From the sequence record ON286975: a stretch of 64,000 bases of DNA. One strand, 5' to 3'. Below are positions 1 through 64,000 of this stretch, in pieces. Both the position numbers and the translations under genes were made by a program. The notes under the pieces were generated by a model. That model worked only from the letters and a program-made list of their open reading frames with translations, did no database searches and was not told the origin of the DNA. How positions within the stretch are numbered: the stretch's first letter is position 1; the number at the start of each line of letters is the position of its first letter. Source of the stretch: Escherichia phage I29.

Positions 1-103
1 CCGTAGGTCAATGGATGAGTATAATTTTTGACTGTTTGTATATGAAGCGAACATTCAATGATCAAACAAAACTTGTTAACGTTCTTAGAAATGTTGGAGC
101 AAT

Positions 104-439
104 TTGATGACTAAAAATTCTGTAGATAATGCAATTATGGAAGCTGTTTTTGAGGATGATCATACAACAGGGACCATTAAAACAAAAAATACATTTATTG
201 TTGCCACAGGTATGTGGCGGTTGTATGAAGATGACACTATTTCATACATCCTGTACACGGATGATTACGCAGATGACCGTGTATGGTCTGCTGTTTTAAA
301 AGAGGATTGTGAGCTGATTGAGGGCGAGCGGTTATGCATGTTCACCAGTGTGGAAACAGATGTTAAGCTTTGCTCTCTCGTCCTGTTCAAAGATAAGGCT
401 TATGCTCCTGATGAAGGAGAGGAGGATGAGGAAGCATGA
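104..439 (+). CDS. hypothetical protein
   Basis: 111-aa ORF at head of + strand cluster; stop overlaps next ORF start (ATGA). Confidence 0.4.
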   Translation: MMTKNSVDNAIMEAVFEDDHTTGTIKTKNTFIVATGMWRLYEDDTISYILYTDDYADDRVWSAVLKEDCELIEGERLCMFTSVETDVKLCSLVLFKDKAYAPDEGEEDEEA

Positions 440-1065
440 GAGAGCGTCTATTATCCATAGACCAGTCGTTGACACACACAGCTTGCGTTGTATGGGACGA
501 TGGAAAGCCTGTTCACAAGGTTGTGTTACGAACTCAAAGCTCATCTGCAAAAGAGAAGAAACCAGGGACGGTTTCTTTTGCAACAGCTGCTGAGCGTATT
601 GACTGGATCTGCAAACAGGTCAGATATTATATCCACACGCACCACGTTGACACCGTGGTTATGGAAGGGCTTTCCTTTGGATCACGCGGGGATGCCACAC
701 GTGAACTGGCTGGGTTGTTTTACGGTCTCGAAGTTATGCTTTGGGATGCTTTAGCTGATTGTGAAAATGACGGCCTGTTTAAGGTTCACACAGTGACACC
801 AACAACTGCCAAAAAGTTTGCTCGTAGTCATCTTCCTGAGGAACTTGCTTTTGAGGAGAAGAAAAAGCTTGACAAAAGGACAGGTAAAGAGCATACTGTG
901 AAGAAACCTGTTACGATGGATAAAAAGTTGATGGTTAAGGCCTGCGAAGTATCTGAACCTGGGTTCCTAGATGGGATCAATTTGGTACAAGGTAAGGCCG
1001 ATCTTGCAGATGCTTATTGGATAGGCAGGGCGCATCTGGAGGGATTATCGCAAAGCGTAAAATAA
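436..1065 (+). CDS. RuvC-like (RNase H-fold) resolvase, tentative
   Basis: N-terminal LSIDQSLTHTACVV resembles RuvC/YqgF first strand with catalytic Asp; VMEGLSF acidic motif; weak similarity only. Confidence 0.35.
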   Translation: MRERLLSIDQSLTHTACVVWDDGKPVHKVVLRTQSSSAKEKKPGTVSFATAAERIDWICKQVRYYIHTHHVDTVVMEGLSFGSRGDATRELAGLFYGLEVMLWDALADCENDGLFKVHTVTPTTAKKFARSHLPEELAFEEKKKLDKRTGKEHTVKKPVTMDKKLMVKACEVSEPGFLDGINLVQGKADLADAYWIGRAHLEGLSQSVK

Positions 1066-1622
1066 GAAAGAAAGCTGTCAAAGCTCCCGTTCATAACGGG
1101 TGGTTAAAAGATTCTAAGGACATAGCCAACTTTCGAAAAGAATTGTCAGAGGAGCAGGATGGTCTTGATCCAATCTTGTGCGAGCCACTTCGTAAGCCTT
1201 GTTTAGATCATGATCATCTGACTGGTCGTTGCAGGGGTGTTTTGTCTCAATGCACTAATACCTTTGAGGGGTATGTGCTTAAATACTGGATGAAATACTG
1301 TAACGAGTATACAGATTGCAGTTTATCAGAGGCGTTGCGCCGGATGGCTGACTATTTGGAGAAAGACTACAGCGACTTCCCGCTCCACAAAAACTACAGA
1401 GATGATATGACAAAGTTCTTGAGGAGATGCTCTAAAGCTACGATCATTGCACGAGCAGAATCAGATCTCAATCTTGTCATTAATCCGGAGTGCACCAAGC
1501 ATGAGGCTATTGAGTTCTACATGCAGGAGTTTATAAAGAAAACTGAGGAGAGAGATTTCTATGGGGATGAAAAAGGTATTCAATCCTTGCGACTCAGTCC
1601 TGATCAGGATGAAATACCGTAA
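1017..1622 (+). CDS. recombination endonuclease VII-like (T4 gp49 family)
   Basis: CLDHDHLTGRCRGVLSQCTNTFEG matches endo VII core (HLDHDH..G..RGLLCNLCN..EG); true start uncertain, overlaps upstream ORF. Confidence 0.6.
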   Translation: MDRQGASGGIIAKRKIRKKAVKAPVHNGWLKDSKDIANFRKELSEEQDGLDPILCEPLRKPCLDHDHLTGRCRGVLSQCTNTFEGYVLKYWMKYCNEYTDCSLSEALRRMADYLEKDYSDFPLHKNYRDDMTKFLRRCSKATIIARAESDLNLVINPECTKHEAIEFYMQEFIKKTEERDFYGDEKGIQSLRLSPDQDEIP

Positions 1623-1782
1623 CTGGAAAGGTGTTGTTGCAGATCGCTGCGTTACTGAGCCTAATTTATGGTTTGGCTCTACAGAGTATCATAAAGAAGA
1701 GCAGTGGTTGATGCGTGCCTTCGATGTAGACAAGGGCGAATATCGTGACTTCGCTTTAAAAGACATTCTTCAGTTTTACTAA
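1609..1782 (+). CDS. hypothetical protein
   Basis: 57-aa ORF from ATG 1609 (MKYRNWKG...), overlaps endo VII 3' end; weak RBS. Confidence 0.25.
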   Translation: MKYRNWKGVVADRCVTEPNLWFGSTEYHKEEQWLMRAFDVDKGEYRDFALKDILQFY

Positions 1783-1794
1783 GGAATCTTAACG

Positions 1795-2778
1795 ATGATG
1801 ACAAAGTTAACTCTTGAGCAAATTTTAACACTAAAGCAACAGGGATACACTAATAGACAAATTGCTCGTGAATTTTTAGGCCGTGAGTCACGTGAGAGCT
1901 GGATCCGACTACAGCTTAAACGTGCACAAGAGAATATGTCAGAGATTGTAGGAGAAGCAACGGAGCGCTTCCTTGAAGAGCACAAAGGCGCTAAAGTTTG
2001 GGTGTATGATACAGAGACATCCCCAACAAACGGCTGGTTCTTTGGGCACTATAAGACCAACATTCAAACCTGTGGTATTGAAGTTATGCCTTATATGCTA
2101 ACTTTCGCAGGTAAGTGGTTAGACAGCCCTAGTGTGGTTGACTGCGCTCTTCCCGATTACAAAATGTGGGATGAGGATATTCACAATGATCTCGAATTGA
2201 TTCAGGATTTGTGGTATTATCTGGATAAATGCGATGTCGCAGTAGCCCACAATTCAGGTTTTGACTGCGGGTGGGCCAACCAACGATTTGCATTTCACGG
2301 GTTGCCTCCAACAAGCCCCTACAAAGAGGTTGACACCCTTAAAATGATCAAGAAGGCATTCCGTTTGAATGCAAACACTTTGGAGTATGCATGCAAATAC
2401 TTCCAACTGGCCAGACAGAAACTGATTGATCACACATTTGAAATGTGGATCAAGTGTGTCCATGGCGATCTTGAGGCATTTAAACAGATGCGGGAGTATA
2501 ATGTTGGTGATATCCTGTCTCTGGAAGGACTGTATTTGCTGGCTCGCCCGTTTGCTAAGCAGCACCCAAACATGTCATTGTACTACCAGGACGAGGAGCC
2601 AAAGGTTCGTTGCCCACGCTGTGGTGGAGAACACCTTCACGAGGAAGAAGCTTTGGCATATACTCAGCTGAGTGCATTTAAAACATACCGCTGCGAAGGT
2701 TGTGGATCTGTTGTTCGTGACCGTAACAACATCCGTACCAGAGAAGAAATGAAAAACACCCTGATTCAGATAATCTAA
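1795..2778 (+). CDS. DnaQ-like DEDDh 3'-5' exonuclease with N-terminal HTH and C-terminal zinc ribbon
   Basis: Exo I YDTET, Exo III AHNSGFD (Hx4D); N-terminal NRQIAREF HTH-like; CPRCGG...CEGCG. Confidence 0.6.
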   Translation: MMTKLTLEQILTLKQQGYTNRQIAREFLGRESRESWIRLQLKRAQENMSEIVGEATERFLEEHKGAKVWVYDTETSPTNGWFFGHYKTNIQTCGIEVMPYMLTFAGKWLDSPSVVDCALPDYKMWDEDIHNDLELIQDLWYYLDKCDVAVAHNSGFDCGWANQRFAFHGLPPTSPYKEVDTLKMIKKAFRLNANTLEYACKYFQLARQKLIDHTFEMWIKCVHGDLEAFKQMREYNVGDILSLEGLYLLARPFAKQHPNMSLYYQDEEPKVRCPRCGGEHLHEEEALAYTQLSAFKTYRCEGCGSVVRDRNNIRTREEMKNTLIQII

Positions 2779-2786
2779 CAATTATA

Positions 2787-2808
2787 GGGAGGCTTGCGCC
2801 TCCCTTTT
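2787..2808 (+). terminator. intrinsic terminator hairpin
   Basis: gggaggc-ttgc-gcctccc followed by TTTT. Confidence 0.5.
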
Positions 2809-2823
2809 CCTTTTGGAGGCACT

Positions 2824-3642
2824 TTGAGCAAGAAAGAGTCCAACGACAAATATTACACAAACCCTGAGTATGCAGAATATCTTGTTGGTAAAGTAAAAGA
2901 TAAGTATGGAAATTGTGCATACGTTGAGCCTTCTGCTGGAAGAGGTTCTTTTTCAAAACTATTTTCAGAGATACTGTCGTACGATTTAGTACCAGATCCT
3001 GAATTTGAAGGGCCAACACCGTGCATTCAGGCAAACTTCTTGGAGGTGCACCCCAAGGCAGATGTCTTCATAGGTAACCCACCATTTGGCAAGAATTCAT
3101 CTTTAGCTTGCAAATTCTTCAACCATTGTGCATCATTGCTAGAGCTTGGAGGGGCCATAGCCTTCATCTTGCCACGGACATTTGAAAAAATATTTTTTGC
3201 AAACAAATTGGACATGTCGATGCACCTTGTCTACAGCGAAAGGTGCCCTAAGAATTCGTTTTTACTTAATGGCAAACCTTATGACGTGCCGTGTGTTTTC
3301 CAAATTTGGGAGAAAAAGGCGTGTAATAGGGATCCTGTAGAGATTGGAGAGAATAAGTTATTTTCTTTTAGCACTCCAGATGACTACGACTTCTGTGTAA
3401 GACGTGTTGGGTATAATGCTGGAAAAGTATTGGGGGATGATGACCCAAAATCTGAAGAATCGACATATTTCATAAAATCTTTAGTTGACGGTGTTGACAG
3501 AGTGTTTTCTGAATGCTATTCTTCTTTTCAAGAAGAAGCAGGTAAGACTGCCGGAATGAAGAGTATAGGCAAGAAAGAACTACAATACATTTTGGAGACC
3601 AGGTATGATCAAAAGCATAGACTTGACCAAAGAACTCACTGA
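2824..3642 (+). CDS. DNA N6-adenine methyltransferase
   Basis: Motif I EPSAGRGSF, motif IV NPPFG, YYT N-terminal motif; start placed at in-frame TTG after terminator hairpin and GGAGG (track ORF begins 2794). Confidence 0.65.
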   Translation: MSKKESNDKYYTNPEYAEYLVGKVKDKYGNCAYVEPSAGRGSFSKLFSEILSYDLVPDPEFEGPTPCIQANFLEVHPKADVFIGNPPFGKNSSLACKFFNHCASLLELGGAIAFILPRTFEKIFFANKLDMSMHLVYSERCPKNSFLLNGKPYDVPCVFQIWEKKACNRDPVEIGENKLFSFSTPDDYDFCVRRVGYNAGKVLGDDDPKSEESTYFIKSLVDGVDRVFSECYSSFQEEAGKTAGMKSIGKKELQYILETRYDQKHRLDQRTH

Positions 3643-4063
3643 TGCGAAAGCTTTTGGTGAGACAGCGGTACAAAGGGGGCAGGCAATGGGACTGGCACTA
3701 CCTTTCGTCTTAAAAGAGCACTTTACAGATTTTCAACTTATCAAGGGCGATAAGGGAATGCTTATCCTGGAGCATAAGTTGAGTAAGAAACGCTATAAAG
3801 TTGTTTTTAATTCTAAAGCTCCAACAAAACTGGGATTCAGAACTTACAATCTTAACCCATCCTACACTAAGGGTGTTGGAAGGGTAGAACAACAGCATTT
3901 CAGTGCCAGAGCTTCTTTAGCCCCTTTGATGCTAAATTTCTCAGGGGTGGCTTTAGGATACCTTGATAAGAAAAGAGTTCTTCATGTCCGTTTCACAGAC
4001 TTTGTAACGCTTTTAGCTAACAACGAGGTTGATGAAAAGGGACGTGTAAAAACAAACTTCTAA
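3605..4063 (+). CDS. hypothetical protein
   Basis: 152-aa ORF on cluster strand, overlaps methyltransferase 3' end. Confidence 0.4.
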   Translation: MIKSIDLTKELTDAKAFGETAVQRGQAMGLALPFVLKEHFTDFQLIKGDKGMLILEHKLSKKRYKVVFNSKAPTKLGFRTYNLNPSYTKGVGRVEQQHFSARASLAPLMLNFSGVALGYLDKKRVLHVRFTDFVTLLANNEVDEKGRVKTNF

Positions 4064-4090
4064 TAACGCATAATATGATTGGAGACCACA

Positions 4091-4282
4091 ATGACACTAA
4101 AGTTAACAATTCCAGACAGCTTTTCAGAAAACTTTATCCCAGAAATGATGAGTAAGATGCGATCATTGCTTGATCAGATTGAGGAGGCTGTTTGGGAAGA
4201 CGATGCTGTAGTGGCTAACGAGCTGGTAGATAAGTGTAAAAGTATTATTGATGCAGTTGAAGAATACCACGGAGGTTTTTGA
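4091..4282 (+). CDS. hypothetical protein
   Basis: ATG 4091 preceded by GGAG; stop overlaps next start (ATGA). Confidence 0.4.
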   Translation: MTLKLTIPDSFSENFIPEMMSKMRSLLDQIEEAVWEDDAVVANELVDKCKSIIDAVEEYHGGF

Positions 4283-4896
4283 TGGATATTATTGTTCTTA
4301 ACGCCCCACCCAGCAGTGGTAAGGATCACATTGCAGATCTCTTGTTGGAAGCTATTCCTAACTCACACCACCGTGAGGTTAAGGAGATGCTCTTCAGTGT
4401 GGCAATTAAGGCAGCTGGTGTAACTCCTCAACTCTGGAATGCCCTTTATGACCGCCACTACAAAGAAGAGCCTTGCCCTTTCTTAATGATAGACGGCAAG
4501 CATGTTTCTCCGCGAGAATGGATGATCCATTGTAGTGAAAATCTGATTAAACCTATCTTTGGTGAAGATGCTTTCGGTAAAGCCGCAGTCACATCTTTGA
4601 AGAAAGATTTCCCTGAAGGTAAAGGGGTTATTGTTTACTCCGATGGGGGATTCAAAGAGGAGCTGGCATGCCTTAGTGAGTACGCATACAGTACAGGTGG
4701 AGATCTGTTGTTGTTCCGTATTCACCGTGTAGGATATGACTGGGGAAATGATTCCAGAACCTACCTAAGTCTGGAAAAGAACGGAATAAAAGGGGTTGAG
4801 TTTGATGTTGTAAACCCTGAAGGTGCACCTTGGGAGTGTGCATCGGAGATTGTGTGCAAGTATATTGATGCTAAAGAGGCCCAAGAAGAATGTTAA
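4279..4896 (+). CDS. deoxynucleoside monophosphate kinase-like P-loop protein
   Basis: N-terminal P-loop-like NAPPSSGKD HIADLL, resembling phage dNMP kinases. Confidence 0.5.
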   Translation: MMDIIVLNAPPSSGKDHIADLLLEAIPNSHHREVKEMLFSVAIKAAGVTPQLWNALYDRHYKEEPCPFLMIDGKHVSPREWMIHCSENLIKPIFGEDAFGKAAVTSLKKDFPEGKGVIVYSDGGFKEELACLSEYAYSTGGDLLLFRIHRVGYDWGNDSRTYLSLEKNGIKGVEFDVVNPEGAPWECASEIVCKYIDAKEAQEEC

Positions 4897-5483
4897 TCGG
4901 AATTGATGTAGATCTGACACTGGTAGATTCAGGAACAGCATGGTGGGAGTGGTTGGAGCGTTTGTATGGTCCAGCCAGTAAGACAGTCGCTAAACCTTCT
5001 AATGGGTTAATGTATTACGATCTGTCAAAGTATTGGCCTGATCGCCCCAAAGAAAACATCATAGGGCCTTTTGATTTCTGGAGTGACCCGTTCCTTTACG
5101 ACTTTCTTAAGCCTGAAGAGGGGGCTATTGAGGTTATGAAAGATTTGGTGGCTCGTGGTCACAAGCTTGCGTTTATCTCGGTATGCAAGAAAGGTCACCT
5201 TGCATCTAAATCAAGGTTCTTAAAGCGTTGGACCAGTGATTTTATGGATCTGGACGATCACACCCAGGGCCACGGATTCTACGCCACACATTTCAAAGGG
5301 AATGTGGCTGTAGATGTTATAATTGACGACAGGCATGAATACCTGAACCAATTCGCTTCACGACCTGAAGTTATTAAAATCCTAAAAGATACGCCTTATG
5401 AGCAATTCGAGGAGTTAAAGGTCAGTATTGACTATACCGCCAATAGCTGGTATAAAATAGGAAAGTTTTTAGAAGGTATTTGA
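4890..5483 (+). CDS. HAD-superfamily phosphatase (putative 5'-deoxynucleotidase)
   Basis: HAD motif I IGIDVDLTLVDS (DxDxT) and VIIDDR motif; adjacent to nucleotide-metabolism genes. Confidence 0.5.
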   Translation: MLIGIDVDLTLVDSGTAWWEWLERLYGPASKTVAKPSNGLMYYDLSKYWPDRPKENIIGPFDFWSDPFLYDFLKPEEGAIEVMKDLVARGHKLAFISVCKKGHLASKSRFLKRWTSDFMDLDDHTQGHGFYATHFKGNVAVDVIIDDRHEYLNQFASRPEVIKILKDTPYEQFEELKVSIDYTANSWYKIGKFLEGI

Positions 5484-5484
5484 A

Positions 5485-5685
5485 ATGGGCAGATGTTCTA
5501 AAGGTGGCGATCCTGTAGTCAGATACGGAGACTGGCTAGAGGTATATAATCTGGAGGGAAAGCTAGTGTATGCTTCCAGGATCACCCAGGATATGTGCTC
5601 TGATATGTTTAACAGGTACCTTGCATTTAAGGCCAACATAAACCCAGACGAAATTTCCAAAATTAAAACAAGGAGAGCTAAATAA
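5485..5685 (+). CDS. hypothetical protein
   Basis: 66-aa ORF with GAAGG RBS; stop overlaps thyX start. Confidence 0.4.
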   Translation: MGRCSKGGDPVVRYGDWLEVYNLEGKLVYASRITQDMCSDMFNRYLAFKANINPDEISKIKTRRAK

Positions 5686-6668
5686 TGCTAAAACTGTGCA
5701 CTGCAAAGATTATTGCTGACAGCATTTCCGAGAAAGGTAAGCGTATAACCACTTTTGAGCTAGAGTATCCTAGAATCATTCACTCTGAACTCATGACACA
5801 CCGAGTTTTCAGCAGAAACGCCATGTCCTCTCGTGCAGTACCTGTTAACAAAATGCTGCAGCAGGTTGTGGAAAATCCTGCAATGCCAGTTCGTTTTGGT
5901 GTAAACCAGCGAGGTATGGAGGATGGTGGCGATCACGATCAGAAGATCCGTGTAGAGTATACTGATCTTGAGTTCTCTCCTGAAGAGTTCTGGAAAGAAG
6001 CTGCCAAAAATGCAGCCTGGCATGCAGAGAAGTTCGCACTTGCTGGTTACCATAAGCAAGTATGTAACCGCTTAGTGGAGCCTTTTCAGCGCATGAAAAC
6101 AGTTGTAACAAGCACCGAGTGGAATAATTTTTTCCACCTCCGTTGCTGGCACGATGCGGATCCTACGATTCAGATGTTGGCTAATTGTATGTGGGAGGCT
6201 CTTGGGAATAGCACTCCTGAAATCCTTAAACCGGGTCAATGGCACACCCCATATGTAGAGCACGTTTATTTGGACGGAGAGTTTAACTACGCTGTGCGTG
6301 ACACAGAAGGAAAGCTCTGCATTCTCGATACTAAAGAAGCTCTGTCTATCAGTGCTAGTTGCTGTGCACAAGTATCTTATCGAAATATTGACAGCACGTT
6401 TGAAAAGGCAGACAGTGTGGCTAAAAAATTGATTGGTGGGGATCGTATTCATGCAAGCCCTTACGAGCACCAGGCAACACCTATGGATCACGATAACGCA
6501 ATGGAACGTTTAAACTACTACCTGTCTTCATGTGAAATCACACAAGACATCAGTACTTGGCAGGAAGGTGTAACCCATCAAGACCGTGATGGTAAATTCT
6601 GGTCTGCCAACTTTTGTGGGTGGGTTCAGCACAGACAACTGCTTAATAACCACTTCGTGAAAGGTTAA
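5685..6668 (+). CDS. thyX: flavin-dependent thymidylate synthase ThyX
   Basis: ThyX signature region LMTHRVFSRNAMSSRAV (RHR-x7-S-like); AGGAGAG RBS. Confidence 0.7.
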   Translation: MLKLCTAKIIADSISEKGKRITTFELEYPRIIHSELMTHRVFSRNAMSSRAVPVNKMLQQVVENPAMPVRFGVNQRGMEDGGDHDQKIRVEYTDLEFSPEEFWKEAAKNAAWHAEKFALAGYHKQVCNRLVEPFQRMKTVVTSTEWNNFFHLRCWHDADPTIQMLANCMWEALGNSTPEILKPGQWHTPYVEHVYLDGEFNYAVRDTEGKLCILDTKEALSISASCCAQVSYRNIDSTFEKADSVAKKLIGGDRIHASPYEHQATPMDHDNAMERLNYYLSSCEITQDISTWQEGVTHQDRDGKFWSANFCGWVQHRQLLNNHFVKG

Positions 6669-6697
6669 TCCTATCACAGCGATAGGTAACTTTTGTG

Positions 6698-6726
6698 TTG
6701 ACTAATAGTATCAGATAATCTATAAT
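6698..6726 (+). promoter_or_regulatory. sigma70-type promoter
   Basis: TTGACT-17-TATAAT upstream of ORF 6767. Confidence 0.55.
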
Positions 6727-6766
6727 AATGGCTCACTTTGTTAGTGAGCCAGAAATGGAGACAGAT

Positions 6767-7228
6767 ATGAGTAATGTTATGATTCCTAAAAAGACATTTA
6801 TTTCAGTTACTTTGGATTTCCTATCTACCGTTCCCGGGTTTAACGTTCGCACACGAAACGGTCTCCGAGCTGCACTCTTTGCCGTAGGGTTCGATTTAAA
6901 AAGTATTGATGTTCTTCGTGGAAAAAACGTTCGATGCAAAAATAAGCCAACACATTATCGAAAGGCAGATGTATTTGCTGGTGTCATGCGTGCAGACTTT
7001 AGATATCCGCAAATGTATAACGGTGTAGATATTTTAGATGTAGATAAAGCACCCGGTGAGGCAATGCTTGTTCAAGATCTTCCGTATGATATCCCTGTAG
7101 AGGATCGTGTTAATGTAAGAAAGTATACAAAACAATCTGAAAAGGCTGAAGATATTCATATTGTTGATGAACCTTTCAATTTTGAAGATCTGCATCGCCT
7201 GGAAAAATTATTCGGTATTGAAAGCTAA
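6767..7228 (+). CDS. hypothetical protein (possible HhH-like DNA-binding motif)
   Basis: ATG 6767 after GGAGACAG; FNVRTRNGLRAALFAVGFDL resembles helix-hairpin-helix; weak. Confidence 0.45.
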   Translation: MSNVMIPKKTFISVTLDFLSTVPGFNVRTRNGLRAALFAVGFDLKSIDVLRGKNVRCKNKPTHYRKADVFAGVMRADFRYPQMYNGVDILDVDKAPGEAMLVQDLPYDIPVEDRVNVRKYTKQSEKAEDIHIVDEPFNFEDLHRLEKLFGIES

Positions 7229-7238
7229 GGTGGTGAAG

Positions 7239-7469
7239 ATGAGTCATAACTCCAAGTGGAAGGATCTTGGTTTTGCAAGCCGGGCAGAGTATGTTGGTTG
7301 GCTTTGGTTCAATGGCCTGACAAACGATATTAAAATGTATGATGATGTCTATTATGACGAGTATACAGGTAAAATTATAAATATCTCTGTAGAAGAGGAT
7401 ACTTTTATCCAGCAAGATACTGATACCTGCCTTGATAAATACGTTAGTGAAGTGGAGGAAGCAAATTGA
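7239..7469 (+). CDS. hypothetical protein
   Basis: ATG 7239 after AAGGTGG RBS; overlaps nrdA start. Confidence 0.45.
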   Translation: MSHNSKWKDLGFASRAEYVGWLWFNGLTNDIKMYDDVYYDEYTGKIINISVEEDTFIQQDTDTCLDKYVSEVEEAN

Positions 7470-9781
7470 TCACCAAGGTAATTAAAAGCAACGGATGTGA
7501 AGTGGCATTCGATCCAGAACGTTTAAATAAGGCAGCTATTTTCGGTGACGACGGTAACGGCAATTGGTCACACATTGCACTGGATGCATACAAACGACTG
7601 TATGATGGATGTACAACCAAAGAAGTTAACCAAGCTATCATAGACTCCTGTGTTAGCCGTAAAGACGAAGCACATTCCCGTATGGCTGGTCGTGTTCTTA
7701 TTGGTCAGATTTATAAAGAGGCTTTTGGAGGGTTTACAAAGATCCCTTCCTTACCATCATTTTACAATACCATGGTTGAGAAAGGGTATTGGGAGGATAT
7801 GGGCTATAGCTTTACCGAGCTAAACACTTTAGACGCTGTTATTGACCACAGTAAAGATCTCGGTTATGGCTATGCAGTCCTTAAACAGTTTCGCGACAAA
7901 TACGGGATCAAGGATACTCTTAAAGACACCCTGTTTGAATCTCCCCAGATGATGTTTATGGGGATAGCAATGGCTGTCATGAAGAATATGCCGAAAGAAC
8001 GTCGTATCAACGATGTTGTAAAATTGTACACTTATCTGTCCGACTTAAAGATCAATGCCCCGACACCGTACTTAAACGGGCTGCGCACAGGTAAGACAGG
8101 GTATGCATCTTGTTGTGTAATAAAAGCTGACGATACAGCAAAATCTATTGGTGTGGCACGTGAAGTTGCGTACACAATGACGGTTAACCAAGCAGGTATC
8201 GGCTACTATTTATCATCAAGATCTGCAGGCGATGGTGTTCGTGGTAACACTATTAAACATATGGGTAAGATTCCATATTATCGAGGTATTGATGCTGGGG
8301 TTAAGGAGAACAGACAACAATCACGTGGCGGTTCTGCAACAGTATCATTCCTTGCACTGGACCCGCAGATTGATGAGCTAATCCGTTTGAGAAACCCTAT
8401 GACTGTTGCTTCAAAAAGAATCAACACCATGGACTACTCCATCGGTATTAATAGGTCGTTTATCAACCGTGTGGCTAAGAATTTGGATTGGATGCTTGTT
8501 TCTTATAAGCACGCGCCTCAACTGCATGAGGGTATCTTCACCATGTCTATGGAGGAGTTTGATGCAGAGGTTGATCGTATCGCTAAAGATGACAGTATTC
8601 CTAAAACATGGATCCGAGCTAGAGATCTTGCTGTTGAGCTGATCACGCAGCGTACCGAGGTGGGAAGACTGTACGTATACTGGACAGATGAGATGAATAG
8701 ACATACACCTTTTAAAGATGTGATCTATTCAAGTAACCTGTGTGCAGAAATAGCTCTCCCGACAAAAGGCTATTCAGATATGCGTAATATCTTCAAGCAC
8801 GATGTTGATGATGGCGAAGTTGCATTGTGCTTCCTGTCATCTCTTGTAGCTGGAAGGGTTACCCCAGAGGAGTATGAGGATGTTGCATACTACACGGTGC
8901 TTATGATTGACAATGTTATGGAAATCATGACATATCCGTATGAAAATATGGAAAGCACAGTTAAAAAACGCAGATCCATCGGGGTTGGCCTTACCAATGT
9001 TGCACATTTTATTGCCAGCCACAAGGTTACTTACGGATCTCCTGAAAGTAAACAGCTCGTTCACGATCTTGCAGAACTTCACAGCTACAGCTTGCATAAG
9101 GCAAGTTTACGGTTGGCAAAAGAGCGTGGTGTCTGCGAGTGGATGCATAAAACAAAATATCCAGAAGGTTGGTTACCAATCGACACCTACAACAAAGAGG
9201 TCGATAGCGTGGTGAAAGATCCTTCTCTTAAACAGGATTGGGAAGGGTTACGTAAAGAAATCATTGAAAATGGTGGGCTACGTAATAGCGTTCTTGAAGC
9301 ATATATGCCTAATGAAAGCTCTTCGCTGGCAACAAACACCACTAACGGGGTTTATCCTGTCCGTGAGCACATTATCTTTAAAAAGTCGCCACAAGGGCAG
9401 GTGCTGTTTATCGTTCCTGACTATGATGAGTTGAAAGAGTATTACACCTCGGCTTGGGACGTTGATACTAACGACATGATCGATATGTATGCTGTAATTC
9501 AAAAATTCACAGGTCAGGCAATCAGCGCGGATTTATACATAGACTACACCAAGTTGAAAGATGGTAAAATTTCAATGAAGGAGCAGTTAGGGTACCTTAT
9601 CCGTGCCACTAAATTCGGGATGAAGACATGGTATTATTTAAACTCTAGGGTTGGTGCTGGTGACTCCTTGGCAGAGGAACTTCATGCCAAGAAACAGGCT
9701 GAAGATGAAACCAGAAAGAACTATCCTTTGATTGCAGATAGTTCAGTTGAAGATCCGTATTGCGAAAGCTGTGCACTATAA
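7466..9781 (+). CDS. nrdA: ribonucleoside-diphosphate reductase alpha subunit (class I)
   Basis: 771 aa; N-terminal ATP-cone; class I active-site NLCAEIALPT; TTG start after GGAGGA. Confidence 0.9.
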   Translation: MITKVIKSNGCEVAFDPERLNKAAIFGDDGNGNWSHIALDAYKRLYDGCTTKEVNQAIIDSCVSRKDEAHSRMAGRVLIGQIYKEAFGGFTKIPSLPSFYNTMVEKGYWEDMGYSFTELNTLDAVIDHSKDLGYGYAVLKQFRDKYGIKDTLKDTLFESPQMMFMGIAMAVMKNMPKERRINDVVKLYTYLSDLKINAPTPYLNGLRTGKTGYASCCVIKADDTAKSIGVAREVAYTMTVNQAGIGYYLSSRSAGDGVRGNTIKHMGKIPYYRGIDAGVKENRQQSRGGSATVSFLALDPQIDELIRLRNPMTVASKRINTMDYSIGINRSFINRVAKNLDWMLVSYKHAPQLHEGIFTMSMEEFDAEVDRIAKDDSIPKTWIRARDLAVELITQRTEVGRLYVYWTDEMNRHTPFKDVIYSSNLCAEIALPTKGYSDMRNIFKHDVDDGEVALCFLSSLVAGRVTPEEYEDVAYYTVLMIDNVMEIMTYPYENMESTVKKRRSIGVGLTNVAHFIASHKVTYGSPESKQLVHDLAELHSYSLHKASLRLAKERGVCEWMHKTKYPEGWLPIDTYNKEVDSVVKDPSLKQDWEGLRKEIIENGGLRNSVLEAYMPNESSSLATNTTNGVYPVREHIIFKKSPQGQVLFIVPDYDELKEYYTSAWDVDTNDMIDMYAVIQKFTGQAISADLYIDYTKLKDGKISMKEQLGYLIRATKFGMKTWYYLNSRVGAGDSLAEELHAKKQAEDETRKNYPLIADSSVEDPYCESCAL

Positions 9782-9788
9782 TTTTAAA

Positions 9789-9808
9789 GGGGCTTCGGCC
9801 CCATTTTA
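9789..9808 (+). terminator. hairpin with UUCG loop after nrdA
   Basis: ggggc-ttcg-gcccc followed by ATTTT. Confidence 0.45.
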
Positions 9809-9819
9809 GAGGTAGAATA

Positions 9820-10908
9820 ATGGCTGTATTTAATGCTGAGAACACCGCTCATAAAACTGGTGACTATCCGCTGTTTCTGGGACAGCAAATGGGTATGTAC
9901 GACTCTATCAACAAAAAATATCCACAACTGTTTGAACTATACAAAAAACAAAAAGAGCAAGATTGGGCAGAGGATGAAGTGGATTTGTCGCAATCTATTT
10001 CAGATTTTGTAACATGCTCAAAGTCAACTTATGACGTGATGGTACAGACCTTGATGTGGCAATGGGAGGCTGATAGCGTTGCGGCAAGATCGATCATCTG
10101 CCTCTTTTCACCATTCATCACTAATAGTGAGCTTTTCACTCTATTGATGAAACAGTCAGAGATTGAAGTTCTTCACGCACTAACTTACTCAGAGATTGTT
10201 AGACAATGCCTCCCCAATGCCCGTGAGATTATAGAAGAGATTCAGGAAAACCAAAACGTTCTGAGCAGATCCGGCGTTATTGTCAAATACATGCAAGAGC
10301 TTGAGGTTATTGGTGCAAAATACCGCCTGGATCCTTCTAGTGTTGAAGAAGATATTGTGCGGAAATGCATTCTTAGAGCGCTTTTTGCACTTTTAGCCCT
10401 GGAAAGTATTGAGTTTATTGCAAGTTTTGCATGCACTTTCGCAGTAGCTGAACAGGGTATTTTTGTTCAGGTGGCGCAGCTTGTTCAAAAAATCATGCTT
10501 GACGAAATGCTACATTCGAAAGGTGATTTTGCCATCATTGATATCTTGCTTAACGATCCCGCATGGGAGAAAAGCTTCCTGGAGATAAAAGGGGAGTTAA
10601 AAGAGATTCTTGATGAAGTACGAACCAAAGAGTACGGTTGGAGTGACTATATTTTCAGCGAAGGAAGAGCGATTATAGGTCTTAACTCACCGTTGCTTAA
10701 AGAATGGGTTGACTATAACTGCTCACCGATTTATGATTACTACGACATCGACAAAGACTTTGTGCCGCCAACAAAGGACCCGCTACCGTTTATGCAGGTG
10801 TGGATGAAACCTTCATTGCAACAGACGGCGAACCAAGAAATGTCGAACACTGACTACCGCGTCAACACAACTGTTAACGACGCTGAAGAAGAAATTTGGG
10901 AGTTTTAA
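9820..10908 (+). CDS. nrdB: ribonucleoside-diphosphate reductase beta subunit
   Basis: ATG 9820 after hairpin and GAGGTAGAAT; ferritin-like ExxH (DEMLHSKGDF); directly follows nrdA. Confidence 0.8.
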   Translation: MAVFNAENTAHKTGDYPLFLGQQMGMYDSINKKYPQLFELYKKQKEQDWAEDEVDLSQSISDFVTCSKSTYDVMVQTLMWQWEADSVAARSIICLFSPFITNSELFTLLMKQSEIEVLHALTYSEIVRQCLPNAREIIEEIQENQNVLSRSGVIVKYMQELEVIGAKYRLDPSSVEEDIVRKCILRALFALLALESIEFIASFACTFAVAEQGIFVQVAQLVQKIMLDEMLHSKGDFAIIDILLNDPAWEKSFLEIKGELKEILDEVRTKEYGWSDYIFSEGRAIIGLNSPLLKEWVDYNCSPIYDYYDIDKDFVPPTKDPLPFMQVWMKPSLQQTANQEMSNTDYRVNTTVNDAEEEIWEF

Positions 10909-10911
10909 TAT

Positions 10912-11190
10912 ATGAGCTGCGAAAAATCTTTTTTCATCATCATTTACGGTAAGGATAACTGCCCACATTGTGTCAGAGCAAAAGAATTTGCAATCAGCAA
11001 AGGTCTGCCTTTTGTATATAAGACACTTGGCGAGGGCTACACAAAAGAAGAGCTTATTGAGAAGTGTAGTCCAATCGTCCCCCGAACGTTGCCGCAGATC
11101 TTCTTAGAAAGCGATCTTGACAGTATCCATATAGGCGGTGCCGACGATTTCATCTCTTTTGTTAAGAATGGTTTTGGAGAGAAAAAGTGA
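10912..11190 (+). CDS. glutaredoxin/NrdH-like redoxin
   Basis: CPHC thioredoxin-fold active site near N-terminus; 92 aa; between nrdB and nrdD. Confidence 0.75.
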   Translation: MSCEKSFFIIIYGKDNCPHCVRAKEFAISKGLPFVYKTLGEGYTKEELIEKCSPIVPRTLPQIFLESDLDSIHIGGADDFISFVKNGFGEKK

Positions 11191-13325
11191 AAGTTGTAAA
11201 ACGGGACGGTAGAGAAGAGTTCTATAACGGAATTAAGGTGATCAAGGCGGCAGAGTCCGCCTTACTTGAGTCTGGACATACTGAAGAAGAAGCTTACCGG
11301 ATCGCTTGTGCGGTTAATGAAGTTGTTGCTAACAATCTGCCAACCGACCAGTGCACGATCTCTGTAAAAAATATCCATATCCTTGTTGAAGATGCTCTTA
11401 TGGATATGGGTTTAAAATGTGCAGCCAGAGAATACATCCAGTATAGACAGACAAGAGATAATAACAGAGAGGCAGGTGGAAAACTGCTTGCAGATATTAG
11501 TGGCTTCTTGGATCGAACTTGTGATGAATTTACAAAAGAAAACGCAAATAAGCCCACTAATCATGTACACACTCATCGTGACCTGCTTGCAGGCATCCTT
11601 AGCAAACACCTTGCATCAACACAGATCCTGCCAGACCGTGTCTCCGAAGAGCACAATAAAGGCTTCATCCATGTGCATGATCTTGACTACTTGATCAGTC
11701 CGTTAACAAACTGTTGTTTGGTAAATTATCCAGATATGCTGGAAAACGGATTCAACATTGGTAACGCCCATGTCAGTAAGCCGAAGTCAATAGGGGTTGC
11801 AACAACAATCCTTAGCCAAATCTCCAGTGCGGTAGCTAGTGCTCAATATGGTGGTCAGACTATGAGCCATATTGATCATTATCTGGCACAGTATGCTGAA
11901 GCGACCTATGAGAAGAACCTTAAATTTTGCCAGGAACATTGGTTGCCAGATGCTGAGACCGTTGCAATGCAAATGACAGATAAAGACGTGTTTGACAGCA
12001 TGCAGACTTTGCTCTATCAAATCAATACGTTAACCTCTGTCAACGGGCAAACTCCATTCATCACATTAAGTTTAGGACTGGATACCTCGGTCTTTGGTAG
12101 AATGATTACCAAAAATTACTTGAAAGTCCACAAAATGGGTCTTGGTGAAGAACGGATCACACCTGTGTTCCCTAAAGTGCTGTTCTTCCTAGAAGAGGGT
12201 GTCAACATGAGCCCTAGAGATCCTAACTATGATTTGAAACGATTAGCTCTGGAATGCTGTGCAGAACGTATCTATCCTGACTTCGTATCTGTACCACTAA
12301 ATAGAAAAGTGACAGGCTCGACAGATGGCAAAGTAACGAGCATGGGTTGCCGGAGTTTTCTTAGCAAATACAATGACTTGGAAACAGGCGAGGAGAAATA
12401 CCTTGGCAGATTTAACTTAGGCGTTGTTAGCCTTAACCTGCCAATGATTGCGGCAAAAGCTAAGACGGAAGGTGTTGATTTCTTTGCAGTTCTTGACGAA
12501 TACTTAGATCTTGCATACGAGGCTCACCTTGTAAGGGTTAACCGTCTAAAAGGAACAAAGGCAGGGCAGAACCCCATCATGTGGTGTGAAGGCGCTCTTG
12601 CTCGCCTGGATCCTGAAGAAAGTATTGATAAACTCTTCTATGACGGGTACGCTTCCATCAGCATTGGGTACATTGGTGTGTATGAAACCTGTCAGATTTT
12701 GGGCAGAGAAGGTGACAAGGCTTTAGCTCTTGGAATCCTTCAGCACATGAGAGATGCTTGTGAGCGATACAAGAAGGAAAGTAGACTAGCATTTAGCTTG
12801 TACGGCACTCCTTCTGAGAGTCTATGCTATAAAGCTGCAACCTGTCTGGATCGTGAATATCCAGAAGTGTTAAAGCACGAGCATGAATATCTCACCAACA
12901 GTTTCCATCAGCCAGTATGGATCAATAGCTCTCCTTTTGATAAGTGGGAGTATGAGGAAGGTTTTGCTATGATCTCCTCCGGTGGCAACATCGGATACGT
13001 AGAGACACCTAACCTGAAAAACAACCTTGATGCTTTAGAGGCTCTTGTTGACTTCGGGTATAAACACATTATGTATTTTGGTATTAACCAACCTGTGGAT
13101 AAATGTCTCAAGTGTGGTTTCTCTGGTGAGTTCAGTGCAACAGCTAAAGGGTTCTGCTGCCCTGCGTGCGGATGCCACGATGAACAATATATCTCAGTGA
13201 TCCGAAGAGTGTCTGGCTATCTCTCCAGCCCGAACAGTAGGCCGTATAACACAGGTAAACAAGCAGAGGTTATCGAACGTGTTAAACATGTTGGGAATGT
13301 AGACTGTTGTCCGTTGAGTAAATAA
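11187..13325 (+). CDS. nrdD: anaerobic ribonucleoside-triphosphate reductase
   Basis: GTG start after GGAGAG; N-terminal ATP-cone (MKVVKRDGREEFY); C-terminal glycyl-radical RVSGYL and CxxC...CxxC. Confidence 0.9.
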   Translation: MKVVKRDGREEFYNGIKVIKAAESALLESGHTEEEAYRIACAVNEVVANNLPTDQCTISVKNIHILVEDALMDMGLKCAAREYIQYRQTRDNNREAGGKLLADISGFLDRTCDEFTKENANKPTNHVHTHRDLLAGILSKHLASTQILPDRVSEEHNKGFIHVHDLDYLISPLTNCCLVNYPDMLENGFNIGNAHVSKPKSIGVATTILSQISSAVASAQYGGQTMSHIDHYLAQYAEATYEKNLKFCQEHWLPDAETVAMQMTDKDVFDSMQTLLYQINTLTSVNGQTPFITLSLGLDTSVFGRMITKNYLKVHKMGLGEERITPVFPKVLFFLEEGVNMSPRDPNYDLKRLALECCAERIYPDFVSVPLNRKVTGSTDGKVTSMGCRSFLSKYNDLETGEEKYLGRFNLGVVSLNLPMIAAKAKTEGVDFFAVLDEYLDLAYEAHLVRVNRLKGTKAGQNPIMWCEGALARLDPEESIDKLFYDGYASISIGYIGVYETCQILGREGDKALALGILQHMRDACERYKKESRLAFSLYGTPSESLCYKAATCLDREYPEVLKHEHEYLTNSFHQPVWINSSPFDKWEYEEGFAMISSGGNIGYVETPNLKNNLDALEALVDFGYKHIMYFGINQPVDKCLKCGFSGEFSATAKGFCCPACGCHDEQYISVIRRVSGYLSSPNSRPYNTGKQAEVIERVKHVGNVDCCPLSK

Positions 13326-13336
13326 GGAAAGAGGTG

Positions 13337-13369
13337 GAGAGCAAGGATGCTCTCATTTTTTTTTTTTTT
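13337..13369 (+). terminator. strong intrinsic terminator after nrdD
   Basis: gagagc-aaggat-gctctc hairpin followed by a 14-T run. Confidence 0.7.
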
Positions 13370-13376
13370 GTTTTTA

Positions 13377-13405
13377 TTGACTTCTATTCCTCTTTTCTAT
13401 AGTAT
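13377..13405 (+). promoter_or_regulatory. sigma70-type promoter
   Basis: TTGACT-17-TAGTAT upstream of ORF 13444. Confidence 0.5.
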
Positions 13406-13443
13406 GCAATATAAAGTGAATAGCGGAAGGGTCTGGTCTGGTA

Positions 13444-14376
13444 ATGAGAAGACTAACAACCGAAGAGTTTATAGAAAAAGCTCAGACTATACATGGTGAC
13501 AAATATGATTACTTCAAAGTGGAGTATAAAAACAACAAGACACCTGTGTGTATAATTTGTCCTGAGCACGGTGAGTTCTGGCAAACCCCTGTGGCACATG
13601 CTTTCAAGAATCATGGTTGTCCAAGGTGTGGTGGGTCAGCGAAAAAGAACACTGAAGAGTTCATAAAAGAGGCTATGGCTGTTCATGGGGACAAGTACGA
13701 TTACTCATTAGTCAAATATGCGAACATGAGAACGCCTGTAAAAATTGTTTGCCCTGAACACGGTGTGTTTGAACAATACCCTGAAAACCACTTATACCAA
13801 AGAAACGGCTGCCCAGAGTGCTATGACTTAAGACGTGGGCAAAGTCAAGCGTTAACCCATAAGGAGCATGCTGCAATTATCCACAAAGCCAACCCAGACA
13901 TAGAAATATTAGAGAAAATTGCCAATGATAACACAAAAGTGCAATGTAGGTGCAAAATTTGTGGGTATAAGTGGTCTGCTAAACCTAATAACCTAAAAAG
14001 TGGTCGTGGCTGCTGTAAATGCGCACAAAATGGATTCTTATCTCATGAGTACGGTAAACTCTACATTATGGTTGATGACTTAGAAGTGCCAACACTTATG
14101 AAAATCGGTGTATGCGTTAAAATGCACAGGAGGAAAAATGAGGTGCTTAACAGTGCTCGTAAATCTGGCGCAGGTGTCCACACTCTTCACGTAGTAAAAA
14201 CATGGAGCGGATCAACTCAAAACATGGTAGATTTAGAAAAATCTGTGCATAAGGCCTTGAGCAAGTATAAAATAAACTTTCCTGTAAAATTTGACGGTAG
14301 CACTGAGTTTTTCTACTACAGGCCTGAAGTGTTTGACACGGTAGAAGAGGTATACAAGAAGATTTGTGGTAAATGA
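13444..14376 (+). CDS. free-standing homing endonuclease-like protein (tandem zinc-ribbon repeats, GIY-YIG-like C-terminus, tentative)
   Basis: Three repeats of HGDKYDY...CPEHGxFxQxP..H...GCPxCGG; C-terminal KLYIMVDD...LMKIGV...RR..E resembles GIY-YIG; inserted between nrdD and nrdG with own promoter and terminator. Confidence 0.45.
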   Translation: MRRLTTEEFIEKAQTIHGDKYDYFKVEYKNNKTPVCIICPEHGEFWQTPVAHAFKNHGCPRCGGSAKKNTEEFIKEAMAVHGDKYDYSLVKYANMRTPVKIVCPEHGVFEQYPENHLYQRNGCPECYDLRRGQSQALTHKEHAAIIHKANPDIEILEKIANDNTKVQCRCKICGYKWSAKPNNLKSGRGCCKCAQNGFLSHEYGKLYIMVDDLEVPTLMKIGVCVKMHRRKNEVLNSARKSGAGVHTLHVVKTWSGSTQNMVDLEKSVHKALSKYKINFPVKFDGSTEFFYYRPEVFDTVEEVYKKICGK

Positions 14377-14428
14377 TTGTAGAAAGATATGCATATCTTA
14401 AACATGCTATTAACTAAGGAGGTGCAGT

Positions 14429-14545
14429 ATGTCATCAGGTATTTATAAAATTTGCAAGTGCGGCTGTAGTTGCAATCTTCGTTGGTGCAAGGCACTAGAC
14501 GATTTTATTTGGCATTGCCCTAAATGTGATGCGGAGTATCTATGA
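14429..14545 (+). CDS. small Cys-rich (zinc-ribbon-like) protein, 38 aa
   Basis: MSSGIYKICKCGCSCNLRWCKALDDFIWHCPKCDAEYL; AAGGAGG RBS; stop overlaps nrdG ATG (ATGA coupling); below track length cutoff. Confidence 0.5.
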   Translation: MSSGIYKICKCGCSCNLRWCKALDDFIWHCPKCDAEYL

Positions 14546-15015
14546 ACATTGTCGGATACACAGAAATATCTTACACCGAAGGGCCAGGTATTAGAACTGC
14601 CTTGTGGGTATCTGGGTGCCCACACGCTTGCCCTGGTTGCTTTAATCAGGCATTTTGGTCAAAAGATAAGGGGAGGGAGTTCACTGAAGAAGACTTGCAA
14701 AAAATCTTGTCAGATTTAGATAACCCGTCTGTGTGCGGTATCTCTCTGCTGGGTGGAGAACCCTTAGCATACTATAATGAGCCAGATATTATTAGCCTGA
14801 TGGAGAAAATTAAGGAAAAATTTGGTGACAAGAAAACTATTCTTGTATATACTGGGTTCACATTTGACCATATCTCTAGTGATGTTCTTAAACTGGCTGA
14901 TATCATCATTGACGGTAAGTATGTAAAAGATTTACCAACCAAGAAACCGTTCCGAGGCAGTGATAACCAAAGAATGTTTAAAAAAGTATCAGGCGGTTGG
15001 GTTCAGGTAGACTAG
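14542..15015 (+). CDS. nrdG: anaerobic ribonucleotide reductase activating protein (radical SAM)
   Basis: CPHACPGC (CxxxCxxC) radical-SAM motif; 157 aa; follows nrdD. Confidence 0.85.
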   Translation: MNIVGYTEISYTEGPGIRTALWVSGCPHACPGCFNQAFWSKDKGREFTEEDLQKILSDLDNPSVCGISLLGGEPLAYYNEPDIISLMEKIKEKFGDKKTILVYTGFTFDHISSDVLKLADIIIDGKYVKDLPTKKPFRGSDNQRMFKKVSGGWVQVD

Positions 15016-15018
15016 TTG

Positions 15019-15048
15019 TTGACAAAGCTTTGTTTAGATAGGTATAAT
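15019..15048 (+). promoter_or_regulatory. sigma70-type promoter
   Basis: TTGACA-18-TATAAT. Confidence 0.6.
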
Positions 15049-15079
15049 TATCGTAAAATGAAAGTAGAGGAGGTGCCAA

Positions 15080-15193
15080 ATGGCTAAAAAAGCCTTGAAG
15101 AAGGCGTACAAGAAAGAGATTGCGCTTGAGCTTAAGAAAAAACACAAGCGTGAAAAGAAACATCATGGAGATGAAGAGGGGGTGCAACAGTGA
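15080..15193 (+). CDS. small lysine-rich protein, 37 aa
   Basis: MAKKALKKAYKKEIALELKKKHKREKKHHGDEEGVQQ; GAGGAGG RBS; stop overlaps next start. Confidence 0.4.
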   Translation: MAKKALKKAYKKEIALELKKKHKREKKHHGDEEGVQQ

Positions 15194-15540
15194 CACAAGA
15201 ACGTATCGATTTGGCTAATAAGTTTGTAGATCTCATTTTGCCACGGTTAGTTACTCAACATGCAGATGCTATTTCTACTAATCTTGATGGCTTACGCCTA
15301 ATGCTGAATCGCACAGATGACCCTCGTATTCGGGCTGATTTAGAAGCCTCTGCCAACAAACTGGAAAAGTTCTTGCAAGTAGACACGCAAGAAGCCTTGC
15401 ACAAGATTATGGTGGAAGGTTTCTCTAAAGAATTTACCATTAAAGAGCTTAAGGAGCTGATCCACCAAGAAGAGATGAATATCCGAGTTCAGGCTGTTGC
15501 AAGCAGCATGGAAGCGGCTATTGAAAAACTGTTGCAGTAA
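15190..15540 (+). CDS. hypothetical protein
   Basis: 116-aa ORF, GTG start coupled to upstream small ORF. Confidence 0.45.
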   Translation: MTQERIDLANKFVDLILPRLVTQHADAISTNLDGLRLMLNRTDDPRIRADLEASANKLEKFLQVDTQEALHKIMVEGFSKEFTIKELKELIHQEEMNIRVQAVASSMEAAIEKLLQ

Positions 15541-15578
15541 AAGTACTTGGCACATCTCAATCTGAAAGGAGTCCCAAC

Positions 15579-16367
15579 ATGGGTCGAGCTAAAGAAACAA
15601 AACGCATGCGTGATGAAGCTAGAGAGGCTCGCAAATCTGATCGCTTGCGTAAGGCTGCTGAGAAATTTGCTGACGAAAGAGAGCACACCGCTCCAGCTCT
15701 CCGACCAATGAATAAGAAGCAGCAAAAGTATCTTGATTATCTAGGGTCACGTAAGATTATTATTGTAAACGGTGTGTTTGGATCCGGTAAGACATTTATG
15801 GCATCTGCATATGCAGGTGATCTTCTGCGTAAGAACGAGATTGATAAGATCATTGTTGCACGTCCTTACGTCCAGACAGGAAAGACTTCAGGATTTAAAC
15901 CCGGAAATGCAATTCAGAAACTGTGGCCCTATCTTCGAAGCATGATGGACACGATTTGTCGTCGTGTTGGCAAAGGTGCTTTTGCCGCAATGCTGGGAGA
16001 CGGTCAGAACAGTCGTATCGAGATTTGTGAGGTTGAAAGCATTCGTGGTCGTAGTTTCGATGAGCGATGCTTTGTCCTGATTGACGAGGCACAGCAAACT
16101 AACCCTGAAGAAATGTTGTCAATTATCACAAGGATCTCTGATCAAGCCACCCTTGTAATTATGGGTGATAATAGCCAACGTGACATCCCTGGTAAATCTG
16201 GCCTTGCGTGGGTGACGGATTTCTTTACTCGTCATCCAGATCCTGAGGTTGGAATGATCAGCTTTGATAGTCCAGACGATGTCGTTCGTTCCGGGTTGGG
16301 CCGTCAGATCGCACTCAATCTTATTGAGGATCGTGCAAATCATATTTGGACCCCTGTTTCCGAGTAA
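15579..16367 (+). CDS. phoH: PhoH-like ATPase
   Basis: Walker A GVFGSGKTF; PhoH-like IIVARPYVQTGK; AAAGGAG RBS. Confidence 0.8.
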   Translation: MGRAKETKRMRDEAREARKSDRLRKAAEKFADEREHTAPALRPMNKKQQKYLDYLGSRKIIIVNGVFGSGKTFMASAYAGDLLRKNEIDKIIVARPYVQTGKTSGFKPGNAIQKLWPYLRSMMDTICRRVGKGAFAAMLGDGQNSRIEICEVESIRGRSFDERCFVLIDEAQQTNPEEMLSIITRISDQATLVIMGDNSQRDIPGKSGLAWVTDFFTRHPDPEVGMISFDSPDDVVRSGLGRQIALNLIEDRANHIWTPVSE

Positions 16368-16372
16368 TACAG

Positions 16373-16393
16373 AAGGGTGGTTATTCCACCCTT
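16373..16393 (+). terminator. hairpin after phoH
   Basis: aagggtgg-ttatt-ccaccctt; no strong T-run. Confidence 0.35.
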
Positions 16394-16411
16394 AAATATC
16401 TAAAACAGTTG

Positions 16412-16440
16412 TTGACAAATAGGTAAGCTTTAGATATTAT
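16412..16440 (+). promoter_or_regulatory. sigma70-type promoter
   Basis: TTGACA-17-TATTAT. Confidence 0.55.
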
Positions 16441-16468
16441 TATCGGACAAAACAGAGAGAAGGACAGT

Positions 16469-16780
16469 ATGGCTACAATACAAGAGAAACTGAATAAAAT
16501 ATACTGCCTGTTTGTCTATAACGGCGAGACAATTTTGGCAAATAAAGGATCCAAGAATGTGTGGACCAAGGACAGCGGTGGTAATATAATTAACTTAGCG
16601 TTGCTACGTGAGCGCCGACACAGATTCTTTATCGAGTCTCGAATTATTGAAAGCAGCACTTGCTACAGAACAGGCGATAAAGTAATTGTTGACAATGATA
16701 CGTGGTATGTGGTAGATTGGCAATCATTGAGTTGTGATGCTTCTGACAATCGTAAGTACTCCATAGTGATTGCTAAATAA
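16469..16780 (+). CDS. hypothetical protein
   Basis: 103-aa ORF downstream of promoter. Confidence 0.5.
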   Translation: MATIQEKLNKIYCLFVYNGETILANKGSKNVWTKDSGGNIINLALLRERRHRFFIESRIIESSTCYRTGDKVIVDNDTWYVVDWQSLSCDASDNRKYSIVIAK

Positions 16781-16840
16781 AGGTAAATGTGAATCAGGTT
16801 TAAATAAATAGCTTTCAACTTCCAATATTAAGGATTTCTC

Positions 16841-17890
16841 ATGAATTTAACACCTCGCAGCACCATGGTACACGGCATGAAAGAAAAACAGAACGGTTTC
16901 GAACCTATGAGTAATAAAATGTTTGGTATGCCGGGCGGTATCATGGAAACATACAGCTACCCAACACCTGTTGTTGACCACGTTCTTTATATCGACGATT
17001 TGGAGGACCTGCAGGATCATATGTCTCGTCTGCAGACGATCCGTATGGCTCAGCCGGAAGAAAGCATTCGTGTGATCATCAATAGCCCTGGTGGTTGCGT
17101 GCACATTGCAATGGCTTATCTGCAGGCATTCCGCGAGTCTCAGGCAAGCGTTGTTGCACATGCTGAAGGGATGTGCTGCTCTGCTGGAACAATCTTATGG
17201 CTTGGTTGCAAAGAACGTACTGTGGCTCCGGACACAGAATTTATGTTCCACTACTATCAAGGTGGCACTTATGGTAACGGTGTTAACATGAATACTCAGG
17301 TCAGCTACTGGAAAAAACGTTTTGAACACCTGATCGAAAAATACTACGGTGGGGTGCTGACAGAAGATGAGATCGCATCCATCACAGCTGGTGGCGAAGT
17401 GTGGTTGGACGGAGAAGAGTTGGCAGCACGCACTGGAGCTATTATTCTGGATGAAGGCAACATACAACGCATCCAGAACGGACAAAAACCGAAAAAGCTT
17501 CTGGCAAAAGGTGATGAAGAAGGCGTGTTAGGTGAAGCAGGTCTTCCGGAGATTCATCAGTGCACATCTTTAGATGAGTTAGTTCATGCTGTTGAATCTG
17601 CAAAAGCGGGTGGTTCGAAAGGTGATGTTCACACTGTGTTCCTGAATCTGCAGATGGAAAGTGGCGAGACCGTCCGAATTGCCCTGGGTGAGATTACTTC
17701 AGAAGATCTGCAGAGATTCTCTGTCGTTGAACTTCAGGATATTCTGTCTCAATTGAAGACTACTCTGAACGGCGGTGAAGAGGTTAAGGTGAAAGATAAG
17801 ACTCGCAAGCGTCTTGTGGACAATATTATTAAAACAGCAAAAGAGCTCAATGAAAAAATCCTGGGTGCAGGAATTGTCGAAGAAGCTTAA
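16841..17890 (+). CDS. ClpP-like serine peptidase (S14 family) with C-terminal extension
   Basis: IINSPGGCVHIAMAYLQAF ~ ClpP YINSPGG; GMCCSAGT (Ser nucleophile); MFHYYQGG (His); AAGGA RBS. Confidence 0.6.
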   Translation: MNLTPRSTMVHGMKEKQNGFEPMSNKMFGMPGGIMETYSYPTPVVDHVLYIDDLEDLQDHMSRLQTIRMAQPEESIRVIINSPGGCVHIAMAYLQAFRESQASVVAHAEGMCCSAGTILWLGCKERTVAPDTEFMFHYYQGGTYGNGVNMNTQVSYWKKRFEHLIEKYYGGVLTEDEIASITAGGEVWLDGEELAARTGAIILDEGNIQRIQNGQKPKKLLAKGDEEGVLGEAGLPEIHQCTSLDELVHAVESAKAGGSKGDVHTVFLNLQMESGETVRIALGEITSEDLQRFSVVELQDILSQLKTTLNGGEEVKVKDKTRKRLVDNIIKTAKELNEKILGAGIVEEA

Positions 17891-17903
17891 ACATTAATTC
17901 TAA

Positions 17904-17925
17904 AGCCCTCTTCGGAGGGCTTTTA
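17904..17925 (+). terminator. intrinsic terminator
   Basis: agccctc-ttcg-gagggct followed by TTTT. Confidence 0.65.
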
Positions 17926-17941
17926 TGATCTGGAGATTTGC

Positions 17942-18475
17942 ATGACTTGTGCTAGAAAACCTGATGAACAACGTAACGCCTACGATGAGTATGTGACACC
18001 GGAGTGGTGTGCAGAAGGGCTGTATGACCTTATTCCGTTCCCAGAAGACTGGACCTACTTAGAGCCTTGCAGGAATAGTGCCTCAGGTGTGTTCTACTCC
18101 CGTATGCCGTTAGGATCTGCATGGGGAGAAATCCAAGAAGGTGTTGACTATCTGAATACAGAATACAACCATGTTGACTGTATTATCACCAACCCGCCGT
18201 ACAGCCTGGCTCGTGAGTTTGTGGACAAGGCGTTGAAAGATGCCGACGTAGTTATTATGCTTTTGCGTCTTAATTTTCTGGAAAGCAAGGCCAGATTTGA
18301 ATGGTGGCTTGATAATGCACCTACCACTGTGATCACAATATCTAAGCGTCCGTCATTCCAATCTAATGGTAGAACGGATGGGCAGGCATATGCATATTTT
18401 GTGTGGGATAAGAAAAACCGTTTAGACTTGCCGCCATTTATGTGGTTGGCACCCCCAGAGGTAGACCTGAAATGA
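17942..18475 (+). CDS. small phage Dam-like DNA N6-adenine methyltransferase
   Basis: DCIITNPPYS (motif IV NPPY) and YVTPEW; 177 aa. Confidence 0.6.
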   Translation: MTCARKPDEQRNAYDEYVTPEWCAEGLYDLIPFPEDWTYLEPCRNSASGVFYSRMPLGSAWGEIQEGVDYLNTEYNHVDCIITNPPYSLAREFVDKALKDADVVIMLLRLNFLESKARFEWWLDNAPTTVITISKRPSFQSNGRTDGQAYAYFVWDKKNRLDLPPFMWLAPPEVDLK

Positions 18476-18756
18476 AAATGAGTGCTAAGGACAAATTACA
18501 CCAGTTAGCGCTAAAACGTCCTGTAACGCTCCCTGACGAGCTTAACTCCATTTATGATGCGATTGTAGGGGAGATACAAAATAAAGCGTTAGCAGGCTTT
18601 CTGGGATGCGGATTTTCGATAAATCTACCGTCGCATCTCTCAGATTACTTCCCGCACATTGTTGGAGATTTAAGGGCAGGAGGTTTGCAGGTAGATGTTG
18701 TCGGCATCTCTCCAGAGAAAAATAACACGGTTGCCTACTTGACAGTAACCTGGTAG
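18472..18756 (+). CDS. hypothetical protein
   Basis: ATG overlaps upstream stop (ATGA); GAGGT RBS. Confidence 0.45.
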   Translation: MKMSAKDKLHQLALKRPVTLPDELNSIYDAIVGEIQNKALAGFLGCGFSINLPSHLSDYFPHIVGDLRAGGLQVDVVGISPEKNNTVAYLTVTW

Positions 18757-18790
18757 TTGTGTATTGTTGTTCTCAACAAGGGGGTCATTT

Positions 18791-19030
18791 ATGTACAAGT
18801 CATTCTCAATTTACTCAAGACAGGCGAAACACTACACAGAGATCCTGATTACTCAGAAAAAATCTGTAGAAGGTGAGTGGGAATATCACCATAAAATGTT
18901 GCGTCCAGATTGGGTTTTTGATAGACTTATTGCCATGATCCCTCTTGGGGAAGTATACCCTCTGACAGCCCATCGCGATGCTTGGGATTTAATTGATTAC
19001 ATAGATTCATTTAAGGAGCCTAGATTATGA
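18791..19030 (+). CDS. hypothetical protein
   Basis: ATG 18791 after AAGGGGG RBS. Confidence 0.45.
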   Translation: MYKSFSIYSRQAKHYTEILITQKKSVEGEWEYHHKMLRPDWVFDRLIAMIPLGEVYPLTAHRDAWDLIDYIDSFKEPRL

Positions 19031-19428
19031 AGATTGAGATTACTAAAGAAGGTAAGAAAGTGTCCGGCAACTATGCAACAGTAATTCGGGATTTAATGTT
19101 TGAAGCCACCAAGATAGGTACATCTAAAGTTGGTCAAACTGTTAGTGTGAAAAGTAATATCGCCACAGGAGAGAAGGTATTCATTGTGGTCAAAGGGCAG
19201 GATCCTGTGGAAGGAACAGTGGGCCGAGGAGGTTACCTGTGCATTTCTGAAGAGCCTCGTATGCTAGTGGCTGACTCCGCTACTATAGGTGGGAAACGTG
19301 TGTGCGAGGCGGATGAGGTAATGATTATCCAGCCTGTTGACCCAGATGATCCAGCAACTTGGGTGGTAGGAAATGAAATCTTCTCTTTAGAAGAGTTATC
19401 CTTCCCAGCCCCGCGCTCTGTTCAGTAA
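19027..19428 (+). CDS. hypothetical protein
   Basis: 133 aa; ATGA overlap with upstream. Confidence 0.5.
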   Translation: MKIEITKEGKKVSGNYATVIRDLMFEATKIGTSKVGQTVSVKSNIATGEKVFIVVKGQDPVEGTVGRGGYLCISEEPRMLVADSATIGGKRVCEADEVMIIQPVDPDDPATWVVGNEIFSLEELSFPAPRSVQ

Positions 19429-19467
19429 TAATTTATCTTACCAGGGACGGTAGAAGCAGGAGGTAGC

Positions 19468-19701
19468 ATGAAAGTTAAATTTCTTACAGATTTAGGGTAC
19501 CCTTCCTTGGTTGACTGTGTTGGTAAAATTGTGGAAGCAAAACGGCTATCTGCAAACGAGAATGTTGTCCTGGTTAAAGGGAAGGATTTACTAGCTGCAG
19601 GTGCAGAGTCTGGCAGGATCTCTCCTGATTATATGTATTACCTATCTTTAAGTAATCTGCCAGAGCGAGGCGGTAAAGGCCTTGAAGTTGTGGAGGAGTG
19701 A
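19468..19701 (+). CDS. small acidic protein, MKVK-family paralogue
   Basis: MKVKFLTD... VLVKGKDLLAAGA... C-terminal LEVVEE; GGAGG RBS. Confidence 0.5.
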   Translation: MKVKFLTDLGYPSLVDCVGKIVEAKRLSANENVVLVKGKDLLAAGAESGRISPDYMYYLSLSNLPERGGKGLEVVEE

Positions 19702-19706
19702 CAGGT

Positions 19707-20231
19707 ATGCTTCTGATTAACTGGGAAGACCTCTATGGGGACAAAGACCCTGTTGCGTTTGTTGATCGTAGGTGGAGATACACTGAAGAACAACTGGCGG
19801 CAAAAAATTTAACTGCAAAACGCAGAAAGATCATCCAGTGCAAGTACAAATACGCACAGTTTGCTGCAAAAGTGTCTCCACAAATCGAGAGCTTTGTGCT
19901 TAAATTGTATGACGAGTACCTCAAATTCAAATTGGATTTTGTACAGGTGTACCGTGCACAGGTACGACCAGATACCAACATATGTAGATGGAAGGTTGTT
20001 TGTGACGGTAAAGATTTGCCGCTCAGCTTGACAATTGAGTGGCGTTATGGGTATCATGAGTGTGGTCTGTATGATATTTGGGATGTCATTGTAGATCCTG
20101 CTAAGCATCTGAACACAGAGGAGCTGGAATATATCAATAAGGTTATTCTCGATATGTTTTTCAGCTACACCCATGAAAACTCTGAGAAAGAACGGGATAA
20201 TTTTCTTGACACCCTCAGCTGCCATTTGTAG
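19707..20231 (+). CDS. hypothetical protein
   Basis: ATG 19707 after GAGGAG; 175 aa. Confidence 0.5.
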   Translation: MLLINWEDLYGDKDPVAFVDRRWRYTEEQLAAKNLTAKRRKIIQCKYKYAQFAAKVSPQIESFVLKLYDEYLKFKLDFVQVYRAQVRPDTNICRWKVVCDGKDLPLSLTIEWRYGYHECGLYDIWDVIVDPAKHLNTEELEYINKVILDMFFSYTHENSEKERDNFLDTLSCHL

Positions 20232-20261
20232 TATACAATTTAACCTACAAAGGGAGGACCA

Positions 20262-20498
20262 ATGAGTATAAATGTTGTGCTAATAGGTTACCTGGTAATG
20301 TCCGTTATAACAGCGGTATTCTTGACAGGTGTATGCATCGTGTCCAGACGAAGGGTGAAGTTTGATGATTTTATCACCATCATCACTGCTGCACCTTTTT
20401 GGCCTGTTGTTATCTTCATCGTGATAATGTGCCTGGTTGATTACTACAAGAATATCCGTAAGGAGAAAAAGGAGGGTAGGGATGGAGACCGCACCTAA
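20262..20498 (+). CDS. small membrane protein
   Basis: Two hydrophobic segments, basic C-terminus; GGGAGG RBS. Confidence 0.5.
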   Translation: MSINVVLIGYLVMSVITAVFLTGVCIVSRRRVKFDDFITIITAAPFWPVVIFIVIMCLVDYYKNIRKEKKEGRDGDRT

Positions 20499-20634
20499 AA
20501 CTGTTTATACTGTTCTTAAAGAGATTGCGTTCTACGCAGATCTTAGTCAGGCACCTTTATGGGAAAAGAACATGTATTTAAAATGGTGCGTTAATTTAGG
20601 GAGACCTTCCAGTGTTTCAAGCCATGTTTATTGA
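20482..20634 (+). CDS. hypothetical protein
   Basis: ATG 20482 (METAPKTVY) after AAGGAGGG; overlaps upstream 3' end. Confidence 0.3.
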   Translation: METAPKTVYTVLKEIAFYADLSQAPLWEKNMYLKWCVNLGRPSSVSSHVY

Positions 20635-20717
20635 GATGCTATCTGGGGTATTGTTACTGGTAGCCATCTTAGGTGGTGCAGTTCTGATGTATAACTATCT
20701 TGAAAAAGGAGACAGTA

Positions 20718-20903
20718 ATGGCAAAAAATAAATCTTTAGAGCAGGCTGAAAACCTTCTCCACGAGCTGGTAAAGGAGTGGAAAGTCGAATACTCAGATTT
20801 TAATGCACGAGAGGGTGAAGATTATTGGCCTACGGAGCGCTCCGAGGGTGAATGGTATCAAGATTTTATAGAGTGGTTATATCAGACGTGCGATGAGGGG
20901 TGA
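20718..20903 (+). CDS. hypothetical protein
   Basis: ATG 20718 after AAAGGAG. Confidence 0.45.
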   Translation: MAKNKSLEQAENLLHELVKEWKVEYSDFNAREGEDYWPTERSEGEWYQDFIEWLYQTCDEG

Positions 20904-20905
20904 CG

Positions 20906-21370
20906 ATGTTTGTTAAATATGTAAAAACGTGCCTCAACAGCCTTGGCAGAGAGCATTGGTACACCTTGCTTGAAAAAGGAGAAATTTTAACAAAATCTGG
21001 AAAGATAACTTTGATACCTCTTGATAGTAAAGGTAAAGACCCGTCACGACTTGTTATAGATGATTACGTTACAGGTGTGACGTTCGAGGTCTCTGTGGAG
21101 AGGTTAATACGCAGAGCTGGCGGCCCTTATGACCGAAGAGAGTATGTTTTCGATTCCGTTACAGAGATGGGGGAGCATCCGTCTTTAATGTTCAGGATGG
21201 TAATCAGAGATATGAGGTCATCTATAGATAGGATCGTAAAGGACATTAAGGAACCTTTTAGAGTAAAAGTTAAGAAGTTTTTCGATTCTAAGATTAACAT
21301 ACTCGCCGTTGCACTAGGTGTAGTTCAACTTCTGTTAATTTTGCACTATTTTGAACTGTTGTTTAAGTAG
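20906..21370 (+). CDS. hypothetical protein with C-terminal transmembrane helix
   Basis: ATG 20906 after GAGGGG; C-terminal ILAVALGVVQLLLILHYF. Confidence 0.5.
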   Translation: MFVKYVKTCLNSLGREHWYTLLEKGEILTKSGKITLIPLDSKGKDPSRLVIDDYVTGVTFEVSVERLIRRAGGPYDRREYVFDSVTEMGEHPSLMFRMVIRDMRSSIDRIVKDIKEPFRVKVKKFFDSKINILAVALGVVQLLLILHYFELLFK

Positions 21371-21430
21371 TGTGCAACAAGGCACAAAGGATGTGCCATA
21401 ATTAAACAAATTAAGAAAGAGGTAGAGAGA

Positions 21431-21778
21431 ATGTCAAAGATTAAATCGATATTAATGTGGGTAGCTGTTGTGGCTTTTGTAGGATACTGGACTTGGGAAA
21501 CTGAATTAAAAGATATCGGATATACCAGTCTTGAGAGCAAGGCGTGCATTGGCATAACCGATGCATTCAGGCAAAATGCTATGGATCACGAATGTGTCGA
21601 TGCAGATATAGATGAGAAACTGTCTAAGGACAAGGATTTTTACCATGGTCATGCCTTGCTTGATAGTGGTGACACTGTAGAATTCTGGTCGTGGTTCCGT
21701 GAAGATGGAACAATAAAGACAGCAGTAAAGATTTCCAACAAAGAGTTAATGCTGTTGCAGCAGAAGGAGGTGCAATGA
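21431..21778 (+). CDS. membrane-anchored hypothetical protein
   Basis: N-terminal hydrophobic helix; GAGG RBS. Confidence 0.5.
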   Translation: MSKIKSILMWVAVVAFVGYWTWETELKDIGYTSLESKACIGITDAFRQNAMDHECVDADIDEKLSKDKDFYHGHALLDSGDTVEFWSWFREDGTIKTAVKISNKELMLLQQKEVQ

Positions 21779-22062
21779 TTTGGATATCCTACACTGATGG
21801 CACCATGCTGTATACTGCAGGTACCAGATATGAAGTTCAGGAGAACGATAAAAAATTTATCGTAAAAACATTTGACAAGGACGACAACCTTTTGCTAGAA
21901 TTGACTTACAAAGTTGGAGAGGTATCCAATATCCAGTTGGATTGTGGTCATAAAGATAATCCACTCAAAAAACCTGGAGTAGGTAAGGCTTCAGAAGAAC
22001 GTCTGTCTCGTATTGCAGAAAGCGTTTCTCCCCAAAAATCTAAGAAGAGGACTAGAAAATGA
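21775..22062 (+). CDS. hypothetical protein
   Basis: ATGA coupling with upstream ORF. Confidence 0.5.
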   Translation: MIWISYTDGTMLYTAGTRYEVQENDKKFIVKTFDKDDNLLLELTYKVGEVSNIQLDCGHKDNPLKKPGVGKASEERLSRIAESVSPQKSKKRTRK

Positions 22063-22253
22063 AAAACTTACGTTTTAACACTTATTACTACAACACATTG
22101 AATGATTTGTATTATATTGTTCGAAGTAAAAGTCCTGAAACAGTCCTATTCTGCCGCGAACCTTTCAAAGGGGAGGAAGTAGAGTCTGAGATGAATGTTA
22201 GCCAGATCACCTCTTTGTTGCTCTCAGGCGCAATGGAAGAAGCAATATTCTAA
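22059..22253 (+). CDS. hypothetical protein
   Basis: ATGA coupling; 64 aa. Confidence 0.45.
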   Translation: MKNLRFNTYYYNTLNDLYYIVRSKSPETVLFCREPFKGEEVESEMNVSQITSLLLSGAMEEAIF

Positions 22254-22271
22254 ACCAGGCGGGAGGGTTTT

Positions 22272-22457
22272 ATGAAGCACTATTGCCTGTCTGGTAGAAT
22301 GGGTGCAGATTGTGATTGGGTTTTCTTAAAACTTGTCAGCATTCGAGAGTTCATCCCAGAGGAAGAGCAAGAAAGCGAGCTGATGTCATGGATCAACCAT
22401 TACGGTAACACTTTTCGGCATGTTAAGGTGGAAGAGTTGCCAAGCGAGGCTGATTGA
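22272..22457 (+). CDS. hypothetical protein
   Basis: 61-aa ORF with GGAGGG RBS. Confidence 0.45.
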   Translation: MKHYCLSGRMGADCDWVFLKLVSIREFIPEEEQESELMSWINHYGNTFRHVKVEELPSEAD

Positions 22458-22459
22458 CT

Positions 22460-22549
22460 ATGATTGCATCAATATTAACGTTTATGGGTGGCGTGGCATT
22501 CGGATTCATTGTTTGCCTGTTTATAGTGATTATGTCTATGCGAGGCTGA
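22460..22549 (+). CDS. small hydrophobic peptide, 29 aa
   Basis: MIASILTFMGGVAFGFIVCLFIVIMSMRG; fills the gap between flanking genes. Confidence 0.35.
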   Translation: MIASILTFMGGVAFGFIVCLFIVIMSMRG

Positions 22550-22552
22550 ATT

Positions 22553-22849
22553 ATGAAACTTTTTGAGTGGTTTAAAAAGTTTAAATATAAAGCTGTAGCC
22601 ATCGTGCCGTGGTCCATTCAGTGGGTTGATGAAGGTGGTCTACCAATACCTGGTGACAAAGATACTGGGTACTGGATTATGATGGAGAACGGGTTTGGAA
22701 AGCGAAAGTATACGTGCACAAACTCTACTCGATCTGCACTTAATAGAGTGCCTGGTTACAAACTTATGGTTGTGTGGAAAATGTCAGGTGTGCCTCCAGC
22801 TAATGCTCAATTTCTTACTGACAATCCGACCACGGTGGAGGGAGATTGA
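22553..22849 (+). CDS. hypothetical protein
   Basis: 98 aa on cluster strand. Confidence 0.5.
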   Translation: MKLFEWFKKFKYKAVAIVPWSIQWVDEGGLPIPGDKDTGYWIMMENGFGKRKYTCTNSTRSALNRVPGYKLMVVWKMSGVPPANAQFLTDNPTTVEGD

Positions 22850-22851
22850 TA

Positions 22852-23133
22852 ATGAAAAAGATTAACAGTGGTGAAGTTGAGTTTAAACTTGTCGGGAAAG
22901 GCACTTACTGGGAAGTTCGTCAAAAGGTATATTTGTTCGGTCTTATTCCCTATTGGTCTAAATTCTACTGGGGAGCTAACGAGTGGGGAAGATACGCCAC
23001 CAAATCAATGGCACTTATTGGTATAGCAGAGTACATTGCAGCCAGAGATAGGGTTGGAGACACTTATTACTATACTGCGGACGATATTCGTAACAGTGTT
23101 TACGTCCCACAACCACCTGATGGAGACCGTTGA
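22852..23133 (+). CDS. hypothetical protein
   Basis: ATG 22852 after GGAGGGAG. Confidence 0.5.
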   Translation: MKKINSGEVEFKLVGKGTYWEVRQKVYLFGLIPYWSKFYWGANEWGRYATKSMALIGIAEYIAARDRVGDTYYYTADDIRNSVYVPQPPDGDR

Positions 23134-23357
23134 TGAAAGTTAAAGTTTTAGATTCAAGCTTCTATATTGGTCAGGAGCCTTTAGTAGGGAAATTGTTTAC
23201 TGCTGTCCCTAACGAAGATTACCCTGACCTTTTAAAAATAAAAGGGGCAGATCTTATTGCCGCTGGTGCATCTCAGGAATGCTTTGACAGTCAGTGGACC
23301 TACAACTTTGCCCTAGGTGAGGATGTAGAGGTAGTGGAGGACGATCATGAAGGTTAA
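23133..23357 (+). CDS. small acidic protein, MKVK-family paralogue
   Basis: MKVKVLDS... KIKGADLIAAGA... DVEVVEDD; coupled to upstream stop. Confidence 0.5.
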   Translation: MKVKVLDSSFYIGQEPLVGKLFTAVPNEDYPDLLKIKGADLIAAGASQECFDSQWTYNFALGEDVEVVEDDHEG

Positions 23358-23601
23358 AATTCTTGATTCTAACGTCTACTTGGGACAATCCTTCCTGAAT
23401 GGAAAGGTCGTTCCTGCGGTATACTTTGAAGGGTTGCCGTGGGATGATCCTGTGCGGCAACATCACAGTTATGTAGGCCACAACGTGGTGTTTATCTTGG
23501 GATCAGACCTGATCACCGCTGGTGCACCTGAATATTATTTCGGGGAAGAGTCCTACTATGCCTTTGGGGTAGGGTCAGATGCAGATATTGTAGAGCTGTG
23601 A
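23347..23601 (+). CDS. small acidic protein, MKVK-family paralogue
   Basis: MKVKILDSNVYLGQ... ILGSDLITAGA... DADIVEL. Confidence 0.5.
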   Translation: MKVKILDSNVYLGQSFLNGKVVPAVYFEGLPWDDPVRQHHSYVGHNVVFILGSDLITAGAPEYYFGEESYYAFGVGSDADIVEL

Positions 23602-23613
23602 TGGGTAACCGTT

Positions 23614-24012
23614 GTGAAAAATAAACTGTTTAAAGTTACAATGAAAATTCGCGGGGCTTGGAGCGTAAAGCAAGGGCGTATTCCAGAATTTGAGAAGGAC
23701 TTCTACGTAGTCTCCACCTCGGAGGAGGCTGCATGCTGGCAGGCTGGCTATGCCTATGCAAGAACCTGGTACGAAGGATACCAGACTGGGGGCTATGACG
23801 GAGAAATTATCAGCAAGGGTGTAGAAGAAATTAATGTGTTGACAAGTGAAAAAGTTTTTGTTATAGTGCATCCAGATTCCAGAGTGAAGCATTACTGGAA
23901 TTCCAGAACAAAAACTTGGACACCGTTTGCAGATTCTGCTACACCACTTTTAAACCAGAAAGCTCTTGATTCTGTCCCAAGCTATGGGGTTGTTGAAGAA
24001 AAGCTAAACTGA
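23614..24012 (+). CDS. hypothetical protein (paralogue of 25819-26214)
   Basis: VIVHPDSRVKHYWNSRTKTWTPF resembles FVMRHPHSNIAYYWDVLNNEWTP. Confidence 0.45.
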   Translation: MKNKLFKVTMKIRGAWSVKQGRIPEFEKDFYVVSTSEEAACWQAGYAYARTWYEGYQTGGYDGEIISKGVEEINVLTSEKVFVIVHPDSRVKHYWNSRTKTWTPFADSATPLLNQKALDSVPSYGVVEEKLN

Positions 24013-24029
24013 AACAGTGAGGTGCCACT

Positions 24030-24320
24030 ATGATGGATTTAGTTCTGAATATTGATAACGCAGGAGAGGTTAAAGACGATGGTGTAACAAGCATGGACCA
24101 GCCATGCCCTGCCAAGATTGACTCAAAATGGACCTATAAGTTTGACGGAGAGATCTTTGCAAATGATGAAAAGGTTGTAGATGCTGCAGCCATTTTGAAC
24201 GCTCTAGGGTACGACCCTGTAAATTCTTTGATCAAGGATCCTGTTGAGTTTGCAGAGTATGTTCGAAAAATGGCAGATCTTGCTGTAGATATTTTAAATA
24301 CTATCGACAACAATCTGTAA
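24030..24320 (+). CDS. acidic hypothetical protein
   Basis: GAGGTG RBS; 96 aa. Confidence 0.5.
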   Translation: MMDLVLNIDNAGEVKDDGVTSMDQPCPAKIDSKWTYKFDGEIFANDEKVVDAAAILNALGYDPVNSLIKDPVEFAEYVRKMADLAVDILNTIDNNL

Positions 24321-24326
24321 AAACTG

Positions 24327-24355
24327 TTGACACAACGCTTCAGATTTAGTATCAT
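24327..24355 (+). promoter_or_regulatory. sigma70-type promoter upstream of HPF homologue
   Basis: TTGACA-17-TATCAT. Confidence 0.5.
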
Positions 24356-24402
24356 TGTTTTCAAAGAGGGTTTGGTTCCCTCTTCTTTAAAAGGAACACG
24401 TT

Positions 24403-24720
24403 ATGCAAATTGAAATCACTGGCAACGTAGAAATCACTGAAGGTATGGTGTCTTTCATTTCCCACAAAATGTCTAAGCTGGAGCGTTTGCACCCCTCTGC
24501 CAACTATGCACGTGTGAGTGTAAAAGTTGAAAATGATCACCAGGAAGTTATGGCGTTCATTTTTGACAATTCTGGAAAAGAAGTTATTGCCAAAGCTAAA
24601 GGCAGTGATGCTTACGAGGCAACTGACCGTATGGTAGATGTTGCAGCACGTCAGCTGGCTAAATGTGGTGGAAAGAAAGGTAAGGGGAAAGGCAAAGTAA
24701 AGATTGACTTTGGAGAATGA
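24403..24720 (+). CDS. hpf: ribosome hibernation promoting factor / RaiA (S30AE) homologue
   Basis: MQIEITGNVEITEGM...KLERL...AKGSDAYEATDRMVDVAARQLAK aligns with E. coli HPF MQLNITGNNVEITEA...KLEQ...AEGQDMYAAIDGLIDKLARQLTK; Lys-rich tail. Confidence 0.8.
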   Translation: MQIEITGNVEITEGMVSFISHKMSKLERLHPSANYARVSVKVENDHQEVMAFIFDNSGKEVIAKAKGSDAYEATDRMVDVAARQLAKCGGKKGKGKGKVKIDFGE

Positions 24721-24729
24721 GGTGCTACA

Positions 24730-24831
24730 ATGGGTGTGATTAAGAAATTAGTCCCAAATGTAGAGATTGCATGCTTTGAAATTATGTTTGCAATCGCAGT
24801 TGTAGTTAATGTGTTAGGTTACGGCTATTAA
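24730..24831 (+). CDS. small hydrophobic peptide, 33 aa
   Basis: MGVIKKLVPNVEIACFEIMFAIAVVVNVLGYGY; GAGGTG RBS just after HPF stop. Confidence 0.4.
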   Translation: MGVIKKLVPNVEIACFEIMFAIAVVVNVLGYGY

Positions 24832-24857
24832 TATCAAATAATTGAGGAGACCTCTAA

Positions 24858-25127
24858 ATGAAAATTAAATTATTCAAAACTGAGCTGGCAGACAAAAACT
24901 GTGGACTGGTTGAAGGCATGATTGTCGAAGCACAACCAGTTGACTATATGAAGGTGGTTCGTGATGCCCTGGGTGAAGGTTTTGATCTGATGGAGCCAGC
25001 TCTGCGCGAAGATGTTATCGAGATGGCTAAAAAGCACACACCTGAAGGTTTGGTGGTGTTTGTTGCACCGGGTAACGGAGAAGAGTTGATTGTAACTCCT
25101 GATGTGTATGAGATTGTAGAGGAATAA
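24858..25127 (+). CDS. small acidic protein, MKVK-family paralogue
   Basis: MKIKLFKTEL... C-terminal VYEIVEE; GGAGA RBS. Confidence 0.5.
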   Translation: MKIKLFKTELADKNCGLVEGMIVEAQPVDYMKVVRDALGEGFDLMEPALREDVIEMAKKHTPEGLVVFVAPGNGEELIVTPDVYEIVEE

Positions 25128-25218
25128 TCCTGCTTGGATTAGCATACTTCCTCGATAAGGAAGATTTGTAATTATTTGTGGGAAAGGAATCCCAATCTCT
25201 TACCAGAGGTGATACTAT

Positions 25219-25482
25219 ATGATTGTTTATTTTAAAACTTCAGGTGGATACCCTGATTCTCAAAGCTTGATCGGAAAAACGTGCACAGCATACTCACCTC
25301 TTGATGAGGAGGTAAGCGATATTCTACGAAATATGTATCGGATTGATCCCCAAGAAGCTTTTGATCAAAACCTTGTATTTGTCAAGGGCTCAGACATGAA
25401 GTCTTTGGGAGCATTCCCTGAAGCAGATGATGATGCCGTTTATTCGTTCATGACCCCTTTTGAAGCTATGGTTGTTGGGTGA
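25219..25482 (+). CDS. small acidic protein, MKVK-family paralogue
   Basis: LVFVKGSDMKSLGAFPE core shared with family. Confidence 0.5.
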   Translation: MIVYFKTSGGYPDSQSLIGKTCTAYSPLDEEVSDILRNMYRIDPQEAFDQNLVFVKGSDMKSLGAFPEADDDAVYSFMTPFEAMVVG

Positions 25483-25486
25483 TAAT

Positions 25487-25819
25487 ATGAAAGTACGCTT
25501 TATTGGTGAAACAATTCCTGTGCATCTCCGGTCGCCTGAAGATTCTGCGGATCTTGCATCTCAGAAGGCGAGAGGTTATGATAAGAAAGTAATCTCAACC
25601 GATGTAGAACTTGAGGCTACTAGTCTACCTGACCCTGCTGCATTCTTCAATCATTATGGATACTATTTCAGCAATCTGATGAATATCGGTGAGCTTGTGT
25701 TTATTAGTGGTGGAGAGATTGTTAGCAAGCTTGGCGGCGATCCAGATGTCTTTCATGAAACCTGTCCTTTTGCATTTGTGGTAGGTTCAGATGTGGAAGT
25801 TATTGAGGAGGTGCGGTAA
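25487..25819 (+). CDS. small acidic protein, MKVK-family paralogue
   Basis: MKVRFIGE... LVFISGGEIVSKLGGDPD... DVEVIEEVR. Confidence 0.5.
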   Translation: MKVRFIGETIPVHLRSPEDSADLASQKARGYDKKVISTDVELEATSLPDPAAFFNHYGYYFSNLMNIGELVFISGGEIVSKLGGDPDVFHETCPFAFVVGSDVEVIEEVR

Positions 25820-26214
25820 TGGTAAGCCTATACCGTGTTGAGTATAGCTCAGATACTGTATACAACGTAAGAAGCAAAGATCGCAGCGACAGAGTGCAAG
25901 AAATGTATGTTCTTGCCGACAGTCCGTTATCTGCAGCGTTCAAGGCAGGGGCTCTTGCATCTCGTTGGAAATTTGAAGGCGGATCTTTCTATGAAGAAAC
26001 CCTTGAAGATTCTGTTGTTATTTCTTCTGTAGAGGTTTCAGACGACTACGAAGGGAAAAAGTTCGTAATGCGGCACCCACACAGCAACATTGCGTACTAC
26101 TGGGATGTTCTGAACAACGAGTGGACCCCAGATCTTCAGAAGGCTACTGTGCTAACACCGTTTTTGGCAGATAAGTTCCCACCAGAAGGTAATTTATCCG
26201 CACTGTTTCAGTAA
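25819..26214 (+). CDS. hypothetical protein (paralogue of 23614-24012)
   Basis: Shared YYW...WTP motif; ATG overlaps upstream stop. Confidence 0.5.
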   Translation: MVSLYRVEYSSDTVYNVRSKDRSDRVQEMYVLADSPLSAAFKAGALASRWKFEGGSFYEETLEDSVVISSVEVSDDYEGKKFVMRHPHSNIAYYWDVLNNEWTPDLQKATVLTPFLADKFPPEGNLSALFQ

Positions 26215-26232
26215 TTTTCTTGCACACAGGTG

Positions 26233-26261
26233 TTGACAACGCCAACCCTGTGTGAAATAAT
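26233..26261 (+). promoter_or_regulatory. sigma70-type promoter (extended -10)
   Basis: TTGACA-17-AATAAT with upstream TG. Confidence 0.4.
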
Positions 26262-26293
26262 ACCTTCATCTTAACAAGACAGGAGACCGATTG

Positions 26294-26551
26294 ATGAAGA
26301 TTAAATTGAAAAACCTTGAAACGGCAGAGATTCAGGACGGTGTTGATTTCCGTTCTAAAGATGGTGACATCTTAGAGGTAAATATTCCAACCTACGAGCT
26401 GATTAAAGGTTTTGGCAACGTTCCGGAAGAGGATATTACAGAAATTCTTATGATGTTGATTCTTGACGGAACTGTGTTTGTAGGTGAAGGTGAGAACGCT
26501 ATTGCAATCCCAGGCCATTTTTATGAAGTAGTTGACGAAGAGGTGCTGTAA
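26294..26551 (+). CDS. small acidic protein, MKVK-family paralogue
   Basis: MKIKLKNLE... C-terminal FYEVVDEEVL; AGGAGA RBS. Confidence 0.5.
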   Translation: MKIKLKNLETAEIQDGVDFRSKDGDILEVNIPTYELIKGFGNVPEEDITEILMMLILDGTVFVGEGENAIAIPGHFYEVVDEEVL

Positions 26552-26902
26552 ATGAAAGTAGAAATTACCGGTTTTGATGTGAATGTGGTTCCGGAAGATA
26601 TTTTAGCTAAACTTCCAGAAGGTTTTGGTAACGGCGTTGTGGTGGATGCTGTTCCTCCTACCAAAGACATTCTGCTGCAGTATGGTGTAGCAGAGGAAGA
26701 TGTCGATAAAGTTCTTACAATGATGGCAATCGATCGTGTTGTCGTTGTTAAAGGTCTCGATAATTTTGAGAGTGATCCCCTGATTATTCGTGGAGATGAC
26801 TACAAAATCATCGATAATGAAGGCCAAGAGTTCTATGAACCTTGTGCAGAAGATATTCTTAACTTATTACTGGAAGCAGGTACCGAAGAGGAGGACGAAT
26901 AA
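26552..26902 (+). CDS. small acidic protein, MKVK-family paralogue
   Basis: MKVEITGFD... VVVVKGLDNF...; acidic tail. Confidence 0.5.
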   Translation: MKVEITGFDVNVVPEDILAKLPEGFGNGVVVDAVPPTKDILLQYGVAEEDVDKVLTMMAIDRVVVVKGLDNFESDPLIIRGDDYKIIDNEGQEFYEPCAEDILNLLLEAGTEEEDE

Positions 26903-27231
26903 TGAAGATTGACCCGTTACTGAAGGCTCGTGCAGAAAAAGCGTACACCATTAAGCTGACCAACCTGGTTCCTACTTGTCATCCAGATGTAGGTTGGCCT
27001 GAAGGTCTGGTAGAGGGGACTGTAACAGCTGCATACCTCCCTAACATCAAATACCTTATGGAAATCTTGGAGCTGGATGAGGAAACGGCAGAAGAGTTAC
27101 AGTTGGACATGAAACAAAGTGGGACTCTGGTTATTCACGGGTGGTATAATACTAAAGACGCAGAAGACCCTCTTGTAACTTCTAATCTGGCATATGAAAT
27201 CTTAGGACCTTTGAACCTGGGGGAAGACTAA
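26902..27231 (+). CDS. small acidic protein
   Basis: ATGA coupling; 109 aa. Confidence 0.5.
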   Translation: MKIDPLLKARAEKAYTIKLTNLVPTCHPDVGWPEGLVEGTVTAAYLPNIKYLMEILELDEETAEELQLDMKQSGTLVIHGWYNTKDAEDPLVTSNLAYEILGPLNLGED

Positions 27232-27524
27232 TGAAAGATCTGGTTAAGATTAAGATTAAGATTAAAGATACCAACGGCGAACTCAGCCATTTTGGAATTA
27301 ATGATGGTGACGAGCTGATCGCACACCTTCCTACCAAGGAAGTTGTAAGCAAGGCGGTTGCCGGAGAAGAAGATGCAATGCAGGCTGCAGGTGTGGATGA
27401 AAACTATGTAGCCATGTGCATGTGCCGAGATCAGGTTGTTCTGTATAAAGCGTATCGACCAAACGGAGCCACGGAGTGGCTTGTATTCCGACCAGAAGGA
27501 TATGAAATCTTAGAGGCACTATGA
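27231..27524 (+). CDS. small acidic protein
   Basis: ATGA coupling; MKDLVKIKIKIKD...; C-terminal YEILEAL. Confidence 0.5.
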   Translation: MKDLVKIKIKIKDTNGELSHFGINDGDELIAHLPTKEVVSKAVAGEEDAMQAAGVDENYVAMCMCRDQVVLYKAYRPNGATEWLVFRPEGYEILEAL

Positions 27525-27613
27525 TAAATCTTGCCAAGGTTGCAACGGCACTATTAATTATTTGCTGGTCAGTAACCTTAACACTGTGTCTTGTATTTCA
27601 GTAAGGTGCTTGT

Positions 27614-27877
27614 ATGAACATCCTGATGTGGGTTATAGCAGTGGCGTTTGTTGCATGTTTTTGCTGCTGGGTTGCGGTGAGGATTTCTGTAGCTACCCTT
27701 CGGAAGTTGGGGTTCTCAGAATGGGATATTAATATCCTTTCTTTTCGCAATGAAACAATCTCAGCCGCCCTGCTTTGTAAGAAATTTAAGTGGGAACCTT
27801 GTGAGGTCATGAGCTATCTAAGAACAGGCGATATCCCTGAAAGATTTAAAAAAGTTCTTGACGGCAAGGATAAATAA
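27614..27877 (+). CDS. membrane-anchored hypothetical protein
   Basis: N-terminal hydrophobic helix MNILMWVIAVAFVACFCCWVAV. Confidence 0.45.
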   Translation: MNILMWVIAVAFVACFCCWVAVRISVATLRKLGFSEWDINILSFRNETISAALLCKKFKWEPCEVMSYLRTGDIPERFKKVLDGKDK

Positions 27878-28032
27878 CAGTATAGTGACTAACAAGAGGT
27901 GAGGGGTGACTGATTTTACTGAAGCTTTAATGATGGCCTTGTCTGTTTTAGCGCTATCGGTGTGTTTTGGGGCGTTATTCACATCTCTGGTTAAAGTTTT
28001 ACATACAGTATTATTACCCAAGGAGCGCAGTA

Positions 28033-28284
28033 ATGACGAAGATTGACTTGAATGCTGGTGATCATGTTGTTGTCAAATGCATTGGAGATTATCTTGGATT
28101 CACAATCGGCAATACTTATGAGGCGGTAGTGGCGAAGGTTTATCATGATAAAGTCCTCAGTCTTGTATTTGACTGCGATGATGATGGGGATGACCGATAC
28201 GTCTGTGAGGTGCTGGCACGAGACGATAGTGAAGACCAGAAATTCCTGGTTATTGAACTGAACGGTATTTTTGTAGAACGTTAA
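28033..28284 (+). CDS. hypothetical protein
   Basis: ATG 28033 after AAGGAG; acidic. Confidence 0.45.
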   Translation: MTKIDLNAGDHVVVKCIGDYLGFTIGNTYEAVVAKVYHDKVLSLVFDCDDDGDDRYVCEVLARDDSEDQKFLVIELNGIFVER

Positions 28285-28312
28285 TTTAAAACAACATAAG
28301 GAGACTCTTACT

Positions 28313-28618
28313 ATGGCTAAATCTAAAGTTGAACTGTTCACCTCTCTTCCTTCTGACACTGCAGAACGTGATCGCCTTCGCAAAACAATCGAAGAACTGG
28401 TGGAACTCCAGCTTCAGATTAAAGACCTGAAAGATGCCATCAAGGATATCATTCTCGTTGAGAAGCAGGATCATCTGTATTCTCCTAAATTCATCAAATC
28501 TCTGGTGGCTACAGAGTTCGATATTCGCTATGAGGCTGAAAAACGTCGCGCTAAAATCGAAGAAGAGGTTGAGCACATGTCTGAGGCAGACATTCTGTTC
28601 AAACGCTCTGTAGAATAA
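28313..28618 (+). CDS. coiled-coil hypothetical protein
   Basis: AAGGAGA RBS; heptad-rich sequence; followed by terminator. Confidence 0.5.
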   Translation: MAKSKVELFTSLPSDTAERDRLRKTIEELVELQLQIKDLKDAIKDIILVEKQDHLYSPKFIKSLVATEFDIRYEAEKRRAKIEEEVEHMSEADILFKRSVE

Positions 28619-28626
28619 TGACAAAG

Positions 28627-28650
28627 AGAGGGGCTTGGGCCCCTCTTTTT
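28627..28650 (+). terminator. intrinsic terminator
   Basis: gaggggc-ttgg-gcccctc followed by TTTTT. Confidence 0.65.
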
Positions 28651-28673
28651 ACTATCTATGAAGGAGATTTGAG

Positions 28674-29000
28674 ATGGGTATACCGATCACTGTAAAAGAA
28701 TTGAATGAGCGTGATGCAGGCGGTCTATGGCCTGCACGAAAAATACGCTGCGTCCGTATGAAAGAGAATCTTGAACATCTTGATCAACAGATCAAGGTAG
28801 GTGATATTTTTGAGGTCTTCTATTCCAATCGTCGCAACTGGGAAACCATTCAGCCTTCTGGTTTTGTTCTTGCCAAACTTGACACCGGAGAAGTGATTAT
28901 CCCTGGGTTAGATATTGTCTTCGAAATTATCCAGGAGTGGGATCCGGATAAGATTAGATACGAAGAGTTATTCGGTAAAGGTATTATCAAACCTGTGTGA
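28674..29000 (+). CDS. hypothetical protein
   Basis: AAGGAGA RBS; 108 aa. Confidence 0.5.
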   Translation: MGIPITVKELNERDAGGLWPARKIRCVRMKENLEHLDQQIKVGDIFEVFYSNRRNWETIQPSGFVLAKLDTGEVIIPGLDIVFEIIQEWDPDKIRYEELFGKGIIKPV

Positions 29001-29008
29001 GGTGGATT

Positions 29009-29308
29009 ATGTCTACAAAGGCGGCTAAATACTCTTACATGCCATCAACCTCTGCAGAGGTAGACTTTAGTTTCGATGTGTTTCCACTGTTTGAGGTGGT
29101 TCTGGCATACCCAACAATACTATCTACTCCTGAATCACTTGTGCCTGTTAAGTTGCAGAACGCTATGCATTCTATGCACTACAACAATAAATGTAGGCAC
29201 AGATGGTGTCAGGACGAGGAAAAAGATTTGGATAGTTTGAGAGATTTTGACAGTCACCTTTTGACACCTTTCAGCTACTCCAACCTTGATAAGCCCTCAT
29301 GGGTATAG
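29009..29308 (+). CDS. hypothetical protein
   Basis: ATG 29009 after GAGGTGG. Confidence 0.45.
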   Translation: MSTKAAKYSYMPSTSAEVDFSFDVFPLFEVVLAYPTILSTPESLVPVKLQNAMHSMHYNNKCRHRWCQDEEKDLDSLRDFDSHLLTPFSYSNLDKPSWV

Positions 29309-29332
29309 CAAAATATCAAATTTAAGACACCT

Positions 29333-29359
29333 AGGACGCTCTGTGGCGTCCTTTTCTTT
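29333..29359 (+). terminator. intrinsic terminator
   Basis: aggacgc-tctgtg-gcgtcct followed by T-run. Confidence 0.6.
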
Positions 29360-29521
29360 ATCTGGTGCACGATTGCATACCTTGGACAGATAATCTCATT
29401 ACAGAGCGTTTAAGAGCTTCCTACAAACAAATCTCTCTTTCGAGCGTAGCGAGAACGCACGTCCGTTTTGACCCAAATCACCATACGCTCGGATTTTAAC
29501 CAAACCCTCGCGGCGTTTCTG

Positions 29522-29550
29522 TTGACACATTACCGATCCAGTGATAGTAT
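29522..29550 (+). promoter_or_regulatory. sigma70-type promoter (extended -10)
   Basis: TTGACA-17-TAGTAT with TG at -15/-14. Confidence 0.55.
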
Positions 29551-29582
29551 CCACACATAGTTTGTAGAATATGGAGTACACA

Positions 29583-29672
29583 ATGAGAACATTGTCCGAA
29601 GTTTTAGTGGTGATCCTGATGATCATTACGTCCATAGCGGCTGTTGCCGGAATACTCACGGGTGGAACATGA
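29583..29672 (+). CDS. small hydrophobic peptide, 29 aa
   Basis: MRTLSEVLVVILMIITSIAAVAGILTGGT; GGAG RBS; stop overlaps next ATG. Confidence 0.4.
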   Translation: MRTLSEVLVVILMIITSIAAVAGILTGGT

Positions 29673-29881
29673 TAAACACACATGCATCTGAAGAGACATC
29701 CAAAGGAGTGACTATATGTCCCTTGGCTGAGCCAGTGAAAGAGGAAAACTTAGATTCTGAAGATTCTCCATCTTCGCTCCAGGTAGATCCTGAGGCTGAT
29801 GACCTAACGTGGGAAGACATCGTAGACATCTGGTTCTCCATTATGCCTGAGCACGAAGAGTTCAGAGGTGGTAGACTATGA
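29669..29881 (+). CDS. acidic hypothetical protein
   Basis: 70 aa; coupled to upstream peptide ORF. Confidence 0.45.
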   Translation: MINTHASEETSKGVTICPLAEPVKEENLDSEDSPSSLQVDPEADDLTWEDIVDIWFSIMPEHEEFRGGRL

Positions 29882-30001
29882 AGCACCGAGCCCACACAGG
29901 TTCCTCATGCTAAAGCATGGCCTGAAGAGGCAAACGTGCATAATTCCTGTGCATTGTGACGTATAAAACCCGTTCACACTCTCATTTCCAGAGGAGATTT
30001 T

Positions 30002-30217
30002 ATGAAGATAGAAATATTTGGTGGAGCTGACAACACTCGTGGCCTGATTTACCTGGAATTCGATGAATCATACCTGCCAGAGGTGTTAAATATAGACTCT
30101 GTTGCTGAGGCTTTGGGAGTAAACCCTAAAGAACTCCACTCTTGTGCTGAGATCGATGGTTGGGAAGAGACCATGAACATTGATTTCAGTGAAGTAGAGG
30201 ATGAACCGCTGGACTGA
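30002..30217 (+). CDS. small acidic protein
   Basis: MKIEIFGG...; GGAG RBS; last gene of + cluster. Confidence 0.45.
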   Translation: MKIEIFGGADNTRGLIYLEFDESYLPEVLNIDSVAEALGVNPKELHSCAEIDGWEETMNIDFSEVEDEPLD

Positions 30218-30344
30218 CACACAATTAGCTGCCCGACTAAAGGGCTGGAAGCACCTATAACACATCTTTCAACTAAATTTCCTACCACCACAATCACTTA
30301 CCTCCCACACATGACTGTTTGCTTGTTTAGTGAGCAGTCATGCC

Positions 30345-30372
30345 TTGACATTCTTGCCTATCCTGATAAAAT
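30345..30372 (+). promoter_or_regulatory. sigma70-type promoter reading into the non-coding repeat region
   Basis: TTGACA-16-TAAAAT with upstream TG; no convincing ORF downstream. Confidence 0.45.
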
Positions 30373-30850
30373 TAAGTTCTTCTCTTTTCTTTTACCGAGT
30401 AATTCGGGTTTTCTGTTCTCTTCGGTTTGAAGGGGTATGGAGATACACCTGAGTGAACAGGGTGAACAACCGAACATTTGGCTATGGCATTAGCATGGCG
30501 AAGCGGACGGGTGACGAAAGAGGGGCCGGAGGACACCAGTCACTGCCATATGATATATGGGTGATAACCTGAAGAGTCTGAATAAGTGTTTAAGTACCAG
30601 TCAGAGGAAAAGGTGAATGGTAGCCGAAGGGGGAGGGGGGTTTCTTGTATCTTTAATTTGTATATTATGTATACACTCGTAAACCAATCTCATCTGAATC
30701 TGTTTACCACACAAAGTAGATAGGGACAAATATCACCTATTAAACTTGAATTATTTATAGAAAATACCACAACACCACTTAAGTCTTTGATTTTACACAC
30801 AAATTCTACAGATATTCAACCTCCATATTTAACATACTTGTAACATATTC

Positions 30851-31990
30851 CATACTCTACCTGTCTGATCAATTTCCCCAACCACATCCTCCATATTTTC
30901 CCTGTCTGTACTACCCCTGCCCCGCCGTGAGTCCCGTCATATCTGGCTTTCCAGCAAATATCACACCCACAAATATCATTGCCTGAAGAGGGTTTCATCT
31001 CATAATATATGCCTTACCTGAAGAGCGCTTCATACACCACGTAATTTTTTTTTTAATTGACCCCCTCCCCGCCGCTGGAGAGGTTGGCTTTTCCCACACA
31101 GACCTGAAGAGTCAGCCAGAAATATCTGAACAGGCCCAATTCTACCACGATTTTGACCTGACCTACAGGAGTGCTGCCAGGCGGACGAAATGGGAATCAT
31201 TCTCATTCTTATAACAATTCTCAAATATCGAGGCAGTGAGGCAAATTAATAGGTGAGGCCGTTCACACAATGGCACAACATTTGCAACCTATCTTGTGGG
31301 AGTGAATGAGAATACCTATCATTGTGAGAATAGTTATCATTACGGGCAATTTAACATAATACCCATTATGCGCACCGCTGGTGATACATACAGGGAAAAT
31401 ATGGAGGATGTGGTTGGGGAAATTGATCAGACAGGTAGAGTATGCATACTCTACCTGTCTGATCAATTTCCCCAACCACATCCTCCATATTTTCCCTGTC
31501 TGTACTACCCCTGCCCCGCCGTGAGTCCCGTCATATCTGGCTTTCCAGCAAATATCACACCCACAAATATCATTGCCTGAAGAGGGTTTCATCTCATAAT
31601 ATATGCCTTACCTGAAGAGCGCTTCATACACCACGTAATTTTTTTTTTAATTGACCCCCTCCCCGCCGCTGGAGAGGTTGGCTTTTCCCACACAGACCTG
31701 AAGAGTCAGCCAGAAATATCTGAACAGGCCCAATTCTACCACGATTTTGACCTGACCTACAGGAGTGCTGCCAGGCGGACGAAATGGGAATCATTCTCAT
31801 TCTTATAACAATTCTCAAATATCGAGGCAGTGAGGCAAATTAATAGGTGAGGCCGTTCACACAATGGCACAACATTTGCAACCTATCTTGTGGGAGTGAA
31901 TGAGAATACCTATCATTGTGAGAATAGTTATCATTACGGGCAATTTAACATAATACCCATTATGCGCACCGCTGGTGATACATACAGGGA
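30851..31990. repeat. tandem direct repeat, 594-bp unit x 1.9 copies
   Basis: 30851-31444 is repeated at 31445-31990 with identical sequence where compared; unit contains three CCTGAAGAG motifs and a T10 run. Confidence 0.9.
31393..31496. repeat. perfect 104-bp palindrome at the tandem-repeat junction
   Basis: gggaaaatatggaggatgtggttggggaaattgatcagacaggtagagtatg is immediately followed by its exact reverse complement. Confidence 0.9.
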
Positions 31991-32272
31991 TTGATAACAT
32001 GAGTTACAGTTTACACACATAACAATTATATTTCTTACTATTTGTGTGGGATATAGTTAGCAACCAATAGATTAGATATTGACCTGTAGACTTCCAACCG
32101 TCTAGACGTCTAAACGCCCACACAACAAGGCTTATACATACACAACTGAATGTAAACAGGGCCGCAAAAATGCTACCATACCAGATTGTAAATTTTCATG
32201 CAGCACTTGACAAAGAGGAGAAAAACTTGTCTGACATAATGGTGACACTGAACATAATTGACATGCCTGACT

Positions 32273-32372
32273 GTTTACGCTATCACTATTCACTCCCTTT
32301 ACTGTTTACATTCTCAATAGTTTACATGTCTAATAGTTTACATAGCTAACTGTTCACGCATAGATTGTTTAC
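32273..32372. repeat. iteron-like array of GTTTAC(A) motifs
   Basis: Six (A/T)GTTTACA-like sites; the last five are spaced 15-17 bp apart (32304, 32320, 32337, 32352, 32367). Confidence 0.6.
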
Positions 32373-32385
32373 TCAAAAATGATAA

Positions 32386-32664
32386 GCCATGCCATTCGTT
32401 TGCATGATAAAGATTAGCAAGTTAATAATCTTTCGCTGGCTATGCCAGGTGACTAGGTCACCCCTTCGGGCGTTCCTATGACATAATATAAAAGCAGGGC
32501 AACTATTAGCAGATCTATAGTTGCCTTGCTTGTTATGTCATGATTAACTAAATACAAGGCAACTATGATCTGATTAATAGATTGCAGACAAACTATCACG
32601 GGGGTGATGGTTACTGCTTTTATATTATGTCGCGACTCCGTCGCGCCATGCCATTCGTTTGCAT
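32386..32664. repeat. symmetric element: paired 20-mers flanking inverted repeats
   Basis: gccatgccattcgtttgcat at 32386 and 32645; palindrome ggtgactaggtcacc; inverted 19-mers tgacataatataaaagcag / ctgcttttatattatgtc; GGCAACTAT x4 in both orientations. Confidence 0.6.
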
Positions 32665-33280
32665 AGTTGCCTTATTGTTACAGATAAAATAATTGTATTG
32701 TTAATTATTTCTTATCTTTCTCTTAGTCATCTAATGATTCCAGTCAGTATAGTAATGTACAGTAAACATTAGACGACTAAAGATTTCTCTGTTTATGATA
32801 ACTCACCGTGATAATTTCAGACTGTTTACGAAAAATGTTGACACCTAAGCTGATTTATGCTATGCAGTTTACACGAATAATTATTTTATGCAGGTATTGA
32901 CTATTCCGTTATTCTATGGTTGGAATAAATACTTAGTAGGCTATAGAATGGCGAGCGTACGTAAATTCTGAGATCTGGCGGCTATAGTTATACTCGATTT
33001 TTCACGTAGAACACGCTTTTGTGGTTATGTAAGTGTATGACTTATAAAGATTTTTAGTTGTTGACAAGATACTGAAGATGTGCATCAGGTTAAATTTTAT
33101 GCAATAGCTGCATTACGTGCAATTTTGGAAGGAAAAACGTGTAAAAATGGCCCTGCTACCACACAATGAAAGATTATGCAATAGCTATTTTACATGTATA
33201 TTTGTACAGTGTGTGGGATTGATGGCTAGTCAATTATTCCACTTGCCAGGTAGGGCCGTTTATGGTAGGAGAAGAGCAGA

Positions 33281-33308
33281 CAAAAAGAAAGGGGCCTTTA
33301 AGCCCCTT
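33281..33308. terminator. bidirectional terminator-like hairpin
   Basis: ggggc-ctttaa-gcccc flanked by an A-run upstream and T-rich downstream; just 3' of minus gene 33327-33746. Confidence 0.5.
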
Positions 33309-33326
33309 GATAATTCAGTTAAGAAA

Positions 33327-33746
33327 TTATAATGATTCGTATATTTCAAAAATCCGATTTGCCAGGTCGTTACGGTAGCGGAATTTTTCCTCACGTTTGA
33401 TCATCAGATCTTTAAAGCCATATTCTTTAAGCACTTCATTAACTTTATGGCGGCACACCTTCATATTATCTTGAGCGTCACCAATAAACTTGTTGCTGTG
33501 GTGCATTGCTTTAATTTCTTCTTCCAGGACCAGGGCAACTACCCGGACCGGATCAAGCTGGTAGGCGGTAACATCGATGCGGCATTGTAGACGGCTTTTA
33601 ACGTCTGCCACCGGATATACTGCAACCTCTTCCCCGTCAACATTGACAATAACTAGTTTACCATCGATTTCGAATCCTTTCGCCGCCGGACCGTGACAAA
33701 AAGCGTTATCAAAGCTATATGCCGGATTATTAGATTTAATGTTCAT
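33327..33746 (-). CDS. hypothetical protein
   Basis: 139 aa; first gene of - strand cluster. Confidence 0.5.
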   Translation of the reverse strand: MNIKSNNPAYSFDNAFCHGPAAKGFEIDGKLVIVNVDGEEVAVYPVADVKSRLQCRIDVTAYQLDPVRVVALVLEEEIKAMHHSNKFIGDAQDNMKVCRHKVNEVLKEYGFKDLMIKREEKFRYRNDLANRIFEIYESL

Positions 33747-33890
33747 GGTGTTTTTACCTCTTAGTTAATTTTCTTACAACTTCCCTTCAAAAAAGAATAT
33801 AGCAAAACTGCCGATCCCTGTCAACCAAGGATGGCATAATTTTTATGTGATCAAGGGGCTTTATTGCCCCTGACCATGTAACTTGTTGTA

Positions 33891-34154
33891 TTATTTGTTA
33901 TTCATCCAGTTTTCCCAAGCTGCCTGATAATCTGCCTCACTGCGGCGGATCTCTTCTTGCTCTTCAAGCCGGATCTCTTCTTCCAGGTACCCCAAGATAT
34001 CGGCTTTTTTGGTCTGGCGTAACATCCAATCATCTTTTTTGCGAGTGAAGATCTTATAAGCTTTCTCGCAAACCTCTTTTTTGCTACCTTTCTGGACTTC
34101 AAGAACACGATAAGCCATATATTGAACTAATTTGAGCTGATCAAGACGTTTCAT
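33891..34154 (-). CDS. hypothetical protein
   Basis: 87 aa, charged/coiled-coil-like. Confidence 0.5.
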   Translation of the reverse strand: MKRLDQLKLVQYMAYRVLEVQKGSKKEVCEKAYKIFTRKKDDWMLRQTKKADILGYLEEEIRLEEQEEIRRSEADYQAAWENWMNNK

Positions 34155-34216
34155 GATGTTTTTCCTCTTTATGTGGTTTTTGTTTAGTGGGCCTTTTGGC
34201 CCGTGTCATTATCTTA

Positions 34217-34489
34217 TTACTTACGGCGGCAGAATTCAAGCGTTTTTAATTGATAATCTTCCTCAGCCTGGAGTACAACCGCCTCGATCATTTCGTTGGC
34301 ATTGTTGAAGCCATATCCTTTAGCGAATTCATCCGCACCACCTTCGTGATCATGTTCTGCGTTCATCGCTTCCACAAAATGGAATTCAAGATTATTGAGG
34401 TAGGGGCTTGATGTTCCGTCCTCTTTTTCAATGAGATCCCAAATAGCATTAAAACGTGATTCGACTTCTTGGTTAATCCAACTTGACAC
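34217..34489 (-). CDS. acidic hypothetical protein
   Basis: GTG start after AGAGGAAAAC; 90 aa. Confidence 0.5.
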   Translation of the reverse strand: MSSWINQEVESRFNAIWDLIEKEDGTSSPYLNNLEFHFVEAMNAEHDHEGGADEFAKGYGFNNANEMIEAVVLQAEEDYQLKTLEFCRRK

Positions 34490-34703
34490 GGCGTTTTCCT
34501 CTCTTCTGGTTGTGTGGGCACTTTTGCCCTTTCAAGATAAATGTTACCTCACCCCATGGCAGATGTCAACGGTTTTTATAGTTCTTATATGACAGGCAGG
34601 CCCGGTGATTGTCTCCCCCTGTTCCCAAGTGCCGCCCGTTTAATAAGAATAGCAAAAGGGGCCGAACAAGTCAACCCCAAAATCAGTACCAAAACACTTT
34701 TAT

Positions 34704-35015
34704 TTATACGGTCCGATCATTGGCCTTTGTCCAGGACCTGGCGATCCGTTTCCCGGTCACCTGGAACGGAGGCTGCATTGTGTGTAATGAGTCCAGCGTA
34801 AGGGAGGACCGTTTACGGCGTATCTTCAGGATCGCTAACGTATTGTCCATCTCACGGCCAGGTCCTGGGCGGTATGGTGTGCCTCCAGCGTTAAGGTTGA
34901 TGATCTCATGTATTGAGATCCGGCGTTGTTTTGCTTCCGCATCTTTGAAGATAGCCAGCGGAGGCGCTATGCGTTGCCGATACCAATCTAAAACGGTTGG
35001 CGTAATAGCGATCAT
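34704..35015 (-). CDS. hypothetical protein
   Basis: 103 aa; ATGA coupling with upstream minus ORF. Confidence 0.4.
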   Translation of the reverse strand: MIAITPTVLDWYRQRIAPPLAIFKDAEAKQRRISIHEIINLNAGGTPYRPGPGREMDNTLAILKIRRKRSSLTLDSLHTMQPPFQVTGKRIARSWTKANDRTV

Positions 35016-35203
35016 ATTTTACCCCCTATGTAGTCCGGTCGGTTTTTCTCTGTCATGCGCTTTAGCAATTCTTGAATAATCCCTATTGCGGTCAATGTCT
35101 CATCTTCACGCTTTGAGTCAACATAATCAGGATCGTTTATAACTTTTGTCTGATTATGATATCTCAATACCGCCAACACTTTTACAGCTTCATCAGTGGT
35201 CAT
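35012..35203 (-). CDS. hypothetical protein
   Basis: AGGTG RBS; 63 aa. Confidence 0.45.
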   Translation of the reverse strand: MTTDEAVKVLAVLRYHNQTKVINDPDYVDSKREDETLTAIGIIQELLKRMTEKNRPDYIGGKI

Positions 35204-35211
35204 TATCGCAC

Positions 35212-35346
35212 CTAAAACAGTAAGTTAATATATAACACCAGATCGCTGACCACTAGAACAGCACGGATCAGCACATACCTAACCATAAGGGGAAAGAGCG
35301 CCAATATTGCCACCACAATCCCAAAGGTGATGATTATCTTTCTCAT
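35212..35346 (-). CDS. small hydrophobic peptide, 44 aa
   Basis: MRKIIITFGIVVAILALFPLMVRYVLIRAVLVVSDLVLYINLLF; ATG 2 nt after upstream stop. Confidence 0.35.
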   Translation of the reverse strand: MRKIIITFGIVVAILALFPLMVRYVLIRAVLVVSDLVLYINLLF

Positions 35347-35348
35347 GG

Positions 35349-35633
35349 TTAACGGTTTACGTAAGCTTTACCGTTTACGGTGATGGGCAAATCTTCCAGG
35401 TCTGGATCTTCCTTAAGGTCGCGAGCAAGCTCACCGCACCGGACACCCTCGAATCCGTAGTACTCTGTTGTGCCGTCCTTAAAAGTTTTAGCGGCAAGGC
35501 ATAAGCGATAAGTAACCCCGATTCGATTGACGGCATGAATATCCGTTAGATTAACCTCTTTTGCCAGCTCTTTAGCCATTACAGGCGCATTAAGTCCAAC
35601 AACCAGGGCAACCACTGCGATCATCTTTTTCAT
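35349..35633 (-). CDS. secreted (signal-peptide) small protein
   Basis: N-terminal MKKMIAVVALVVGLNAPVMA|KE signal peptide, no lipobox; 94 aa. Confidence 0.5.
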   Translation of the reverse strand: MKKMIAVVALVVGLNAPVMAKELAKEVNLTDIHAVNRIGVTYRLCLAAKTFKDGTTEYYGFEGVRCGELARDLKEDPDLEDLPITVNGKAYVNR

Positions 35634-35724
35634 TGTGTCTATCCTCTTTCTGCTACGTTTAAGGCGGCGGTAACCGTCTGTTTATGCCTTGTTGGTTAAT
35701 TTTCGGGTATCGGTATAAATTAAA

Positions 35725-35940
35725 CTATGCTGTACGCTCAACTATAACAACGGTTTGAGGGATCTCACCTTCCACCACTATCAAGGCTTTTTTCTGCGTG
35801 ATGGATATCTTTACCCGTTGCAGCGTGGCGGTGAAGTCTTTCATTTCGTCACGTGGTGTTTTAGTGCAATACCAGATCTCAGGCTTGCCGATCTGCAAGT
35901 TGCGTAAAAATTCTGTTTTGCCTGTTTTGTTAGTGATCAT
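35725..35940 (-). CDS. hypothetical protein
   Basis: 71 aa on cluster strand. Confidence 0.45.
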   Translation of the reverse strand: MITNKTGKTEFLRNLQIGKPEIWYCTKTPRDEMKDFTATLQRVKISITQKKALIVVEGEIPQTVVIVERTA

Positions 35941-35949
35941 TTGCCAACC

Positions 35950-36054
35950 TCACCCGATACCGTTGGAAGATAAGATCACATTAGCCATGGTTGCAATCAG
36001 GCCAATACCCAGGGCAATAACCAGGATCACCGCATCAATTAATTTCTGTTTCAT
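35950..36054 (-). CDS. small hydrophobic peptide, 34 aa
   Basis: MKQKLIDAVILVIALGIGLIATMANVILSSNGIG; AGAGGAAAAC RBS. Confidence 0.35.
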   Translation of the reverse strand: MKQKLIDAVILVIALGIGLIATMANVILSSNGIG

Positions 36055-36144
36055 TTTGTTTTCCTCTTCTTGTTCCAGGTGGCGGACCATTCCACCGCCT
36101 TATGTATTATGCTTTGTAAGATGGTTGTTTGTTTTCAAACTATT

Positions 36145-36324
36145 TTAACGATAATCATCGTACGCTTTATTAACCTGGCGAATATAACATTCAAAAGCCA
36201 GATCAATAGATTTATATTCACGGATATACTCACCATAGGAAACCACATACATTTCTATAGCTTCCTCATATGCGAGGAGAATAGAATCCAAGCCTACGAT
36301 CTCAGTCTTTGCAATAATAGCCAT
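36145..36324 (-). CDS. hypothetical protein, 59 aa
   Basis: ATG 36324 after AAGAGGATAAAAATC; below track cutoff. Confidence 0.4.
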   Translation of the reverse strand: MAIIAKTEIVGLDSILLAYEEAIEMYVVSYGEYIREYKSIDLAFECYIRQVNKAYDDYR

Positions 36325-36395
36325 GATTTTTATCCTCTTTGTGGTTGGTGGGGCTTGCCCCTTTGATTTATATACTACAGTCTTATATGGTCATG

Positions 36396-36629
36396 TCAAC
36401 TATTTTCAAAAAATTTTTCTGCTGTGATATTTTTCCCGGTAGGATTGGCTACTTTTAAAATTCTATCATGCACCGGACGCCCGAAAGAATAAGATCCGTA
36501 TACAGTAAACCAATAATCGCCGTCAGGTTGTACTATTACCGCCGCATATGGTACGCCTTTTTCGTTTTTGCTGACAAAATAGATCACATTGCCATTAATA
36601 GCCTCAGCGCGTTTAATTTGTTCCATCAT
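36396..36629 (-). CDS. hypothetical protein
   Basis: 77 aa; AGAGAGG RBS. Confidence 0.5.
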   Translation of the reverse strand: MMEQIKRAEAINGNVIYFVSKNEKGVPYAAVIVQPDGDYWFTVYGSYSFGRPVHDRILKVANPTGKNITAEKFFENS

Positions 36630-36683
36630 GATGATTTACCTCTCTTTATTTTCATAATTGGGGCCTTTTCGGCCCCGCCAGGT

Positions 36684-36968
36684 TTATTTATTGATAGCGT
36701 GCAGCGGGAAAGGTACGCCAGGTTGATAGATAACTTTTACAACCTCATCAGGGCAAAAGAAATTGCAGAATTCACCCTGATAAGCCTCATCCTCTTTTAA
36801 TTCTTCATCAACATACTGGAAAAAGTAGTCAATGCTTGGATAATCCTGACCGGGATTATATTCAACCATGGTTAATAACAATTCTTGATCATTCCGTACG
36901 ATATGCATACCAGCTTTTAAGTATTTGGCTTCCATTTCTACTACATCGCCAACGGTAACAATAGCCAT
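36684..36968 (-). CDS. acidic hypothetical protein
   Basis: 94 aa; AGGAG RBS. Confidence 0.5.
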   Translation of the reverse strand: MAIVTVGDVVEMEAKYLKAGMHIVRNDQELLLTMVEYNPGQDYPSIDYFFQYVDEELKEDEAYQGEFCNFFCPDEVVKVIYQPGVPFPLHAINK

Positions 36969-37173
36969 GGTTTTAACTCCTATCTATCCGGTTAATGATT
37001 GGAGGCCTCACCGCCCCCGACACCCTTTATTATCCATATTGTAGGACTTGATGCAAGTACTTCTTTAAAAATTTTTTAAGCGCCTTGGGGGCCGCTGTAA
37101 CGCCAAAATAATAAAGGCTATGCAACCGCATAGCCTTTATGTGATTATATCGCTGCAGGCCCTGCCAGGGGCC

Positions 37174-37524
37174 TTATTTTGCATTCTTTCCTATATTGCC
37201 GCTACGGTACCAGCGTTTACGGTGAAAATGGTAATAATCACCATCGGCATTAAACATCAGATGATTTTCAATAACCAGCTTACGAAGGTGGGCCGGATCT
37301 TGTTCCATTCTTGCCAGATTCTGGCGGCTGTTACGTAAGCGGATAAATTCCATATTCAGGCCGTTGATTGCAGCATGGATGTCAAAGTAACCACCTTTGA
37401 GACGTTCACGCATGGCGTTAAGCTCAACACAATATACAGATTTCTCACAAATCAAGGTATTAGCCAGGGCGCGGACCTGGGCAAGGGGGTTAAGCTCATT
37501 AAGGTAATATAGTTTTACTTTCAT
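37174..37524 (-). CDS. hypothetical protein
   Basis: 116 aa, basic. Confidence 0.5.
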   Translation of the reverse strand: MKVKLYYLNELNPLAQVRALANTLICEKSVYCVELNAMRERLKGGYFDIHAAINGLNMEFIRLRNSRQNLARMEQDPAHLRKLVIENHLMFNADGDYYHFHRKRWYRSGNIGKNAK

Positions 37525-37541
37525 AAAATCACCTGCTGAAA

Positions 37542-37841
37542 TTAGTTTGAGAAAACATCGTTCACAATAGCGATCACAATGCCGCCCACCTTGTCACGGT
37601 CAACAATGCACAAATCACCATAGATCATGTGGTAGTCTGGATGATCTTTGACGGAATAGTCGATAAGTGTTTTCTTGTCATCCAGCTTACTAACTTCCAT
37701 TCTCATAACGATATGAGAATCATCAAAGGCATTATTCCGAAAAGTCATAACCTGACCGCCAGGGCACCCGGTGATTTCCACCTCCACGCCGTCTACGATC
37801 TGACCATCAAAGAAATAAAGATTATTAGCCTGGATAAACAT
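37542..37841 (-). CDS. hypothetical protein
   Basis: Start placed at second ATG (37841) 8 nt after AAAGGAG; track ORF begins GTG 37862. Confidence 0.5.
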   Translation of the reverse strand: MFIQANNLYFFDGQIVDGVEVEITGCPGGQVMTFRNNAFDDSHIVMRMEVSKLDDKKTLIDYSVKDHPDYHMIYGDLCIVDRDKVGGIVIAIVNDVFSN

Positions 37842-37885
37842 GATCATTACTCCTTTTTGCACTGATTATTTTAACAGGGTTTAAA

Positions 37886-37929
37886 TTTACTTTATTGATG
37901 GCCCTGGAGTCAAGGCCATCTAAAAATAA
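37886..37929 (-). repeat. 45-bp promoter/stem-loop repeat element, copy 1 (PeSL-like)
   Basis: On minus strand: TTATTTTTA-GATGGCC-TTGACTCCAG-GGCCATC-AATAAAGTAAAC; hairpin with TTGACT in the loop, TAAATT -10 about 18 bp downstream. Confidence 0.6.
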
Positions 37930-37932
37930 ATT

Positions 37933-38133
37933 TTACAGGCCTACAATCTCTTTAATTCGTTTTACTGCTGCCTCAGCGCCTTGAGGGTAAAAATTATGGT
38001 AACCAATCACGCGAGTGATACTAATCGCCGTTTGATGATCTTCATAATCACCTTTAAAGATTTCTTGACCGTCAATCAGCACGGCAATTTTTTCTTCTTT
38101 TTTGAAGTTAATAACGCGGATATTGTTGCTCAT
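37933..38133 (-). CDS. hypothetical protein
   Basis: 66 aa; AAAGGAGAAAC RBS. Confidence 0.45.
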   Translation of the reverse strand: MSNNIRVINFKKEEKIAVLIDGQEIFKGDYEDHQTAISITRVIGYHNFYPQGAEAAVKRIKEIVGL

Positions 38134-38221
38134 TTTGTTTCTCCTTTTGGAACTTTGTCTATGCGGTGGGGAGTGTCTCCCCGTTGATTGATATTATCCA
38201 TATTCTGGATCGGATTGCAAC

Positions 38222-38259
38222 ACTCAGGGAGAAAAAATTTGAAAAGTTAGGCCCCAGGG
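38222..38259 (-). terminator. intrinsic terminator (minus strand)
   Basis: ggcccc-agggatc-ggggcc hairpin followed on the minus strand by a T-rich tract. Confidence 0.5.
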
Positions 38260-38611
38260 ATCGGGGCCGTTATCAGTTACTTACAGCGATAAAATACATC
38301 CCTACGCCTAACAATATTTCAAGGGCGATGATCTCAAGCCATACCATAACACGGCGCGCCTTATCGGTGCGGGGCTTATCCTTGGGTGTCATCGTCTCCC
38401 CCTTTCCTCCTGTTAGCAGTGACGTGGTTTGCAATGGCCCCCAGGAGTATTATCACCACGCACATTACAAGAAAAATTATCTCTGTCGTTGTTCGATCCA
38501 TTGTTATAAAATTCCTTAAGATCAGGCCTGAAAATAAAGCTTTCGTTATTGAATCCATCCCGCCAGGCGGCTGGCTTCAAATCTTCACTAAAGGGGTTAA
38601 TTAACGTGGCA

Positions 38612-38983
38612 TTATTTAAACGGCTGGTCCACATATTTTCTATTCCTCTCAAATAGGCGATCCGCCTCAGTTAAACAAATCTCATGGGCGTGATCTCTGG
38701 TTTTAGCTTCATCGAAAACCTGTTGTGCAAGGCTGCAACGTAGGGAGACTGGAAGATCGCTGTAGTAGGCGTTGACAAATGTTTGAGCGTCGTACAGGTC
38801 TGAAAATACTTTACCCTTTCTATTATTCCCCTTGTCAACAATTGCAAGGATAACCAATACAATAGTTGCAACCACTCCCAGGAAAATAGATATAACAAAC
38901 CATAGAAAAGCGGATCTACCCATCTTGCCAGCGATCCAGGCGTTGAACAAGGCAACTACTACAGCCAAAATAATAAATTCCAT
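38612..38983 (-). CDS. membrane protein (two predicted TM helices)
   Basis: Start at MEFIILAVVVALFNAWIAG after AAAGAGG; second hydrophobic segment FLWFVISIFLGVVATIVLVILAIV. Confidence 0.5.
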   Translation of the reverse strand: MEFIILAVVVALFNAWIAGKMGRSAFLWFVISIFLGVVATIVLVILAIVDKGNNRKGKVFSDLYDAQTFVNAYYSDLPVSLRCSLAQQVFDEAKTRDHAHEICLTEADRLFERNRKYVDQPFK

Positions 38984-39008
38984 TCTATGTACCTCTTTTG
39001 CAGTTCTG

Positions 39009-39038
39009 TTTAACAATAAGGCGGCAAATATGCCGCCT
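39009..39038 (-). terminator. intrinsic terminator (minus strand)
   Basis: ggcggca-aata-tgccgcc hairpin followed on the minus strand by TTATTGTT. Confidence 0.55.
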
Positions 39039-39047
39039 GTTACCTGA

Positions 39048-39428
39048 TTAAAAATTATCGCCGTAAATCTTTCCGCTTTCTGCCCACACCACCACGCGGG
39101 GCATGTTATCCCATACGTCTTGTTTTAGATTTAACGCGTGCAATTCTTCTGTGGTGCTCATACCAGGCACGGGCTGATTGTATACTGCAAAACGACCACC
39201 TGCATAATCATAAGCTAAAGTCAAATCGCACTGAATCATTTTCTTGATCATGGCGTTAAGCATAGCGTTAGCCGCGTACTGGTCACGTTTTAAAGGCAAC
39301 TCTTTGATTAGTTTGCGATAGTTTTCGATATGGTCGCACACTGTTTCACGTGGAAGATCTTTCATATCTTCACGGAATGTAACCAGGTTAAACATAACGG
39401 TGTCAATAGCTTTAGTAGTGTTTTTCAT
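39048..39428 (-). CDS. hypothetical protein
   Basis: 126 aa; AGAGGAAAAC RBS. Confidence 0.5.
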   Translation of the reverse strand: MKNTTKAIDTVMFNLVTFREDMKDLPRETVCDHIENYRKLIKELPLKRDQYAANAMLNAMIKKMIQCDLTLAYDYAGGRFAVYNQPVPGMSTTEELHALNLKQDVWDNMPRVVVWAESGKIYGDNF

Positions 39429-39519
39429 GATGTTTTCCTCTTTGTTTTGTGTGGGGGCAAGTCATCTCGCCCCCTTAAGTTTTAATATAGCAGGTTTTTA
39501 GATTATTGCAACACTTTAT

Positions 39520-40143
39520 TTATGAAAAACTCATCTCTCCATATTCATCCACATCAAACCGCCAATCATTGGCTTCAATAAGGCCGATCAAGTTTTCGGT
39601 AGTAAACTGTTCAAGATAGGCCTCCTCCAGGTCTACATAAACCTTGCGGGATAGCTCCCGTACCGTCTCGGTGATCAGCTCTTCCAGATCTTCCACTTTA
39701 TTTTCTTGTTTTGCGGTCAGATCTAGCCAGGTAGTATCAATATATCCGCTTACAGTGTTTTCATGGCTGTAATGGCTGTACTTGTCGCGTTCAACACTGG
39801 CTGATAGTTCGCCATCGTGCATTGTGCCGAACAAGTGACGAATTGATCGGAACTTGGTCAGGGCCTTGACTTTACGCAAGAATTTCTCTAAGTCTACATT
39901 TTCAGCACTAATTGACGCGCCATCGCCTTGACACCAAAAGCCGGACCAATGTACATCGGTATCTTCAAGGCCGTACTCTGGAAAAACTTGTTCTTTATAA
40001 TATTCAATTACACTTTCTGCGAAAAAATCCTCTCCGCTGTGTTCTTCTCTTTCGCGGACCATTTCAATAGCTTTTTCTTTTTGTTCGTCGGTCAGCACGT
40101 CGAAAGATAAATTGCAACCTGTGGTAATGTTAACGGTAGTCAT
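39520..40143 (-). CDS. acidic hypothetical protein
   Basis: 207 aa; contains HWSGFWCQGDGASI; no confident family assignment. Confidence 0.5.
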   Translation of the reverse strand: MTTVNITTGCNLSFDVLTDEQKEKAIEMVREREEHSGEDFFAESVIEYYKEQVFPEYGLEDTDVHWSGFWCQGDGASISAENVDLEKFLRKVKALTKFRSIRHLFGTMHDGELSASVERDKYSHYSHENTVSGYIDTTWLDLTAKQENKVEDLEELITETVRELSRKVYVDLEEAYLEQFTTENLIGLIEANDWRFDVDEYGEMSFS

Positions 40144-40199
40144 GATATTTTCTCCTATTTTCTTTGTTAGTGGCGGGAAGTTTTCTCGCCTGTGTGTTT

Positions 40200-40228
40200 A
40201 AGTATACTTATTGAGGCTTACTTGTCAA
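40200..40228 (-). promoter_or_regulatory. sigma70-type promoter (minus strand)
   Basis: Minus strand TTGACA-17-ATACTT, followed by 5'-UTR hairpin ggcgagaaaacttcccgcc. Confidence 0.5.
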
Positions 40229-40478
40229 CACTATTTTTTAAATTATTGTGGCGTAAAATGTTTAGAATCTCTTCAACGTCATCAACACGGCGGCAATTTT
40301 TAAACGCTACCAATTGCCCCATGATTTTAATCACTGGGCGGCCTTGCCAGTGCCCCTGGAGAAAGCGCGCCTTGACTTTATCGGTGGAACTATCACGCCA
40401 CCAAATGGCCTTGTTGTTGCAGTAGTAAAAATTATTCAGGACAACATCAACTTTATCAAAATTTTTTAATTTACGCAT
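40218..40478 (-). CDS. hypothetical protein
   Basis: 86 aa; AAAGGAGTAAAC RBS. Confidence 0.45.
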   Translation of the reverse strand: MRKLKNFDKVDVVLNNFYYCNNKAIWWRDSSTDKVKARFLQGHWQGRPVIKIMGQLVAFKNCRRVDDVEEILNILRHNNLKNSVDK

Positions 40479-40510
40479 GGCGTTTACTCCTTTCTCTCTT
40501 TGATGTGGTT

Positions 40511-40538
40511 AGTATAGCTAACCTGTTTAAGATGTCAA
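40511..40538 (-). promoter_or_regulatory. sigma70-type promoter (minus strand)
   Basis: Minus strand TTGACA-16-TATACT upstream of gene 40218-40478. Confidence 0.55.
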
Positions 40539-40685
40539 GCTTTAAATAAAATCACTGTCAATGATATTTTTAACGCCATAAAACGGCCCTAAGCGATGTT
40601 TTCAGGTTAAAGGGGGGCGATTGCATAGGTGGGGCCTTTTTGGCGCTTACAGGGCCAACCAGGGGCGCTATTCGTAGGATAGAAA

Positions 40686-40711
40686 TAAAAAGCCCCGCAC
40701 AATGGCGGGGC
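40686..40711 (-). terminator. intrinsic terminator (minus strand)
   Basis: gccccgc-acaatg-gcggggc followed on the minus strand by TTTTTA. Confidence 0.6.
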
Positions 40712-40719
40712 GTTGGTTG

Positions 40720-40917
40720 TTATTTGTCTTTATGGCGGTATCGTTCTGCCTGTCGTTCACGTTCCAAAAGTAGGCCAGGCAATTTACGATCATAATGATT
40801 CCGCCAGATCTTCCCAAATCTTTTTGGCTTATTCAGTTTATTGTTGCGCTGGCGACGTTCCGGCAACTCTTCGGAATCATGAGGGCGCTTTACAATTTTT
40901 TCGAAATTAATTTTCAT
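40720..40917 (-). CDS. small basic protein
   Basis: Start MKINFEKIV after AAGGGGGG; Arg/Lys-rich. Confidence 0.45.
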   Translation of the reverse strand: MKINFEKIVKRPHDSEELPERRQRNNKLNKPKRFGKIWRNHYDRKLPGLLLERERQAERYRHKDK

Positions 40918-41278
40918 AACTTCCCCCCTTACTGATCTCAATATTTGCCTGAATCGCCCGGATACGCCGTTTTATAACCTCCTGATCCTTGCAATCATAT
41001 CCCCAAAAGTCTACGATTTTTGCGCCTCCAGCCTTTAGGCGGTATAGTGTTTCTTGCATCTTGTAGGCCGGGATCGGTCGCGGTGTTACCTGGTCGCCCT
41101 TCTCATTCTTGTACTTGATAATGTAGTCTTCATTGTCGTTGAATACCCAAAATGGGTATTCTGTGAGCGCGTTGCTCTCTTTTTCGTTTTTAGATTGGAT
41201 CTTGTTTACAATTAAAGCCGTAGCAATAGCGCCAATAATAAAACTTGCCCCACTGATCATGTTACTTTCTCCTTTCAT
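40907..41278 (-). CDS. membrane-anchored hypothetical protein
   Basis: N-terminal hydrophobic helix ISGASFIIGAIATALIV; 123 aa. Confidence 0.45.
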   Translation of the reverse strand: MKGESNMISGASFIIGAIATALIVNKIQSKNEKESNALTEYPFWVFNDNEDYIIKYKNEKGDQVTPRPIPAYKMQETLYRLKAGGAKIVDFWGYDCKDQEVIKRRIRAIQANIEISKGGSYEN

Positions 41279-41336
41279 TGTATTGATAAACTATCTTTAT
41301 AGATGGCCCTGCTACCAGGACCACCGAAAAAACAGT

Positions 41337-41582
41337 TTATTTGACGATACCGACAAAACAGATCCCGCCTTCCCCTATATAGGCAATATCGGTAATTTTA
41401 TAATTTGTCAAGATCCGCGTGTTCAGCTCATTAATAAAATCTGTCATCGCGTTGGTGTAGTTGTCTTCCGTGTCTAAGGCATAATCCCAGGTGTAAACCT
41501 TTTTACGTCCGAAGCCTTTTACCATGATACGGGCGCTTTTGGTGTTGGTAGGGGCATAATATTTGGTGATTAGTGCTGCCAT
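41337..41582 (-). CDS. hypothetical protein
   Basis: 81 aa; AGGAG RBS; downstream of 45-bp element copy 2. Confidence 0.45.
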   Translation of the reverse strand: MAALITKYYAPTNTKSARIMVKGFGRKKVYTWDYALDTEDNYTNAMTDFINELNTRILTNYKITDIAYIGEGGICFVGIVK

Positions 41583-41625
41583 GGTTTTAACTCCTATGCA
41601 TTAGTTCAGTGTTAACAGTATAAAG

Positions 41626-41669
41626 TTTACTTTATTGATGGCCCTGGAGTCAAGGCCATCTAAAAATAA
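41626..41669 (-). repeat. 45-bp promoter/stem-loop repeat element, copy 2
   Basis: Near-identical to 37886-37929; -10 TAAACT. Confidence 0.6.
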
Positions 41670-41671
41670 TC

Positions 41672-42022
41672 TTACTCGTTTTCTTCCAGCTCCGCAAGCT
41701 CTTCTTTTGCTTCTTCCAACTCTGTCTGTAATTCCTGGTATTCTTCATCGTCCTCAATATCCAGGCTGTCGATGTAGTCGCTAAATCCGCAGCGGTAAGC
41801 GATAGGATCTAGCTCTTTGAGGATACGCGACGGAAGAAAAGAAATGTTTCCGATCATAATTTCGCCGTAGATCTCGTCTAACCATTCATCATAGTTTTCG
41901 TCGTACTTGTCCTCGTCGATTTCAAAGTTATCGATCTTGTCTTCAAGTTCTGCAATCTGTTTTTTCAGGGCGGCGATCTGCAGGGCTTTTTCTTCGGCGG
42001 TCATAGTGATGGAAGTATTCAT
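41672..42022 (-). CDS. highly acidic coiled-coil protein
   Basis: 116 aa, about one-third Asp/Glu (EDKIDNFEIDEDKYDENYDEWLDEIY...EDDEEYQELQTELEEAKEE). Confidence 0.5.
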   Translation of the reverse strand: MNTSITMTAEEKALQIAALKKQIAELEDKIDNFEIDEDKYDENYDEWLDEIYGEIMIGNISFLPSRILKELDPIAYRCGFSDYIDSLDIEDDEEYQELQTELEEAKEELAELEENE

Positions 42023-42074
42023 AATGTTTTCTCCTTTTGGTGTTCTGGGAAGTTTTCCCGTTTATGTGCTTAGT

Positions 42075-42102
42075 ATTATACTGATTTAAGTTAGCTTGTC
42101 AA
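42075..42102 (-). promoter_or_regulatory. sigma70-type promoter (minus strand)
   Basis: Minus strand TTGACA-16-TATAAT, then 5'-UTR hairpin gggaaaacttccc. Confidence 0.55.
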
Positions 42103-42222
42103 TTAAAAGTTTAAGAAAAATTTTGCGAAATCATTGGCGCTACTCATCAACATTTGCGCCAGGATGTAACCAATGATGCAAACGATAATAGTTACCTTTG
42201 TGTGCTGGCGTGTAGTGCTCAT
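42103..42222 (-). CDS. small hydrophobic peptide, 39 aa
   Basis: MSTTRQHTKVTIIVCIIGYILAQMLMSSANDFAKFFLNF; GGAGG RBS; downstream of 45-bp element copy 3. Confidence 0.4.
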   Translation of the reverse strand: MSTTRQHTKVTIIVCIIGYILAQMLMSSANDFAKFFLNF

Positions 42223-42251
42223 CTTCAAGCCTCCTTTTTAACTGGGATTAG

Positions 42252-42295
42252 TTTACTTTACTGATGGCCCTGGAGTCAAGGCCATCTAAAAATAA
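42252..42295 (-). repeat. 45-bp promoter/stem-loop repeat element, copy 3
   Basis: GATGGCC-TTGACTCCAG-GGCCATC with -10 TAAACT; one substitution vs other copies. Confidence 0.6.
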
Positions 42296-42297
42296 AC

Positions 42298-42693
42298 TCA
42301 ATAAGTTTTTAGTACTTTCCCGTCCAATCTGTCAAGCTGGATCTCGATAGCTGCAGAAAACCTATTGTAAACCACATCGCCCAAGGAGTCCAGCCAATCT
42401 ATGACGTTATACACCTGCTCTTTATTCTTGCAAGTCCGGATCCGTTTCATTACGTAAGACGGATCAATATTAGCGCTCTCGTTGTTGTGGTCATGCTCCT
42501 GGCCTGCTGCATTAGTTATAGATTTTACAACCACCTGAAAAGGCTTTAAGGTGCCTTTTGCGTTCATCTCACGCGCTTTTGCGGCGCGGTTGTTATATGT
42601 TACACAACGGCGGCAAATGTTGACCAAATGCATGTCAATAATTTTTTCATCGTTTGCCAGTTCGTTCATGATGCGGCGTACGTTCTTATTCAT
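42298..42693 (-). CDS. hypothetical protein
   Basis: 131 aa; AAGGAAAAAGATC RBS. Confidence 0.5.
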   Translation of the reverse strand: MNKNVRRIMNELANDEKIIDMHLVNICRRCVTYNNRAAKAREMNAKGTLKPFQVVVKSITNAAGQEHDHNNESANIDPSYVMKRIRTCKNKEQVYNVIDWLDSLGDVVYNRFSAAIEIQLDRLDGKVLKTY

Positions 42694-42712
42694 GATCTTT
42701 TTCCTTTGTGTT

Positions 42713-42731
42713 GGCGGGAAACATTCCCGCC
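42713..42731 (-). promoter_or_regulatory. conserved 5'-UTR stem-loop
   Basis: ggcgggaa-acat-tcccgcc directly after predicted TSS; similar hairpins at about 40170, 42040 and 39450. Confidence 0.4.
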
Positions 42732-42741
42732 TTTTGTGATT

Positions 42742-42769
42742 AGTTTACTTGAATTTTGCAGCGTGTCAA
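42742..42769 (-). promoter_or_regulatory. sigma70-type promoter (minus strand)
   Basis: Minus strand TTGACA-16-TAAACT. Confidence 0.5.
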
Positions 42770-42775
42770 CAATTT

Positions 42776-43174
42776 TTATTCGTGGGCGCATGTTACAATG
42801 TGCTTTTTATAGCCCAGGTGGTTAGCAAGTGCCGACAAAAACTCTTCTTCATAGATCCAGCCGTTGGCAGTGATCCCCATAGCATTTAATGCGCTCTCAA
42901 GTGCTGCATTAGCTTTATCGTAACCGTGACCGCTCGCCTTCCCGCCAGTATAACCGTACTTATTGTTCTTGTTGTCGTGAATCCAAAAAACGCAGTATTG
43001 AGTGTTCCCGCTGGCGGCGGCATAATACCGGATCTCAGCTACTTCGTGCAAATTATTGTCATCGTCCAGGCCCACCAGATTATAAGCCTTGTAAAATCCA
43101 CGATCCCGGCGGCAGTTCTTGACATCAGAAAAAGAAAAGTCCGCATTATCAAAATTAAAGGTAGTGGTTTTCAT
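42776..43174 (-). CDS. hypothetical protein
   Basis: 132 aa; contains GYTGGKASGHGYDKANAALESALNAMG. Confidence 0.5.
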   Translation of the reverse strand: MKTTTFNFDNADFSFSDVKNCRRDRGFYKAYNLVGLDDDNNLHEVAEIRYYAAASGNTQYCVFWIHDNKNNKYGYTGGKASGHGYDKANAALESALNAMGITANGWIYEEEFLSALANHLGYKKHIVTCAHE

Positions 43175-43238
43175 GATTTTATCCTCTTAGTGTCTTTTGT
43201 GCTTTTAGTGTATTTGGTGTCAGACTATATGTCAATAC

Positions 43239-43436
43239 TTATTTTTTATTAAACCAGTGGTTGATCTGGCCTTTTGTCAGGGCGCAACGATTAAGCTGTT
43301 GCCGGGTATAGCTCTGACCGCGACGGAATTTATAAAGGCCTTGCCCGTTGTTGATGGTTACGTCCACCTGGCAAACCATTTGATCGGTGACGGCCTGGTA
43401 AGTGTTGCGACGTACTTTAATTCCGTAGGCGTTCAT
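43239..43436 (-). CDS. small basic protein
   Basis: 65 aa; AGAGGATAAAAAATC RBS. Confidence 0.45.
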   Translation of the reverse strand: MNAYGIKVRRNTYQAVTDQMVCQVDVTINNGQGLYKFRRGQSYTRQQLNRCALTKGQINHWFNKK

Positions 43437-43805
43437 GATTTTTTATCCTCTCTGTTAATTAGTGTGGTGTTGTTCACCTTGCGAGGATAAGAATAACAGA
43501 ACTCTCCGAGCTGTCAACCATTAGTTAGAATTATTTTTTGGGAAGAATTCTCCAGCCGCCGCCCCTGCCAGGTTAACCATCATTTTTCGTACTCTTCTTT
43601 ATGTTCCAACGCTCCCGCCATAGCCTTTTCAACCAGGGTGATAACTTCAGCGGCGTTGATCGCTACATTTTCCAGGGGATTATATTACTTTTCATTTTTG
43701 TACCTCCTCTTCAATTGTTACCTGCCCTGTAGCATAGGCCTGCCAGGCTGGCCCCGCCAGGTTGCAACGGTTAGCGCATCAGGTTAGAAAAATTTTTTGA
43801 AAAGT

Positions 43806-43834
43806 GTTGACAGCGGCCCCGCCAGGTGGCACAA
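43806..43834 (+). promoter_or_regulatory. sigma70-type promoter (plus strand, inside minus-strand region)
   Basis: TTGACA-17-CACAAT; overlaps GCCCCGCCAGGT motif. Confidence 0.4.
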
Positions 43835-43841
43835 TATACCT

Positions 43842-43935
43842 ATCGAAAGGACGGCAGGCACCGGTGACGGGGGAGACAACCACCGGGGATGGGCGCTGCA
43901 TAAAATGAGAACGGTTATCATTATCATTTAAAAAT
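43842..43935 (+). ncRNA. candidate small RNA unit 1
   Basis: Hairpin ccggtg-(acgggggagacaac)-caccgg; about 75% nucleotide identity to unit 2; contains an 8-codon Ile-rich mini-ORF (MRTVIIII, 43904-43930). Confidence 0.3.
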
Positions 43936-43949
43936 TTATGCAAAAAATC

Positions 43950-43980
43950 CTTGCTTTCTTTGTCCTGTGTGATACTATAA
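43950..43980 (+). promoter_or_regulatory. sigma70-type promoter (plus strand)
   Basis: TATAAT -10 at 43975-43980; weak -35 TTGCTT. Confidence 0.4.
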
Positions 43981-43986
43981 TAACAA

Positions 43987-44072
43987 GCCGGGGCAACAGG
44001 GGCCGGGAGACAATCACCGGGGGTGCCCGTTATTCTGCAAACGAGAATGATTATCATTCAAAATTCTAAATG
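43987..44072 (+). ncRNA. candidate small RNA unit 2
   Basis: Paralogue of unit 1: shared GGGAGACAA(C/T)CACCGGGG and GAGAA(C/T)G(G/A)TTATCATT; mini-ORF MIIIQNSK at 44046-44072. Confidence 0.3.
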
Positions 44073-44169
44073 AGAACTCCTCGCATTTAATAAATTTAAT
44101 TAGCGTGCTAATTACCCTCCGTAACAATTTCCTATAAAACAGTATCCCATAAAATATTCCCATATAGAA

Positions 44170-44350
44170 ATTTTAAAAATCCATTTCTGAAAACGAAAAA
44201 TCGATTTCGTTCCCAAAAATTTCAGGTCGAGCTCCGGAACGATTTCCAGAAAATCCGATTCAGAAAACGAAAAACAGATCGAGTACTGAGAAATTTATCG
44301 AGAAAAATTTTCAGAAAATTCAATCTTTGAAACGAAAAACAGATCGAGTA
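44170..44350. repeat. degenerate tandem repeats (about 3 copies, 65-75 bp period)
   Basis: Cores GAAAACGAAAAA(T/C)(C/A)GAT... at 44188, 44262, 44328; copy 1 carries inverted repeat AACGAAA/TTTCGTT. Confidence 0.6.
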
Positions 44351-44596
44351 CCCGGAAAGCTGTACCGCAACCTCAAGATAGTGGTTAGACTATTACCATA
44401 AAAAGTCAAGGGTAAGTGGAGGAAGTTCTAGTAGAAGGATGTGAGCATGTGCGGGAAATCTGTAGTGGTGGTCTGGAATATGGTGCAAACGATAGGATGA
44501 GCGATTCAGCTTGTCGCGCCTACTCTGAAAAATCCATTTTAGTTTTCGATCCATTTTCTGATTTTCTAAGAATTTTAAAATATCTGGTCCGGTGAA

Positions 44597-44631
44597 ATAT
44601 CAAAAGGAGGAAATCCATTTTAGAAATCCTC
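44597..44631 (-). terminator. intrinsic terminator (minus strand)
   Basis: ggagga-(15 nt)-tcctcc followed on the minus strand by TTTTGATATTT; 3' of gene 44664-44996. Confidence 0.55.
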
Positions 44632-44663
44632 CTGATCTCTAGCAACCTGATAACTTAAAAATA

Positions 44664-44996
44664 TCAGGTGCCCAGTTTGTTCTTTCCTTTATACAACCGT
44701 AAGGGTATAGTTTTTGTAACAGTCCATCTCCCCAGCCCTTCCCAGTTCCAGTTGTAGGCATGGTACCCGGTTACGCATGCACTGCTAGAGTGGTCATAGG
44801 CATAAGAGAACGCTATACGCACCAAATGGAACCAGTCTTTCCACGGTTGTGGTCCGTAAGCTTTTCTCCAACACCGACACAAACTAAATGTCTCAAGAAT
44901 AGGTAGGATAACAAATCCATACACCGCCACCAGAATAGCCAGCGCAATGATTGTCAGGAATACATACCCTGCAGTTGAAACGATGATCTCTGTCAT
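44664..44996 (-). CDS. membrane protein
   Basis: N-terminal hydrophobic region EIIVSTAGYVFLTIIALAILVAVYGFVILPIL. Confidence 0.5.
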   Translation of the reverse strand: MTEIIVSTAGYVFLTIIALAILVAVYGFVILPILETFSLCRCWRKAYGPQPWKDWFHLVRIAFSYAYDHSSSACVTGYHAYNWNWEGLGRWTVTKTIPLRLYKGKNKLGT

Positions 44997-45196
44997 TTGT
45001 CGTCCCCTTTCTTACGGATATAGATGTGAGAGCCTGCCTGTATATAAATTTCTCGACCATCTTCTGCAAAGATATGAAATACACGATCACCTTCATACTC
45101 GATACGTGATATCTTCATAATGGTCTTTCCACCTGGGATGCGGATCTCGTCCCCCACAGCGATGTTCCATGCAGATTTAAGCTTAAACATCTGCAC
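44993..45196 (-). CDS. hypothetical protein
   Basis: 67 aa; ATGA coupling. Confidence 0.45.
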   Translation of the reverse strand: MQMFKLKSAWNIAVGDEIRIPGGKTIMKISRIEYEGDRVFHIFAEDGREIYIQAGSHIYIRKKGDDK

Positions 45197-45428
45197 CCTC
45201 CTTTGGGAGCTCTAACTCTGGCATAGCCATATACGCCACAACAGGGTTGTAATCAAAGTAGAAATGACCGTTAATTATCCCAGTTTTGTGAGCATAGTCA
45301 CCAGATCCTGCAAGAACAACCTCGCAAACTCCGAAATCCACCTTGCCATTCTCATCTGCCATGGCTACAATATACTTTCCTAGAGGCATGTTTTTAACGC
45401 CGTCTACAAATGTCCACCCTTTGTTCAT
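45183..45428 (-). CDS. hypothetical protein
   Basis: 81 aa; AGGAG RBS. Confidence 0.45.
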   Translation of the reverse strand: MNKGWTFVDGVKNMPLGKYIVAMADENGKVDFGVCEVVLAGSGDYAHKTGIINGHFYFDYNPVVAYMAMPELELPKEGADV

Positions 45429-45448
45429 ACTTTATCTCCTGCATTCTC

Positions 45449-45781
45449 TTAAGGTAACCAGTAAACAATCTCGCCTTTCAGCTTCATGTCGTTTCCAACA
45501 TAAATTTGCCAGCCATCCATCTTAGCAGCTGCAGGCCCAAAGTCATCCGCACCCCTTACCTCTTTCCAGGTCCCGTAGTCAGGTTGCCAGATGTAAAATC
45601 CACCTTCTTTGTCCCATGCTCCATACACTACGTTTAACAAGTTTCCCATTGCAACAATAGTGGGCCGTGGGAACAATGCATCTACAGATGCGCCACAATA
45701 TTTGGTATCTTTTAAATTGCACTCCCAAAAGATGTCTGCCAGTGTGGCGGCGATAGCTTTACGTCTTTCTAATGTTACCAT
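45449..45781 (-). CDS. hypothetical protein
   Basis: 110 aa on cluster strand. Confidence 0.5.
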   Translation of the reverse strand: MVTLERRKAIAATLADIFWECNLKDTKYCGASVDALFPRPTIVAMGNLLNVVYGAWDKEGGFYIWQPDYGTWKEVRGADDFGPAAAKMDGWQIYVGNDMKLKGEIVYWLP

Positions 45782-45788
45782 ATCATAC

Positions 45789-45980
45789 TCACTTGTTGTT
45801 AATAAGTTCTAAAACTTTCTGTCTTACCTTATCAATATCTGTTGATTCAAAAACTGTACGATATCCCCAACTTTGCCCATAAGAATGGCTGCAATCACCA
45901 TAACACCATTGCTCAATTTGATAGTATTCAAGGAACGGGTGCTGTCTAACTATGATACCGTCCCGGTTAAAAATTACCAT
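45789..45980 (-). CDS. hypothetical protein
   Basis: 63 aa downstream of minus promoter 46012-46039. Confidence 0.45.
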   Translation of the reverse strand: MVIFNRDGIIVRQHPFLEYYQIEQWCYGDCSHSYGQSWGYRTVFESTDIDKVRQKVLELINNK

Positions 45981-46011
45981 AATACATCACTCTCTGTTAG
46001 TTTATGCGTAT

Positions 46012-46039
46012 ATTATACACTGCAGTTTTCAGATGTCAA
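46012..46039 (-). promoter_or_regulatory. sigma70-type promoter (minus strand)
   Basis: Minus strand TTGACA-16-TATAAT. Confidence 0.55.
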
Positions 46040-46043
46040 CCTC

Positions 46044-46238
46044 TTACAGATTGCTCCAGTACAATCGGCATTTACATTTTGGGCAATGAGGTTCTTTTAT
46101 GTAATAACCGTCAGTCTTTGGAACACTTTTTGGTGCAGTTTTAAGATTGTACCTGGTAAAACATCGGAAGCAGGTTACCTCTCCCACCTGTTGATCGTTG
46201 ATCCACTCACCAGAGTAAAGTTCTTTCTTGTTTCTCAT
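46044..46238 (-). CDS. small zinc-ribbon-like protein
   Basis: CFRCF...CPKCKC Cys pairs; start placed at internal MRNKKE after GGGAGAG. Confidence 0.4.
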   Translation of the reverse strand: MRNKKELYSGEWINDQQVGEVTCFRCFTRYNLKTAPKSVPKTDGYYIKEPHCPKCKCRLYWSNL

Positions 46239-46489
46239 AATTCTCTCCCAAATCCTCTGCAATCTTATACCAAAATCTCCAGCCAGAAAGCACACGGGAA
46301 CACTTTGAGGATTGAATCTTTACTTGGCTCGGAAGTTCTTTTTCCGTATGGTAGGTAGAAATACCCTCCTGCAGATTCGAATATAGCTCCTTCGGTTGTA
46401 TCTACCACAGCAAGAATTAAGATTTTAGTCTCCACAGTGCTCTCCTCTCTTAGTTGTCGTGGAAACTATATCACCTCAGAAGATGGTCG

Positions 46490-46948
46490 TCAACACTTTT
46501 TGTACTCCACCACGACAATATCTATGTCGAAAGTGGCAAGGTTAATAACGTCCTCTACGTGTTCCCACTTCAAACCGCCTATGCCGCACCCGATCTTAGG
46601 TATGTAGAATGGTAAAGTCGATCCGCTGAATACTTCATTGACTAGCTCAAAGCCTTTCAGGATTGAGAAATACTCAGCATTAGGTCCTGGGTAGAACTGG
46701 GTATATAGATTGATTCCGTAGACAATACCTATCGGAGATAAGTGCTCCCATCGGGAGAACGCACCCAGTTTACTTAGGCAACCGTATCTAGTCTCTTTGT
46801 CGGCTGACAGTGCTTGAGGAAACTCACGGGCAATCTGTTTTGCTATACCCTTGCCCATTGTGTGGAAGCAGTTACAACCGTGGATCAGGTGACCAGCACC
46901 GCTCTTAAAAAGGGAGATTAAATCTCCCTCTACAGTATCAATAATCAC
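46490..46948 (-). CDS. TARG1/OARD1-like macrodomain protein (DarG-type ADP-ribosyl hydrolase fold)
   Basis: GDLISLFKSGAGHLIHGCNCFHTMGKGIAKQIAREF and PKIGCGIGGLKWEHVEDVI match TARG1 GDLF..HCIS.DCRMGAGIA / PRIGCGLDRLQWENV; GTG start coupled to upstream stop. Confidence 0.7.
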   Translation of the reverse strand: MIIDTVEGDLISLFKSGAGHLIHGCNCFHTMGKGIAKQIAREFPQALSADKETRYGCLSKLGAFSRWEHLSPIGIVYGINLYTQFYPGPNAEYFSILKGFELVNEVFSGSTLPFYIPKIGCGIGGLKWEHVEDVINLATFDIDIVVVEYKKC

Positions 46949-47363
46949 GGTAAGCCAGCTCCTCTTCCGCAATTTCAAAAAACTCAGTCCAGCACTGTGG
47001 CATATTGGAGTTACCGAAGTGGCTTTCATAGTAAAGGTTCTTACCGCTAGGAAGGTAGAAATCTGTTACCTCATAAAATCCACAATCGTCGCACTCACCT
47101 TCTTCAAACTTGGCCTTAACCTTAATACCGAGGAAGGTGAAAAGTTTATGGACATCTTCAGTTTCGAACTCCCAGGGAATGTTGTTTTCCGCATCGGTGT
47201 AGAACTGGATCAGCAGACCATTGTCCAGTTTACCAAAATACTCTGTGAAGTAACTTCCTTCCCAGAAATCTTTATGACAAATAATATCCATGCGTTTGCC
47301 CATAATAATGGTGTGAGCGTTTTGGGCATCGTCACGAATCAGTTTTGGCATTTCATAGATCAT
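46938..47363 (-). CDS. hypothetical protein
   Basis: 141 aa; AGGAGAAC RBS. Confidence 0.5.
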   Translation of the reverse strand: MIYEMPKLIRDDAQNAHTIIMGKRMDIICHKDFWEGSYFTEYFGKLDNGLLIQFYTDAENNIPWEFETEDVHKLFTFLGIKVKAKFEEGECDDCGFYEVTDFYLPSGKNLYYESHFGNSNMPQCWTEFFEIAEEELAYRDY

Positions 47364-47431
47364 CTTAGTTCTCCTGGTTCAACAGGTGGTGGCGCTACAG
47401 GAAGATCATAAAACATAGCTATCACAGTCTC

Positions 47432-47629
47432 TTACACAGGAATTGCTTCAAACAGGCCGTTATCTATACCGTCCTTCAGATAGAGATTATATTCTATGTC
47501 GGTATCTGTGTAAAGGGCAGCATCCAGCATTCTATCTGTGAGTCCATCCATTGGGTGGAGAAACCACCACCCACGCCAGTCAAAGTAACAGCCTGGTGCA
47601 TCTTCTCTTACACGGATTCGATAAATCAT
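47432..47629 (-). CDS. hypothetical protein
   Basis: 65 aa; AGGAGG RBS. Confidence 0.45.
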   Translation of the reverse strand: MIYRIRVREDAPGCYFDWRGWWFLHPMDGLTDRMLDAALYTDTDIEYNLYLKDGIDNGLFEAIPV

Positions 47630-47725
47630 GGGCAGTGGCCTCCTGTTAGTTATACATCCCAGTTTTCTTCGTTCATCACGTCCTCCCGTTCTATGAAGTT
47701 ATAATTGCACACCTTTCAATCTGTG

Positions 47726-48142
47726 TCAACAGAAAACTTCAACAAATTCTTCCACAGTTTTAATGTCGTGGGAAAAAGGTTTACGGCTATAACGGGCAAT
47801 AGCACTATCAACCACCGCCCGGTACTCCAAATCTTCAGAATATTTCATGAAGCATTGTAGCGTCTCTGGACAGATAGCTAAATAGCTCCACCACCCCTCT
47901 TCAGATTGGTAGTCGAATCCCATACTCTCCAACCATGAAGCATATACGCCTGCACCCTCAAGCCAGTGAGTATTTTCATCCAGAAACTTGTTAATAGACA
48001 TGTGAGCTTCTAAGCATTTATCCAGCTCCTTTCCGTTAACCAGCCACGCACTGACCGTGGCGCATCCAAGGTCTACAGATTGAGTTGACAGGTTGTATTG
48101 GTCATAGTTCTCAGGCTTAACAATGATATCTTCTAATGTCAT
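47726..48142 (-). CDS. hypothetical protein
   Basis: 138 aa; AGGAGA RBS. Confidence 0.5.
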   Translation of the reverse strand: MTLEDIIVKPENYDQYNLSTQSVDLGCATVSAWLVNGKELDKCLEAHMSINKFLDENTHWLEGAGVYASWLESMGFDYQSEEGWWSYLAICPETLQCFMKYSEDLEYRAVVDSAIARYSRKPFSHDIKTVEEFVEVFC

Positions 48143-48161
48143 TTTTCAGATCTCCTTATAC

Positions 48162-48189
48162 AAAAATGCCCCACCCTTTCGGGCAGGGC
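48162..48189 (-). terminator. intrinsic terminator with GAAA loop (minus strand)
   Basis: gccctgccc-gaaa-gggtggggc then TTTTT on minus strand; same 22-mer recurs at 59796-59817. Confidence 0.6.
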
Positions 48190-48204
48190 TATGTCAGTTA
48201 GGTG

Positions 48205-48828
48205 CTAAAAGTATTCATAGAGGTATCCATCGGGAGCTGGAATTTTTTCATGAATGTAGTAATCAACACATATTCCGGTTTCTCTTCTACAAGAATTGTG
48301 GGATACCCATTCTTTAAGAACGTTGCCATTCATGTCCAGCCTCCTTACATTTTTACACCGTCTACCGCTGGTGCTTCTATGCAACAGAATATCCTCCGTC
48401 TGCTTGTCTTTATTTTCTCCCCAGGTCGTTAAACGGATATTATCAAAAGAGTACCCTTTGAAATCATCTATCCTATCACAAGAAGGCTTTTTCCTTTTGT
48501 CGTATCCGCTGGCTACCCACTGATCATACAACTCTTTGTAACCGTTCAGGTATAGCCACTCCTTAAACTCCTTTTTGGTGTAAGTAGGAGGCGGGTGACC
48601 TCTCTTCTTACTGTTGCACTTTTGAGTCTTGTACAACACGCGGATAACACCTTTTTCTGAAGAGTCGTGGGAAAATTGGTCAGCCTCCCTGCTGGCCTTC
48701 TTACAACACTCTTTGCACTTATTAAGATGACCGTCAGACATCTTTGGGTGTTTGTAGAACTCGGAGAGGTTTTTCACCTCTCCGCACTTGATGCACCTCT
48801 TACAATGCGTGGATTCTACTTTTGCCAT
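48205..48828 (-). CDS. putative HNH-like homing endonuclease (degenerate), Cys-rich N-terminus
   Basis: N-terminal [10 protein letters not shown]...[11 protein letters not shown] zinc-finger-like; C-terminal [15 protein letters not shown] resembles HNH NLxLVT..EN; start at MAKVESTHC overlapping SSB-like 3' end. Confidence 0.35.
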
Positions 48829-50071
48829 ATTGCAAACCCACCGGAGCGAAAGGTATGTCATCACAGAAGTCATACTGTGCTGGATTCTGATCCATTGGGT
48901 CATCTTCCTCATCATTTACAGGAGGAGCGTCTACAGTGTTTTGCTGTGGAGCTGCTTCCTGTTTGGCAGCCTGGGGTTCTTGATAGTCAGTTGACCCAGC
49001 ACCGTTCTTGATCCAATCGTACAACGGCTCAGCCAGATTAGTCAAGACATCTTTTGCTTCTGCAGTAATTGCCGCTGCAAAATCATCAACTTTCGTTTTC
49101 TTGTCAATACGGCGACAAGCGTTCAACACCGCATTGCCGACACTGGCACCTACTTCATCTTCAGTTCGGTTGGTGGCTTGAGCATACTCTTTCTTAAGCT
49201 CAATGGTGACTACGTGCAGTGTTTTAGCCACGCCTAGTGGGTCGTCCACCTTAAACCCGCGATCCAGGATGATCTGCAACGCATTGATGCTATGTCCCGT
49301 CTCCACACCGATAGGGTCGTAAGAGGATTTACGCTTGCCACCAGAGCCTTGAGTGCCGTTCTCTGCCTTAGGAGGATAGGCCTTGAAACCACTGATAATG
49401 TTTCCGGTGTCTTTGTCAACAATGGCTGCAACACGACCACCTACCACCAGGTCTTTAAGCTGCTCATCAGTGACAACCATAGCACCTTCGCCAATCTTGT
49501 GGTCATTAACAGTAACCACGTTGCCAACAATCTGAGTCACATCACCATAGATGCGTAAAACGTCTTGATTGGCATTCTGCTGAGGTTTCTGCTTCTGGCC
49601 TTGTGATTGTGCACCTTGTTGCTGTTTTTGCTGCTGAGTCGCTGCTGGAGCCTCTCCTGCACCCAGCTTAACCATCTTAGCCAGTGAGCCTTTGTAATAG
49701 GTCTTACCGTTATGCTCGTTTGCCTTCAAAGGGATATTTACGATCCATCCTGGCGTTACGGTTTCCCACTTGTCATCAATCTTAACAGAGACAGAGTCTT
49801 GATGACCCGGTTTAAGCAGTTTATCACCCATGCTGATCCAGACTTCTTCACCACCTTGAAGCAGGTTATCAGAGGAATCCAGTTCAGAAATCAGTAAAGA
49901 GATGGTGTGGCTGGATTCAATTTTCTTACCTTGCCACACAGTGGTTTTAATACCTGTTGTAGGATCAGCACCTTTGATAGGCTTGATGCTGACACGTTTA
50001 ATCATGCCGTGAGCCAGTAAAACAGTTTCACGCGGATTCATCGGGTTAGCGAATTGTTGAATAACGCTCAT
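48800..50071 (-). CDS. SSB-like protein (OB-fold N-terminus, Gln-rich linker, acidic DDIPF tail)
   Basis: Acidic tail ...[22 protein letters not shown] resembles SSB C-terminal DDDIPF but is followed by 15 more residues overlapping the HNH-like gene. Confidence 0.5.
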
Positions 50072-50436
50072 TATTTGTCTCCTTGTTCTTCGTTAGTGTT
50101 TGCCGTGTGTGCAAACCCTGCTTGAATTAATTTGTCCTGAACTTGAGCCAACAGCCCCATTGCAAAACTTGTGGTCCCAGAGAGGGCCATCAGCATATCT
50201 CGTTGTTGAGCTACCCAACCTAAGGCATAGTCCAAACGACGATATTTTTCTTCTTCACGCAGAGCTTGAAATAATTGTTCAGCCTCTGGTTGTTGTGTGA
50301 GCTCCTGAAGTCTTCCCATGAAAGAAGAAAGCACTAGCAGAAGAGACACTTGATCTTTACTTAACCCTAAGAAAAATTCTTGAGGTTGTTCTTGCTCGTT
50401 CATCGCAACCGACGCTTGATCGTTCATTTGTTCCAT
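50071..50436 (-). CDS. hypothetical protein
   Basis: 121 aa; ATGA coupling to SSB-like gene. Confidence 0.5.
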   Translation of the reverse strand: MEQMNDQASVAMNEQEQPQEFFLGLSKDQVSLLLVLSSFMGRLQELTQQPEAEQLFQALREEEKYRRLDYALGWVAQQRDMLMALSGTTSFAMGLLAQVQDKLIQAGFAHTANTNEEQGDK

Positions 50437-50519
50437 TATGGAATCTCCGATTTTATTTGAACAACATAGAAGGAGACACTATTTTAGCATCCCCTTCTGC
50501 AAATTACAATAGGTATTTG

Positions 50520-50765
50520 TTAGCCAATCACTTCGAAAGTTCCCCAATTCCCGTCCAGCAGGCAGGTGATCGGATCCCCATCGTCGTCAAAGATTTCAAA
50601 GTTTTCAGCATCCAGGATGTGGCCCTCGAACACAATACTTTCGTCGCCACCACCAGAAATAACAGCGTATTCCTTACCTTGAGTCAAGTTTTGACACCCT
50701 TTGCCACCAAAACCTACTTCCACACAACGTACTTTCTGTCCTGCGCGAGCAACTACTTCAGCCAT
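50520..50765 (-). CDS. hypothetical protein
   Basis: 81 aa; AGGAGACC RBS. Confidence 0.45.
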   Translation of the reverse strand: MAEVVARAGQKVRCVEVGFGGKGCQNLTQGKEYAVISGGGDESIVFEGHILDAENFEIFDDDGDPITCLLDGNWGTFEVIG

Positions 50766-50782
50766 CTTAAGGTCTCCTGATA

Positions 50783-51103
50783 TTAATCGTCAAGTTCAAA
50801 ATAGATTTTAACAGCTTCATCAAAGATTGGAATCCCGATGTTGTTGATAAGCTGCCAAACTACCATATCTTTACCTGGGTCTGGGAGAATGTCAACCTTT
50901 CTCCATGCGCTGTATATCCAGTTCGGACCACCTTCTGCACTAACTGGCAGATTTTCACCAGCCTCCTGCAGATACTTATACAGCAAAAGATACTCTGGAT
51001 ACTCTAGAACACTGTCCTCTGTAGTATATAGCAGTTCACGGTATACTTTTAAGAACCCTGCTGGGGTAATGTTTTCAGTCTTCATTTGCCGCTTCTCCTG
51101 CAT
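50783..51103 (-). CDS. hypothetical protein
   Basis: 106 aa; AGGAGAAGCGGC RBS. Confidence 0.45.
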   Translation of the reverse strand: MQEKRQMKTENITPAGFLKVYRELLYTTEDSVLEYPEYLLLYKYLQEAGENLPVSAEGGPNWIYSAWRKVDILPDPGKDMVVWQLINNIGIPIFDEAVKIYFELDD

Positions 51104-51467
51104 TCATCAGGTCTGCCATAGCGTCACCCACGAAGAGAACAACCACATCGTTGACAGCGTCAGCATCATCTTTGTTGACGTTGCTGAATTTAGGACACAC
51201 AGCAATGATCATATAGACACCGTTACCCACCTGAACTGTCTGTGTGGTGCACATCATGGCTGTATTTGTGCCTTCTTTGAAGGCGAAGCCTTGAAGACGC
51301 TCCTCTAAAGTGTTACCGGTAGATTTCAGAAGCGCCAGCTCGTCCAAGGCATAGATGATATCTCCTGAAGTTAGTGTTGCCTTGCCATCAGACACCATAA
51401 TCACTCCATCAGCACCGTCAAGCTTAGAGGCTTCAAAGATATCAATATCCCAAATATTTTTCATCAC
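51075..51467 (-). CDS. hypothetical protein
   Basis: 130 aa; coupled to upstream gene. Confidence 0.5.
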   Translation of the reverse strand: MMKNIWDIDIFEASKLDGADGVIMVSDGKATLTSGDIIYALDELALLKSTGNTLEERLQGFAFKEGTNTAMMCTTQTVQVGNGVYMIIAVCPKFSNVNKDDADAVNDVVVLFVGDAMADLMNAGEAANED

Positions 51468-51796
51468 GCTTCCTCGTCGTCTAAGTAATCATCAAGAGAG
51501 GTGAAGATTTCACCGAAGTATTCTAAGATTTCTAGCTCACGTGTGGTGCAGAAAACACAGTCACCGTTGTCATCCTCGATAACGGCCTTTTTACCCAGCA
51601 CATCTACTTCAAGTTTATCGTTCAACAGGACAGCTCCTGTGTAAACTTTGTCGGCTGTACAGTCCCGAAAAGCAGAATCCTTCTCCAGATAGTCTGGCTT
51701 AACCTTGGCTTTAATTCGTTGATATTGTTTAGTCATTGCTGTGGTCCCCTTTCGTTTTGATAGGGCCATTATATTAGGCCCCATCACTGTTGTCAA
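51464..51796 (-). CDS. hypothetical protein (paralogue of 51800-52054)
   Basis: Shared AFRDCT/AFKDCT motif and CxxC pairs. Confidence 0.45.
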   Translation of the reverse strand: MTTVMGPNIMALSKRKGTTAMTKQYQRIKAKVKPDYLEKDSAFRDCTADKVYTGAVLLNDKLEVDVLGKKAVIEDDNGDCVFCTTRELEILEYFGEIFTSLDDYLDDEEA

Positions 51797-51799
51797 GTA

Positions 51800-52054
51800 T
51801 TAATGTTCAGGTTTTACAAAAACTACTTCGTTAACAGTGCACCAGACAGAATCTCCTTCGTCATCTTTAAAGGTAAGGCACTGGGCTGAGTTTTCCAGCT
51901 CATCAATCTCTTCTTGTGATAAAGGAGCCCCTTCTTCCAAAAGGGCTTTTACTAAAGGGTTCTCACAAAACTCTGCTTCATAAATAGCACCAAGCGTGCA
52001 ATCTTTAAAAGCTCGGTCATTTGCAACGCATGCTGGTTTCAACATGATTTTCAT
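51800..52054 (-). CDS. hypothetical protein (paralogue of 51464-51796)
   Basis: 84 aa; GAGGAGACTGC RBS. Confidence 0.45.
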   Translation of the reverse strand: MKIMLKPACVANDRAFKDCTLGAIYEAEFCENPLVKALLEEGAPLSQEEIDELENSAQCLTFKDDEGDSVWCTVNEVVFVKPEH

Positions 52055-52130
52055 TTTAGCAGTCTCCTCAATTATTTAAAAATCAACTCTCTGTTTGTGT
52101 GAAGCATCTTATATCTAATCTTACTTCTTG

Positions 52131-52502
52131 TCAATGACTATTTTCAATCAGCCACACAGGGTCGAGGTAAATTTGTTGGCGTGTTGCCCAATGACAAACT
52201 TCATTGTACGTCTGAACCTCTTTGTCTGTCAATTCACGAATAGGCTCATCTATACCCTCATTTTTGTGGTAATCCCAGTCGGCATCGATTTCCCACAGCC
52301 ATGACTTGTTGTCACCACGCTTACGCACACAGAAGTCACCAGGACGGCCTGCCAGTGCATTTAAGAACTCGTTCTCTGCTCGCTCCTGAAGAATGCTAAG
52401 GAGCAAAACGTTGGAGCATGACCGTAAAATATGCTTCAGCTCGCAGTCATCAATCTCAACTTCAATACGTTGTTTGACTGTGTGGGTACCTTTTACTAAC
52501 AT
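52131..52502 (-). CDS. hypothetical protein
   Basis: Start MLVKGTHTV after AGAGGAGG. Confidence 0.5.
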   Translation of the reverse strand: MLVKGTHTVKQRIEVEIDDCELKHILRSCSNVLLLSILQERAENEFLNALAGRPGDFCVRKRGDNKSWLWEIDADWDYHKNEGIDEPIRELTDKEVQTYNEVCHWATRQQIYLDPVWLIENSH

Positions 52503-52512
52503 TCTACCTCCT

Positions 52513-52707
52513 CTATACAAACTCTGCAAGTGTTGTGTTGTTCACTGCACCGCAGTAAATGGAGTATCCCAGCCCATTAGGGTGCAGAAACCACGGCGTG
52601 CCGAAATTATCTTTCACGTAGACATCGCCGTTGCTTGTAAAGGGCCAATATTCTTCACCAAGGGTGAAATACCTACTCATACCCTCAGCCAGATACTTTA
52701 CTTTCAT
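52513..52707 (-). CDS. hypothetical protein (WF-family paralogue)
   Basis: GTPWFLHPNGLGYSIY resembles neighbours 52704-52931 and 52928-53212. Confidence 0.45.
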   Translation of the reverse strand: MKVKYLAEGMSRYFTLGEEYWPFTSNGDVYVKDNFGTPWFLHPNGLGYSIYCGAVNNTTLAEFV

Positions 52708-52931
52708 AGGTCCTCTTCAACAGCTACAAACTTGGCAAGCAGGGTGGTTCCGTAGATATGATACTCACCGTTTGCCAGATGGGAGATAAACCAGGCAATC
52801 CCTTCCTCGTCTTTAATCATCTTGTTTGCACGAGCTTTATCGTAATAAACCTCGTAGGTCTTTCCTTCTTTAAAGAATGACAGGTCTGTCATCTTTTCTT
52901 CTACAAAGGTAGCTTTAACCAAAGTCGTCAT
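52704..52931 (-). CDS. hypothetical protein (WF-family paralogue)
   Basis: EGIAWFISHLANGEYHIYG; ATGA coupling. Confidence 0.45.
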   Translation of the reverse strand: MTTLVKATFVEEKMTDLSFFKEGKTYEVYYDKARANKMIKDEEGIAWFISHLANGEYHIYGTTLLAKFVAVEEDL

Positions 52932-53212
52932 TGATCAGTCTCCTTCTTGTTAAGTCTGAATACTGCAATAATAGCATTCCCAAGGTGCAGTGTCAAATCA
53001 TTTCCAAGATACCACAGCATTCCACGGTCATCTTTGATGAAAGGGTGACAATCTGGTGCCTTCCAGACATTGTACACTTTCCCAACCTGAAAGAAATCAG
53101 GCCCTGTTGGGATTTTAGTGCCTGGCCACACTTGAGATACCTGAACACACTCCACCTGCATAATAACAGGGATAGTCATGGATGTAAATGTTTTTGTTGG
53201 TTCTACTACCAT
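52928..53212 (-). CDS. hypothetical protein (WF-family paralogue)
   Basis: Start MVVEPTK after AAAGAGGAG; RGMLWYLGNDLTLHLG. Confidence 0.45.
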   Translation of the reverse strand: MVVEPTKTFTSMTIPVIMQVECVQVSQVWPGTKIPTGPDFFQVGKVYNVWKAPDCHPFIKDDRGMLWYLGNDLTLHLGNAIIAVFRLNKKETDQ

Positions 53213-53261
53213 AAAAGTCTCCTCTTTGCTCAACAACACTTCCATGTGTTGATAGTTTACA

Positions 53262-53615
53262 TTAGTGACAATCACCCCAATTACGACCACACAGGTATTC
53301 ACCTGTGATCTGGAACGGGACGCCCATCATTTTAGAAGCTTGCCAGAAGCAATGCACCACCATTTCACCCACAGGGCTCCAGATAAGTTCAAGCTTTCCG
53401 TCATCGTTCAGGATAGGATCGTACACCGTGTTTCCGTCTCTGTCAACCACTTCGTTTCCGTCCTCATCCTTGCGTGCCTTTTTGTACTTATGACCGTCGA
53501 ACACATGAAGTTTGGCCTCCTGCTCTGCCTTAAATGCTTCCAGTTCTTCGATTGTGTCGAAGGTGTACACAGTCTTATACTTAGGCGTGTCAGGGACCTG
53601 AAGTTGGTACTCATC
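53262..53615 (-). CDS. DNA polymerase (family A), exon 2
   Basis: Begins DEYQLQV (motif C Asp/Glu) and ends ...GRNWGDCH, cf. Pol I ...GENWDQAH and T7 ...GPNWAICH; in frame with exon 1 after removal of 53616-54457. Confidence 0.75.
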   Translation of the reverse strand, partial: DEYQLQVPDTPKYKTVYTFDTIEELEAFKAEQEAKLHVFDGHKYKKARKDEDGNEVVDRDGNTVYDPILNDDGKLELIWSPVGEMVVHCFWQASKMMGVPFQITGEYLCGRNWGDCH

Positions 53616-54457
53616 CAATAGTTCAGGTAGGTCGTTAAGCTACCCCGCACCATTACGTGCACAGCCATACGGTTTCCTGTATGGATCGGACTATCTCATT
53701 ACCTTGTTACCAAGGCACCTCTCATTTCGACCGCACTTGCTGGCCTACTCTACTCGCTTCTTCACACCAAACTATGTTGGAGCTATGCTTTCGATAGTCT
53801 CTGAACGTTACTACCAGGTGTAGTTTTTAGAGATATGTTTCCACTGTCTTCTTTGCTTTATGGCTCTGACCGTCTCATAAGGATACCCAAGATCCCTAAT
53901 CTCGCATTGTCGTAGACCACTCTGCAACAGTTCGCAAATCTCCGTTACCTCATCCTCGGTCAGCACAGCGTTGGCATTATACTCACCGACTGGCCTTACT
54001 CTGAGTTCATTATCGTAGGCGTGTTTGATATTTCCACCAGGGGTAGTCCATTCCAGGTTCCAGTGTGCATTGTTGTACTTATTTCCATCCTTATGGTTCA
54101 CCCATGTGAGCTTTTCAGGATCAGGGTTCGGTACAAAGCATTCAGCAACCAAGTGGTGGACACCTTTTGTGCACTGCTTCCCCTCGATGAGCATGGTTAC
54201 GCAAAGGTAACCTCTACCATTATCAAAACAAAACATTGTTGTATGATCACGTTTCGATAAAGGTATTGTTCCATCATCAAACACGGTATACCCGTGATAA
54301 TCAGCTGATCTAGCCATTTTAACTACACCCCTTTAGTCTTCGCTGCGGATTAGCATATTGAGCTTTTACCATGTTCAGGTGTAAAAGTCAACTTAGCCTT
54401 CCCGTCAATTAAAGAGGTTTTCGACGTGCATCACTGCACGAAGCCACAATGTTATTT
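53616..54457 (-). mobile_element. group I intron (842 nt) with HNH homing endonuclease ORF
   Basis: Conserved P (aattgacgggaagg), Q (aatccgcagc), R (gttcagagacta), S (gagatagtcc) elements; IGS 5'-CAUUGUGG-3' pairs with exon 1 end CCAU (U-G at splice site) and exon 2 start GAUG; intron ends in G. Confidence 0.8.
53811..54317 (-). CDS. HNH homing endonuclease (I-HmuI-like), intron-encoded
   Basis: GVHHLVAECF...VNHKDGNKYNNAHWNLEWTT matches VHRLVA...DHKDGNKDNN..NLRWVT; C-terminal HTH-like LTEDEVTEICELLQSG...WKHI; closed by stem gtgtagtt/aactacac. Confidence 0.8.
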   Translation of the reverse strand: MARSADYHGYTVFDDGTIPLSKRDHTTMFCFDNGRGYLCVTMLIEGKQCTKGVHHLVAECFVPNPDPEKLTWVNHKDGNKYNNAHWNLEWTTPGGNIKHAYDNELRVRPVGEYNANAVLTEDEVTEICELLQSGLRQCEIRDLGYPYETVRAIKQRRQWKHISKNYTW

Positions 54458-56881
54458 ATGGTAATAGATAATACGACGAACACCTTCATCGTACCACCCA
54501 CGCTTCACCATTTGATGGTGCATGAGTATCCCAACTAAGTCACACAACGATGCGCCGCCATTTTGTTGGTATGCATTAAGTAAAGAGTGTTTAGATCGGG
54601 TCCAGATAGCATGACCATCAAAAGAGTAGATAAACTTCTTACCCGTTGCTTCCCAGAATTTCTCCAGATCTTCTTTACGCCCCTTAAGACCAGGGTTGGC
54701 ATCCCAGAGTGCATCGATTACCCTTTGTCCCAACTCTGGAGAGATGTCCAGCATATCTGCAACTTTATCTTTTTGTGCCCCATACATAACCCCATACGTG
54801 ATAGGTTTACCGTCGTTACGAGACACCTCTCTACCTGCTACTTTTGTATATGCCTCAGCATTGTTTTGGTGTGCGTCCCCGTTACTTACAACATCGTAAT
54901 ACAGGCCGTTGTCGAACTCAAAGGCACCCCAAGCCCCGATAAGCTGCTCTAAGTTGGACCCGTCAATACCGATCTCAAAGTATCCTGGAGGAACACCCCA
55001 CAGACTGCGCATCTCTTTACCCATAACCACTTTAGGAGATGGTTTAGGCATGTTTGCACAAATACTGTGTTTCTGTCGGGAAGTGTTTGTTAATCCAGAA
55101 CTTTTAGCAGGAAGCTTATGGTCAATCTTCAAACGTGGGTGATTAAGAAGACCAGTATCAACCTTATCCTCCTTGATTGGATCAAGGACCGATCTGCGGT
55201 TTCGCAATGATAACCACAAGACGATATCTTTAGCCATCTCTCCGTTCAATTTTTCAAGATTCGGGCATAGGTGTCCAAACGTATCTTTCAGTTGCGGAGA
55301 AGTAATAAGTGCCCTAGCTTTTCTACGTATTTTCCCGAATACTTCCTTTTTAATCCTTTCGGAGTTAGGAAAGCTTCGGAACTTGTGCACGGTTGTCTGA
55401 AACTTAGCATCAGTTTTGTTCCAGAAGTTGATAATCAGGTCACAATACTCTGACTCTAAAAGCTCGTCCATGTATGCATATACTCGTGCATCAACATCTG
55501 CATCAGGTAGAGCTTTCTTCTTGCTGTCTTTAGTTACATCCTTAGTTCTCCACATTGTCGGAAGCCAACCAGCACTGATCAGGTATCGCTTAATGTCGTC
55601 CTGATTGCTGATTTTCATAGGTATCTTGCAGTCCGGCATTCGCTTCTGCTGTAGATCACTTATTGCCTGATCCATCAGCTCTTTAGGTAAAGGTTGTGGT
55701 GTGGAAGTGCCCTTAATATAGCCTCTCAAGAAATCAGCCATCTTATCAGGGTCTTTGCAGCCCATCTCTTCACACCATTTTATCCCCATCTTGCTGACAT
55801 CTCCTGTGGAGGTAAATGCTCGCTTAGGCGGGGCTTTGAACTCCAAAGCACTCATGTCCACAGGATAGCCAAGCTTATCTTTTAACCATTTCCAACCATT
55901 GTTGGAGATTGTCCCATCTTGGTTAAACGGCTTTTCAGGGAACTTGGGCCGCTGAGACATTGACAGCTCTTTTAAAGGAAGTTGAGGTTCAACACGATCA
56001 GCGATTTCTTTCATCCACGCATCGCAACGGTCACGTAAAGCAATAGCTCCATCTATGTCGAAGTATACACCCTGACGGGCCTGCAGCTCCATCAGGAAGT
56101 GCTGCAGCATGCCTCGGCGTAATGCGTTCTTCCAGGTGATTTTCTTGAACCCTTTCGGCTTCTCTTTGGCTGGATCGTACATAAAGTTCTGCATGTCAGA
56201 TTTGCCGTAGAATACACCTTTTGATTCCGCTACCAGCTCTTTCCAGAGCAGCTCCTGGATGATAACGTCCTCGAATACACGATCCACATACTTCCACAAC
56301 GGAAGATCGCGCCAGTCATCAATTTGAACTTTCTGGTTACCAAGGGCGTAGCCCCATGCCATAAGGCCGTGAGGACCAACAGGCTGCATTTTCTTAGTAA
56401 CCGGGTTGAATACAGAGTCCGGACAACCTTTTGGTAAAGGGCGATCAGGCCACAAGATTCTGCTCATCGCCAACGTATCAAACAGGTTAACCTGGTGGTC
56501 GTTGATAGTCCCCATGCATTTAGGATCACGGAACATATCAAAATGAATACCGGATAATCTTTCCATCAGCATAAAGTCATAACTGTAGCAGTTATGGCAG
56601 TTCAAAGCTGTTGGTGACCAGTCGGAATTGCCTGTAAGCCAACCTTCCAACTCCGAAAAATCTGCTATGCGAACTTCAAAATCTTTATGAAGAGTTTTCT
56701 TTGCCAGAATAAAGTTCTTAGCCTTCTCTATATCCTCTTCGGAGTAGTGTGTGCGGTCATTTAGAGGAAGGAACAGCATAAAACGGTTCTTATTCAGCTC
56801 TTTAAACAGGCCGCAGTGATAATAAAGATCTGGATCTTCCAGCAAACCGGATGACTCAAAGTCGAACGACCACATGCTCAT
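54458..56881 (-). CDS. DNA polymerase (family A) with 3'-5' exonuclease, exon 1
   Basis: Exo I FDFESSG; motif A DGSNLEQLIGAW; motif B KPITYGVMYGAQ; ends ...GWYDEGVRRIIYYH just before motif C; AAGGAG RBS. Confidence 0.85.
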
Positions 56882-56939
56882 ATACAGTTCTCCTTAAAGG
56901 GGAGGCGGTTGTACTACCCCTCCCACTCTTTGTTAAACA

Positions 56940-59018
56940 TTAAAAAGGTGTTTCATCATCCTCAAAACCAGGGACCGGATCAGAGGATGGATCATCGTAT
57001 TGGAGGTCTTCCTGCGTGTCAATAGGCTTGACAGTGGGTGTTACAACCTTATCAGCCACAACCTTGCCCATAGGTGTTTCTACAACTGCATGCTCCTGAT
57101 CCTCAAACATAGCCTGAGGTCTCCAAACAACCTCCCCACCTTCTCCGTCTGTAAACATCTGCATTTCTTTGTCCCAGTACCAATTACTGGCATCATGGAA
57201 CTTACCTGTATGCGGATCCATAACTAAAGTGTCAGCAATACCTAAAGTTTTTGCTGGACGGTTTTTAAGACCTACCAGACGGACACGTCCACGAGAACGA
57301 TCCACCATTTCTTCGGCCTCGACACCTATGACTACCCAACTCAACTGTTCAAGCCCAGCCGATCCTCGCAAATTCTCTTTTCGCACAGGATACCAGAAAG
57401 GTAATGGGTTACCATCCTTGTCCTTAGGGGGCACAATCTCTGTACGTTTGAGGTGAGCGATCACCAAGATAAACACGTTAAACTGCTTACAAAACGCAGC
57501 CAGTTGGGTCATAGCCATGTCCAGTTCTTTTCGCTCATCCTTAACATTAAGCCCTGAAATTACCATGGACAGGTGATCCAGCACAATATAACGACAATGG
57601 TACAGGCAAACCATTTGCTTAAGCTTGGTAATCAACTCGTCCACTGGAATAGACCCGAAATGTTTGAACACTTTGATTTTTCCAGCTTTTGCCCATGATT
57701 GGTGAATCTCTGCGTGTTCTTGATCAGTTAAAAACTGGCTAGGATCTTCAACAAACTCTTTAACATCAAACCCTAACTGGTTTGCATACAAGGAGTTAAT
57801 TGCTTCCTCTGGGTCCTCCTCAAGATGAATCATGCATAGACGATCATCCTCTTCATAGTCATCGGCCTTCGGGCATGTCGGGTCCATTAGGTATCTTGCA
57901 ATACAGTGTTCCAGTTTTTTAGCCACGGTTGTTTTACCGCCGCCTGATGGACCTGTAAGCATTACAAGTGTCCCTTTGTGCAAGCCTTTTAGCATTTTTT
58001 GCAGTTTTGGGAACTCTGCACTGATATCTACCCCGTTGGAAGTCTTTTTCCGCAAAGACTCGATAGAGAAGTCTTCTAAATCCGACACAGCATCAGGCAC
58101 ATATTTAACAGGGTGCCGGAACATGTTGACAATATCTTCCAGCTTTTTAGCCTTCAGCATGTCTCGGATATCTTTTACACCGTCAGGGTCATTTACTTCA
58201 CCAGGGTATTCTACGTGGTAAACGTTATCAGCCATCAAAAATGCTGCGATATTGTGCGTGGCCTCAACACCTTTAATGACGTGTTTTTGCTTCTCTACCT
58301 CGTTAGCTGCATCGTTATCCATTGCCAGCACAACTGTTCCATAGCTACGGATAAACTTCTCATTGTTTGCAAAAGTATCTACTGCGTTTGCACATCCACA
58401 GTTAATTCCAACAAAAGGCAGGCAGGGTTTTCCTGCCAGATCACCACCGTTGATAACTGCGTCGATCCCGTCCTGGACCTCTTTAGCCCACTGCTTCACC
58501 TTTGCCGGGGCTTTAGCGTTGGTGAGAATCCCTTTTACTTGTATCTGATATGCAGCCTGCCATGCTGCAATAACATCACCTTCTCCCTCACAAACGTTAA
58601 TCTGCTTACGGTTGTTGGAAGATGCACACAGCTTTTGACCAAACATCTGGGAGTTGGCCTTTACGATGCCAACAACGGAGAAATGGCCCCTTTGCTCTTT
58701 AGGAATAGTCCAGTCACGCTTTTTGAAACCAGACAGATTTCCGTAGCGGTCGTAATATGGGAAATATGTTGCAGTGACTGTCACACCGTCTTCTTGGGAC
58801 AATGCTGATCGCACACCAAAATATTGTGCAGCCATCAGACCGATATTTTGTTGTGGGACAGGGACAATTTTAGTATTTTCTAAAACAGTCTCTACAGTTT
58901 CAACTTCTTTTTCATCACGATAGTCTCGTTTCACACTTCCCCCACTTTTATACTTAGTTGCTTTCGGGTTTGGCTCACCGAAACGGTTGTATGCAGATGC
59001 CATAAATTTACTTCCCAT
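56940..59018 (-). CDS. primase-helicase (TOPRIM primase + DnaB-like helicase)
   Basis: TOPRIM VCEGEGD...MDNDAANE; helicase Walker A GPSGGGKTT; AAGGAG RBS; no N-terminal zinc finger seen. Confidence 0.8.
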   Translation of the reverse strand: MGSKFMASAYNRFGEPNPKATKYKSGGSVKRDYRDEKEVETVETVLENTKIVPVPQQNIGLMAAQYFGVRSALSQEDGVTVTATYFPYYDRYGNLSGFKKRDWTIPKEQRGHFSVVGIVKANSQMFGQKLCASSNNRKQINVCEGEGDVIAAWQAAYQIQVKGILTNAKAPAKVKQWAKEVQDGIDAVINGGDLAGKPCLPFVGINCGCANAVDTFANNEKFIRSYGTVVLAMDNDAANEVEKQKHVIKGVEATHNIAAFLMADNVYHVEYPGEVNDPDGVKDIRDMLKAKKLEDIVNMFRHPVKYVPDAVSDLEDFSIESLRKKTSNGVDISAEFPKLQKMLKGLHKGTLVMLTGPSGGGKTTVAKKLEHCIARYLMDPTCPKADDYEEDDRLCMIHLEEDPEEAINSLYANQLGFDVKEFVEDPSQFLTDQEHAEIHQSWAKAGKIKVFKHFGSIPVDELITKLKQMVCLYHCRYIVLDHLSMVISGLNVKDERKELDMAMTQLAAFCKQFNVFILVIAHLKRTEIVPPKDKDGNPLPFWYPVRKENLRGSAGLEQLSWVVIGVEAEEMVDRSRGRVRLVGLKNRPAKTLGIADTLVMDPHTGKFHDASNWYWDKEMQMFTDGEGGEVVWRPQAMFEDQEHAVVETPMGKVVADKVVTPTVKPIDTQEDLQYDDPSSDPVPGFEDDETPF

Positions 59019-59772
59019 TAATTCTGCTCCTTACTACAGGCTCGTTTGCTAAGAATACGGCTTTTGCCCAGCCACGTGGTGTGAGGCTTCGGATCATCTT
59101 CGTTCTTGCACTCTTTCCACCCAGCTTGGCGTGTTGCATGGAATACCCGCTAACCGCGTCAACTATTTGCTGGACAGGTTTTGTGGCCGGGATTATAAAT
59201 CCATTACCTATCCAGCCGCAAGTTATTTTTGGATAGGCATCACGTGGAGCTATAAATTCAGGAAACCAGGGGTTTACATCATCCTCCGGTAAATACCCGC
59301 CATAGTCAGAAGGATGAAAACGGTAATCAGGTTTGCGCCACAGTGTGGACATAACACCAACAGGATTCTCTACATGCCACGGGCAATCGTAAATCTCTCC
59401 CAGCTCTTCCGCAACCCGAGCATCCTTTACAGCATTAATTTGGATCAAAGGATCCTTAGCCAGCTTTTTCTTAAAATGTGCAGCACCTGATACCGCTAAA
59501 TGCGTGCACGGAGGAAATGCAAGAACAAAGTCCGGAGCTGGGTACATGCAGAAAGTTTCCTGAGGGAACCATGGATCAATCCAATAATCTACATAGTGAA
59601 TATTTGGATGATCGGTGATCACCTCTGCATAACTGCCGTGGTCAGCACCTTCTGCGTTAAAGCACAGGCACAGATATCCAGCTTTTGCCCAGTCAATGAC
59701 TGCACCGCCAGATCCGTCAAATAGACTCCACACAACACCTTTGTGGTAGTGTTCTTTATAGATAAATTTCAA
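59008..59772 (-). CDS. DNA cytosine-C5 methyltransferase-like protein
   Basis: Motif I LFDGSGGA, catalytic PPC (PCT not PCQ), ENP motif HVENPVG; start placed at TTG 59772 after AGGAG, downstream of terminator. Confidence 0.55.
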   Translation of the reverse strand: MKFIYKEHYHKGVVWSLFDGSGGAVIDWAKAGYLCLCFNAEGADHGSYAEVITDHPNIHYVDYWIDPWFPQETFCMYPAPDFVLAFPPCTHLAVSGAAHFKKKLAKDPLIQINAVKDARVAEELGEIYDCPWHVENPVGVMSTLWRKPDYRFHPSDYGGYLPEDDVNPWFPEFIAPRDAYPKITCGWIGNGFIIPATKPVQQIVDAVSGYSMQHAKLGGKSARTKMIRSLTPRGWAKAVFLANEPVVRSRINGK

Positions 59773-59790
59773 TTTGCTGTCTCCTAATGC

Positions 59791-59817
59791 AAAAAGCCCC
59801 ACCCTTTCGGGCAGGGC
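59791..59817 (-). terminator. intrinsic terminator with GAAA loop (minus strand)
   Basis: gccctgccc-gaaa-gggtggggc then TTTTT; identical to 48168-48189. Confidence 0.6.
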
Positions 59818-59823
59818 CTAGTG

Positions 59824-60306
59824 TTAAACCCGGATACCTATTGTATACTCGGTGGATACCAATGTCAAATCTAAATTTAAAATTTCTTGCATCTCATAGT
59901 ATGCATCCAGGGTGAGATACATTTCCCCATCCTTTTCTACATACTTGTCAAGGTGTTTGAGGCACTTTGGATAACTATTAAGGGCAGCCTTTAGGCACTC
60001 AAACTCTGTGCTGTTGATGAATCCTTCCATCTTGGCTACCCGTTCTGGGGTAACGATAGCACTGTAGTGAGATTTAGCTTCCTGAATGCAATGGGTCCAA
60101 GCATCAACTTTCTCTTCGAAAAGTCCGAAGAACTTCTTTTTGGTGAGCTTCAGATTCTTTAAGTGCTTAAGCACTCGGTTGCCGATCACAGATACATCAC
60201 GAAACTTAAAGATCACTTTGTCAATATCCTCGCGGCCTATTTTTACAAAGCAAGCCTCGCACATTTCAGGAGAGGCATAACCTACTTTCCACATAAAATC
60301 TGACAT
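59824..60306 (-). CDS. hypothetical protein
   Basis: 160 aa; AAGGAGAGAG RBS. Confidence 0.5.
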   Translation of the reverse strand: MSDFMWKVGYASPEMCEACFVKIGREDIDKVIFKFRDVSVIGNRVLKHLKNLKLTKKKFFGLFEEKVDAWTHCIQEAKSHYSAIVTPERVAKMEGFINSTEFECLKAALNSYPKCLKHLDKYVEKDGEMYLTLDAYYEMQEILNLDLTLVSTEYTIGIRV

Positions 60307-60318
60307 AACACTCTCTCC

Positions 60319-60714
60319 TTATTCCTGAAAAGCAACGATATCATATGCACTTACCAATGATTCCGGTGAAGAATGACTCCAGTCCAGGTTATCAGAGTAT
60401 CCAGCGTACTGTGCGCCACTACGCAGTTTGTATTTTACCCACTTACCTGGTGCAGGGTTTTCACCACCTTCCCATACTTCCCAGCCTTCTGGCAGGCCGT
60501 CCTGAGCGTAGTCATCCACCTCACTAATGATCTTAGGGTTTGGCACCAAGATCCCCGCAGGCTCTTCCTTCCGGATAAGTGTCCACACAGCGTATGTGTC
60601 TGAGCAGGCGCATGATAGCAAAGTATATCCACTATTCAGAACTTCTGCAAGCTCTTTTTCAGCATCTTCCAATTTGGTTAAGTGGTATTGGATAATCTTC
60701 ACACCTGTAATCAT
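60319..60714 (-). CDS. hypothetical protein
   Basis: 131 aa; coupled to upstream gene. Confidence 0.5.
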   Translation of the reverse strand: MITGVKIIQYHLTKLEDAEKELAEVLNSGYTLLSCACSDTYAVWTLIRKEEPAGILVPNPKIISEVDDYAQDGLPEGWEVWEGGENPAPGKWVKYKLRSGAQYAGYSDNLDWSHSSPESLVSAYDIVAFQE

Positions 60715-61016
60715 CAGAAACCTCCCACTTCTTCAGCAAATGCAGCTGCTGTCGTCGCTGCATCCAGATAGGACTCTAGTTCACGGGCTGCACGTTTGTA
60801 AATTGAGTGGCGCATATCGTTTGGCAGTTGGTGGAAGTCCACCTCTTCACCGTTGTGGTAAACACGCACATCGGTAATTTGTCTAAACCCGTAATAGTCA
60901 ACATCAGAGTCACGGCACTCCGAGTCTGGCAACTGGACAACTGCCTGAGCTTCCACAGTAAACATATCGTCAAGTTCGAAATCGATTTCAAAAGTGTATG
61001 GTTTATAACGTTTCAT
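60714..61016 (-). CDS. acidic hypothetical protein
   Basis: 100 aa; AAGGAAG RBS. Confidence 0.45.
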   Translation of the reverse strand: MKRYKPYTFEIDFELDDMFTVEAQAVVQLPDSECRDSDVDYYGFRQITDVRVYHNGEEVDFHQLPNDMRHSIYKRAARELESYLDAATTAAAFAEEVGGF

Positions 61017-61076
61017 CGTTTAGTGCTTCCTTAGTTTTTGTGGGGAGGAGTGCCTCCCCTTTATACTCACATCTTA

Positions 61077-61418
61077 CTACTCAAGGTCTTCAGAGTCAAG
61101 CTCAAAAAGAATCAAACTGTGCATGCCTGCAGAGAGATCAACACACCCTGCAACAATAAGGGTTTGATAGTAAGGTTCAGCACCCTCAATGTCTTCGTTA
61201 AAATCCACAACAAGGTAGTCACCTTTGTTAAAGGTGTATTTGTCCGATGTAAACGCAAAACCTGCCCAGTCCCCTACTGCAGGATCTTTATCAGTCACCT
61301 TTGTTAGCAGTAGATCTTTTTCACGAGATCTTTTAGTAAAATCGTGAATCACAACATCCTTCTCTTCAGGAGTTGGATTGCCGCACACGTAGTTAACGAT
61401 ATTTCTCCACAAACTCAT
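61077..61418 (-). CDS. hypothetical protein
   Basis: 113 aa; ATGA coupling to helicase gene. Confidence 0.5.
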   Translation of the reverse strand: MSLWRNIVNYVCGNPTPEEKDVVIHDFTKRSREKDLLLTKVTDKDPAVGDWAGFAFTSDKYTFNKGDYLVVDFNEDIEGAEPYYQTLIVAGCVDLSAGMHSLILFELDSEDLE

Positions 61419-62785
61419 ACGTCACCCTCTTCTGCTCTGGTTTCAAAATCTTTCCTGACAATTTTGTCTAAGTCAGGGAATGTTGTATTGTAAAACTCTA
61501 CGACTCGCGGGTCAACAATAATGTCAACCTCTCTTAGTGGACGCAACAAGTTTATTCCTTGTATTGTCTTAACTCTACTCAAAGCGACATACGTCATCCC
61601 AGGAGAGAAAGCTCCGTTCTTTCCAAGGTCTAGGTTGTAACAATCTAGTGTAAGTCCTTGACTTTTATGAGATGTTACAGCGTACCCAGATTTCAGAGGA
61701 AGTTGCTTGTATGACCCAATCACTACCCTCTCTATAAACTTCTCCATCTTCCTTTCTGCAATGTTGTATCTCTGGGATGGCTTATACTCGTTATTCTCCC
61801 ACAACCTCTGCTCTATGTCAACCTGTGTTCCATCTTCAAGCTCTACCACCACCGCCTTGTTCTTAAATTTAACAATTGTAGCACGTGTTCCGTTAACATA
61901 ATAAGGTACTTTGTGCGTCGGGTCAACATCGTTGGCGGTTATCATAACTTTCATGCCAATTTTCAACTTCATCTCCTGCTCAACTGGCAGGGTGGAGGGA
62001 AACTTACCCTTCATTTCACCAGTGTATACCTTCTCTGGGGCGTTGATGGCATCATAGAACCTTCTGTTCACTTCCTCTGCTTGTTTGTTGGTGGCGCAAA
62101 TTGTGAGAGCGTCTGTTGGTACACCTCCTTTGTAACAGCGAGCATTAAGTTCTGCTACAACCTCTTTTATGCGACGACCCTCACGAACACAGTTGAGCAT
62201 TGTAGCAAATCGAATAGACTCCTGTCGGAACTGATCTATTAGGGCTATGTTGTGGAGGTCAAGCTCTTTCCAAGATTCGGTATAGCAACACAGGTCCGTA
62301 TGGTAGAAGTTGAAGTAGGCTTCCTTCTCCATAGAAGAGACAACAGGAGGTGCCTGGTAAAAATCGCCAAACAATATGACCTGTATGCCTCCGAAAGGTT
62401 TGTCATTTTTTCGAAGGAAGCGGAGTTTCCTATCCATCTCTATAAACTTATCAGCACGGATCATAGAGATTTCATCGATAATTAGGATGGTAAATGCCTT
62501 GCTTTTCAAAGGCTTTGCTGTTTTTGCCCTTATTGCGGTCCAGTCTGACTCCATGCTCACACCTGCTGCAAGATCGAAGGTTCGGTGTGCTGTTGCTCCA
62601 TTAACGTTTAAAGCGGCTACCCCTGTCGGGGCAACCGTTATGCAAGAGTCTCCATACATCGACTGGATCATGTTGATGAGATACGTCTTCCCACAACCTG
62701 CAGGTCCTGAAACGAAGACATTCTCACCGCTCATGATTGCAACGAGGGCAGCATCTGTGCCTACATCATACTGCCCTTTTTCCAT
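61415..62785 (-). CDS. Dda/Pif1-like SF1B DNA helicase
   Basis: Walker A GPAGCGKT, Walker B IIDEISM, GDFYQAPPV, VTSHKSQGLT. Confidence 0.8.
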   Translation of the reverse strand: MEKGQYDVGTDAALVAIMSGENVFVSGPAGCGKTYLINMIQSMYGDSCITVAPTGVAALNVNGATAHRTFDLAAGVSMESDWTAIRAKTAKPLKSKAFTILIIDEISMIRADKFIEMDRKLRFLRKNDKPFGGIQVILFGDFYQAPPVVSSMEKEAYFNFYHTDLCCYTESWKELDLHNIALIDQFRQESIRFATMLNCVREGRRIKEVVAELNARCYKGGVPTDALTICATNKQAEEVNRRFYDAINAPEKVYTGEMKGKFPSTLPVEQEMKLKIGMKVMITANDVDPTHKVPYYVNGTRATIVKFKNKAVVVELEDGTQVDIEQRLWENNEYKPSQRYNIAERKMEKFIERVVIGSYKQLPLKSGYAVTSHKSQGLTLDCYNLDLGKNGAFSPGMTYVALSRVKTIQGINLLRPLREVDIIVDPRVVEFYNTTFPDLDKIVRKDFETRAEEGDV

Positions 62786-63990
62786 TACGCCTCCTCGTAA
62801 AGAATGTCGATAGTGTTACCGTCACGATCAACTACATATTCAATAGGGTCTCCATCTTTGCGTGCTTCCGGAGCTACCACAATCTCATAGCGGCATGCAC
62901 GGCACTTGGCGCTATTGTGTTGGTATGGCACACTAACCACATCTGCAGGGTCAACCATGACAGTCATTACAGTGCCGTAGCTCTTTGCATACTCTTTGCT
63001 GGCGCAGTGTAAGCCATAGGAGCACGCAGCTTCCGGATCATCCTCTACAAAGTTACGAGGCATGGATACAAAAGCACCCTGGTATTGTGGAACTTTACCG
63101 CTGTGCCAATCCACCCACTTGCTTCCGTTAAACTGAACCCCTTTGTAGCAAATGATTCGACCATCTTCTGCAATCTGGATATCGTTGGCCTGCATAAAAT
63201 CGTAGAGCATGTTTACAGATTTTGCAGAAGGATTGCGTAGCAGGCGAACGAGGAATTTCACATAGCGGTCATCCAGCGTTCCGTCTGCATAATCTTTCTC
63301 AATTTTCTTTGCAATGGTGGATCGCATCTCTACACCGTAGTAGTAGAGCTTACCATCTTTCATGATCAGGTTGTCTGCAAGTGTGGTGAACTCATTCTTG
63401 CGTTCCAGCCAGACAAGGATTTCACCAATTGCCTCATCATATTCCTGAACAGAGATATGGTCGAAGACTTTCTGGTAAACTTCCTCACTTTCGCTGCGGC
63501 GAATTTCAAAAATGCCTTCGTTGCAGGTGATCTGGAGGAGTTCCCCACAAATAACTACCAAAGGCTCGATGCTTCGAGTCTGTTGCTGAGACACACTGCT
63601 CACCACCTCCAGCACCGGATCTTTGACTTCTACTAAAGGTTCTTCTGACTTGATTGCTACCCCAGTGAACCCCACACCGTGAACAACACACAGTGGGTAT
63701 ACCACGCCCCAACGTTTAACGGAACCTTCGCCTAAATCTAAGATCATAGCGTACTTACCGTTATCTTCCAGACCGTATCGAAATAAACGGGCCTCTTCGC
63801 GGGTTTCAAAATCCTCACGGGTGTAGCAGACGCTGTCACGGTCAGGATCGAACAACTCTGGGGCACCAACTGCCAGTGTCCAGGTTGTGTCGCCTTTCTC
63901 AATGGCACATGTGAAACCCTTCTTCTCAAGTTCTGCACGGCGGTCTCGTGCTTCTTTACGGGTTTTGAAATGTTCGTAGATGAAAATCAT
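62785..63990 (-). CDS. hypothetical protein with duplicated N-terminal motif
   Basis: 401 aa; N-terminal repeats F(K/E)TR(K/E)EAR...G(F/L); GGAGACC RBS at 63990; no family assigned. Confidence 0.5.
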   Translation of the reverse strand: MIFIYEHFKTRKEARDRRAELEKKGFTCAIEKGDTTWTLAVGAPELFDPDRDSVCYTREDFETREEARLFRYGLEDNGKYAMILDLGEGSVKRWGVVYPLCVVHGVGFTGVAIKSEEPLVEVKDPVLEVVSSVSQQQTRSIEPLVVICGELLQITCNEGIFEIRRSESEEVYQKVFDHISVQEYDEAIGEILVWLERKNEFTTLADNLIMKDGKLYYYGVEMRSTIAKKIEKDYADGTLDDRYVKFLVRLLRNPSAKSVNMLYDFMQANDIQIAEDGRIICYKGVQFNGSKWVDWHSGKVPQYQGAFVSMPRNFVEDDPEAACSYGLHCASKEYAKSYGTVMTVMVDPADVVSVPYQHNSAKCRACRYEIVVAPEARKDGDPIEYVVDRDGNTIDILYEEA

Positions 63991-64000
63991 CTTGGTCTCC

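What the first reader, a model, noticed from the sequence alone, without database searches (positions are those of the whole stretch)
46490..46948. TARG1/DarG-like macrodomain protein: candidate reversal of ADP-ribosylation
The 152-aa product has the TARG1/OARD1-type signature (GDLxS...HLIHGCNCFHTMGKGIA...F and PKIGCGIGGLKWEHV), the same macrodomain subtype as the DarG antitoxin, which removes ADP-ribose from DNA. A phage copy could counter DarT-type ADP-ribosylation of phage DNA or other ADP-ribosylating defences.
Basis: partly seen in the sequence, partly recalled or inferred. Interest (0 to 1): 0.6.

Follow-up and report, generated by a model that had tools for sequence, protein, structure and literature searches.

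The report
Phage macrodomain, likely anti-DarT2 factor
This rV5-like coliphage gene encodes a small ADP-ribose-removing (macrodomain) enzyme related to phage T4's Tk.4/AdfM, which protects T4 from the bacterial DarTG2 defence, so it is a sound but unsurprising new member of a recently described class of phage counter-defence genes.

Summary
Window 46490-46948 (minus strand, GTG start) encodes a 152-aa macrodomain with all the quoted motifs. It is conserved and under purifying selection in rV5-like phages; the window is 99.9% identical to Shigella phage CM1.

The predicted fold (pLDDT 97) best matches the TARG1/DarG/Poa1p/SCO6735 (ALC1-like) macrodomain class. The protein is a full-length homologue (39% identity, E 3e-41) of T4 Tk.4. 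A November 2025 preprint renamed Tk.4 AdfM after a knockout made T4 sensitive to DarTG2.

Three refinements:
- It is not a DarG or TARG1 orthologue. It has no DarT-binding domain and no adjacent darT.
- The catalytic Lys (DarG K80, TARG1 K84) is an invariant Gln (Q84, motif N-x-Y-T-Q).
- SCO6735, which removes ADP-ribose from thymidine in DNA, also has an essential Gln at this position. The PhiKZ protein also named AdfM keeps the Lys and belongs to a separate lineage.

The Bas54 orthologue (83% identical) is dispensable on E. coli K-12, as expected for an accessory counter-defence gene. Verdict: new member of a known kind, with modest interest.

The parts
46490..46948 (-). Coding sequence of the 152-aa stand-alone macrodomain protein (GTG start, TGA stop); orthologue of T4 Tk.4/AdfM and of bas54_0092
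46841..46882 (-). Residues 23-36, HGCNCFHTMGKGIA. Contains the invariant Asn26, equivalent to PhiKZ AdfM N23 (the N23A mutant has reduced activity), and the Gly-rich phosphate-binding loop 1 (G34 and A36 invariant)
   Evidence: PMC13309987
46697..46711 (-). Residues 80-84, N-L-Y-T-Q. Gln84 (codon 46699-46697) occupies the column of catalytic Lys80 of DarG, Lys84 of TARG1 and Gln85 of SCO6735. It is Gln in 67/67 and in 137/138 family members
   Evidence: PMC9411070
46574..46600 (-). Residues 117-125, PKIGCGIGG: diphosphate-binding loop 2. Gly124 sits where TARG1 has catalytic Asp125
46959..46968 (-). Shine-Dalgarno-like GGAAGAGGAG, 10 nt upstream of the GTG start, inside the end of the upstream ORF
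   Evidence: read directly from the sequence
46938..47363 (-). Upstream 141-aa ORF of unknown function (PHROG 8157). Its last 11 nt overlap the macrodomain start, so the two are probably co-transcribed and translationally coupled
47486..47514 (-). Sigma-70-like promoter match (TTTACA-17-TATAAT, 11/12) upstream of the two-gene unit. This is a consensus match only; it suggests early, host-polymerase transcription

Best explanation
The gene encodes a stand-alone macrodomain of the ALC1/TARG1-like class. It is the Vequintavirinae orthologue of phage T4 Tk.4 (AdfM) and most likely acts as an 'orphan antitoxin'. It appears to be made early in infection, from a run of small minus-strand genes carrying sigma-70-like promoter matches. 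It binds the ADP-ribose that the host toxin DarT2 attaches to thymidine in single-stranded phage DNA and hydrolyses the ribose-base bond, so phage replication can continue in DarTG2-carrying E. coli.

Shown here: the fold, the class, an intact ADP-ribose-binding pocket, the homology to T4 Tk.4, and that the gene is accessory.

Inferred: the substrate (thymidine-linked ADP-ribose on DNA) and the defence countered (DarTG2), both transferred from T4 genetics.

Inferred by analogy: the chemistry. The catalytic Lys of DarG and TARG1 is replaced by an invariant Gln84. Catalysis, if it occurs, probably follows the Lys-independent route proposed for SCO6735, in which the equivalent Gln85 positions the distal ribose and a water molecule.
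For: (1) Macrodomain family: Pfam Macro scores above its gathering threshold. The AF2 model has pLDDT 97.1 and pTM 0.91.
(3) Homology to T4 Tk.4: 39% identity over the full length, E 3e-41, same PHROG 335, shared NLYTQF-PGPN and HGCNCFHTMG motifs.
(4) T4 tk.4 was the single significant HIDEN-SEQ hit on a DarTG2 host, and a clean knockout was sensitised. It is otherwise non-essential.
(5) Precedent for the chemistry: SCO6735 has Gln85 at this column, cleaves thymidine-linked ADP-ribose from DNA, and Q85A is inactive.
(6) Precedent for the strategy: PhiKZ AdfM removes DarT2-made ADP-ribose from DNA in vitro, and phage NADARs do the same against DarTG1, including in Vequintavirinae.
(7) Pocket residues are invariant or nearly so in the 67-sequence alignment: G24, N26, G34, A36, N80, Q84, P117 and G120 invariant, G8, G122 and G125 in at least 90%, and D9 in 52 of 67 (Asn in 12). 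Those tabulated among the 138 representatives are 97-99% conserved, and there residue 124 splits Ala 72 / Gly 66.
(8) Accessory, selected gene: bas54_0092 (83% identical) tolerates insertions at 31/31 TA sites on K-12. dN/dS is 0.11-0.14.
Against: There is no experiment on this protein or on any Vequintavirinae orthologue against DarTG2; two searches found none. The T4 evidence is genetic, comes from one preprint, and has no biochemistry; searches found no in vitro assay of a Tk.4-type protein. Identity to T4 Tk.4 is only 39%, and macrodomain substrate specificity shifts easily. The catalytic Lys of DarG and TARG1 is absent. The longer Lys-bearing loop that SCO6735 uses for DNA is not present here either (QFYPGPN versus QHGMKTGSKGAP). 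Databases label the family 'phosphatase' (Poa1p-like), and His23 and Thr30 match Poa1p's H23 and S30. Cellular relatives are not next to DarT, so an origin from DarG is not demonstrated.
Confidence: 0.6

Rival explanations
1. It acts on ADP-ribose metabolites, as the database label 'phosphatase' implies. It would work like yeast Poa1p (ADP-ribose-1''-phosphate phosphatase) or as an O-acetyl-ADP-ribose deacetylase, clearing small ADP-ribose derivatives rather than repairing DNA.
Against: The label is inherited from the old domain name (A1pp), not from an assay. The family profile matches Poa1p less well (3.9e-14) than DarG, BT1257, SCO6735 or TARG1. Poa1p has Ser, not Gln, at the catalytic column in the phmmer alignment. 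The only phenotype known for a family member is loss of DarTG2 resistance. No obvious source of ADP-ribose-1''-phosphate is known in infected E. coli (my own knowledge, not tested here).
Confidence: 0.1
2. It is a de-ADP-ribosylase for a different substrate. Candidates are proteins or RNA modified by other host ADP-ribosylating defences or toxins, or targets of phage-encoded ADP-ribosyltransferases whose marks need to be limited.
For: TARG1 and SCO6735 act on several substrate types, including proteins, RNA and DNA phosphate ends and thymidine-linked ADP-ribose. About 5% of phage records carry a homologue, and 1,306 cluster representatives match at E<=1e-10. That spread is broader than one might expect for a single defence. 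Cellular relatives sit in housekeeping contexts with no DarT nearby.
Against: T4 carries Tk.4 yet is strongly restricted by CmdTAC, which ADP-ribosylates mRNA, so that substrate is apparently not reversed. In the T4 screen tk.4 was specific to the DarTG2 condition. No ADP-ribosyltransferase was annotated in the parts of the relatives' genomes examined, though no dedicated search for one was made.
Confidence: 0.15
3. It protects without catalysis. It would either bind and block DarT2 directly (interaction-inhibition) or sequester an ADP-ribose-containing molecule, the Gln for Lys change having abolished hydrolysis.
For: The catalytic Lys of DarG and TARG1 is missing. Catalytically dead SCO6735 Q85A, DarG K80A and TARG1 K84A still inhibit DarT in vitro. 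ICP1 AdfB neutralises DarT, likely through direct interaction.
Against: Gln at this column is needed for hydrolysis in SCO6735. Its near-absolute conservation here (67/67 and 137/138), along with Asn26 and both phosphate loops, is the pattern of an active site, not a decayed one. The protein lacks any counterpart of DarG's DarT-binding C-terminal domain.
Confidence: 0.1

Closest known systems
Phage T4 Tk.4 = AdfM (anti-DarT factor Macrodomain; bioRxiv 10.1101/2025.11.20.689424)
   Same: Full-length homologue: 39% identity, E 3e-41, 152 vs 155 aa, same PHROG 335. Both are stand-alone macrodomains with the same HGCNCFHTMG, NLYTQF-PGPN and P-x-IG-x-GIG motifs, including Gln at the catalytic column. 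Both lie in an early or accessory gene cluster, overlap the upstream gene, and are dispensable in the laboratory.
   Different: Different phage family (Vequintavirinae vs Straboviridae) and different neighbours (T4: vs and tk.3; here: ORFs of unknown function). 61% of residues differ. The anti-DarTG2 phenotype has been shown only for T4, and neither protein has published biochemistry.
Streptomyces coelicolor SCO6735 (PDB 5e3b) and Bacteroides BT1257 (2afc/2fg1)
   Same: ALC1/TARG1-like class, stand-alone, about 150 aa, not paired with DarT. Gln sits at the catalytic column (SCO6735 Gln85 is essential) and the TARG1 Asp is absent. SCO6735 hydrolyses thymidine-linked ADP-ribose on DNA.
   Different: Only 23-27% identity. 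The motif is M-I-G-Q-H-G rather than L-Y-T-Q-F. SCO6735 and BT1257 have a longer loop after the Gln, which in SCO6735 carries Lys89 and Lys94 for DNA binding; that loop is short here. They are cellular, DNA-damage-linked proteins rather than phage counter-defence genes.
DarG, the antitoxin of DarTG2 (PDB 5m3i, 5m31, 7omu)
   Different: No C-terminal DarT-binding domain (152 aa vs about 340-400; only HMM positions 3-141 of 338 are matched). NCBIfam score is 46.8 against a cutoff of 250. Catalytic Lys80 is replaced by Gln. No adjacent darT.
PhiKZ gp104 'AdfM' (chimallivirus DarG2-like macrodomain; Cell Rep 2026, PMC13309987)
   Same: Phage-encoded stand-alone macrodomain of the same class, shown to remove DarT2-made ADP-ribose from DNA and to protect against DarTG2. 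The functionally important Asn (N23) is conserved as Asn26 here.
   Different: Only about 20% identity (E 1e-4). It keeps the DarG-type F-P-T-K motif (catalytic Lys) and is imported into the phage nucleus. It is a separate acquisition that was independently given the same name.
Human TARG1/OARD1 (PDB 4j5r)
   Same: Best Foldseek match (E 4.9e-10, TM 0.78/0.84). Similar length, with shared G-D-L and IGCG-x-x-x-L-x-W-E-x-V motifs.
   Different: The catalytic dyad Lys84/Asp125 is Gln84/Gly124 here. TARG1 also lacks the conserved Asn (it has Ser at that column).

Membership tests
Macrodomain superfamily (Pfam PF01661) | Sequence match above Pfam's gathering score | tested here: met
   28 bits against a cutoff of 22, E 2.2e-6
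Macrodomain superfamily (Pfam PF01661) | Three-layer alpha/beta/alpha macro fold | tested here: met
ALC1/TARG1-like macrodomain class (TARG1, DarG, Poa1p, SCO6735) | Closer in structure and sequence to this class than to MacroD, macroH2A, PARG or viral classes | tested here: met
TARG1/OARD1 | Catalytic dyad Lys84 and Asp125 | tested here: not met
   The aligned residues are Gln84 and Gly124. The dyad is as defined in PMC9411070.
DarG (DarTG2 antitoxin) | Catalytic Lys80 in the P-T-K motif | tested here: not met
   Y-T-Q aligns to P-T-K of Mtb DarG. Gln in 67/67 and 137/138 relatives.
DarG (DarTG2 antitoxin) | Second, C-terminal DarT-binding domain; full-length match to the DarG equivalog model | tested here: not met
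   The protein is 152 aa. NCBIfam NF048014 scores 46.8 bits against a cutoff of 250 and matches positions 3-141 of 338. The PADLOC DarG model matches 4-142 of 329.
DarG (DarTG2 antitoxin) | Encoded next to a darT toxin gene | tested here: not met
   Neighbours have no Pfam or PADLOC match to DarT. tblastn with P. aeruginosa DarT2 finds nothing in the window; the only matches, at E 1.5 to 8.7 (noise), are in three cellular loci. Sensitivity is limited to a single query sequence.
T4 Tk.4/AdfM family (PHROG 335) | Full-length homology and shared motifs with T4 Tk.4 | tested here: met
   39% identity, E 3e-41, residues 1-150 to 1-152. PHROG 335 E 2e-59. Motifs shared.
T4 Tk.4/AdfM family (PHROG 335) | Gene is conditionally required on hosts carrying DarTG2 and dispensable otherwise | not testable with these tools
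   Only the 'dispensable otherwise' half is documented for the subfamily: bas54_0092 has 31/31 TA sites hit. Bas54 was not screened on DarTG2 as far as the text shows.
T4 Tk.4/AdfM family (PHROG 335) | Hydrolysis of thymidine-linked ADP-ribose on ssDNA | not testable with these tools
   No published assay for any Tk.4-type protein was found.
SCO6735-type (Lys-independent) DNA de-ADP-ribosylases | Gln at the position of the catalytic Lys | tested here: met
   Gln84 aligns with SCO6735 Gln85. That residue is chain index 105; the 20-residue tag offset used to equate it with native Gln85 is assumed, not confirmed by a tool. Q85A is inactive.
SCO6735-type (Lys-independent) DNA de-ADP-ribosylases | Extended mobile loop after the Gln carrying Lys89 and Lys94, used for DNA binding | tested here: not met
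   The loop here is six to seven residues shorter (QFYPG------PNA vs QHGMKTGSKG-AP) and has no Lys.
Poa1p-type ADP-ribose-1''-phosphate phosphatase | Residues probed in Poa1p structures (His23, Ser30, Phe152) | tested here: inconclusive
   His23 is conserved (66/67) and Thr30 aligns with Ser30. The C-terminal Phe152 region aligns poorly. His23 is also present in SCO6735, BT1257 and TARG1, so it does not discriminate.

The most novel reading that the evidence does not exclude
The Tk.4-type proteins, including this one, would form a distinct and very large phage-borne clade of DNA de-ADP-ribosylases defined by an invariant N-x-Y-T-Q motif. They would work without the DarG/TARG1 catalytic lysine. 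They would have arisen separately from the Lys-type PhiKZ 'AdfM', and perhaps from stand-alone cellular macrodomains rather than from DarG. They might erase more than DarT2 marks, for example other base- or phosphate-linked nucleic-acid ADP-ribosylation. On this reading, roughly 5% of sequenced phages carry a broad-spectrum eraser with chemistry not yet characterised.
Probability: 0.3. Interest if true: 0.5.

Novelty: new member of a known kind. Interest (0 to 1): 0.3.

Why it matters
DarTG systems stop phages by ADP-ribosylating their DNA. Knowing which phages carry erasers helps predict host range, which matters for therapeutic use of broad-host-range rV5-like phages. This gene extends the Tk.4/AdfM type of counter-defence to the Vequintavirinae, where it is still annotated as 'hypothetical protein' or 'phosphatase'. 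The analysis also shows that two unrelated lineages share the name AdfM: a Lys-type in PhiKZ and a Gln-type in T4 and rV5-like phages. The Gln-type is large (1,306 cluster representatives at E<=1e-10) and has no published biochemistry. That gives a clear target for mechanistic work on Lys-independent DNA de-ADP-ribosylation.

Tried and rejected
1. Second ADP-ribose eraser in the window. I looked for the NADAR (AdfN^Bas60-type) reported in some Vequintavirinae. Ten NADAR-sized ORFs gave no NADAR hit. Either it lies outside this window or this phage lacks it; I did not pursue it further.
2. Functional hints from neighbours. Pfam and PHROG scans of ten flanking ORFs found only families of unknown function, an endonuclease VII/HNH and a phage zinc-binding domain.
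3. 'Captured DarG' origin. The genome scan with the full alignment failed because no stretch was conserved enough. A tighter alignment found 31 cellular loci. Neighbour clustering found no shared partner, and tblastn with P. aeruginosa DarT2 found nothing. So there is no evidence of DarT linkage, though the DarT search was of low sensitivity.
4. Fusion partners. Pfam on eight longer family members showed only the macro domain.
5. Literature. I found no biochemistry on Tk.4-type proteins and no DarTG2 tests on Vequintavirinae.
6. CmdTAC as an alternative target. I rejected this because T4, which carries Tk.4, remains strongly restricted by CmdTAC.
7. Longer 179-aa ORF from the ATG at 47029. I rejected this in favour of the GTG start, on the RBS, the homologue N-termini and the annotations.
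8. tRNA scan of the window: none found.
9. Not done. I could not inspect the active-site geometry of the model because the tools do not expose coordinates. I made no dedicated search for phage-encoded ADP-ribosyltransferases in the rest of the genome.

Full report
OBSERVATION

The ORF is real and lies at the stated coordinates, on the minus strand. It runs from GTG at 46948-46946 to TGA at 46492-46490 and encodes 152 aa. All quoted motifs are present: GDLIS (8-12), HLIHGCNCFHTMGKGIA (20-36) and PKIGCGIGGLKWEHV (117-131).

The mechanical ORF continues up to an ATG at 47029, but several things support the GTG start:
- A GGAAGAGGAG Shine-Dalgarno sequence (46968-46959) lies 10 nt upstream.
- Relatives annotate a 459-nt gene.
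- The N-terminus aligns with that of T4 Tk.4.

The start overlaps the last 11 nt of the upstream 141-aa ORF (46938-47363). A sigma-70-like promoter match (11/12) lies upstream of that ORF at 47514-47486. Such matches are consensus hits only.

GENOMIC SETTING

The window is an rV5-like Vequintavirus. Bases 44000-50000 are 99.9% identical to Shigella phage CM1, and 111 of the 124 matching phage records cover at least 80% of that segment at mostly 90-99% identity. The gene lies in a long run of small minus-strand genes. These follow the rIIA/rIIB, helicase, primase and DNA polymerase genes on the same strand, so they are transcriptionally downstream of them.

It is a genuine, selected gene:
- dN/dS is 0.11-0.14 against rV5_ev168 and JES2013, though the counts are small.
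- 116 phage records carry a copy at 80% protein identity or more.
- Databases call it 'macro domain protein', 'phosphatase' or 'hypothetical protein'.

WHAT THE PROTEIN IS

- Pfam Macro scores above its gathering threshold (28 vs 22 bits).
- PHROG 335 ('phosphatase') gives E 2e-59.
- The NCBIfam DarG equivalog scores 46.8 bits, far below its 250-bit cutoff, and matches only the macrodomain part (positions 3-141 of 338). The PADLOC DarG model behaves the same way.
- An AlphaFold2 model built on a 67-sequence alignment is very confident (pLDDT 97.1, pTM 0.91).
- Foldseek ranks TARG1 first (E 4.9e-10, TM 0.78/0.84), then Poa1p, Thermus aquaticus and M. tuberculosis DarG, BT1257 and SCO6735.

LINK TO KNOWN FUNCTION

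The protein aligns end to end with T4 Tk.4 (39% identity, E 3e-41).

A November 2025 preprint (10.1101/2025.11.20.689424) found tk.4 to be the only significant hit when a saturated T4 transposon library was grown on a DarTG2-expressing host. It confirmed that a clean knockout is sensitised and renamed the gene adfM. tk.4 is otherwise non-essential, with 45 of 46 TA sites hit.

The same study mapped essentiality in Bas54 (phage MaxBurger), which is a Vequintavirinae. Its orthologue bas54_0092 is 83% identical to the window protein and was hit at 31 of 31 TA sites, so it is 'Non-essential' on K-12. Bas54 does not appear to have been screened on DarTG2.

Independently, a 2026 Cell Reports paper (PMC13309987) showed that PhiKZ gp104, a stand-alone DarG-like macrodomain, removes DarT2-made ADP-ribose from DNA in vitro. 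It also protects PhiKZ from DarTG2. That paper also named its protein AdfM.

The phage-encoded orphan eraser is thus an established strategy. It parallels the NADAR proteins (AdfN) that counter DarTG1, which also occur in some Vequintavirinae.

ACTIVE SITE: WHERE THE PROTEIN DEPARTS FROM DarG AND TARG1

Profile-to-PDB alignments and a seven-sequence MAFFT alignment agree on the column that holds the catalytic Lys of TARG1 (K84, L-I-T-K-K) and DarG (K80, F-P-T-K-K).
- In the window protein it is Gln84 (L-Y-T-Q-F), and also in T4 Tk.4.
- In SCO6735 and BT1257 it is also Gln (M-I-G-Q-H-G).
- PhiKZ gp104 keeps Lys (F-P-T-K-D).
- TARG1's Asp125 is Gly124 here, as in DarG.

Gln84 is present in 67 of 67 homologues from the word-indexed search. 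It is also present in 137 of 138 independent representatives from the exhaustive search, a set not chosen by motif. Asn26 is equally conserved; it is equivalent to PhiKZ N23, whose Ala mutant has reduced activity. Both Gly-rich phosphate loops are conserved too.

PMC9411070 shows that SCO6735 lacks both TARG1 catalytic residues yet cleaves thymidine-linked ADP-ribose from DNA. Q85A abolishes that activity. The authors propose a water-mediated, Lys-independent mechanism.

The conservation pattern here is that of a working active site of that kind, not of a decayed one. The analogy has a limit: the longer Lys-bearing loop that SCO6735 uses for DNA binding is absent here.

FAMILY AND ORIGIN

- tblastn finds homologues in 2,717 of 50,697 phage records, including T4-like, rV5-like and many other groups.
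- The exhaustive search finds 4,381 cluster representatives at E<=1e-3 and 1,306 at E<=1e-10. Nearly all are stand-alone, with a median length of about 156 aa.
- Thirty-one cellular loci were found, mainly in Rhodobacterales and Hyphomicrobiaceae. Nearly all encode stand-alone proteins of about 150-170 aa (one is a 419-aa fusion) carrying the N-A-Y-T-Q motif.
- No neighbour is shared across those loci. In Hyphomicrobiaceae the gene lies between genes I identified by eye from motifs as ileS-like and lspA-like.
- tblastn with a P. aeruginosa DarT2 sequence finds nothing in those loci or in the window. This was a single-sequence, low-sensitivity search.
- Longer family members show no informative fusion partner.

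An origin by capture of DarG is therefore not supported. The profile is about equally distant from DarG, BT1257/SCO6735 and TARG1.

MECHANISM PROPOSED

The protein is probably made early and binds ADP-ribose. The shared G-D motif is conserved, though imperfectly (G8 in 62 of 67, D9 in 52 of 67 with Asn in 12). From my own knowledge of macrodomains, not tested here, the Asp of that motif contacts the adenine. I propose that it hydrolyses the ribose-thymine bond that DarT2 installs on single-stranded phage DNA, which restores replication.

- Shown: fold, class, pocket conservation, homology to Tk.4, accessory status.
- Inferred from T4 genetics: the defence countered.
- Inferred from SCO6735: the role of Gln84.
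- Confidence: about 0.6.

RIVALS

(a) A Poa1p-like metabolite phosphatase, as the database label implies. Poa1p is a good structural match and shares the IH-x-CNC motif. However, the label is historical, the profile similarity is lower, and the only known phenotype points to DarTG2.

(b) A different macromolecular substrate. This is plausible given the breadth of the family. CmdT-type mRNA modification is unlikely, because T4 remains sensitive to CmdTAC.

(c) Non-catalytic inhibition or sequestration. The missing Lys suggests it, and so does the interaction-inhibition shown by dead mutants of DarG, TARG1 and SCO6735. Strict conservation of the Gln, the Asn and both loops argues against it.

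NOVELTY AND VERDICT

The gene is a new, untested member of a kind described in 2025-2026. A specialist would not be surprised by it.

The modest added value is threefold:
1. It extends the Tk.4/AdfM type to Vequintavirinae, where annotation still says 'hypothetical' or 'phosphatase'.
2. The two proteins named AdfM belong to different lineages with different catalytic residues.
3. The Gln-type clade is large, sharply defined by N-x-Y-T-Q, and has no published biochemistry.

Interest is 0.3.

Noticed in passing
window 46938-47363 (-): A 141-aa ORF of unknown function (PHROG 8157, no Pfam hit). Its stop overlaps the macrodomain gene's GTG start by 11 nt, which suggests translational coupling. Its orthologue bas54_0091 is non-essential. 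Whether it works together with the macrodomain is unknown.
   Followed up: partly
window 48800-50071 (-): A 423-aa protein of unknown function (PHROG 4477, no Pfam hit) with a Gln-rich low-complexity centre. Its orthologue bas54_0087 was scored 'Essential' in HIDEN-SEQ (only 8 of 57 TA sites hit). This is an essential rV5-like gene with no assigned role.
   Followed up: partly
window 48205-48915 (-): An endonuclease VII/HNH-like gene (PHROG 1035). Its mechanical ORF overlaps the upstream 423-aa gene by more than 100 nt, while relatives annotate a shorter 624-nt gene, so the true start is probably internal. The orthologue bas54_0088 is non-essential and is annotated as a homing endonuclease.
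   Followed up: no
window 46012-46039 (-), and 46465-46493 (-): A perfect sigma-70 consensus (TTGACA-16-TATAAT, 12/12) lies downstream of the macrodomain gene. A 10/12 match with an extended -10 TG lies immediately after its stop. The region has more promoter-like sites than shuffled controls (22 vs 13.2 +/- 3.7), consistent with host-polymerase-driven early genes.
   Followed up: no
window 46044-46295 (-): A small ORF (83 aa) carrying the Pfam 'Phage zinc binding domain' PF23903 (E 1.6e-22), two genes downstream of the macrodomain.
   Followed up: no
literature (PMC13309987 vs bioRxiv 10.1101/2025.11.20.689424); alignment: The name AdfM has been given independently to two proteins. PhiKZ gp104 is Lys-type (F-P-T-K) and T4 Tk.4 is Gln-type (Y-T-Q). 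PhiKZ gp104 shares only about 20% identity with the window protein (it was not compared with T4 Tk.4 directly). Annotation transfer between the two could mislead on mechanism.
   Followed up: yes
L007, L008, L011, L012, L013, L024, L030, L034 (cellular loci), about 3.3 kb upstream to 1 kb downstream of the match: In these eight loci, mostly Hyphomicrobiaceae (L030 is Jannaschia, a Rhodobacterales), the Gln-type macrodomain gene follows a roughly 1,100-aa isoleucyl-tRNA-synthetase-like gene. In six of them (L007, L008, L011, L012, L013, L024) a signal-peptidase-II-like gene follows it. This is a housekeeping context, not a toxin-antitoxin pair. The neighbour identities were read by eye from sequence motifs and not confirmed with an HMM.
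   Followed up: partly
L035 3263-4522 (+): A Cellvibrionaceae MAG encodes a 419-aa protein with the Gln-type macrodomain at the C-terminus. Its roughly 240-aa N-terminal region has no Pfam hit and contains a GGADGAD motif. This may be a fusion with an unrecognised domain, or an over-extended ORF.
   Followed up: partly
L004 16881-17249 (PP925834.1, phage MiataMamis): In this relative the macrodomain gene is annotated as only 369 nt (122 aa). That is either a truncated start call or a real 5' disruption.
   Followed up: no
window, whole: ARAGORN found no tRNA genes. No NADAR (AdfN-type) domain was found among ten NADAR-sized ORFs, although some Vequintavirinae (Bas60-62) are reported to carry one.
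   Followed up: partly

Follow-up and report, generated by a model that had tools for sequence, protein, structure and literature searches.

A selected peptide module behind the SSB-like docking tip of a Vequintavirus replication protein and the homing-type endonuclease gene nested in it

Introduction

The C-terminal tip of SSB is the textbook case of a docking peptide that is strictly terminal. In E. coli, ExoI, chi, PriA, RecQ and other proteins dock on this segment (SSB-Ct, ..DFDDDIPF-COOH), and in the complexes with ExoI, RecQ and PriA the terminal alpha-carboxylate of SSB contacts a conserved Arg. Escherichia phage I29 (sequence record ON286975) codes for a protein in which a tip of this kind is internal, being followed by 15 further residues whose codons overlap the start of an endonuclease gene. 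How did a tail come to continue behind its docking tip, and is the endonuclease responsible for it? A sequence-only reading of this DNA had proposed that insertion of a free-standing endonuclease gene may have altered the 3' end of ssb. By the window we refer to the whole stretch analyzed, 64,000 nucleotides of that record, which belongs to an rV5-like Vequintavirus, its identity being 99.9% with Shigella phage CM1 and 97.6% with rV5.

Layout of the locus

Both open reading frames picked out from the sequence alone were confirmed at their positions (Table 1), and the coordinates chosen for them in the GenBank annotations of rV5 (gp209 and gp208) and CM1 are identical. They are located on the same strand in different frames. 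The larger one ends in DFCDDIPF at residue 408, followed by the 15-residue extension up to residue 423 and a TAA stop codon. The overlap anticipated with the HNH-like gene amounts to 29 nt, stop codon included, and the ATG of the endonuclease is found inside the ssb codons for Q-Y-G (CAA TAT GGC), with a GG-rich stretch (GGTGGG) 8 nt upstream that is also within the extension. The intrinsic terminator is common to all alleles, located 3' of the endonuclease here and directly 3' of ssb where the endonuclease is absent; in APECc02, for example, the identical terminator sequence comes straight after the ssb stop codon. The endonuclease gene occupies the stretch from the final ssb codons to the terminator of ssb. 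Because its ATG is part of the TATG of the Q-Y-G codons and it appears to have neither promoter nor terminator of its own, it would share the transcript of ssb, and its translation is probably coupled to that of ssb.

Table 1. Features of the ssb-endonuclease locus and of the primase/helicase gene in the window.
Feature	Position	Strand	Remarks
SSB-like replication protein (rV5 gp209 / Bas52_0087 orthologue; PHROG 4477)	48800..50071	-	423 aa including the extension
N-terminal OB-fold domain, aa 1-140	49652..50071	-	
Second small beta-barrel, aa 171-232	49376..49561	-	AF2 secondary structure and pLDDT; named OB-fold-2 in the preprint (Figure S6 legend)
Four-helix bundle, aa 253-355	49007..49315	-	AF2 helices 253-270, 278-299, 304-321, 328-355
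Disordered acidic tail, aa 359-408	48848..48997	-	pLDDT <50 (AF2)
Host-SSB-like tip D-D-I-P-F, aa 404-408	48848-48862	-	Ends the acidic tail
15-residue post-tip extension	48803..48847	-	AP[IV]GL[QP][YF].. module family (14-16 aa)
Free-standing homing-endonuclease-like gene (rV5 gp208)	48205..48828	-	207 aa, ATG at 48828
Zinc ribbon	48706..48795	-	Invariant C12, C15, C38, C41; alignment of 36 family members
PacI-like beta-beta-alpha-metal nuclease core, aa 114-140	48409..48489	-	KPSxDR..Y..N..L..N
Putative C-terminal DNA-binding module of the endonuclease, aa 155-207	48208..48366	-	
Allele-specific block: extension, ssb stop and ~36 first endonuclease codons	48719..48847	-	Separates type A from type B alleles
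Intrinsic terminator	48168..48189	-	9-bp stem, 7 GC pairs, plus T-run
Primase/helicase	56940..59018	-	DnaB_C and AAA_25 matches; C-terminus ..GFEDDETPF*

The SSB-like protein

The PHROG 4477 profile aligned over its whole length (positions 1-393 of 393) with residues 1-408 of the protein (E=3.6e-174), leaving the extension outside the profile, which ends at residue 408. The function annotation of PHROG 4477 is unknown function. No Pfam family was matched at E<=0.1, PF00436 included, and the NCBIfam SSB model aligned with the tail alone (E=0.76). The predicted structure has an OB-fold core of the bacterial SSB type, with ssDNA binding as a predicted activity. Foldseek searches of BFVD gave weak matches (E 1e-3 to 4e-2) to DUF2815, “phage ssDNA-binding domain” and “DNA helix destabilizing” proteins. 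The OB-fold N-terminus and the acidic tail seen from the sequence alone hold in the AF2 model, in which the tail is left disordered and undocked, while the Gln-rich linker had been misplaced, since this disordered segment (aa 141-168) joins the two beta domains and not the OB domain to the tail. The helical bundle would be oligomerizing. The 423-aa protein is predicted to be a replisome-associated ssDNA-binding protein with a gp2.5-like or SSB-like OB fold, and the database label “hypothetical protein” should become SSB-like.

Over residues 1-408 the protein is identical at 404/408 positions (99%) to Bas52_0087 of Escherichia phage RudolfGeigy (Bas52), a predicted SSB-like protein that is required to trigger the DRT10 (UG17) reverse-transcriptase defense, with a link to ExoI, and in which mutations at D252 and Y351 escape this defense (bioRxiv 10.64898/2026.04.29.721553). 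The predicted architecture is common to both proteins (a pair of OB folds, a bundle of four helices, and a disordered tail whose tip is of the FDDDIPF type), and D252 and Y351 are conserved in the window protein, where the bundle includes Y351 and D252-proximal positions. However, Bas52_0087 ends in ...SFDDDIPF and has no endonuclease downstream, whereas the window allele continues for 15 residues after ...DFCDDIPF and is overlapped by the endonuclease. The extended alleles are not mentioned in the DRT10 preprint (bioRxiv 10.64898/2026.04.29.721553). Within the BASEL collection, near-isogenic natural alleles with the extension are found in DrSchubert, MaxBurger and EmilHeitz, RudolfGeigy being without it. 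Among close relatives of the window phage the protein stops directly after the tip Phe in 84/115 records. The window allele has no DDIPF with a free carboxylate at its extreme C-terminus; because the Phe is internal, the tip alpha-carboxylate is not available.

The endonuclease

The description of the second gene as a Cys-rich, HNH-like endonuclease proved right. The fold is beta-beta-alpha-metal, of the PacI/I-HmuI type, preceded by a zinc ribbon that begins directly after the ssb stop codon and contains CxxC pairs (structural zinc sites). The canonical HNH catalytic histidine is absent, the motif being KPSxDR..Y..N..N, as in PacI, and no nuclease model of Pfam or NCBIfam was matched. The “endonuclease VII” label of this family comes from PHROG 1035 and GenBank names only, with no evidence of a resolvase; Pfam gave nothing for the T4 endonuclease VII (gp49) family at E<=5. 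We propose that the label should become PacI-like HNH homing-type endonuclease. The gene looks like a free-standing homing endonuclease, with cleavage and homing as predicted activities.

A polymorphic insertion in Vequintavirus

A census of 115 near-identical Vequintavirus records, GenBank/RefSeq duplicates included, gave 31 with the extension and an endonuclease gene that we call type A, 20 with a variant (type B) of the gene and no extension, and 64 with neither (endonuclease of either type in 51/115). In all cases the extension was accompanied by the type A 5' end (31/31), the junction being identical to that of the window throughout, and no extension-only allele was found among the 115. 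Homology to the extension-less alleles stops at the Phe408 codon (query positions 112/113), and homology to the type B endonucleases restarts at nt 82 of the gene. The breakpoints are exact: one follows the Phe codon, the other the stop codon of the endonuclease. In bov25_3 a type B endonuclease occupies the same site next to an unextended ssb with a normal IPF-stop. In the comparison of the window with APECc02, SNPs per 60 nt numbered 6 on the upstream side of the insertion and 5 on the downstream side, over a background of ~1 per 60 nt (0–3) away from it; the flanks of type B alleles such as bov25_3 were compared by eye. The allele of L157 is recombinant, with the type A upstream flank and no block. 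There are also degraded copies: that of V18 is truncated at the 5' side and has no start codon or first CxxC, and L034 preserves an internally deleted remnant, cut down to ~17 nt at the 5' side and 22 nt at the 3' side, behind an intact extension. This was the only remnant found downstream of extension-only alleles, with none in VEcB, SSE121, BUCT618, L014 or L011.

The proposal of a free-standing insertion is thus supported, the endonuclease gene being inserted polymorphically ahead of the ssb terminator. Within Vequintavirus the extension and the endonuclease 5' end would behave as a single presence/absence block swapped among co-infecting relatives, an exchange that would correspond to the cycle of gain, decay and loss typical of homing endonucleases.

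The extension as a conserved peptide module

At least 96 distinct viral proteins of IMG/VR were found to have a tip followed by a module of 14–16 residues, mostly without an endonuclease nearby. The carriers include canonical SSBs, SSB-like proteins and, in related phages, the primase/helicase, and dozens of canonical phage SSBs have the extension with no adjacent endonuclease. Since the junction is identical in 31 records and the motif present in at least 96 proteins, the combination of tip and extension is neither chance nor a sequencing error. The extension also occurs without endonuclease in SSE121, VEcB, BUCT618, Klebsiella phage K54lambda1.1.1 and L034. These endonuclease-free homologues (SSE121, VEcB, K54lambda1.1.1 and L034), together with the canonical SSBs and the conservation in the SSB frame described below, contradict the part of the earlier proposal in which the insertion altered or created the ssb tail; homologues of this kind were what that proposal itself had named as counter-evidence. 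Fragment entries of Proteus, Salmonella, E. coli and Xenorhabdus in the databases gave more variants; the fragments recovered by the tail-profile search were all <90 aa and were used for extension variants, not for counts. In the locus search by family alignment the generic F[DC]DDIPF pattern prevailed, leaving 9 loci; a scan of GTDB genomes with a narrow QYG pattern gave a single match, in a Sodalis prophage.

The extension is 14–16 aa long in 68/69 cases, the IPF-AP.GL junction is nearly invariant with no variation in spacer, and the C-termini are always hydrophobic-x-small-hydrophobic, with ends such as ..IHAL, ..IYAL or ..LYALA. The pN/pS of the extension-coding stretch was 0.28 in the SSB frame vs 0.95 in the endonuclease frame, with the same values in the endonuclease-plus and endonuclease-minus subsets. 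Entropy at codon positions 1/2/3 of the SSB frame was 0.69/0.44/1.49 and synonymous sites were near saturation (pS 0.83), serine codons switching among AGT, TCG and TCA and leucine codon families being also interchanged. In BUCT618, L011 and L016 the endonuclease ATG is absent and the extension peptide is kept. The first 8 codons of the endonuclease, those that overlap the extension, are unconstrained. The extension is thus a peptide module under purifying selection in the SSB frame.

No conserved neighbor gene that could be the partner of the extension was found in 84 loci, the best cluster being present in 17/84. Judged by eye against the consensus motifs, none of the beta-clamp-binding motif, the PIP box and the RecA-binding FxxA fits the extension. 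Literature searches on the extension motif, on DDIPF with homing endonucleases and on the rV5 SSB with homing endonucleases gave no relevant match, and the family of post-tip extensions, which is a large one, is apparently undescribed.

Recurrence on primase/helicases and other genes

The window phage has a second SSB-tip-like tail, on its primase/helicase (Table 1). The Seunavirus and Mydovirus orthologues of this protein end in ..DDTPF followed by APIGLQYA(N/K)HAIYV(L/I), and the extension is found on the primase/helicases of KE23, GAP31 and K54_rec2. Zinc-ribbon HNH genes start inside a QY(G/A) extension in nieznany, Mt1B1_P17, L016, L017, L018 and the Sodalis prophage, and also in ESh4, KE23, GAP31 and L031. 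At these other extended tails the zinc-ribbon N-terminal module heads unrelated HNH bodies. The nested endonuclease architecture therefore recurs on unrelated genes.

Origin and role of the extension

The anatomy, the polymorphism and the folds of the locus are established by the comparisons above. The explanation that we favor, and consider probable, is that of an SSB-like protein with a selected post-tip module in which a homing-type endonuclease is nested, both being exchanged as a block. From the endonuclease-free extensions, the conservation in the SSB frame and the type B genes without extension, we infer that the start of the endonuclease is taken from a conserved tail module that was already there. 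It would cleave endonuclease-free alleles near the tip-coding sequence. As to the protein, the extension may change the partners of the tail (ExoI and other host proteins that interact with SSB, or the phage polymerase), because the Phe at the tip no longer has a free alpha-carboxylate and the C-terminus is a new, hydrophobic one; most likely it caps or retunes the docking tip. The effect may be small, because near-identical phages are viable whether or not they have the extension.

An accidental read-through, in which the insertion displaced the ssb stop codon and left a functionless peptide, would agree with the restriction of the extension to the type A 5' end in Vequintavirus and with the loss of homology to extension-less alleles exactly at the Phe codon. 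However, the module is present in so many proteins (mostly without endonuclease and including endonuclease-free homologues), selected in the SSB frame over neutral-like endonuclease codons, absent where a type B gene leaves a normal IPF-stop at the same site, and intact in L034 after loss of the endonuclease, that we regard this origin as extremely improbable. Conservation at the level of nucleic acid (an endonuclease recognition or homing site, a ribosome-binding region or another RNA/DNA signal) is suggested by the ATG and the GGTGGG inside the extension and by the restriction of zinc-ribbon endonucleases to extensions of the QY(G/A) type, in which the codons give TATG. It is nevertheless very unlikely, given that most of the variation falls on the third codon positions of the SSB frame, that synonymous sites are nearly saturated with whole serine and leucine codon families swapped, in the same pattern in endonuclease-free lineages, and that the peptide is kept without the ATG in three lineages. 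More serious is the possibility that the extension is ancestral, the endonuclease being inserted behind it later and the extension-less alleles derived by deletion or cassette replacement, in which case the endonuclease added nothing to ssb in this lineage. Homologues from Seunavirus, Mydovirus, Justusliebigvirus and Phapecoctavirus have the extension, which also turns up at many different depths within the family, and the extension-less L033, of a clade at 76% identity, has a different intergenic segment of ~75 nt and not a clean empty site. Besides, the nucleotide divergence of the extension is of the same order as that of the gene (identities of 76% vs 82% in L034 and 62% vs 80% in L031), and this rough parallel would fit an old, vertically inherited extension with repeated loss as well as acquisition with the endonuclease. 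Yet both states interleave at every level of divergence, and identical upstream tails are found with differing states (P0129 vs P0137, L157 vs the window), which indicates repeated exchange and not a single loss; the lack of an extension-only allele in the Vequintavirus census also speaks against it. We consider the ancestral extension possible but rather doubtful.

The extension might instead be a removable pro-peptide, trimmed by a host or phage protease at the invariant F|AP junction to expose the functional IPF-COOH, or a C-terminal degron for turnover of the protein, and the extended and unextended alleles would then be functionally equivalent. The nearly invariant junction, the fixed length, the constant pattern of the C-terminus, the persistence of both allele types in near-identical phages and the attachment to different proteins with only the PF tip in common are all in favor. 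The hydrophobic ends presumably recall ssrA-like tags. On the other hand, no candidate protease was identified, and a degron beside a disordered tail of 50 residues would be expected to remove the tip too, so that this explanation appears unlikely to us. At the far end of speculation, and quite unlikely, the extension would be a portable “tip cap” switch with a role in immune evasion or host takeover, spread by dedicated zinc-ribbon HNH endonucleases. A free ..IPF-COOH tail would mimic host SSB and engage ExoI and other SSB-interacting proteins, and an extended one would be masked or re-targeted; the homing endonucleases would use the coding sequence of the module as landing pad and start site, and would carry it between unrelated replication genes. 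The polymorphism is seen as such a switch because the unextended orthologue triggers the ExoI-linked DRT10 defense.

The locus has some general implications. A large class of phage proteins (canonical SSBs, the SSB-like family and primase/helicases) has a conserved module of 14–16 residues behind the tip, which implies a second mode of tail recognition or an overlooked processing step, and for the unextended orthologue a phenotype can already be measured, the triggering of DRT10 with its ExoI link. Furthermore, a lineage of homing-type endonucleases repeatedly nests its start codon in the copies of this module that end different replication genes, a clean case of a selfish gene that takes advantage of a sequence coding for a conserved peptide.

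Comparison with known systems

The tail of the window protein resembles that of E. coli SSB in being acidic and disordered, with the same DDIPF pentapeptide attached to an OB-fold core, but the protein is outside the PF00436 and NCBIfam SSB models, has another domain architecture and carries the Phe internally. In phage T7 both the SSB (gp2.5) and the primase-helicase (gp4) have acidic C-terminal tails ending in Phe that dock on the gp5 DNA polymerase. Similarly, in the window phage the SSB-like protein and the primase/helicase both bear an acidic ..PF tail, and the polymerase is of family A, T7-like; the fold matches of the SSB-like protein to gp2.5-type proteins in BFVD are weak. However, the tips copy host SSB (DDIPF or DDTPF) while the T7 tip is ..DGDF, and the post-tip extension has no T7 counterpart.

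Compared with R.PacI (PDB 3LDY/3M7K) and I-HmuI (1U3E), with which sequence similarity is marginal (E=0.026), the window endonuclease is phage-borne, monocistronic and without a methyltransferase partner, and has an additional, putative C-terminal DNA-binding module. The free-standing homing endonucleases of T4-like phages belong to the Seg and Mob families, and one of them, SegG, adjoins gene 32 (PMC2988022). The resemblance is clear in the position of the nuclease between conserved genes, its presence or absence among relatives, the diverged flanks, the decayed copies and the SSB neighbor. In contrast, the window nuclease is a PacI-like HNH with a zinc ribbon and not GIY-YIG, its homing is a prediction, its start codon is embedded in the conserved C-terminal module of the upstream gene, and its type of N-terminal zinc ribbon recurs at the extended tails of unrelated genes.

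A selected extension beyond the SSB-like tip

The window belongs to an rV5-like myovirus (genus Vequintavirus); between 47500 and 51000 its identity is 99.9% with Shigella phage CM1 and 97.6% with rV5. The ssb gene sits in the replication module, downstream of the polymerase and primase/helicase genes, all on the minus strand. The sequence-only reading had a 423-aa SSB-like ORF running 15 residues past its DDIPF tip and overlapped by an endonuclease ORF, which is correct as written; the two genes have 29 nt in common, in different frames. The tip ends at residue 408, the endonuclease ATG is provided by TATG within the Gln-Tyr-Gly codons of ssb (CAA TAT GGC), and the first zinc-binding cysteines of the endonuclease are encoded directly after the ssb stop. 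The stop of a 121-aa gene upstream and the ssb start have 1 nt in common (TAATG), and the product of that gene could be a candidate partner of the SSB-like protein; VEcB and nieznany, both phi92-like, also have a gene of similar size (~130 aa) ahead of the one for the SSB-like protein.

Features of the window and predicted domains of the SSB-like protein
Feature	Position	Strand	Remarks
382-aa ORF	9760-10908	+	ends ..NDAEEEIWEF; acidic tail with aromatic terminus
Strong terminator	48189-48168		3' of endonuclease; directly 3' of ssb in endonuclease-free genomes
Endonuclease ORF	48205-48828	-	gp208, annotated "endonuclease" or "endonuclease VII"
SSB-like ORF, 423 aa	48800-50071	-	rV5 gp209/ORF214, annotated hypothetical
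Segment with codon 403	48848-48870	-	Cys in type A tips
121-aa gene	50071-50436	-	PHROG 7310, unknown function
Family-A polymerase	54452-56881	-
DnaB-type primase/helicase	56940-59018	-	C-terminus ..GFEDDETPF (..DPVPGFEDDETPF, then stop)
Beta domain	aa 1-140		AlphaFold2, confident
Gln-rich linker	aa 141-168		AlphaFold2, disordered
Second small beta-barrel	aa 171-232		AlphaFold2
Four-helix bundle	aa 253-355		AlphaFold2
Acidic tail	aa 359-423		AlphaFold2, disordered

That the ORF is SSB-like is supported by the domains of an AlphaFold2 model (37 homologues as input) and by a published prediction for an orthologue, although a Pfam search gave no match and the NCBIfam SSB model matched the tail alone (E=0.76). 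PHROG 4477, of unknown function, matches residues 1-408 (E=3.6e-174) and its profile ends at the Phe. The orthologue, Bas52_0087 of phage RudolfGeigy, has been predicted to be SSB-like, with two OB folds, a four-helix bundle, a disordered C-terminus and an FDDDIPF tip, and its mutants D252V and Y351C evade DRT10, a reverse-transcriptase defence modulated by ExoI/SbcB (bioRxiv 10.64898/2026.04.29.721553). The preprint lends independent support to the SSB-like reading. Bas52_0087 is identical to the window protein at 404 of the first 408 residues and stops at the Phe.

The extension was found in homologues with no adjoining endonuclease, in Salmonella phage SSE121 (..DDDIPFAPIGLQYGRNFIHCI), the phi92-like VEcB (..APIGLQYGRNFLHCF) and Klebsiella phage K54lambda1.1.1 (..APIGLPYGRNFIHCI), all of them with the same 15 residues as the window but for conservative changes. 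It also terminates canonical OB-fold SSBs of unrelated phages (BUCT618 and the IMG/VR loci L011, L014 and L015). A broader DNA pattern search of IMG/VR matched at least 120 loci; among the matches listed there were at least 96 distinct tails with the extension, mostly on SSB-sized proteins (150-250 aa), with variants such as APIGLPYPRHAIYVI, APIGLPFPSHSIYAL, APVGLPFPRHAIHAV and APIGLQYPALLMCM that recur in protein-database fragments from Proteus, Providencia, Salmonella, E. coli and Xenorhabdus. Of 69 examples, 68 were 14-16 residues long, with the consensus A-P-[IV]-G-L-[QP]-[YF]-[PGA]-x2-[AL]-[IL]-[YHN]-[ACV]-[ILM]. In PHROG 4477, tails with and without the extension are intermixed at all levels of divergence (e.g., ..DFEDVPFAPIGLQYGRSRIYAL versus ..DFEDVPF). 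The most telling sign that the extension is no by-product of insertion is that the DNA primase/helicase of related phages ends in tip plus extension (K54_rec2 ..DDDTPFAPIGLQYAKHAIYVI, KE23 ..DDDTPFAPIGLQYANHAIYVL and GAP31 ..DNDTPFAPIGLQYANHAIYAL).

The comparison of 18 distinct extension-coding sequences gave a pN/pS of 0.28 in the SSB frame (pS 0.83) against 0.95 in the endonuclease frame, and amino-acid identity over the overlap was 52% and 25%, respectively. Entropy was highest at the third SSB-frame codon position (1.49 bits, versus 0.69 at the first and 0.44 at the second), and these figures were the same in endonuclease-bearing and endonuclease-free subsets. All six substitutions between the VEcB and nieznany extensions are synonymous in the SSB frame, and BUCT618 encodes the same Ser by TCG in place of AGT and has no ATG. 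Because the constraint lies in the SSB frame and not in that of the endonuclease, the extension is a peptide maintained by selection, from which the endonuclease borrows its start codon. Thus, of the earlier proposal, an SSB-like tail with an extension overlapped by a mobile-type endonuclease gene stands, while the idea that insertion of the endonuclease altered the ssb 3' end is contradicted by the extended homologues that lack it, by the canonical SSBs and by the primase/helicases.

The endonuclease and its alleles

No Pfam or NCBIfam model matched the endonuclease. Its match to PHROG 1035 (3e-41), together with a weak one to R.PacI (E=0.026) over the motif KPSxDR..GYS..N..L..N, makes it a PacI-like enzyme of the HNH superfamily with an N-terminal zinc ribbon; nothing supports calling it "endonuclease VII", as databases do, if a resolvase is meant. 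The gene lacks its own promoter and terminator. Most family members begin 1-3 residues ahead of the first Cys, and the eight additional N-terminal residues in the window are the extension sequence read in the other frame.

Among 115 Vequintavirus records, 31 had the extension with a full-length type A gene (window-like 5' end), 20 a type B gene and 64 no endonuclease. Type B endonucleases are ~89% identical to type A from residue ~22 on but have a different N-terminus (MKCKRCGEDKEAPDFY..), and their ATG, with its own Shine-Dalgarno, lies 10 nt downstream of an ssb ending in ..EFDDSIPF-stop. Between extended and unextended alleles, homology breaks off within or at the Phe408 codon and picks up directly past the endonuclease stop. 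Substitutions between the window and phage APECc02, 0-3 per 60 nt over ssb, rise beside the junction to 6 immediately upstream and 5 immediately downstream. In V18 the type B gene is truncated and start-less, a metagenomic relative (L034, 83% identical) keeps the extension and, around an internal deletion, ~17 nt of 5' and ~22 nt of 3' endonuclease sequence, and the metagenomic locus L157 has the type A upstream flank (DFCDDIPF) with neither extension nor endonuclease. Since presence/absence alleles, flank substitutions and decayed and recombinant copies occur together, the pattern is the signature of a putative free-standing homing endonuclease passing through gain, decay and loss.

Codon 403 is Cys in type A tips and Asp in other alleles (TFDDDIPF, EFDDSIPF); the Cys is also present in L157. 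In a clade of 76% identity, the allele without extension or endonuclease (L033, 3745-3830; compared with L031, 3542-3560) has a different intergenic segment of ~75 nt in place of the block, so the site acts as a replaceable cassette and not as a simple insertion/deletion. About 16 records labeled as Campylobacter jejuni phages (MG0656xx; D1, A147, C2, etc.) share 98% identity over the locus with rV5-like phages of E. coli, and their host labels look doubtful.

HNH genes with the same zinc ribbon (C.KCG....FYKH..MADGH.NKCKEC) begin within QY(G/A)-type extensions, whose codons provide TATG, or exactly where these end, on very different genes: the SSB-like family of the window protein (Vequintavirus, the L031 clade and Phapecoctavirus nieznany/Mt1B1_P17), canonical SSBs (L018 and a Sodalis prophage), T1-like small SSBs (ESh4 and L016), an unrelated 280-aa protein (L017) and Seunavirus primase/helicases (KE23 and GAP31). 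The catalytic bodies behind the ribbon vary, being PacI-like in the window and canonical HH..CH elsewhere. Among the matches listed, none of ~88 sampled extensions of other types had such a neighbor. We infer that this endonuclease lineage may take the conserved tip and extension coding sequence as landing site and start, and that the extension and the endonuclease 5' end would travel as one block through recombination at the ..GAYATHCCNTTY.. codons of the tip, which are invariant.

Possible role of the extension

In SSB-Ct complexes, the side chain of the terminal Phe and its free alpha-carboxylate are both required for docking, so the internal IPF should not bind host SSB-interacting proteins canonically. 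In the AlphaFold2 model the extension is disordered and undocked, and across 84 loci no gene consistently neighboring it was found. Our preferred explanation, tentative and at somewhat under an even chance, has the module capping or retuning the partner specificity of the tail. The main rival, a removable pro-peptide or a degron, is suggested by the F|AP junction, which does not vary, by the constant length and by a hydrophobic C-terminus. The Vequintavirus block may stem from gain by a gene without the extension or from loss in a lineage that had it; the divergence of the extension is similar to that of the gene, which would fit an old origin. The extension challenges the "strictly terminal tip" rule for SSB tails, and its role is immediately testable, as near-isogenic phages exist and a defence phenotype is known.

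Comparison with known systems

The primase/helicase is a second replication protein of the window phage with an SSB-tip-like acidic tail, and its Seunavirus and Mydovirus orthologues add the 15-residue extension, often with an overlapping HNH gene too. In T7, gp2.5 and gp4 have the same kind of acidic tail, ending in Phe, by which they dock on the polymerase, and the SSB-like protein and primase/helicase of the window phage would be analogous in both carrying an acidic ..PF tail. In rV5 (8751-9501 of the compared locus) and CM1 (8761-9501), upstream of the window region, the family-A polymerase is annotated in pieces flanking an H-N-H homing endonuclease (rv5_gp220/gp223; CM1_00206/00207), so the replication module holds several homing-type endonucleases. 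The feature tables of two Klebsiella Mydovirus records (OY978796 and OY979426) seem shifted relative to the sequence, with "RNR small subunit" placed over the primase/helicase tail and "exonuclease" over the SSB-like gene, in a frame full of stops.

The SSB-like nature of the orthologue (2026 preprint) and the endonuclease, annotated in GenBank though mislabeled, were already known; searches of the openly accessible literature gave no account of the post-tip extension, its occurrence on primase/helicases or its link to the zinc-ribbon HNH lineage. A free-standing homing endonuclease adjoining an SSB gene is known in T4, SegG next to gene 32 (PMC2988022), and the window endonuclease appears similar in being a free-standing gene adjoining an SSB gene. 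The locus combines two known kinds of element, an SSB interaction tail and a putative free-standing homing endonuclease.

Follow-up and report, generated by a model that had tools for sequence, protein, structure and literature searches.

We suggest that the DNA polymerase gene of Escherichia phage I29, a Vequintavirus (rV5-like coliphage), is interrupted by an 842-nt mobile group I intron with an HNH endonuclease gene, inserted between the His and the Asp-Glu of catalytic motif C. We consider this reading very probable (about 93%) and infer splicing in I29 itself from its sequence and from that of its relatives. The intron is already known, being annotated in sister phage genomes, and the class of elements to which it belongs is well known.

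According to this interpretation, the polymerase gene would be transcribed as a single pre-mRNA, whose 842-nt insertion would fold as a group I ribozyme (P1-P9.2, with a P3/P7 pseudoknot and the IA2-typical P7.1/P7.2) and excise itself through the usual two-step reaction initiated by guanosine. The 5' splice site would be the U.G pair formed between the exon-1 end ...CCAU and GUGG of the guide, and the 3' site would follow the terminal G at 53616. Ligation of the exons would produce an mRNA encoding a family-A polymerase of 925 aa, with the His-Asp-Glu of motif C restored over the junction, and unspliced RNA would give a protein without the motif C carboxylates.

Polymerase exons and their junction

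The window, i.e. the whole 64,000-nt stretch of I29 DNA that was analysed, carries all the features described below on its minus strand. An earlier note on this DNA had reported three ORFs, and all of them were found where it had placed them, with lengths of 809, 168 and 118 aa. The 809-aa ORF (54452-56881) terminates with ...RRIIYYHK and a stop codon, as the reading of exon 1 without splicing is CAU AAA UAA, with the stop two codons inside the intron. The 118-aa ORF (53262-53618) starts with TTG and ends with ...GRNWGDCH. Joining T54458 to G53615, as the note had proposed, removes 842 nt, is in frame and gives a 925-aa product reading ...RRIIYYH/DEYQLQVPD (slashes mark junctions). Exon 1 (54458-56881) then comprises 808 codons, the last of which complete ...YYH, and exon 2 (53262-53615) comprises 117 codons and a stop, running from DEYQ, with the Asp-Glu of motif C, to GRNWGDCH. 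The predicted junction is ...UACCAU/GAUGAG in the spliced RNA (...UAUUACCAU/GAUGAGUACC in the DNA), and the predicted tryptic peptide that spans it is IIYYHDEYQLQVPDTPK.

The boundary 54458/53615 is not a guess, since it is fixed independently by alignment with the intronless relative DrSchubert. The single 2,778-nt polymerase CDS of this phage corresponds to the exons of the window as nt 1-2424 plus 2425-2778, and in I29 these two parts are separated by exactly 842 nt. The predicted 325-aa spliced C-terminus is 100% identical to the DrSchubert protein, where it is a single piece, and it is likewise colinear with the unsplit polymerases of Proteus phage Mydo (63%), Vibrio phage ICP1 (45%) and Pseudomonas phages (~30%). 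In Murica, the site is likewise empty and the flanks are identical to those of the window, the start of exon 2 reading GAT GAG TAC CAA; in empty alleles of the DrSchubert type it reads GAC GAA TAT CAG. A correlation at this position, GAT (favourable to P10) with the intron and GAC without it, initially held 12:2 but was ruled out, as at least five empty alleles, Murica among them, agree with the spliced junction of the window at 89/90 positions.

The spliced product is a family-A polymerase by its Pfam score, its motif C and its C-terminal tail. T7 DNA polymerase (gp5) aligns with it (E 1.4e-13) across the junction, at H653/D654, pairing yyHDEyql of the spliced product with wvHDEiqv of T7, and direct alignment with the gp5 C-terminus matches the tail GRNWGDCH with GPNWAICH (NWxxCH). 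This bears out the view of the earlier note that exon 2 supplies both motif C and the C-terminal tail. The Pfam profile DNA_pol_A (PF00476; cutoff 34.3) is matched by the spliced C-terminus with a score of 34.8, as far as position 349/381, whereas exon 1 by itself obtains 27.9 and stays under the cutoff. Exon 2 matches the 'DNA polymerase' family phrog_8888 (1.3e-58); neither the whole of it nor its last 50-68 aa, searched alone, gave a polymerase match in PDB or Pfam. A promoter/terminator scan gave no signal above chance.

The note had also predicted that ORF-by-ORF annotation would miss the complete enzyme, and indeed the rV5 reference, APECc02 and many other records list a truncated polymerase together with a small 'DNA polymerase' or hypothetical ORF; the rV5 reference paper likewise lists a truncated polymerase. 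Such records, in which the 809-aa and 118-aa ORFs returned by ORF callers are often annotated separately, would suit a different scenario, in which a homing endonuclease gene split the polymerase without being spliced, and two separately translated polypeptides reassemble. Reassembly of this kind has reportedly been seen with NrdA/mobE of Aeromonas phage Aeh1. It has been suggested for CB7_245 as well, and the paper on Pectobacterium phage CB7 describes one HNH-containing insertion without splicing (PMC7344957). We nevertheless regard such a split gene as very unlikely in I29. It would part the His from the Asp-Glu inside motif C, and the TTG 'start' of exon 2 is made up of the three nucleotides that close the intron and is not preceded by anything resembling a Shine-Dalgarno sequence. 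Moreover, splicing of the homologous CB7 intron (intron 2), which occupies the same site, was demonstrated by RT-PCR and Sanger sequencing (PMC7344957). The structure of the inserted RNA, considered next, weighs against it too.

Structure and covariation of the ribozyme

The putative intron (53616-54457) is IA2-like, begins with A54457 and ends with G53616 (omega-G). P1 and the internal guide occupy 54444-54461, where exon CCAU and intron AA pair with UUGUGG; the six pairs are invariant in 12 sequences. The guide, CAUUGUGG at 54451-54444, provides GUGG for the pairing with the exon-1 end CCAU, and its CAUU (54451-54448) is able to pair with the exon-2 start GAUG (P10), so that both pairings proposed in the earlier note can be formed. 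The wobble pair U54458.G of P1 sits at the 5' splice site and, together with the terminal G53616, gives this intron the predicted splice-site signature of its class.

The classical P, Q, R and S elements named in the note are also present, embedded in the following helices. P2 (54425-54440) is the hairpin CGUGCA-GUGA-UGCACG, changed on both sides in 5/6 pairs across lineages. The 5' strand of P3, CCUCUU (54412-54417), pairs with GAGAGG (53718-53723) and includes two compensatory pairs. J3/4 and the 5' strand of P4 (54399-54410) form the P element, AAUUGACGGGAA, and the 3' strand of P4 followed by P6 (54342-54351) the Q element, AAUCCGCAGC. Between them lies the P5a/P5b extension (54358-54391), whose helices were assigned by hand and in which the P5 base has non-canonical pairs. 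The P6a stem, recovered by a mini-hairpin fold, is made of ACUAAAGGGGUGUAG (54323-54337) and CUACACCUGGUAGU (53810-53823), the latter overlapping the final codons and the stop of the endonuclease ORF. J6/7 and the 5' strand of P7 (53795-53806) constitute the R element, GUUCAGAGACUA, with a compensatory UA to CG change in the rV5-type copy, and J8/7 with the 3' strand of P7 (53688-53697) the S element, GAGAUAGUCC. P8 (53700-53717) is changed on both sides in 5/7 pairs. The hairpins P9, P9.1 and P9.2 (53665-53684, 53646-53661 and 53626-53644, respectively) stand upstream of the 3' splice site, and compensatory changes were found in P9 and P9.2.

According to PMC3428280, IA2 introns have P7.1 and P7.2 between P7 and the 3' strand of P3, linked by G-U-A. 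The window intron has this arrangement, in helices assigned by hand rather than by a formal classifier: the P7.1 extension hairpin (53764-53783), with a U-U in most long-form copies, and the P7.2 hairpin GGCC...GGUC (53729-53745), with GUA immediately 5' of it. The short rV5-type and CB7 copies show exactly the order P7.1-GUA-P7.2.

The group I fold anticipated in the note was recovered by a local scan with Rfam model RF00028, which matched the window copy over the full model (1-253) with 41.1 bits (E 9e-9) and a 510-nt insertion in P6. The curated gathering score of this model is 50 bits, and a default scan at that threshold misses ORF-bearing copies, that of the window among them. Copies at the same site that lack the ORF score 75.6, 72.5 and 64.7 bits, and that of 18-1-2 reaches 91.2, each of these values exceeding the cutoff. 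As the shortfall of the window copy coincides with the insertion, we attribute it to the 510-nt ORF in P6.

The low score might otherwise indicate a relic defective in splicing, i.e. a polymerase pseudogene in I29, or an assembly artefact. Besides the ORF insertion that accounts for the deficit, this is contradicted by the core helices of the window copy, which are all intact, with no copy-specific loss of core pairings seen. The 842-nt sequence is, furthermore, identical in APECc02 and nearly identical in at least 12 plaque-forming phages that were isolated independently. We thus find a relic or artefact scarcely credible.

The core helices P3-P8, including the P3/P7 pseudoknot, are backed by covariation. 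Pairs are formed in 98.4% of cells over 12 sequences from four lineages, against 36-41% for slid partners, and none of 500 shuffles reached the observed score; since the sequences are related, the percentage and the shuffle count are inflated, and slid partners provide the fairer control. Changes on both sides of a pair affect 23/76 pairs (1-2 for slid partners) and were seen in P2, P3, P5a, P6, P7, P7.1, P7.2, P8, P9 and P9.2, in a structure built from the same 12 sequences, aligned once the ORFs and the P5 extension of CB7 had been cut out in silico. Apart from this intron, the window showed neither a further copy of the core nor any additional group I match.

A complete, covarying group I core around the ORF argues against an insertion that does not splice. 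The same core persists, above the Rfam threshold, in copies devoid of the ORF, and would be needless for a free-standing endonuclease gene.

The endonuclease gene and the mobility of the intron

The 168-aa ORF (53811-54317) is located in the P6a loop. Its only significant match among solved structures is 1u3e (I-HmuI; E 2.8e-5), residues 34-100 aligning with I-HmuI 36-100, including the ...HKDGNK.NN...NL.W core. Its best PHROG family, phrog_59 (8e-38), contains the I-HmuI-type intron endonucleases from polymerase genes of Bacillus phages. The I-HmuI-like HNH endonuclease of the earlier note is therefore upheld, and the protein has a predicted HNH / His-Me finger motif. An NCBIfam search yielded no useful name. 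The 5' strand of P6a overlaps a purine-rich putative ribosome-binding site of this ORF, and the stem may sequester that site and so regulate the ORF.

If it behaves like the phage intron endonucleases that have been characterised, the I-HmuI-type protein would act on relatives infecting the same cell, cutting or nicking their polymerase alleles close to the insertion site, and recombinational repair would then copy the intron into the cut allele (homing).

It is also conceivable, if rather unlikely, that the ribozyme is real while its endonuclease ORF is a passenger in decay, with the intron either lost or passed on only vertically, without active homing. In a spread sample of 60 records, the site was empty in 30 and contained 276 nt in 13, ~328 nt in three and 842/843 nt in 13; the intron is thus absent from half of the sampled genomes, and copies without the ORF are as frequent as those with it, which would fit such decay. 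The Pfam HNH_3 score of the ORF (19.8, under the cutoff of 24.8) points in the same direction, although the HNH core can be aligned to I-HmuI. On the other hand, the ORF is full length in 6/6 sequence variants, and synonymous codon differences outnumber non-synonymous ones (16:6, 10:5, 11:7, 8:5 and 13:7). In addition, the presence and absence of the intron are scattered among genomes with 92-99% flank identity, which, together with flank-identical empty alleles such as Murica, implies recent gain or loss. We therefore continue to favour a mobile intron.

Relatives of the intron and its significance

The closest annotated counterparts are found in the BASEL collection. The records of HeinrichReichert (MZ501073) and AlexBoehm (MZ501048) present the polymerase CDS as a join of two segments and, nested within it, a 'putative homing endonuclease', and that of MaxTheCat (MZ501094) contains an ORF-less form of the same intron. 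The BASEL copies agree with the window in gene, site and 3,620-nt span, and their intron is ~96-98% identical to that of the window. The BASEL paper set the intron boundaries by comparative genomics; our literature search found no description of the RNA structure of this intron or of a splicing experiment on it, and no RNA data for any Vequintavirus, including I29.

Intron 2 of CB7 (Certrevirus, Vequintavirinae) has the same RRIIYYH/DEYQ boundary as the window and a homologous ribozyme, sharing the guide, P7, the P7.2 loop and P9.x, with ~63-76% identity by segment. Its endonuclease is different (HNH CB7_50, 127 aa), and the ORF extends from the P5 region through the 3' strand of P4 and P6. 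CB7 carries a second intron, at TYG/IMYGAQ, which the window lacks.

A similar insertion is known outside the subfamily. Bonocora & Shub (2004) reportedly described group IA2 introns of the T7-like coliphages phiI and W31 (AY769989 and AY769990), encoding the HNH endonuclease I-TslI. We take H881-D882-E883 of E. coli Pol I to be the His/Asp-Glu boundary of motif C, equivalent to H653/D654 of T7. PMC3428280 places the phiI/W31 introns, described as IA2 with an HNH ORF in P6a, at Pol I 'site 881', which, by its position, is evidently the insertion boundary found in the window. The host phages of these introns belong to the Autographiviridae, unlike I29, and no T7-like phage was among the close matches to the window intron or its endonuclease. 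Weak 3'-end matches in ~43-kb phages were considered as introns of the phiI/W31 type and rejected, as they represent a different group I intron, at polymerase site TGRLSASNP/NMQQLP.

The Bacillus phages SPO1, SP82 and Bastille (I-HmuI, I-HmuII and I-BasI) likewise carry, within the gene of a family-A polymerase, a group I intron that encodes a nicking endonuclease of the HNH type. I-HmuI shares phrog_59 with the window ORF and is its nearest solved structure. However, these phages infect Gram-positive hosts, their endonucleases resemble the window ORF with low identity in the HNH core (residues 34-100) only, and, according to PMC3428280, their introns lie elsewhere, at site 674 near TGRLSS...PNLQNIP.

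The His/Asp-Glu site of motif C is apparently occupied in three or more genera of Vequintavirinae, and homologous ribozymes of different genera bear unrelated HNH ORFs at differing peripheral positions. Within the genus Vequintavirus, the 276-nt rV5-type intron and the FFH2-type are 98% identical at the 5' end and 90% at the 3' end, whereas their cores share 63% identity with 85 gap columns, being as divergent as the intron of CB7, a member of another genus. We tentatively propose, with somewhat more doubt than confidence, that the ribozyme core, the intron termini and the endonuclease gene are separately exchangeable modules at one polymerase site.

The chief value of these results lies in annotation quality, as the gene encodes, in our reading, a single 925-aa enzyme and not a 'truncated polymerase plus orphan protein', while split or spurious ORFs persist in many public Vequintavirus records, among them that of the rV5 type genome. 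The intron would constitute a further instance of a well-understood class, the HNH-bearing mobile group I introns in conserved catalytic motifs of phage replication genes. If the modular interpretation is true, it would imply that intron lineages have recombined repeatedly at one fixed homing site, and ORF-less introns might be mobilised in trans by the endonucleases of co-infecting relatives. Such a system could serve for studies of the cycle of intron and endonuclease gain and loss in many cultured coliphages.

A polymerase gene interrupted at motif C

Megablast with the polymerase region (53200-57000) retrieved 122 phage records, with identity of up to 98.6%, nearly all of them from Escherichia phages in the rV5-like myovirus genus Vequintavirus; a primase/helicase gene adjoins the locus in the window. 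Sixteen records labelled 'Campylobacter phage' (MG0656xx: C12, A147, C9, others) are 87-98% identical to the window's polymerase region. They are placed under Vequintavirus, some are flagged UNVERIFIED, and their host label is likely wrong.

Three ORFs of the minus strand lie where an earlier note had placed them: a polymerase ORF of 809 aa (54452-56881, C-terminus RRIIYYHK*), an endonuclease ORF of 168 aa (53811-54317) and a downstream ORF of 118 aa (53262-53618, C-terminus GRNWGDCH*). Joining T54458 to G53615, as was proposed there, is in frame, removes 842 nt and gives a 925-aa product reading ...RRIIYYH|DEYQLQVPD. In unspliced RNA the exon-1 frame reads CAU AAA UAA, i.e. a stop two codons inside the insert, and the TTG with which the 118-aa ORF seems to start consists of the final three bases of the insert.

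The splice junction is fixed by natural intronless alleles. The polymerase of the related phage DrSchubert is a single CDS of 2,778 nt, of which nt 1-2424 align by blastn to exon 1 (54458-56881) and nt 2425-2778 to exon 2 (53262-53615), with exactly 842 nt between them; the site is empty in Murica as well, and the Murica flanks have the same sequence as the window exons around the junction. When the C-terminal 325 aa expected of the polymerase after splicing were used as a tblastn query, DrSchubert matched at 100% identity as one unbroken 975-nt piece, and distant polymerases, i.e. those of Proteus phage Mydo (63% identity), Vibrio phage ICP1 (45%) and Pseudomonas phages (~30%), were colinear across the junction to the final residue, also in one piece.

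The family-A polymerase is complete only after the exons are joined. The Pfam DNA_pol_A profile (cutoff 34.3 bits) scored 27.9 bits with exon 1 alone versus 34.8 bits with the spliced C-terminus, reaching profile position 349 of 381, and T7 DNA polymerase structures match the spliced product (E 1.4e-13). Motif C indeed runs across the junction (yyHDEyql versus wvHDEiqv of T7), which falls between T7 H653 and D654, and the expected C-terminal tail is present, GRNWGDCH aligning with T7 GPNWAICH. T7 D654 is the counterpart of E. coli Pol I D882, the catalytic aspartate of motif C. Between motif C and the tail, the polymerases of the window, Pectobacterium phage CB7 and Avunavirus phage 18-1-2 carry extra residues (~73 in the window).

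The group I intron and its HNH endonuclease ORF

At the Rfam curated threshold no match was reported in the window. With permissive filters, the group I intron model RF00028 (cutoff 50 bits) matched the insert (53616-54457, minus strand) over its full length (model 1-253) at 41.1 bits, with an E-value of 9e-9 when the local stretch was scanned and of 5e-7 in a scan of the whole window; the alignment contains a 510-nt insertion within P6. The low score is probably due to this ORF insertion, since ORF-less relatives, namely the 328-329-nt copies of JLBYU08, HMD-6 and JEP1 and the 276-nt form of rV5/MaxTheCat, clear the cutoff with 72.5, 75.6 and 64.7 bits. Together with covarying helices, these matches bear out the proposal that the insert is a group I intron.

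Helices P1, P2, P3, P4, P5a/b, P6, P7, P7.1, P7.2, P8, P9, P9.1 and P9.2 were assigned manually, the Rfam alignment and the sequence serving as guides. Covariation was assessed in 12 distinct sequences of four lineages (window-type, rV5-type, Avunavirus 18-1-2 and Certrevirus CB7), from which ORFs and the CB7 P5 extension had been excised in silico. Standard pairs occupied 98.4% of the cells, versus 36-41% when the 3' partners were slid by 1-3 columns, and 23 of 76 pairs had changed on both sides, versus 1-2 in the slid controls; the observed covariation score was reached by none of 500 shuffles. These values refer to a structure derived from the same, mutually related sequences, with CB7 P4 one column off in the MAFFT alignment. 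The pseudoknotted core shows compensatory changes (P3, CG to UA and UA to CG; P7, UA to CG), as do five of six P2 pairs and five of seven P8 pairs. P7.1 and P7.2 with a GUA linker fit the criterion for subgroup IA2 (PMC3428280). The guide sequence CAUUGUGG, noticed earlier, is present at 54451-54444: its GUGG pairs with the exon-1 end CCAU, placing U.G at the splice site, and a P10 pairing is possible between its CAUU and GAUG at the start of exon 2. The last intron nucleotide is G.

The 168-aa protein had been called I-HmuI-like, and its sole significant match among solved structures is I-HmuI (1u3e, E 2.8e-5, HNH core). Among PHROG families it matches phrog_59 'HNH endonuclease' best (8e-38), a family that includes I-HmuI-type endonucleases from Bacillus phage polymerase introns (PMC11878797); the Pfam HNH_3 match was sub-threshold. 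The ORF is full length in all six sequence variants, with more synonymous than non-synonymous codon differences, and the protein is presumably active as a homing endonuclease. The ORF occupies the terminal loop of P6a, whose closing stem GGUGUAG/CUACACC overlaps the purine-rich stretch 5' of the AUG with one strand and the last codons with the other, an arrangement by which the stem might control endonuclease translation.

Intron polymorphism and other insertions in related phages

Of 60 records sampled across 116 Vequintavirus matches, 30 had an empty site, 13 (the type phage V5/rV5 among them) an insert of 276 nt, three one of ~328 nt and 13 one of 842/843 nt; the remaining record was partial/unclassed. 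The flanking exons of these classes share 92-100% identity, and a mix of filled and empty sites scattered in this way over near-identical genomes is typical of mobile-intron gain and loss. The rV5-type intron is a mosaic, with 98% and 90% identity to the FFH2-type at the two ends and only 63% in the core.

Other insertions were observed in relatives. An in-frame polymerase insertion of ~323 aa (JEP1 2632-3629; also EPFV3, NHEP1 and Mangalyan), absent from the window, lies at ~nt 2013-2041 of the intronless CDS and results in ORFs of 1,132-1,248 aa. Its N-terminus weakly matched a Hint domain (E 8e-5, below cutoff), and it is probably an intein; it co-occurs with the motif C intron in some relatives and stands without it in others. 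In CB7 and 18-1-2 a further group I intron (47.0 and 47.5 bits, slightly below the Rfam cutoff) sits at TYG|IMYGAQ in motif B, a second site, which is empty in the window (~codon 697/698, near 54790). FFH2 has a free-standing HNH endonuclease ORF of 244 aa (620-1354), absent from the window, that is inserted directly 5' of the polymerase gene and overlaps the start of that gene; a similar arrangement, CB7_54, is reported as non-spliced (PMC7344957). Salmonella phage S.Kent 1-2-1 (~43 kb) has a group I intron (1846-2532, RF00028 51 bits) at another polymerase site, TGRLSASNP|NMQQLP, in the region of SPO1/Pf-WMP3 'site 674-676'. This intron encodes a different ORF, of 180 aa, and its 3' end resembles P8-P9.2 of the window intron (~77%).

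Part of the intron core (51 nt, P4'-P6-J6/7) has 94% identical copies elsewhere in other Vequintavirus genomes, one of them under the terminase large subunit gene (e.g. JohannBauhin 1241-1292), a gene for which introns were reported in rV5 (rV5 genome paper); no second copy was found in the window. At 31380-31509 the window contains a 130-bp palindrome (65-nt arms, zero spacer, 95% complementary, the central ~104 nt perfect), matched by miRNA-hairpin models on both strands. Its position is kept in ~120 Vequintavirus records, mostly without annotation and with a variable middle, and one might guess at an origin or other DNA-level signal.

Relation to known introns

The earlier observation is confirmed, and the interpretation given with it is supported: the window contains a textbook case of a mobile group I intron that carries an HNH homing endonuclease. 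The insertion site had been known before. T7-like phages phiI and W31 carry IA2 introns with HNH ORFs in P6a at Pol I 'site 881' (PMC3428280). Pol I motif C is H881-D882-E883, and 'site 881' is evidently the same boundary as that of the window intron. The CB7 polymerase gene, from the same subfamily as the window phage, contains two HNH-bearing introns, whose splicing was demonstrated by RT-PCR and Sanger sequencing (PMC7344957). The second shares the window's boundary (RRIIYYH|DEYQLEV) and has a homologous ribozyme, but a different, differently placed 127-aa HNH ORF; splicing has been shown only in this homologue and would extend to the window intron by analogy. An ORF-less homologue occupies the site in 18-1-2 (RF00028 91.2 bits), and SSE121, phiTE, A5-4 and phages of Klebsiella and Cronobacter have related introns in their polymerase genes.

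The element is also already annotated in sister genomes. In the BASEL collection, where intron boundaries were set through comparative genomics, the polymerases of HeinrichReichert, AlexBoehm and MaxTheCat are deposited as two-piece joins, with the endonuclease nested in the join in the first two; the HeinrichReichert join covers 3,620 nt, the same span as in the window. According to the rV5 genome paper, the polymerase has 775 aa and the terminase alone contains introns; the rV5 record lists spurious ORFs within the 276-nt intron. The practical value of the finding is a correction of annotation, and the empty, ORF-less and ORF-bearing alleles of the genus form a convenient natural series.
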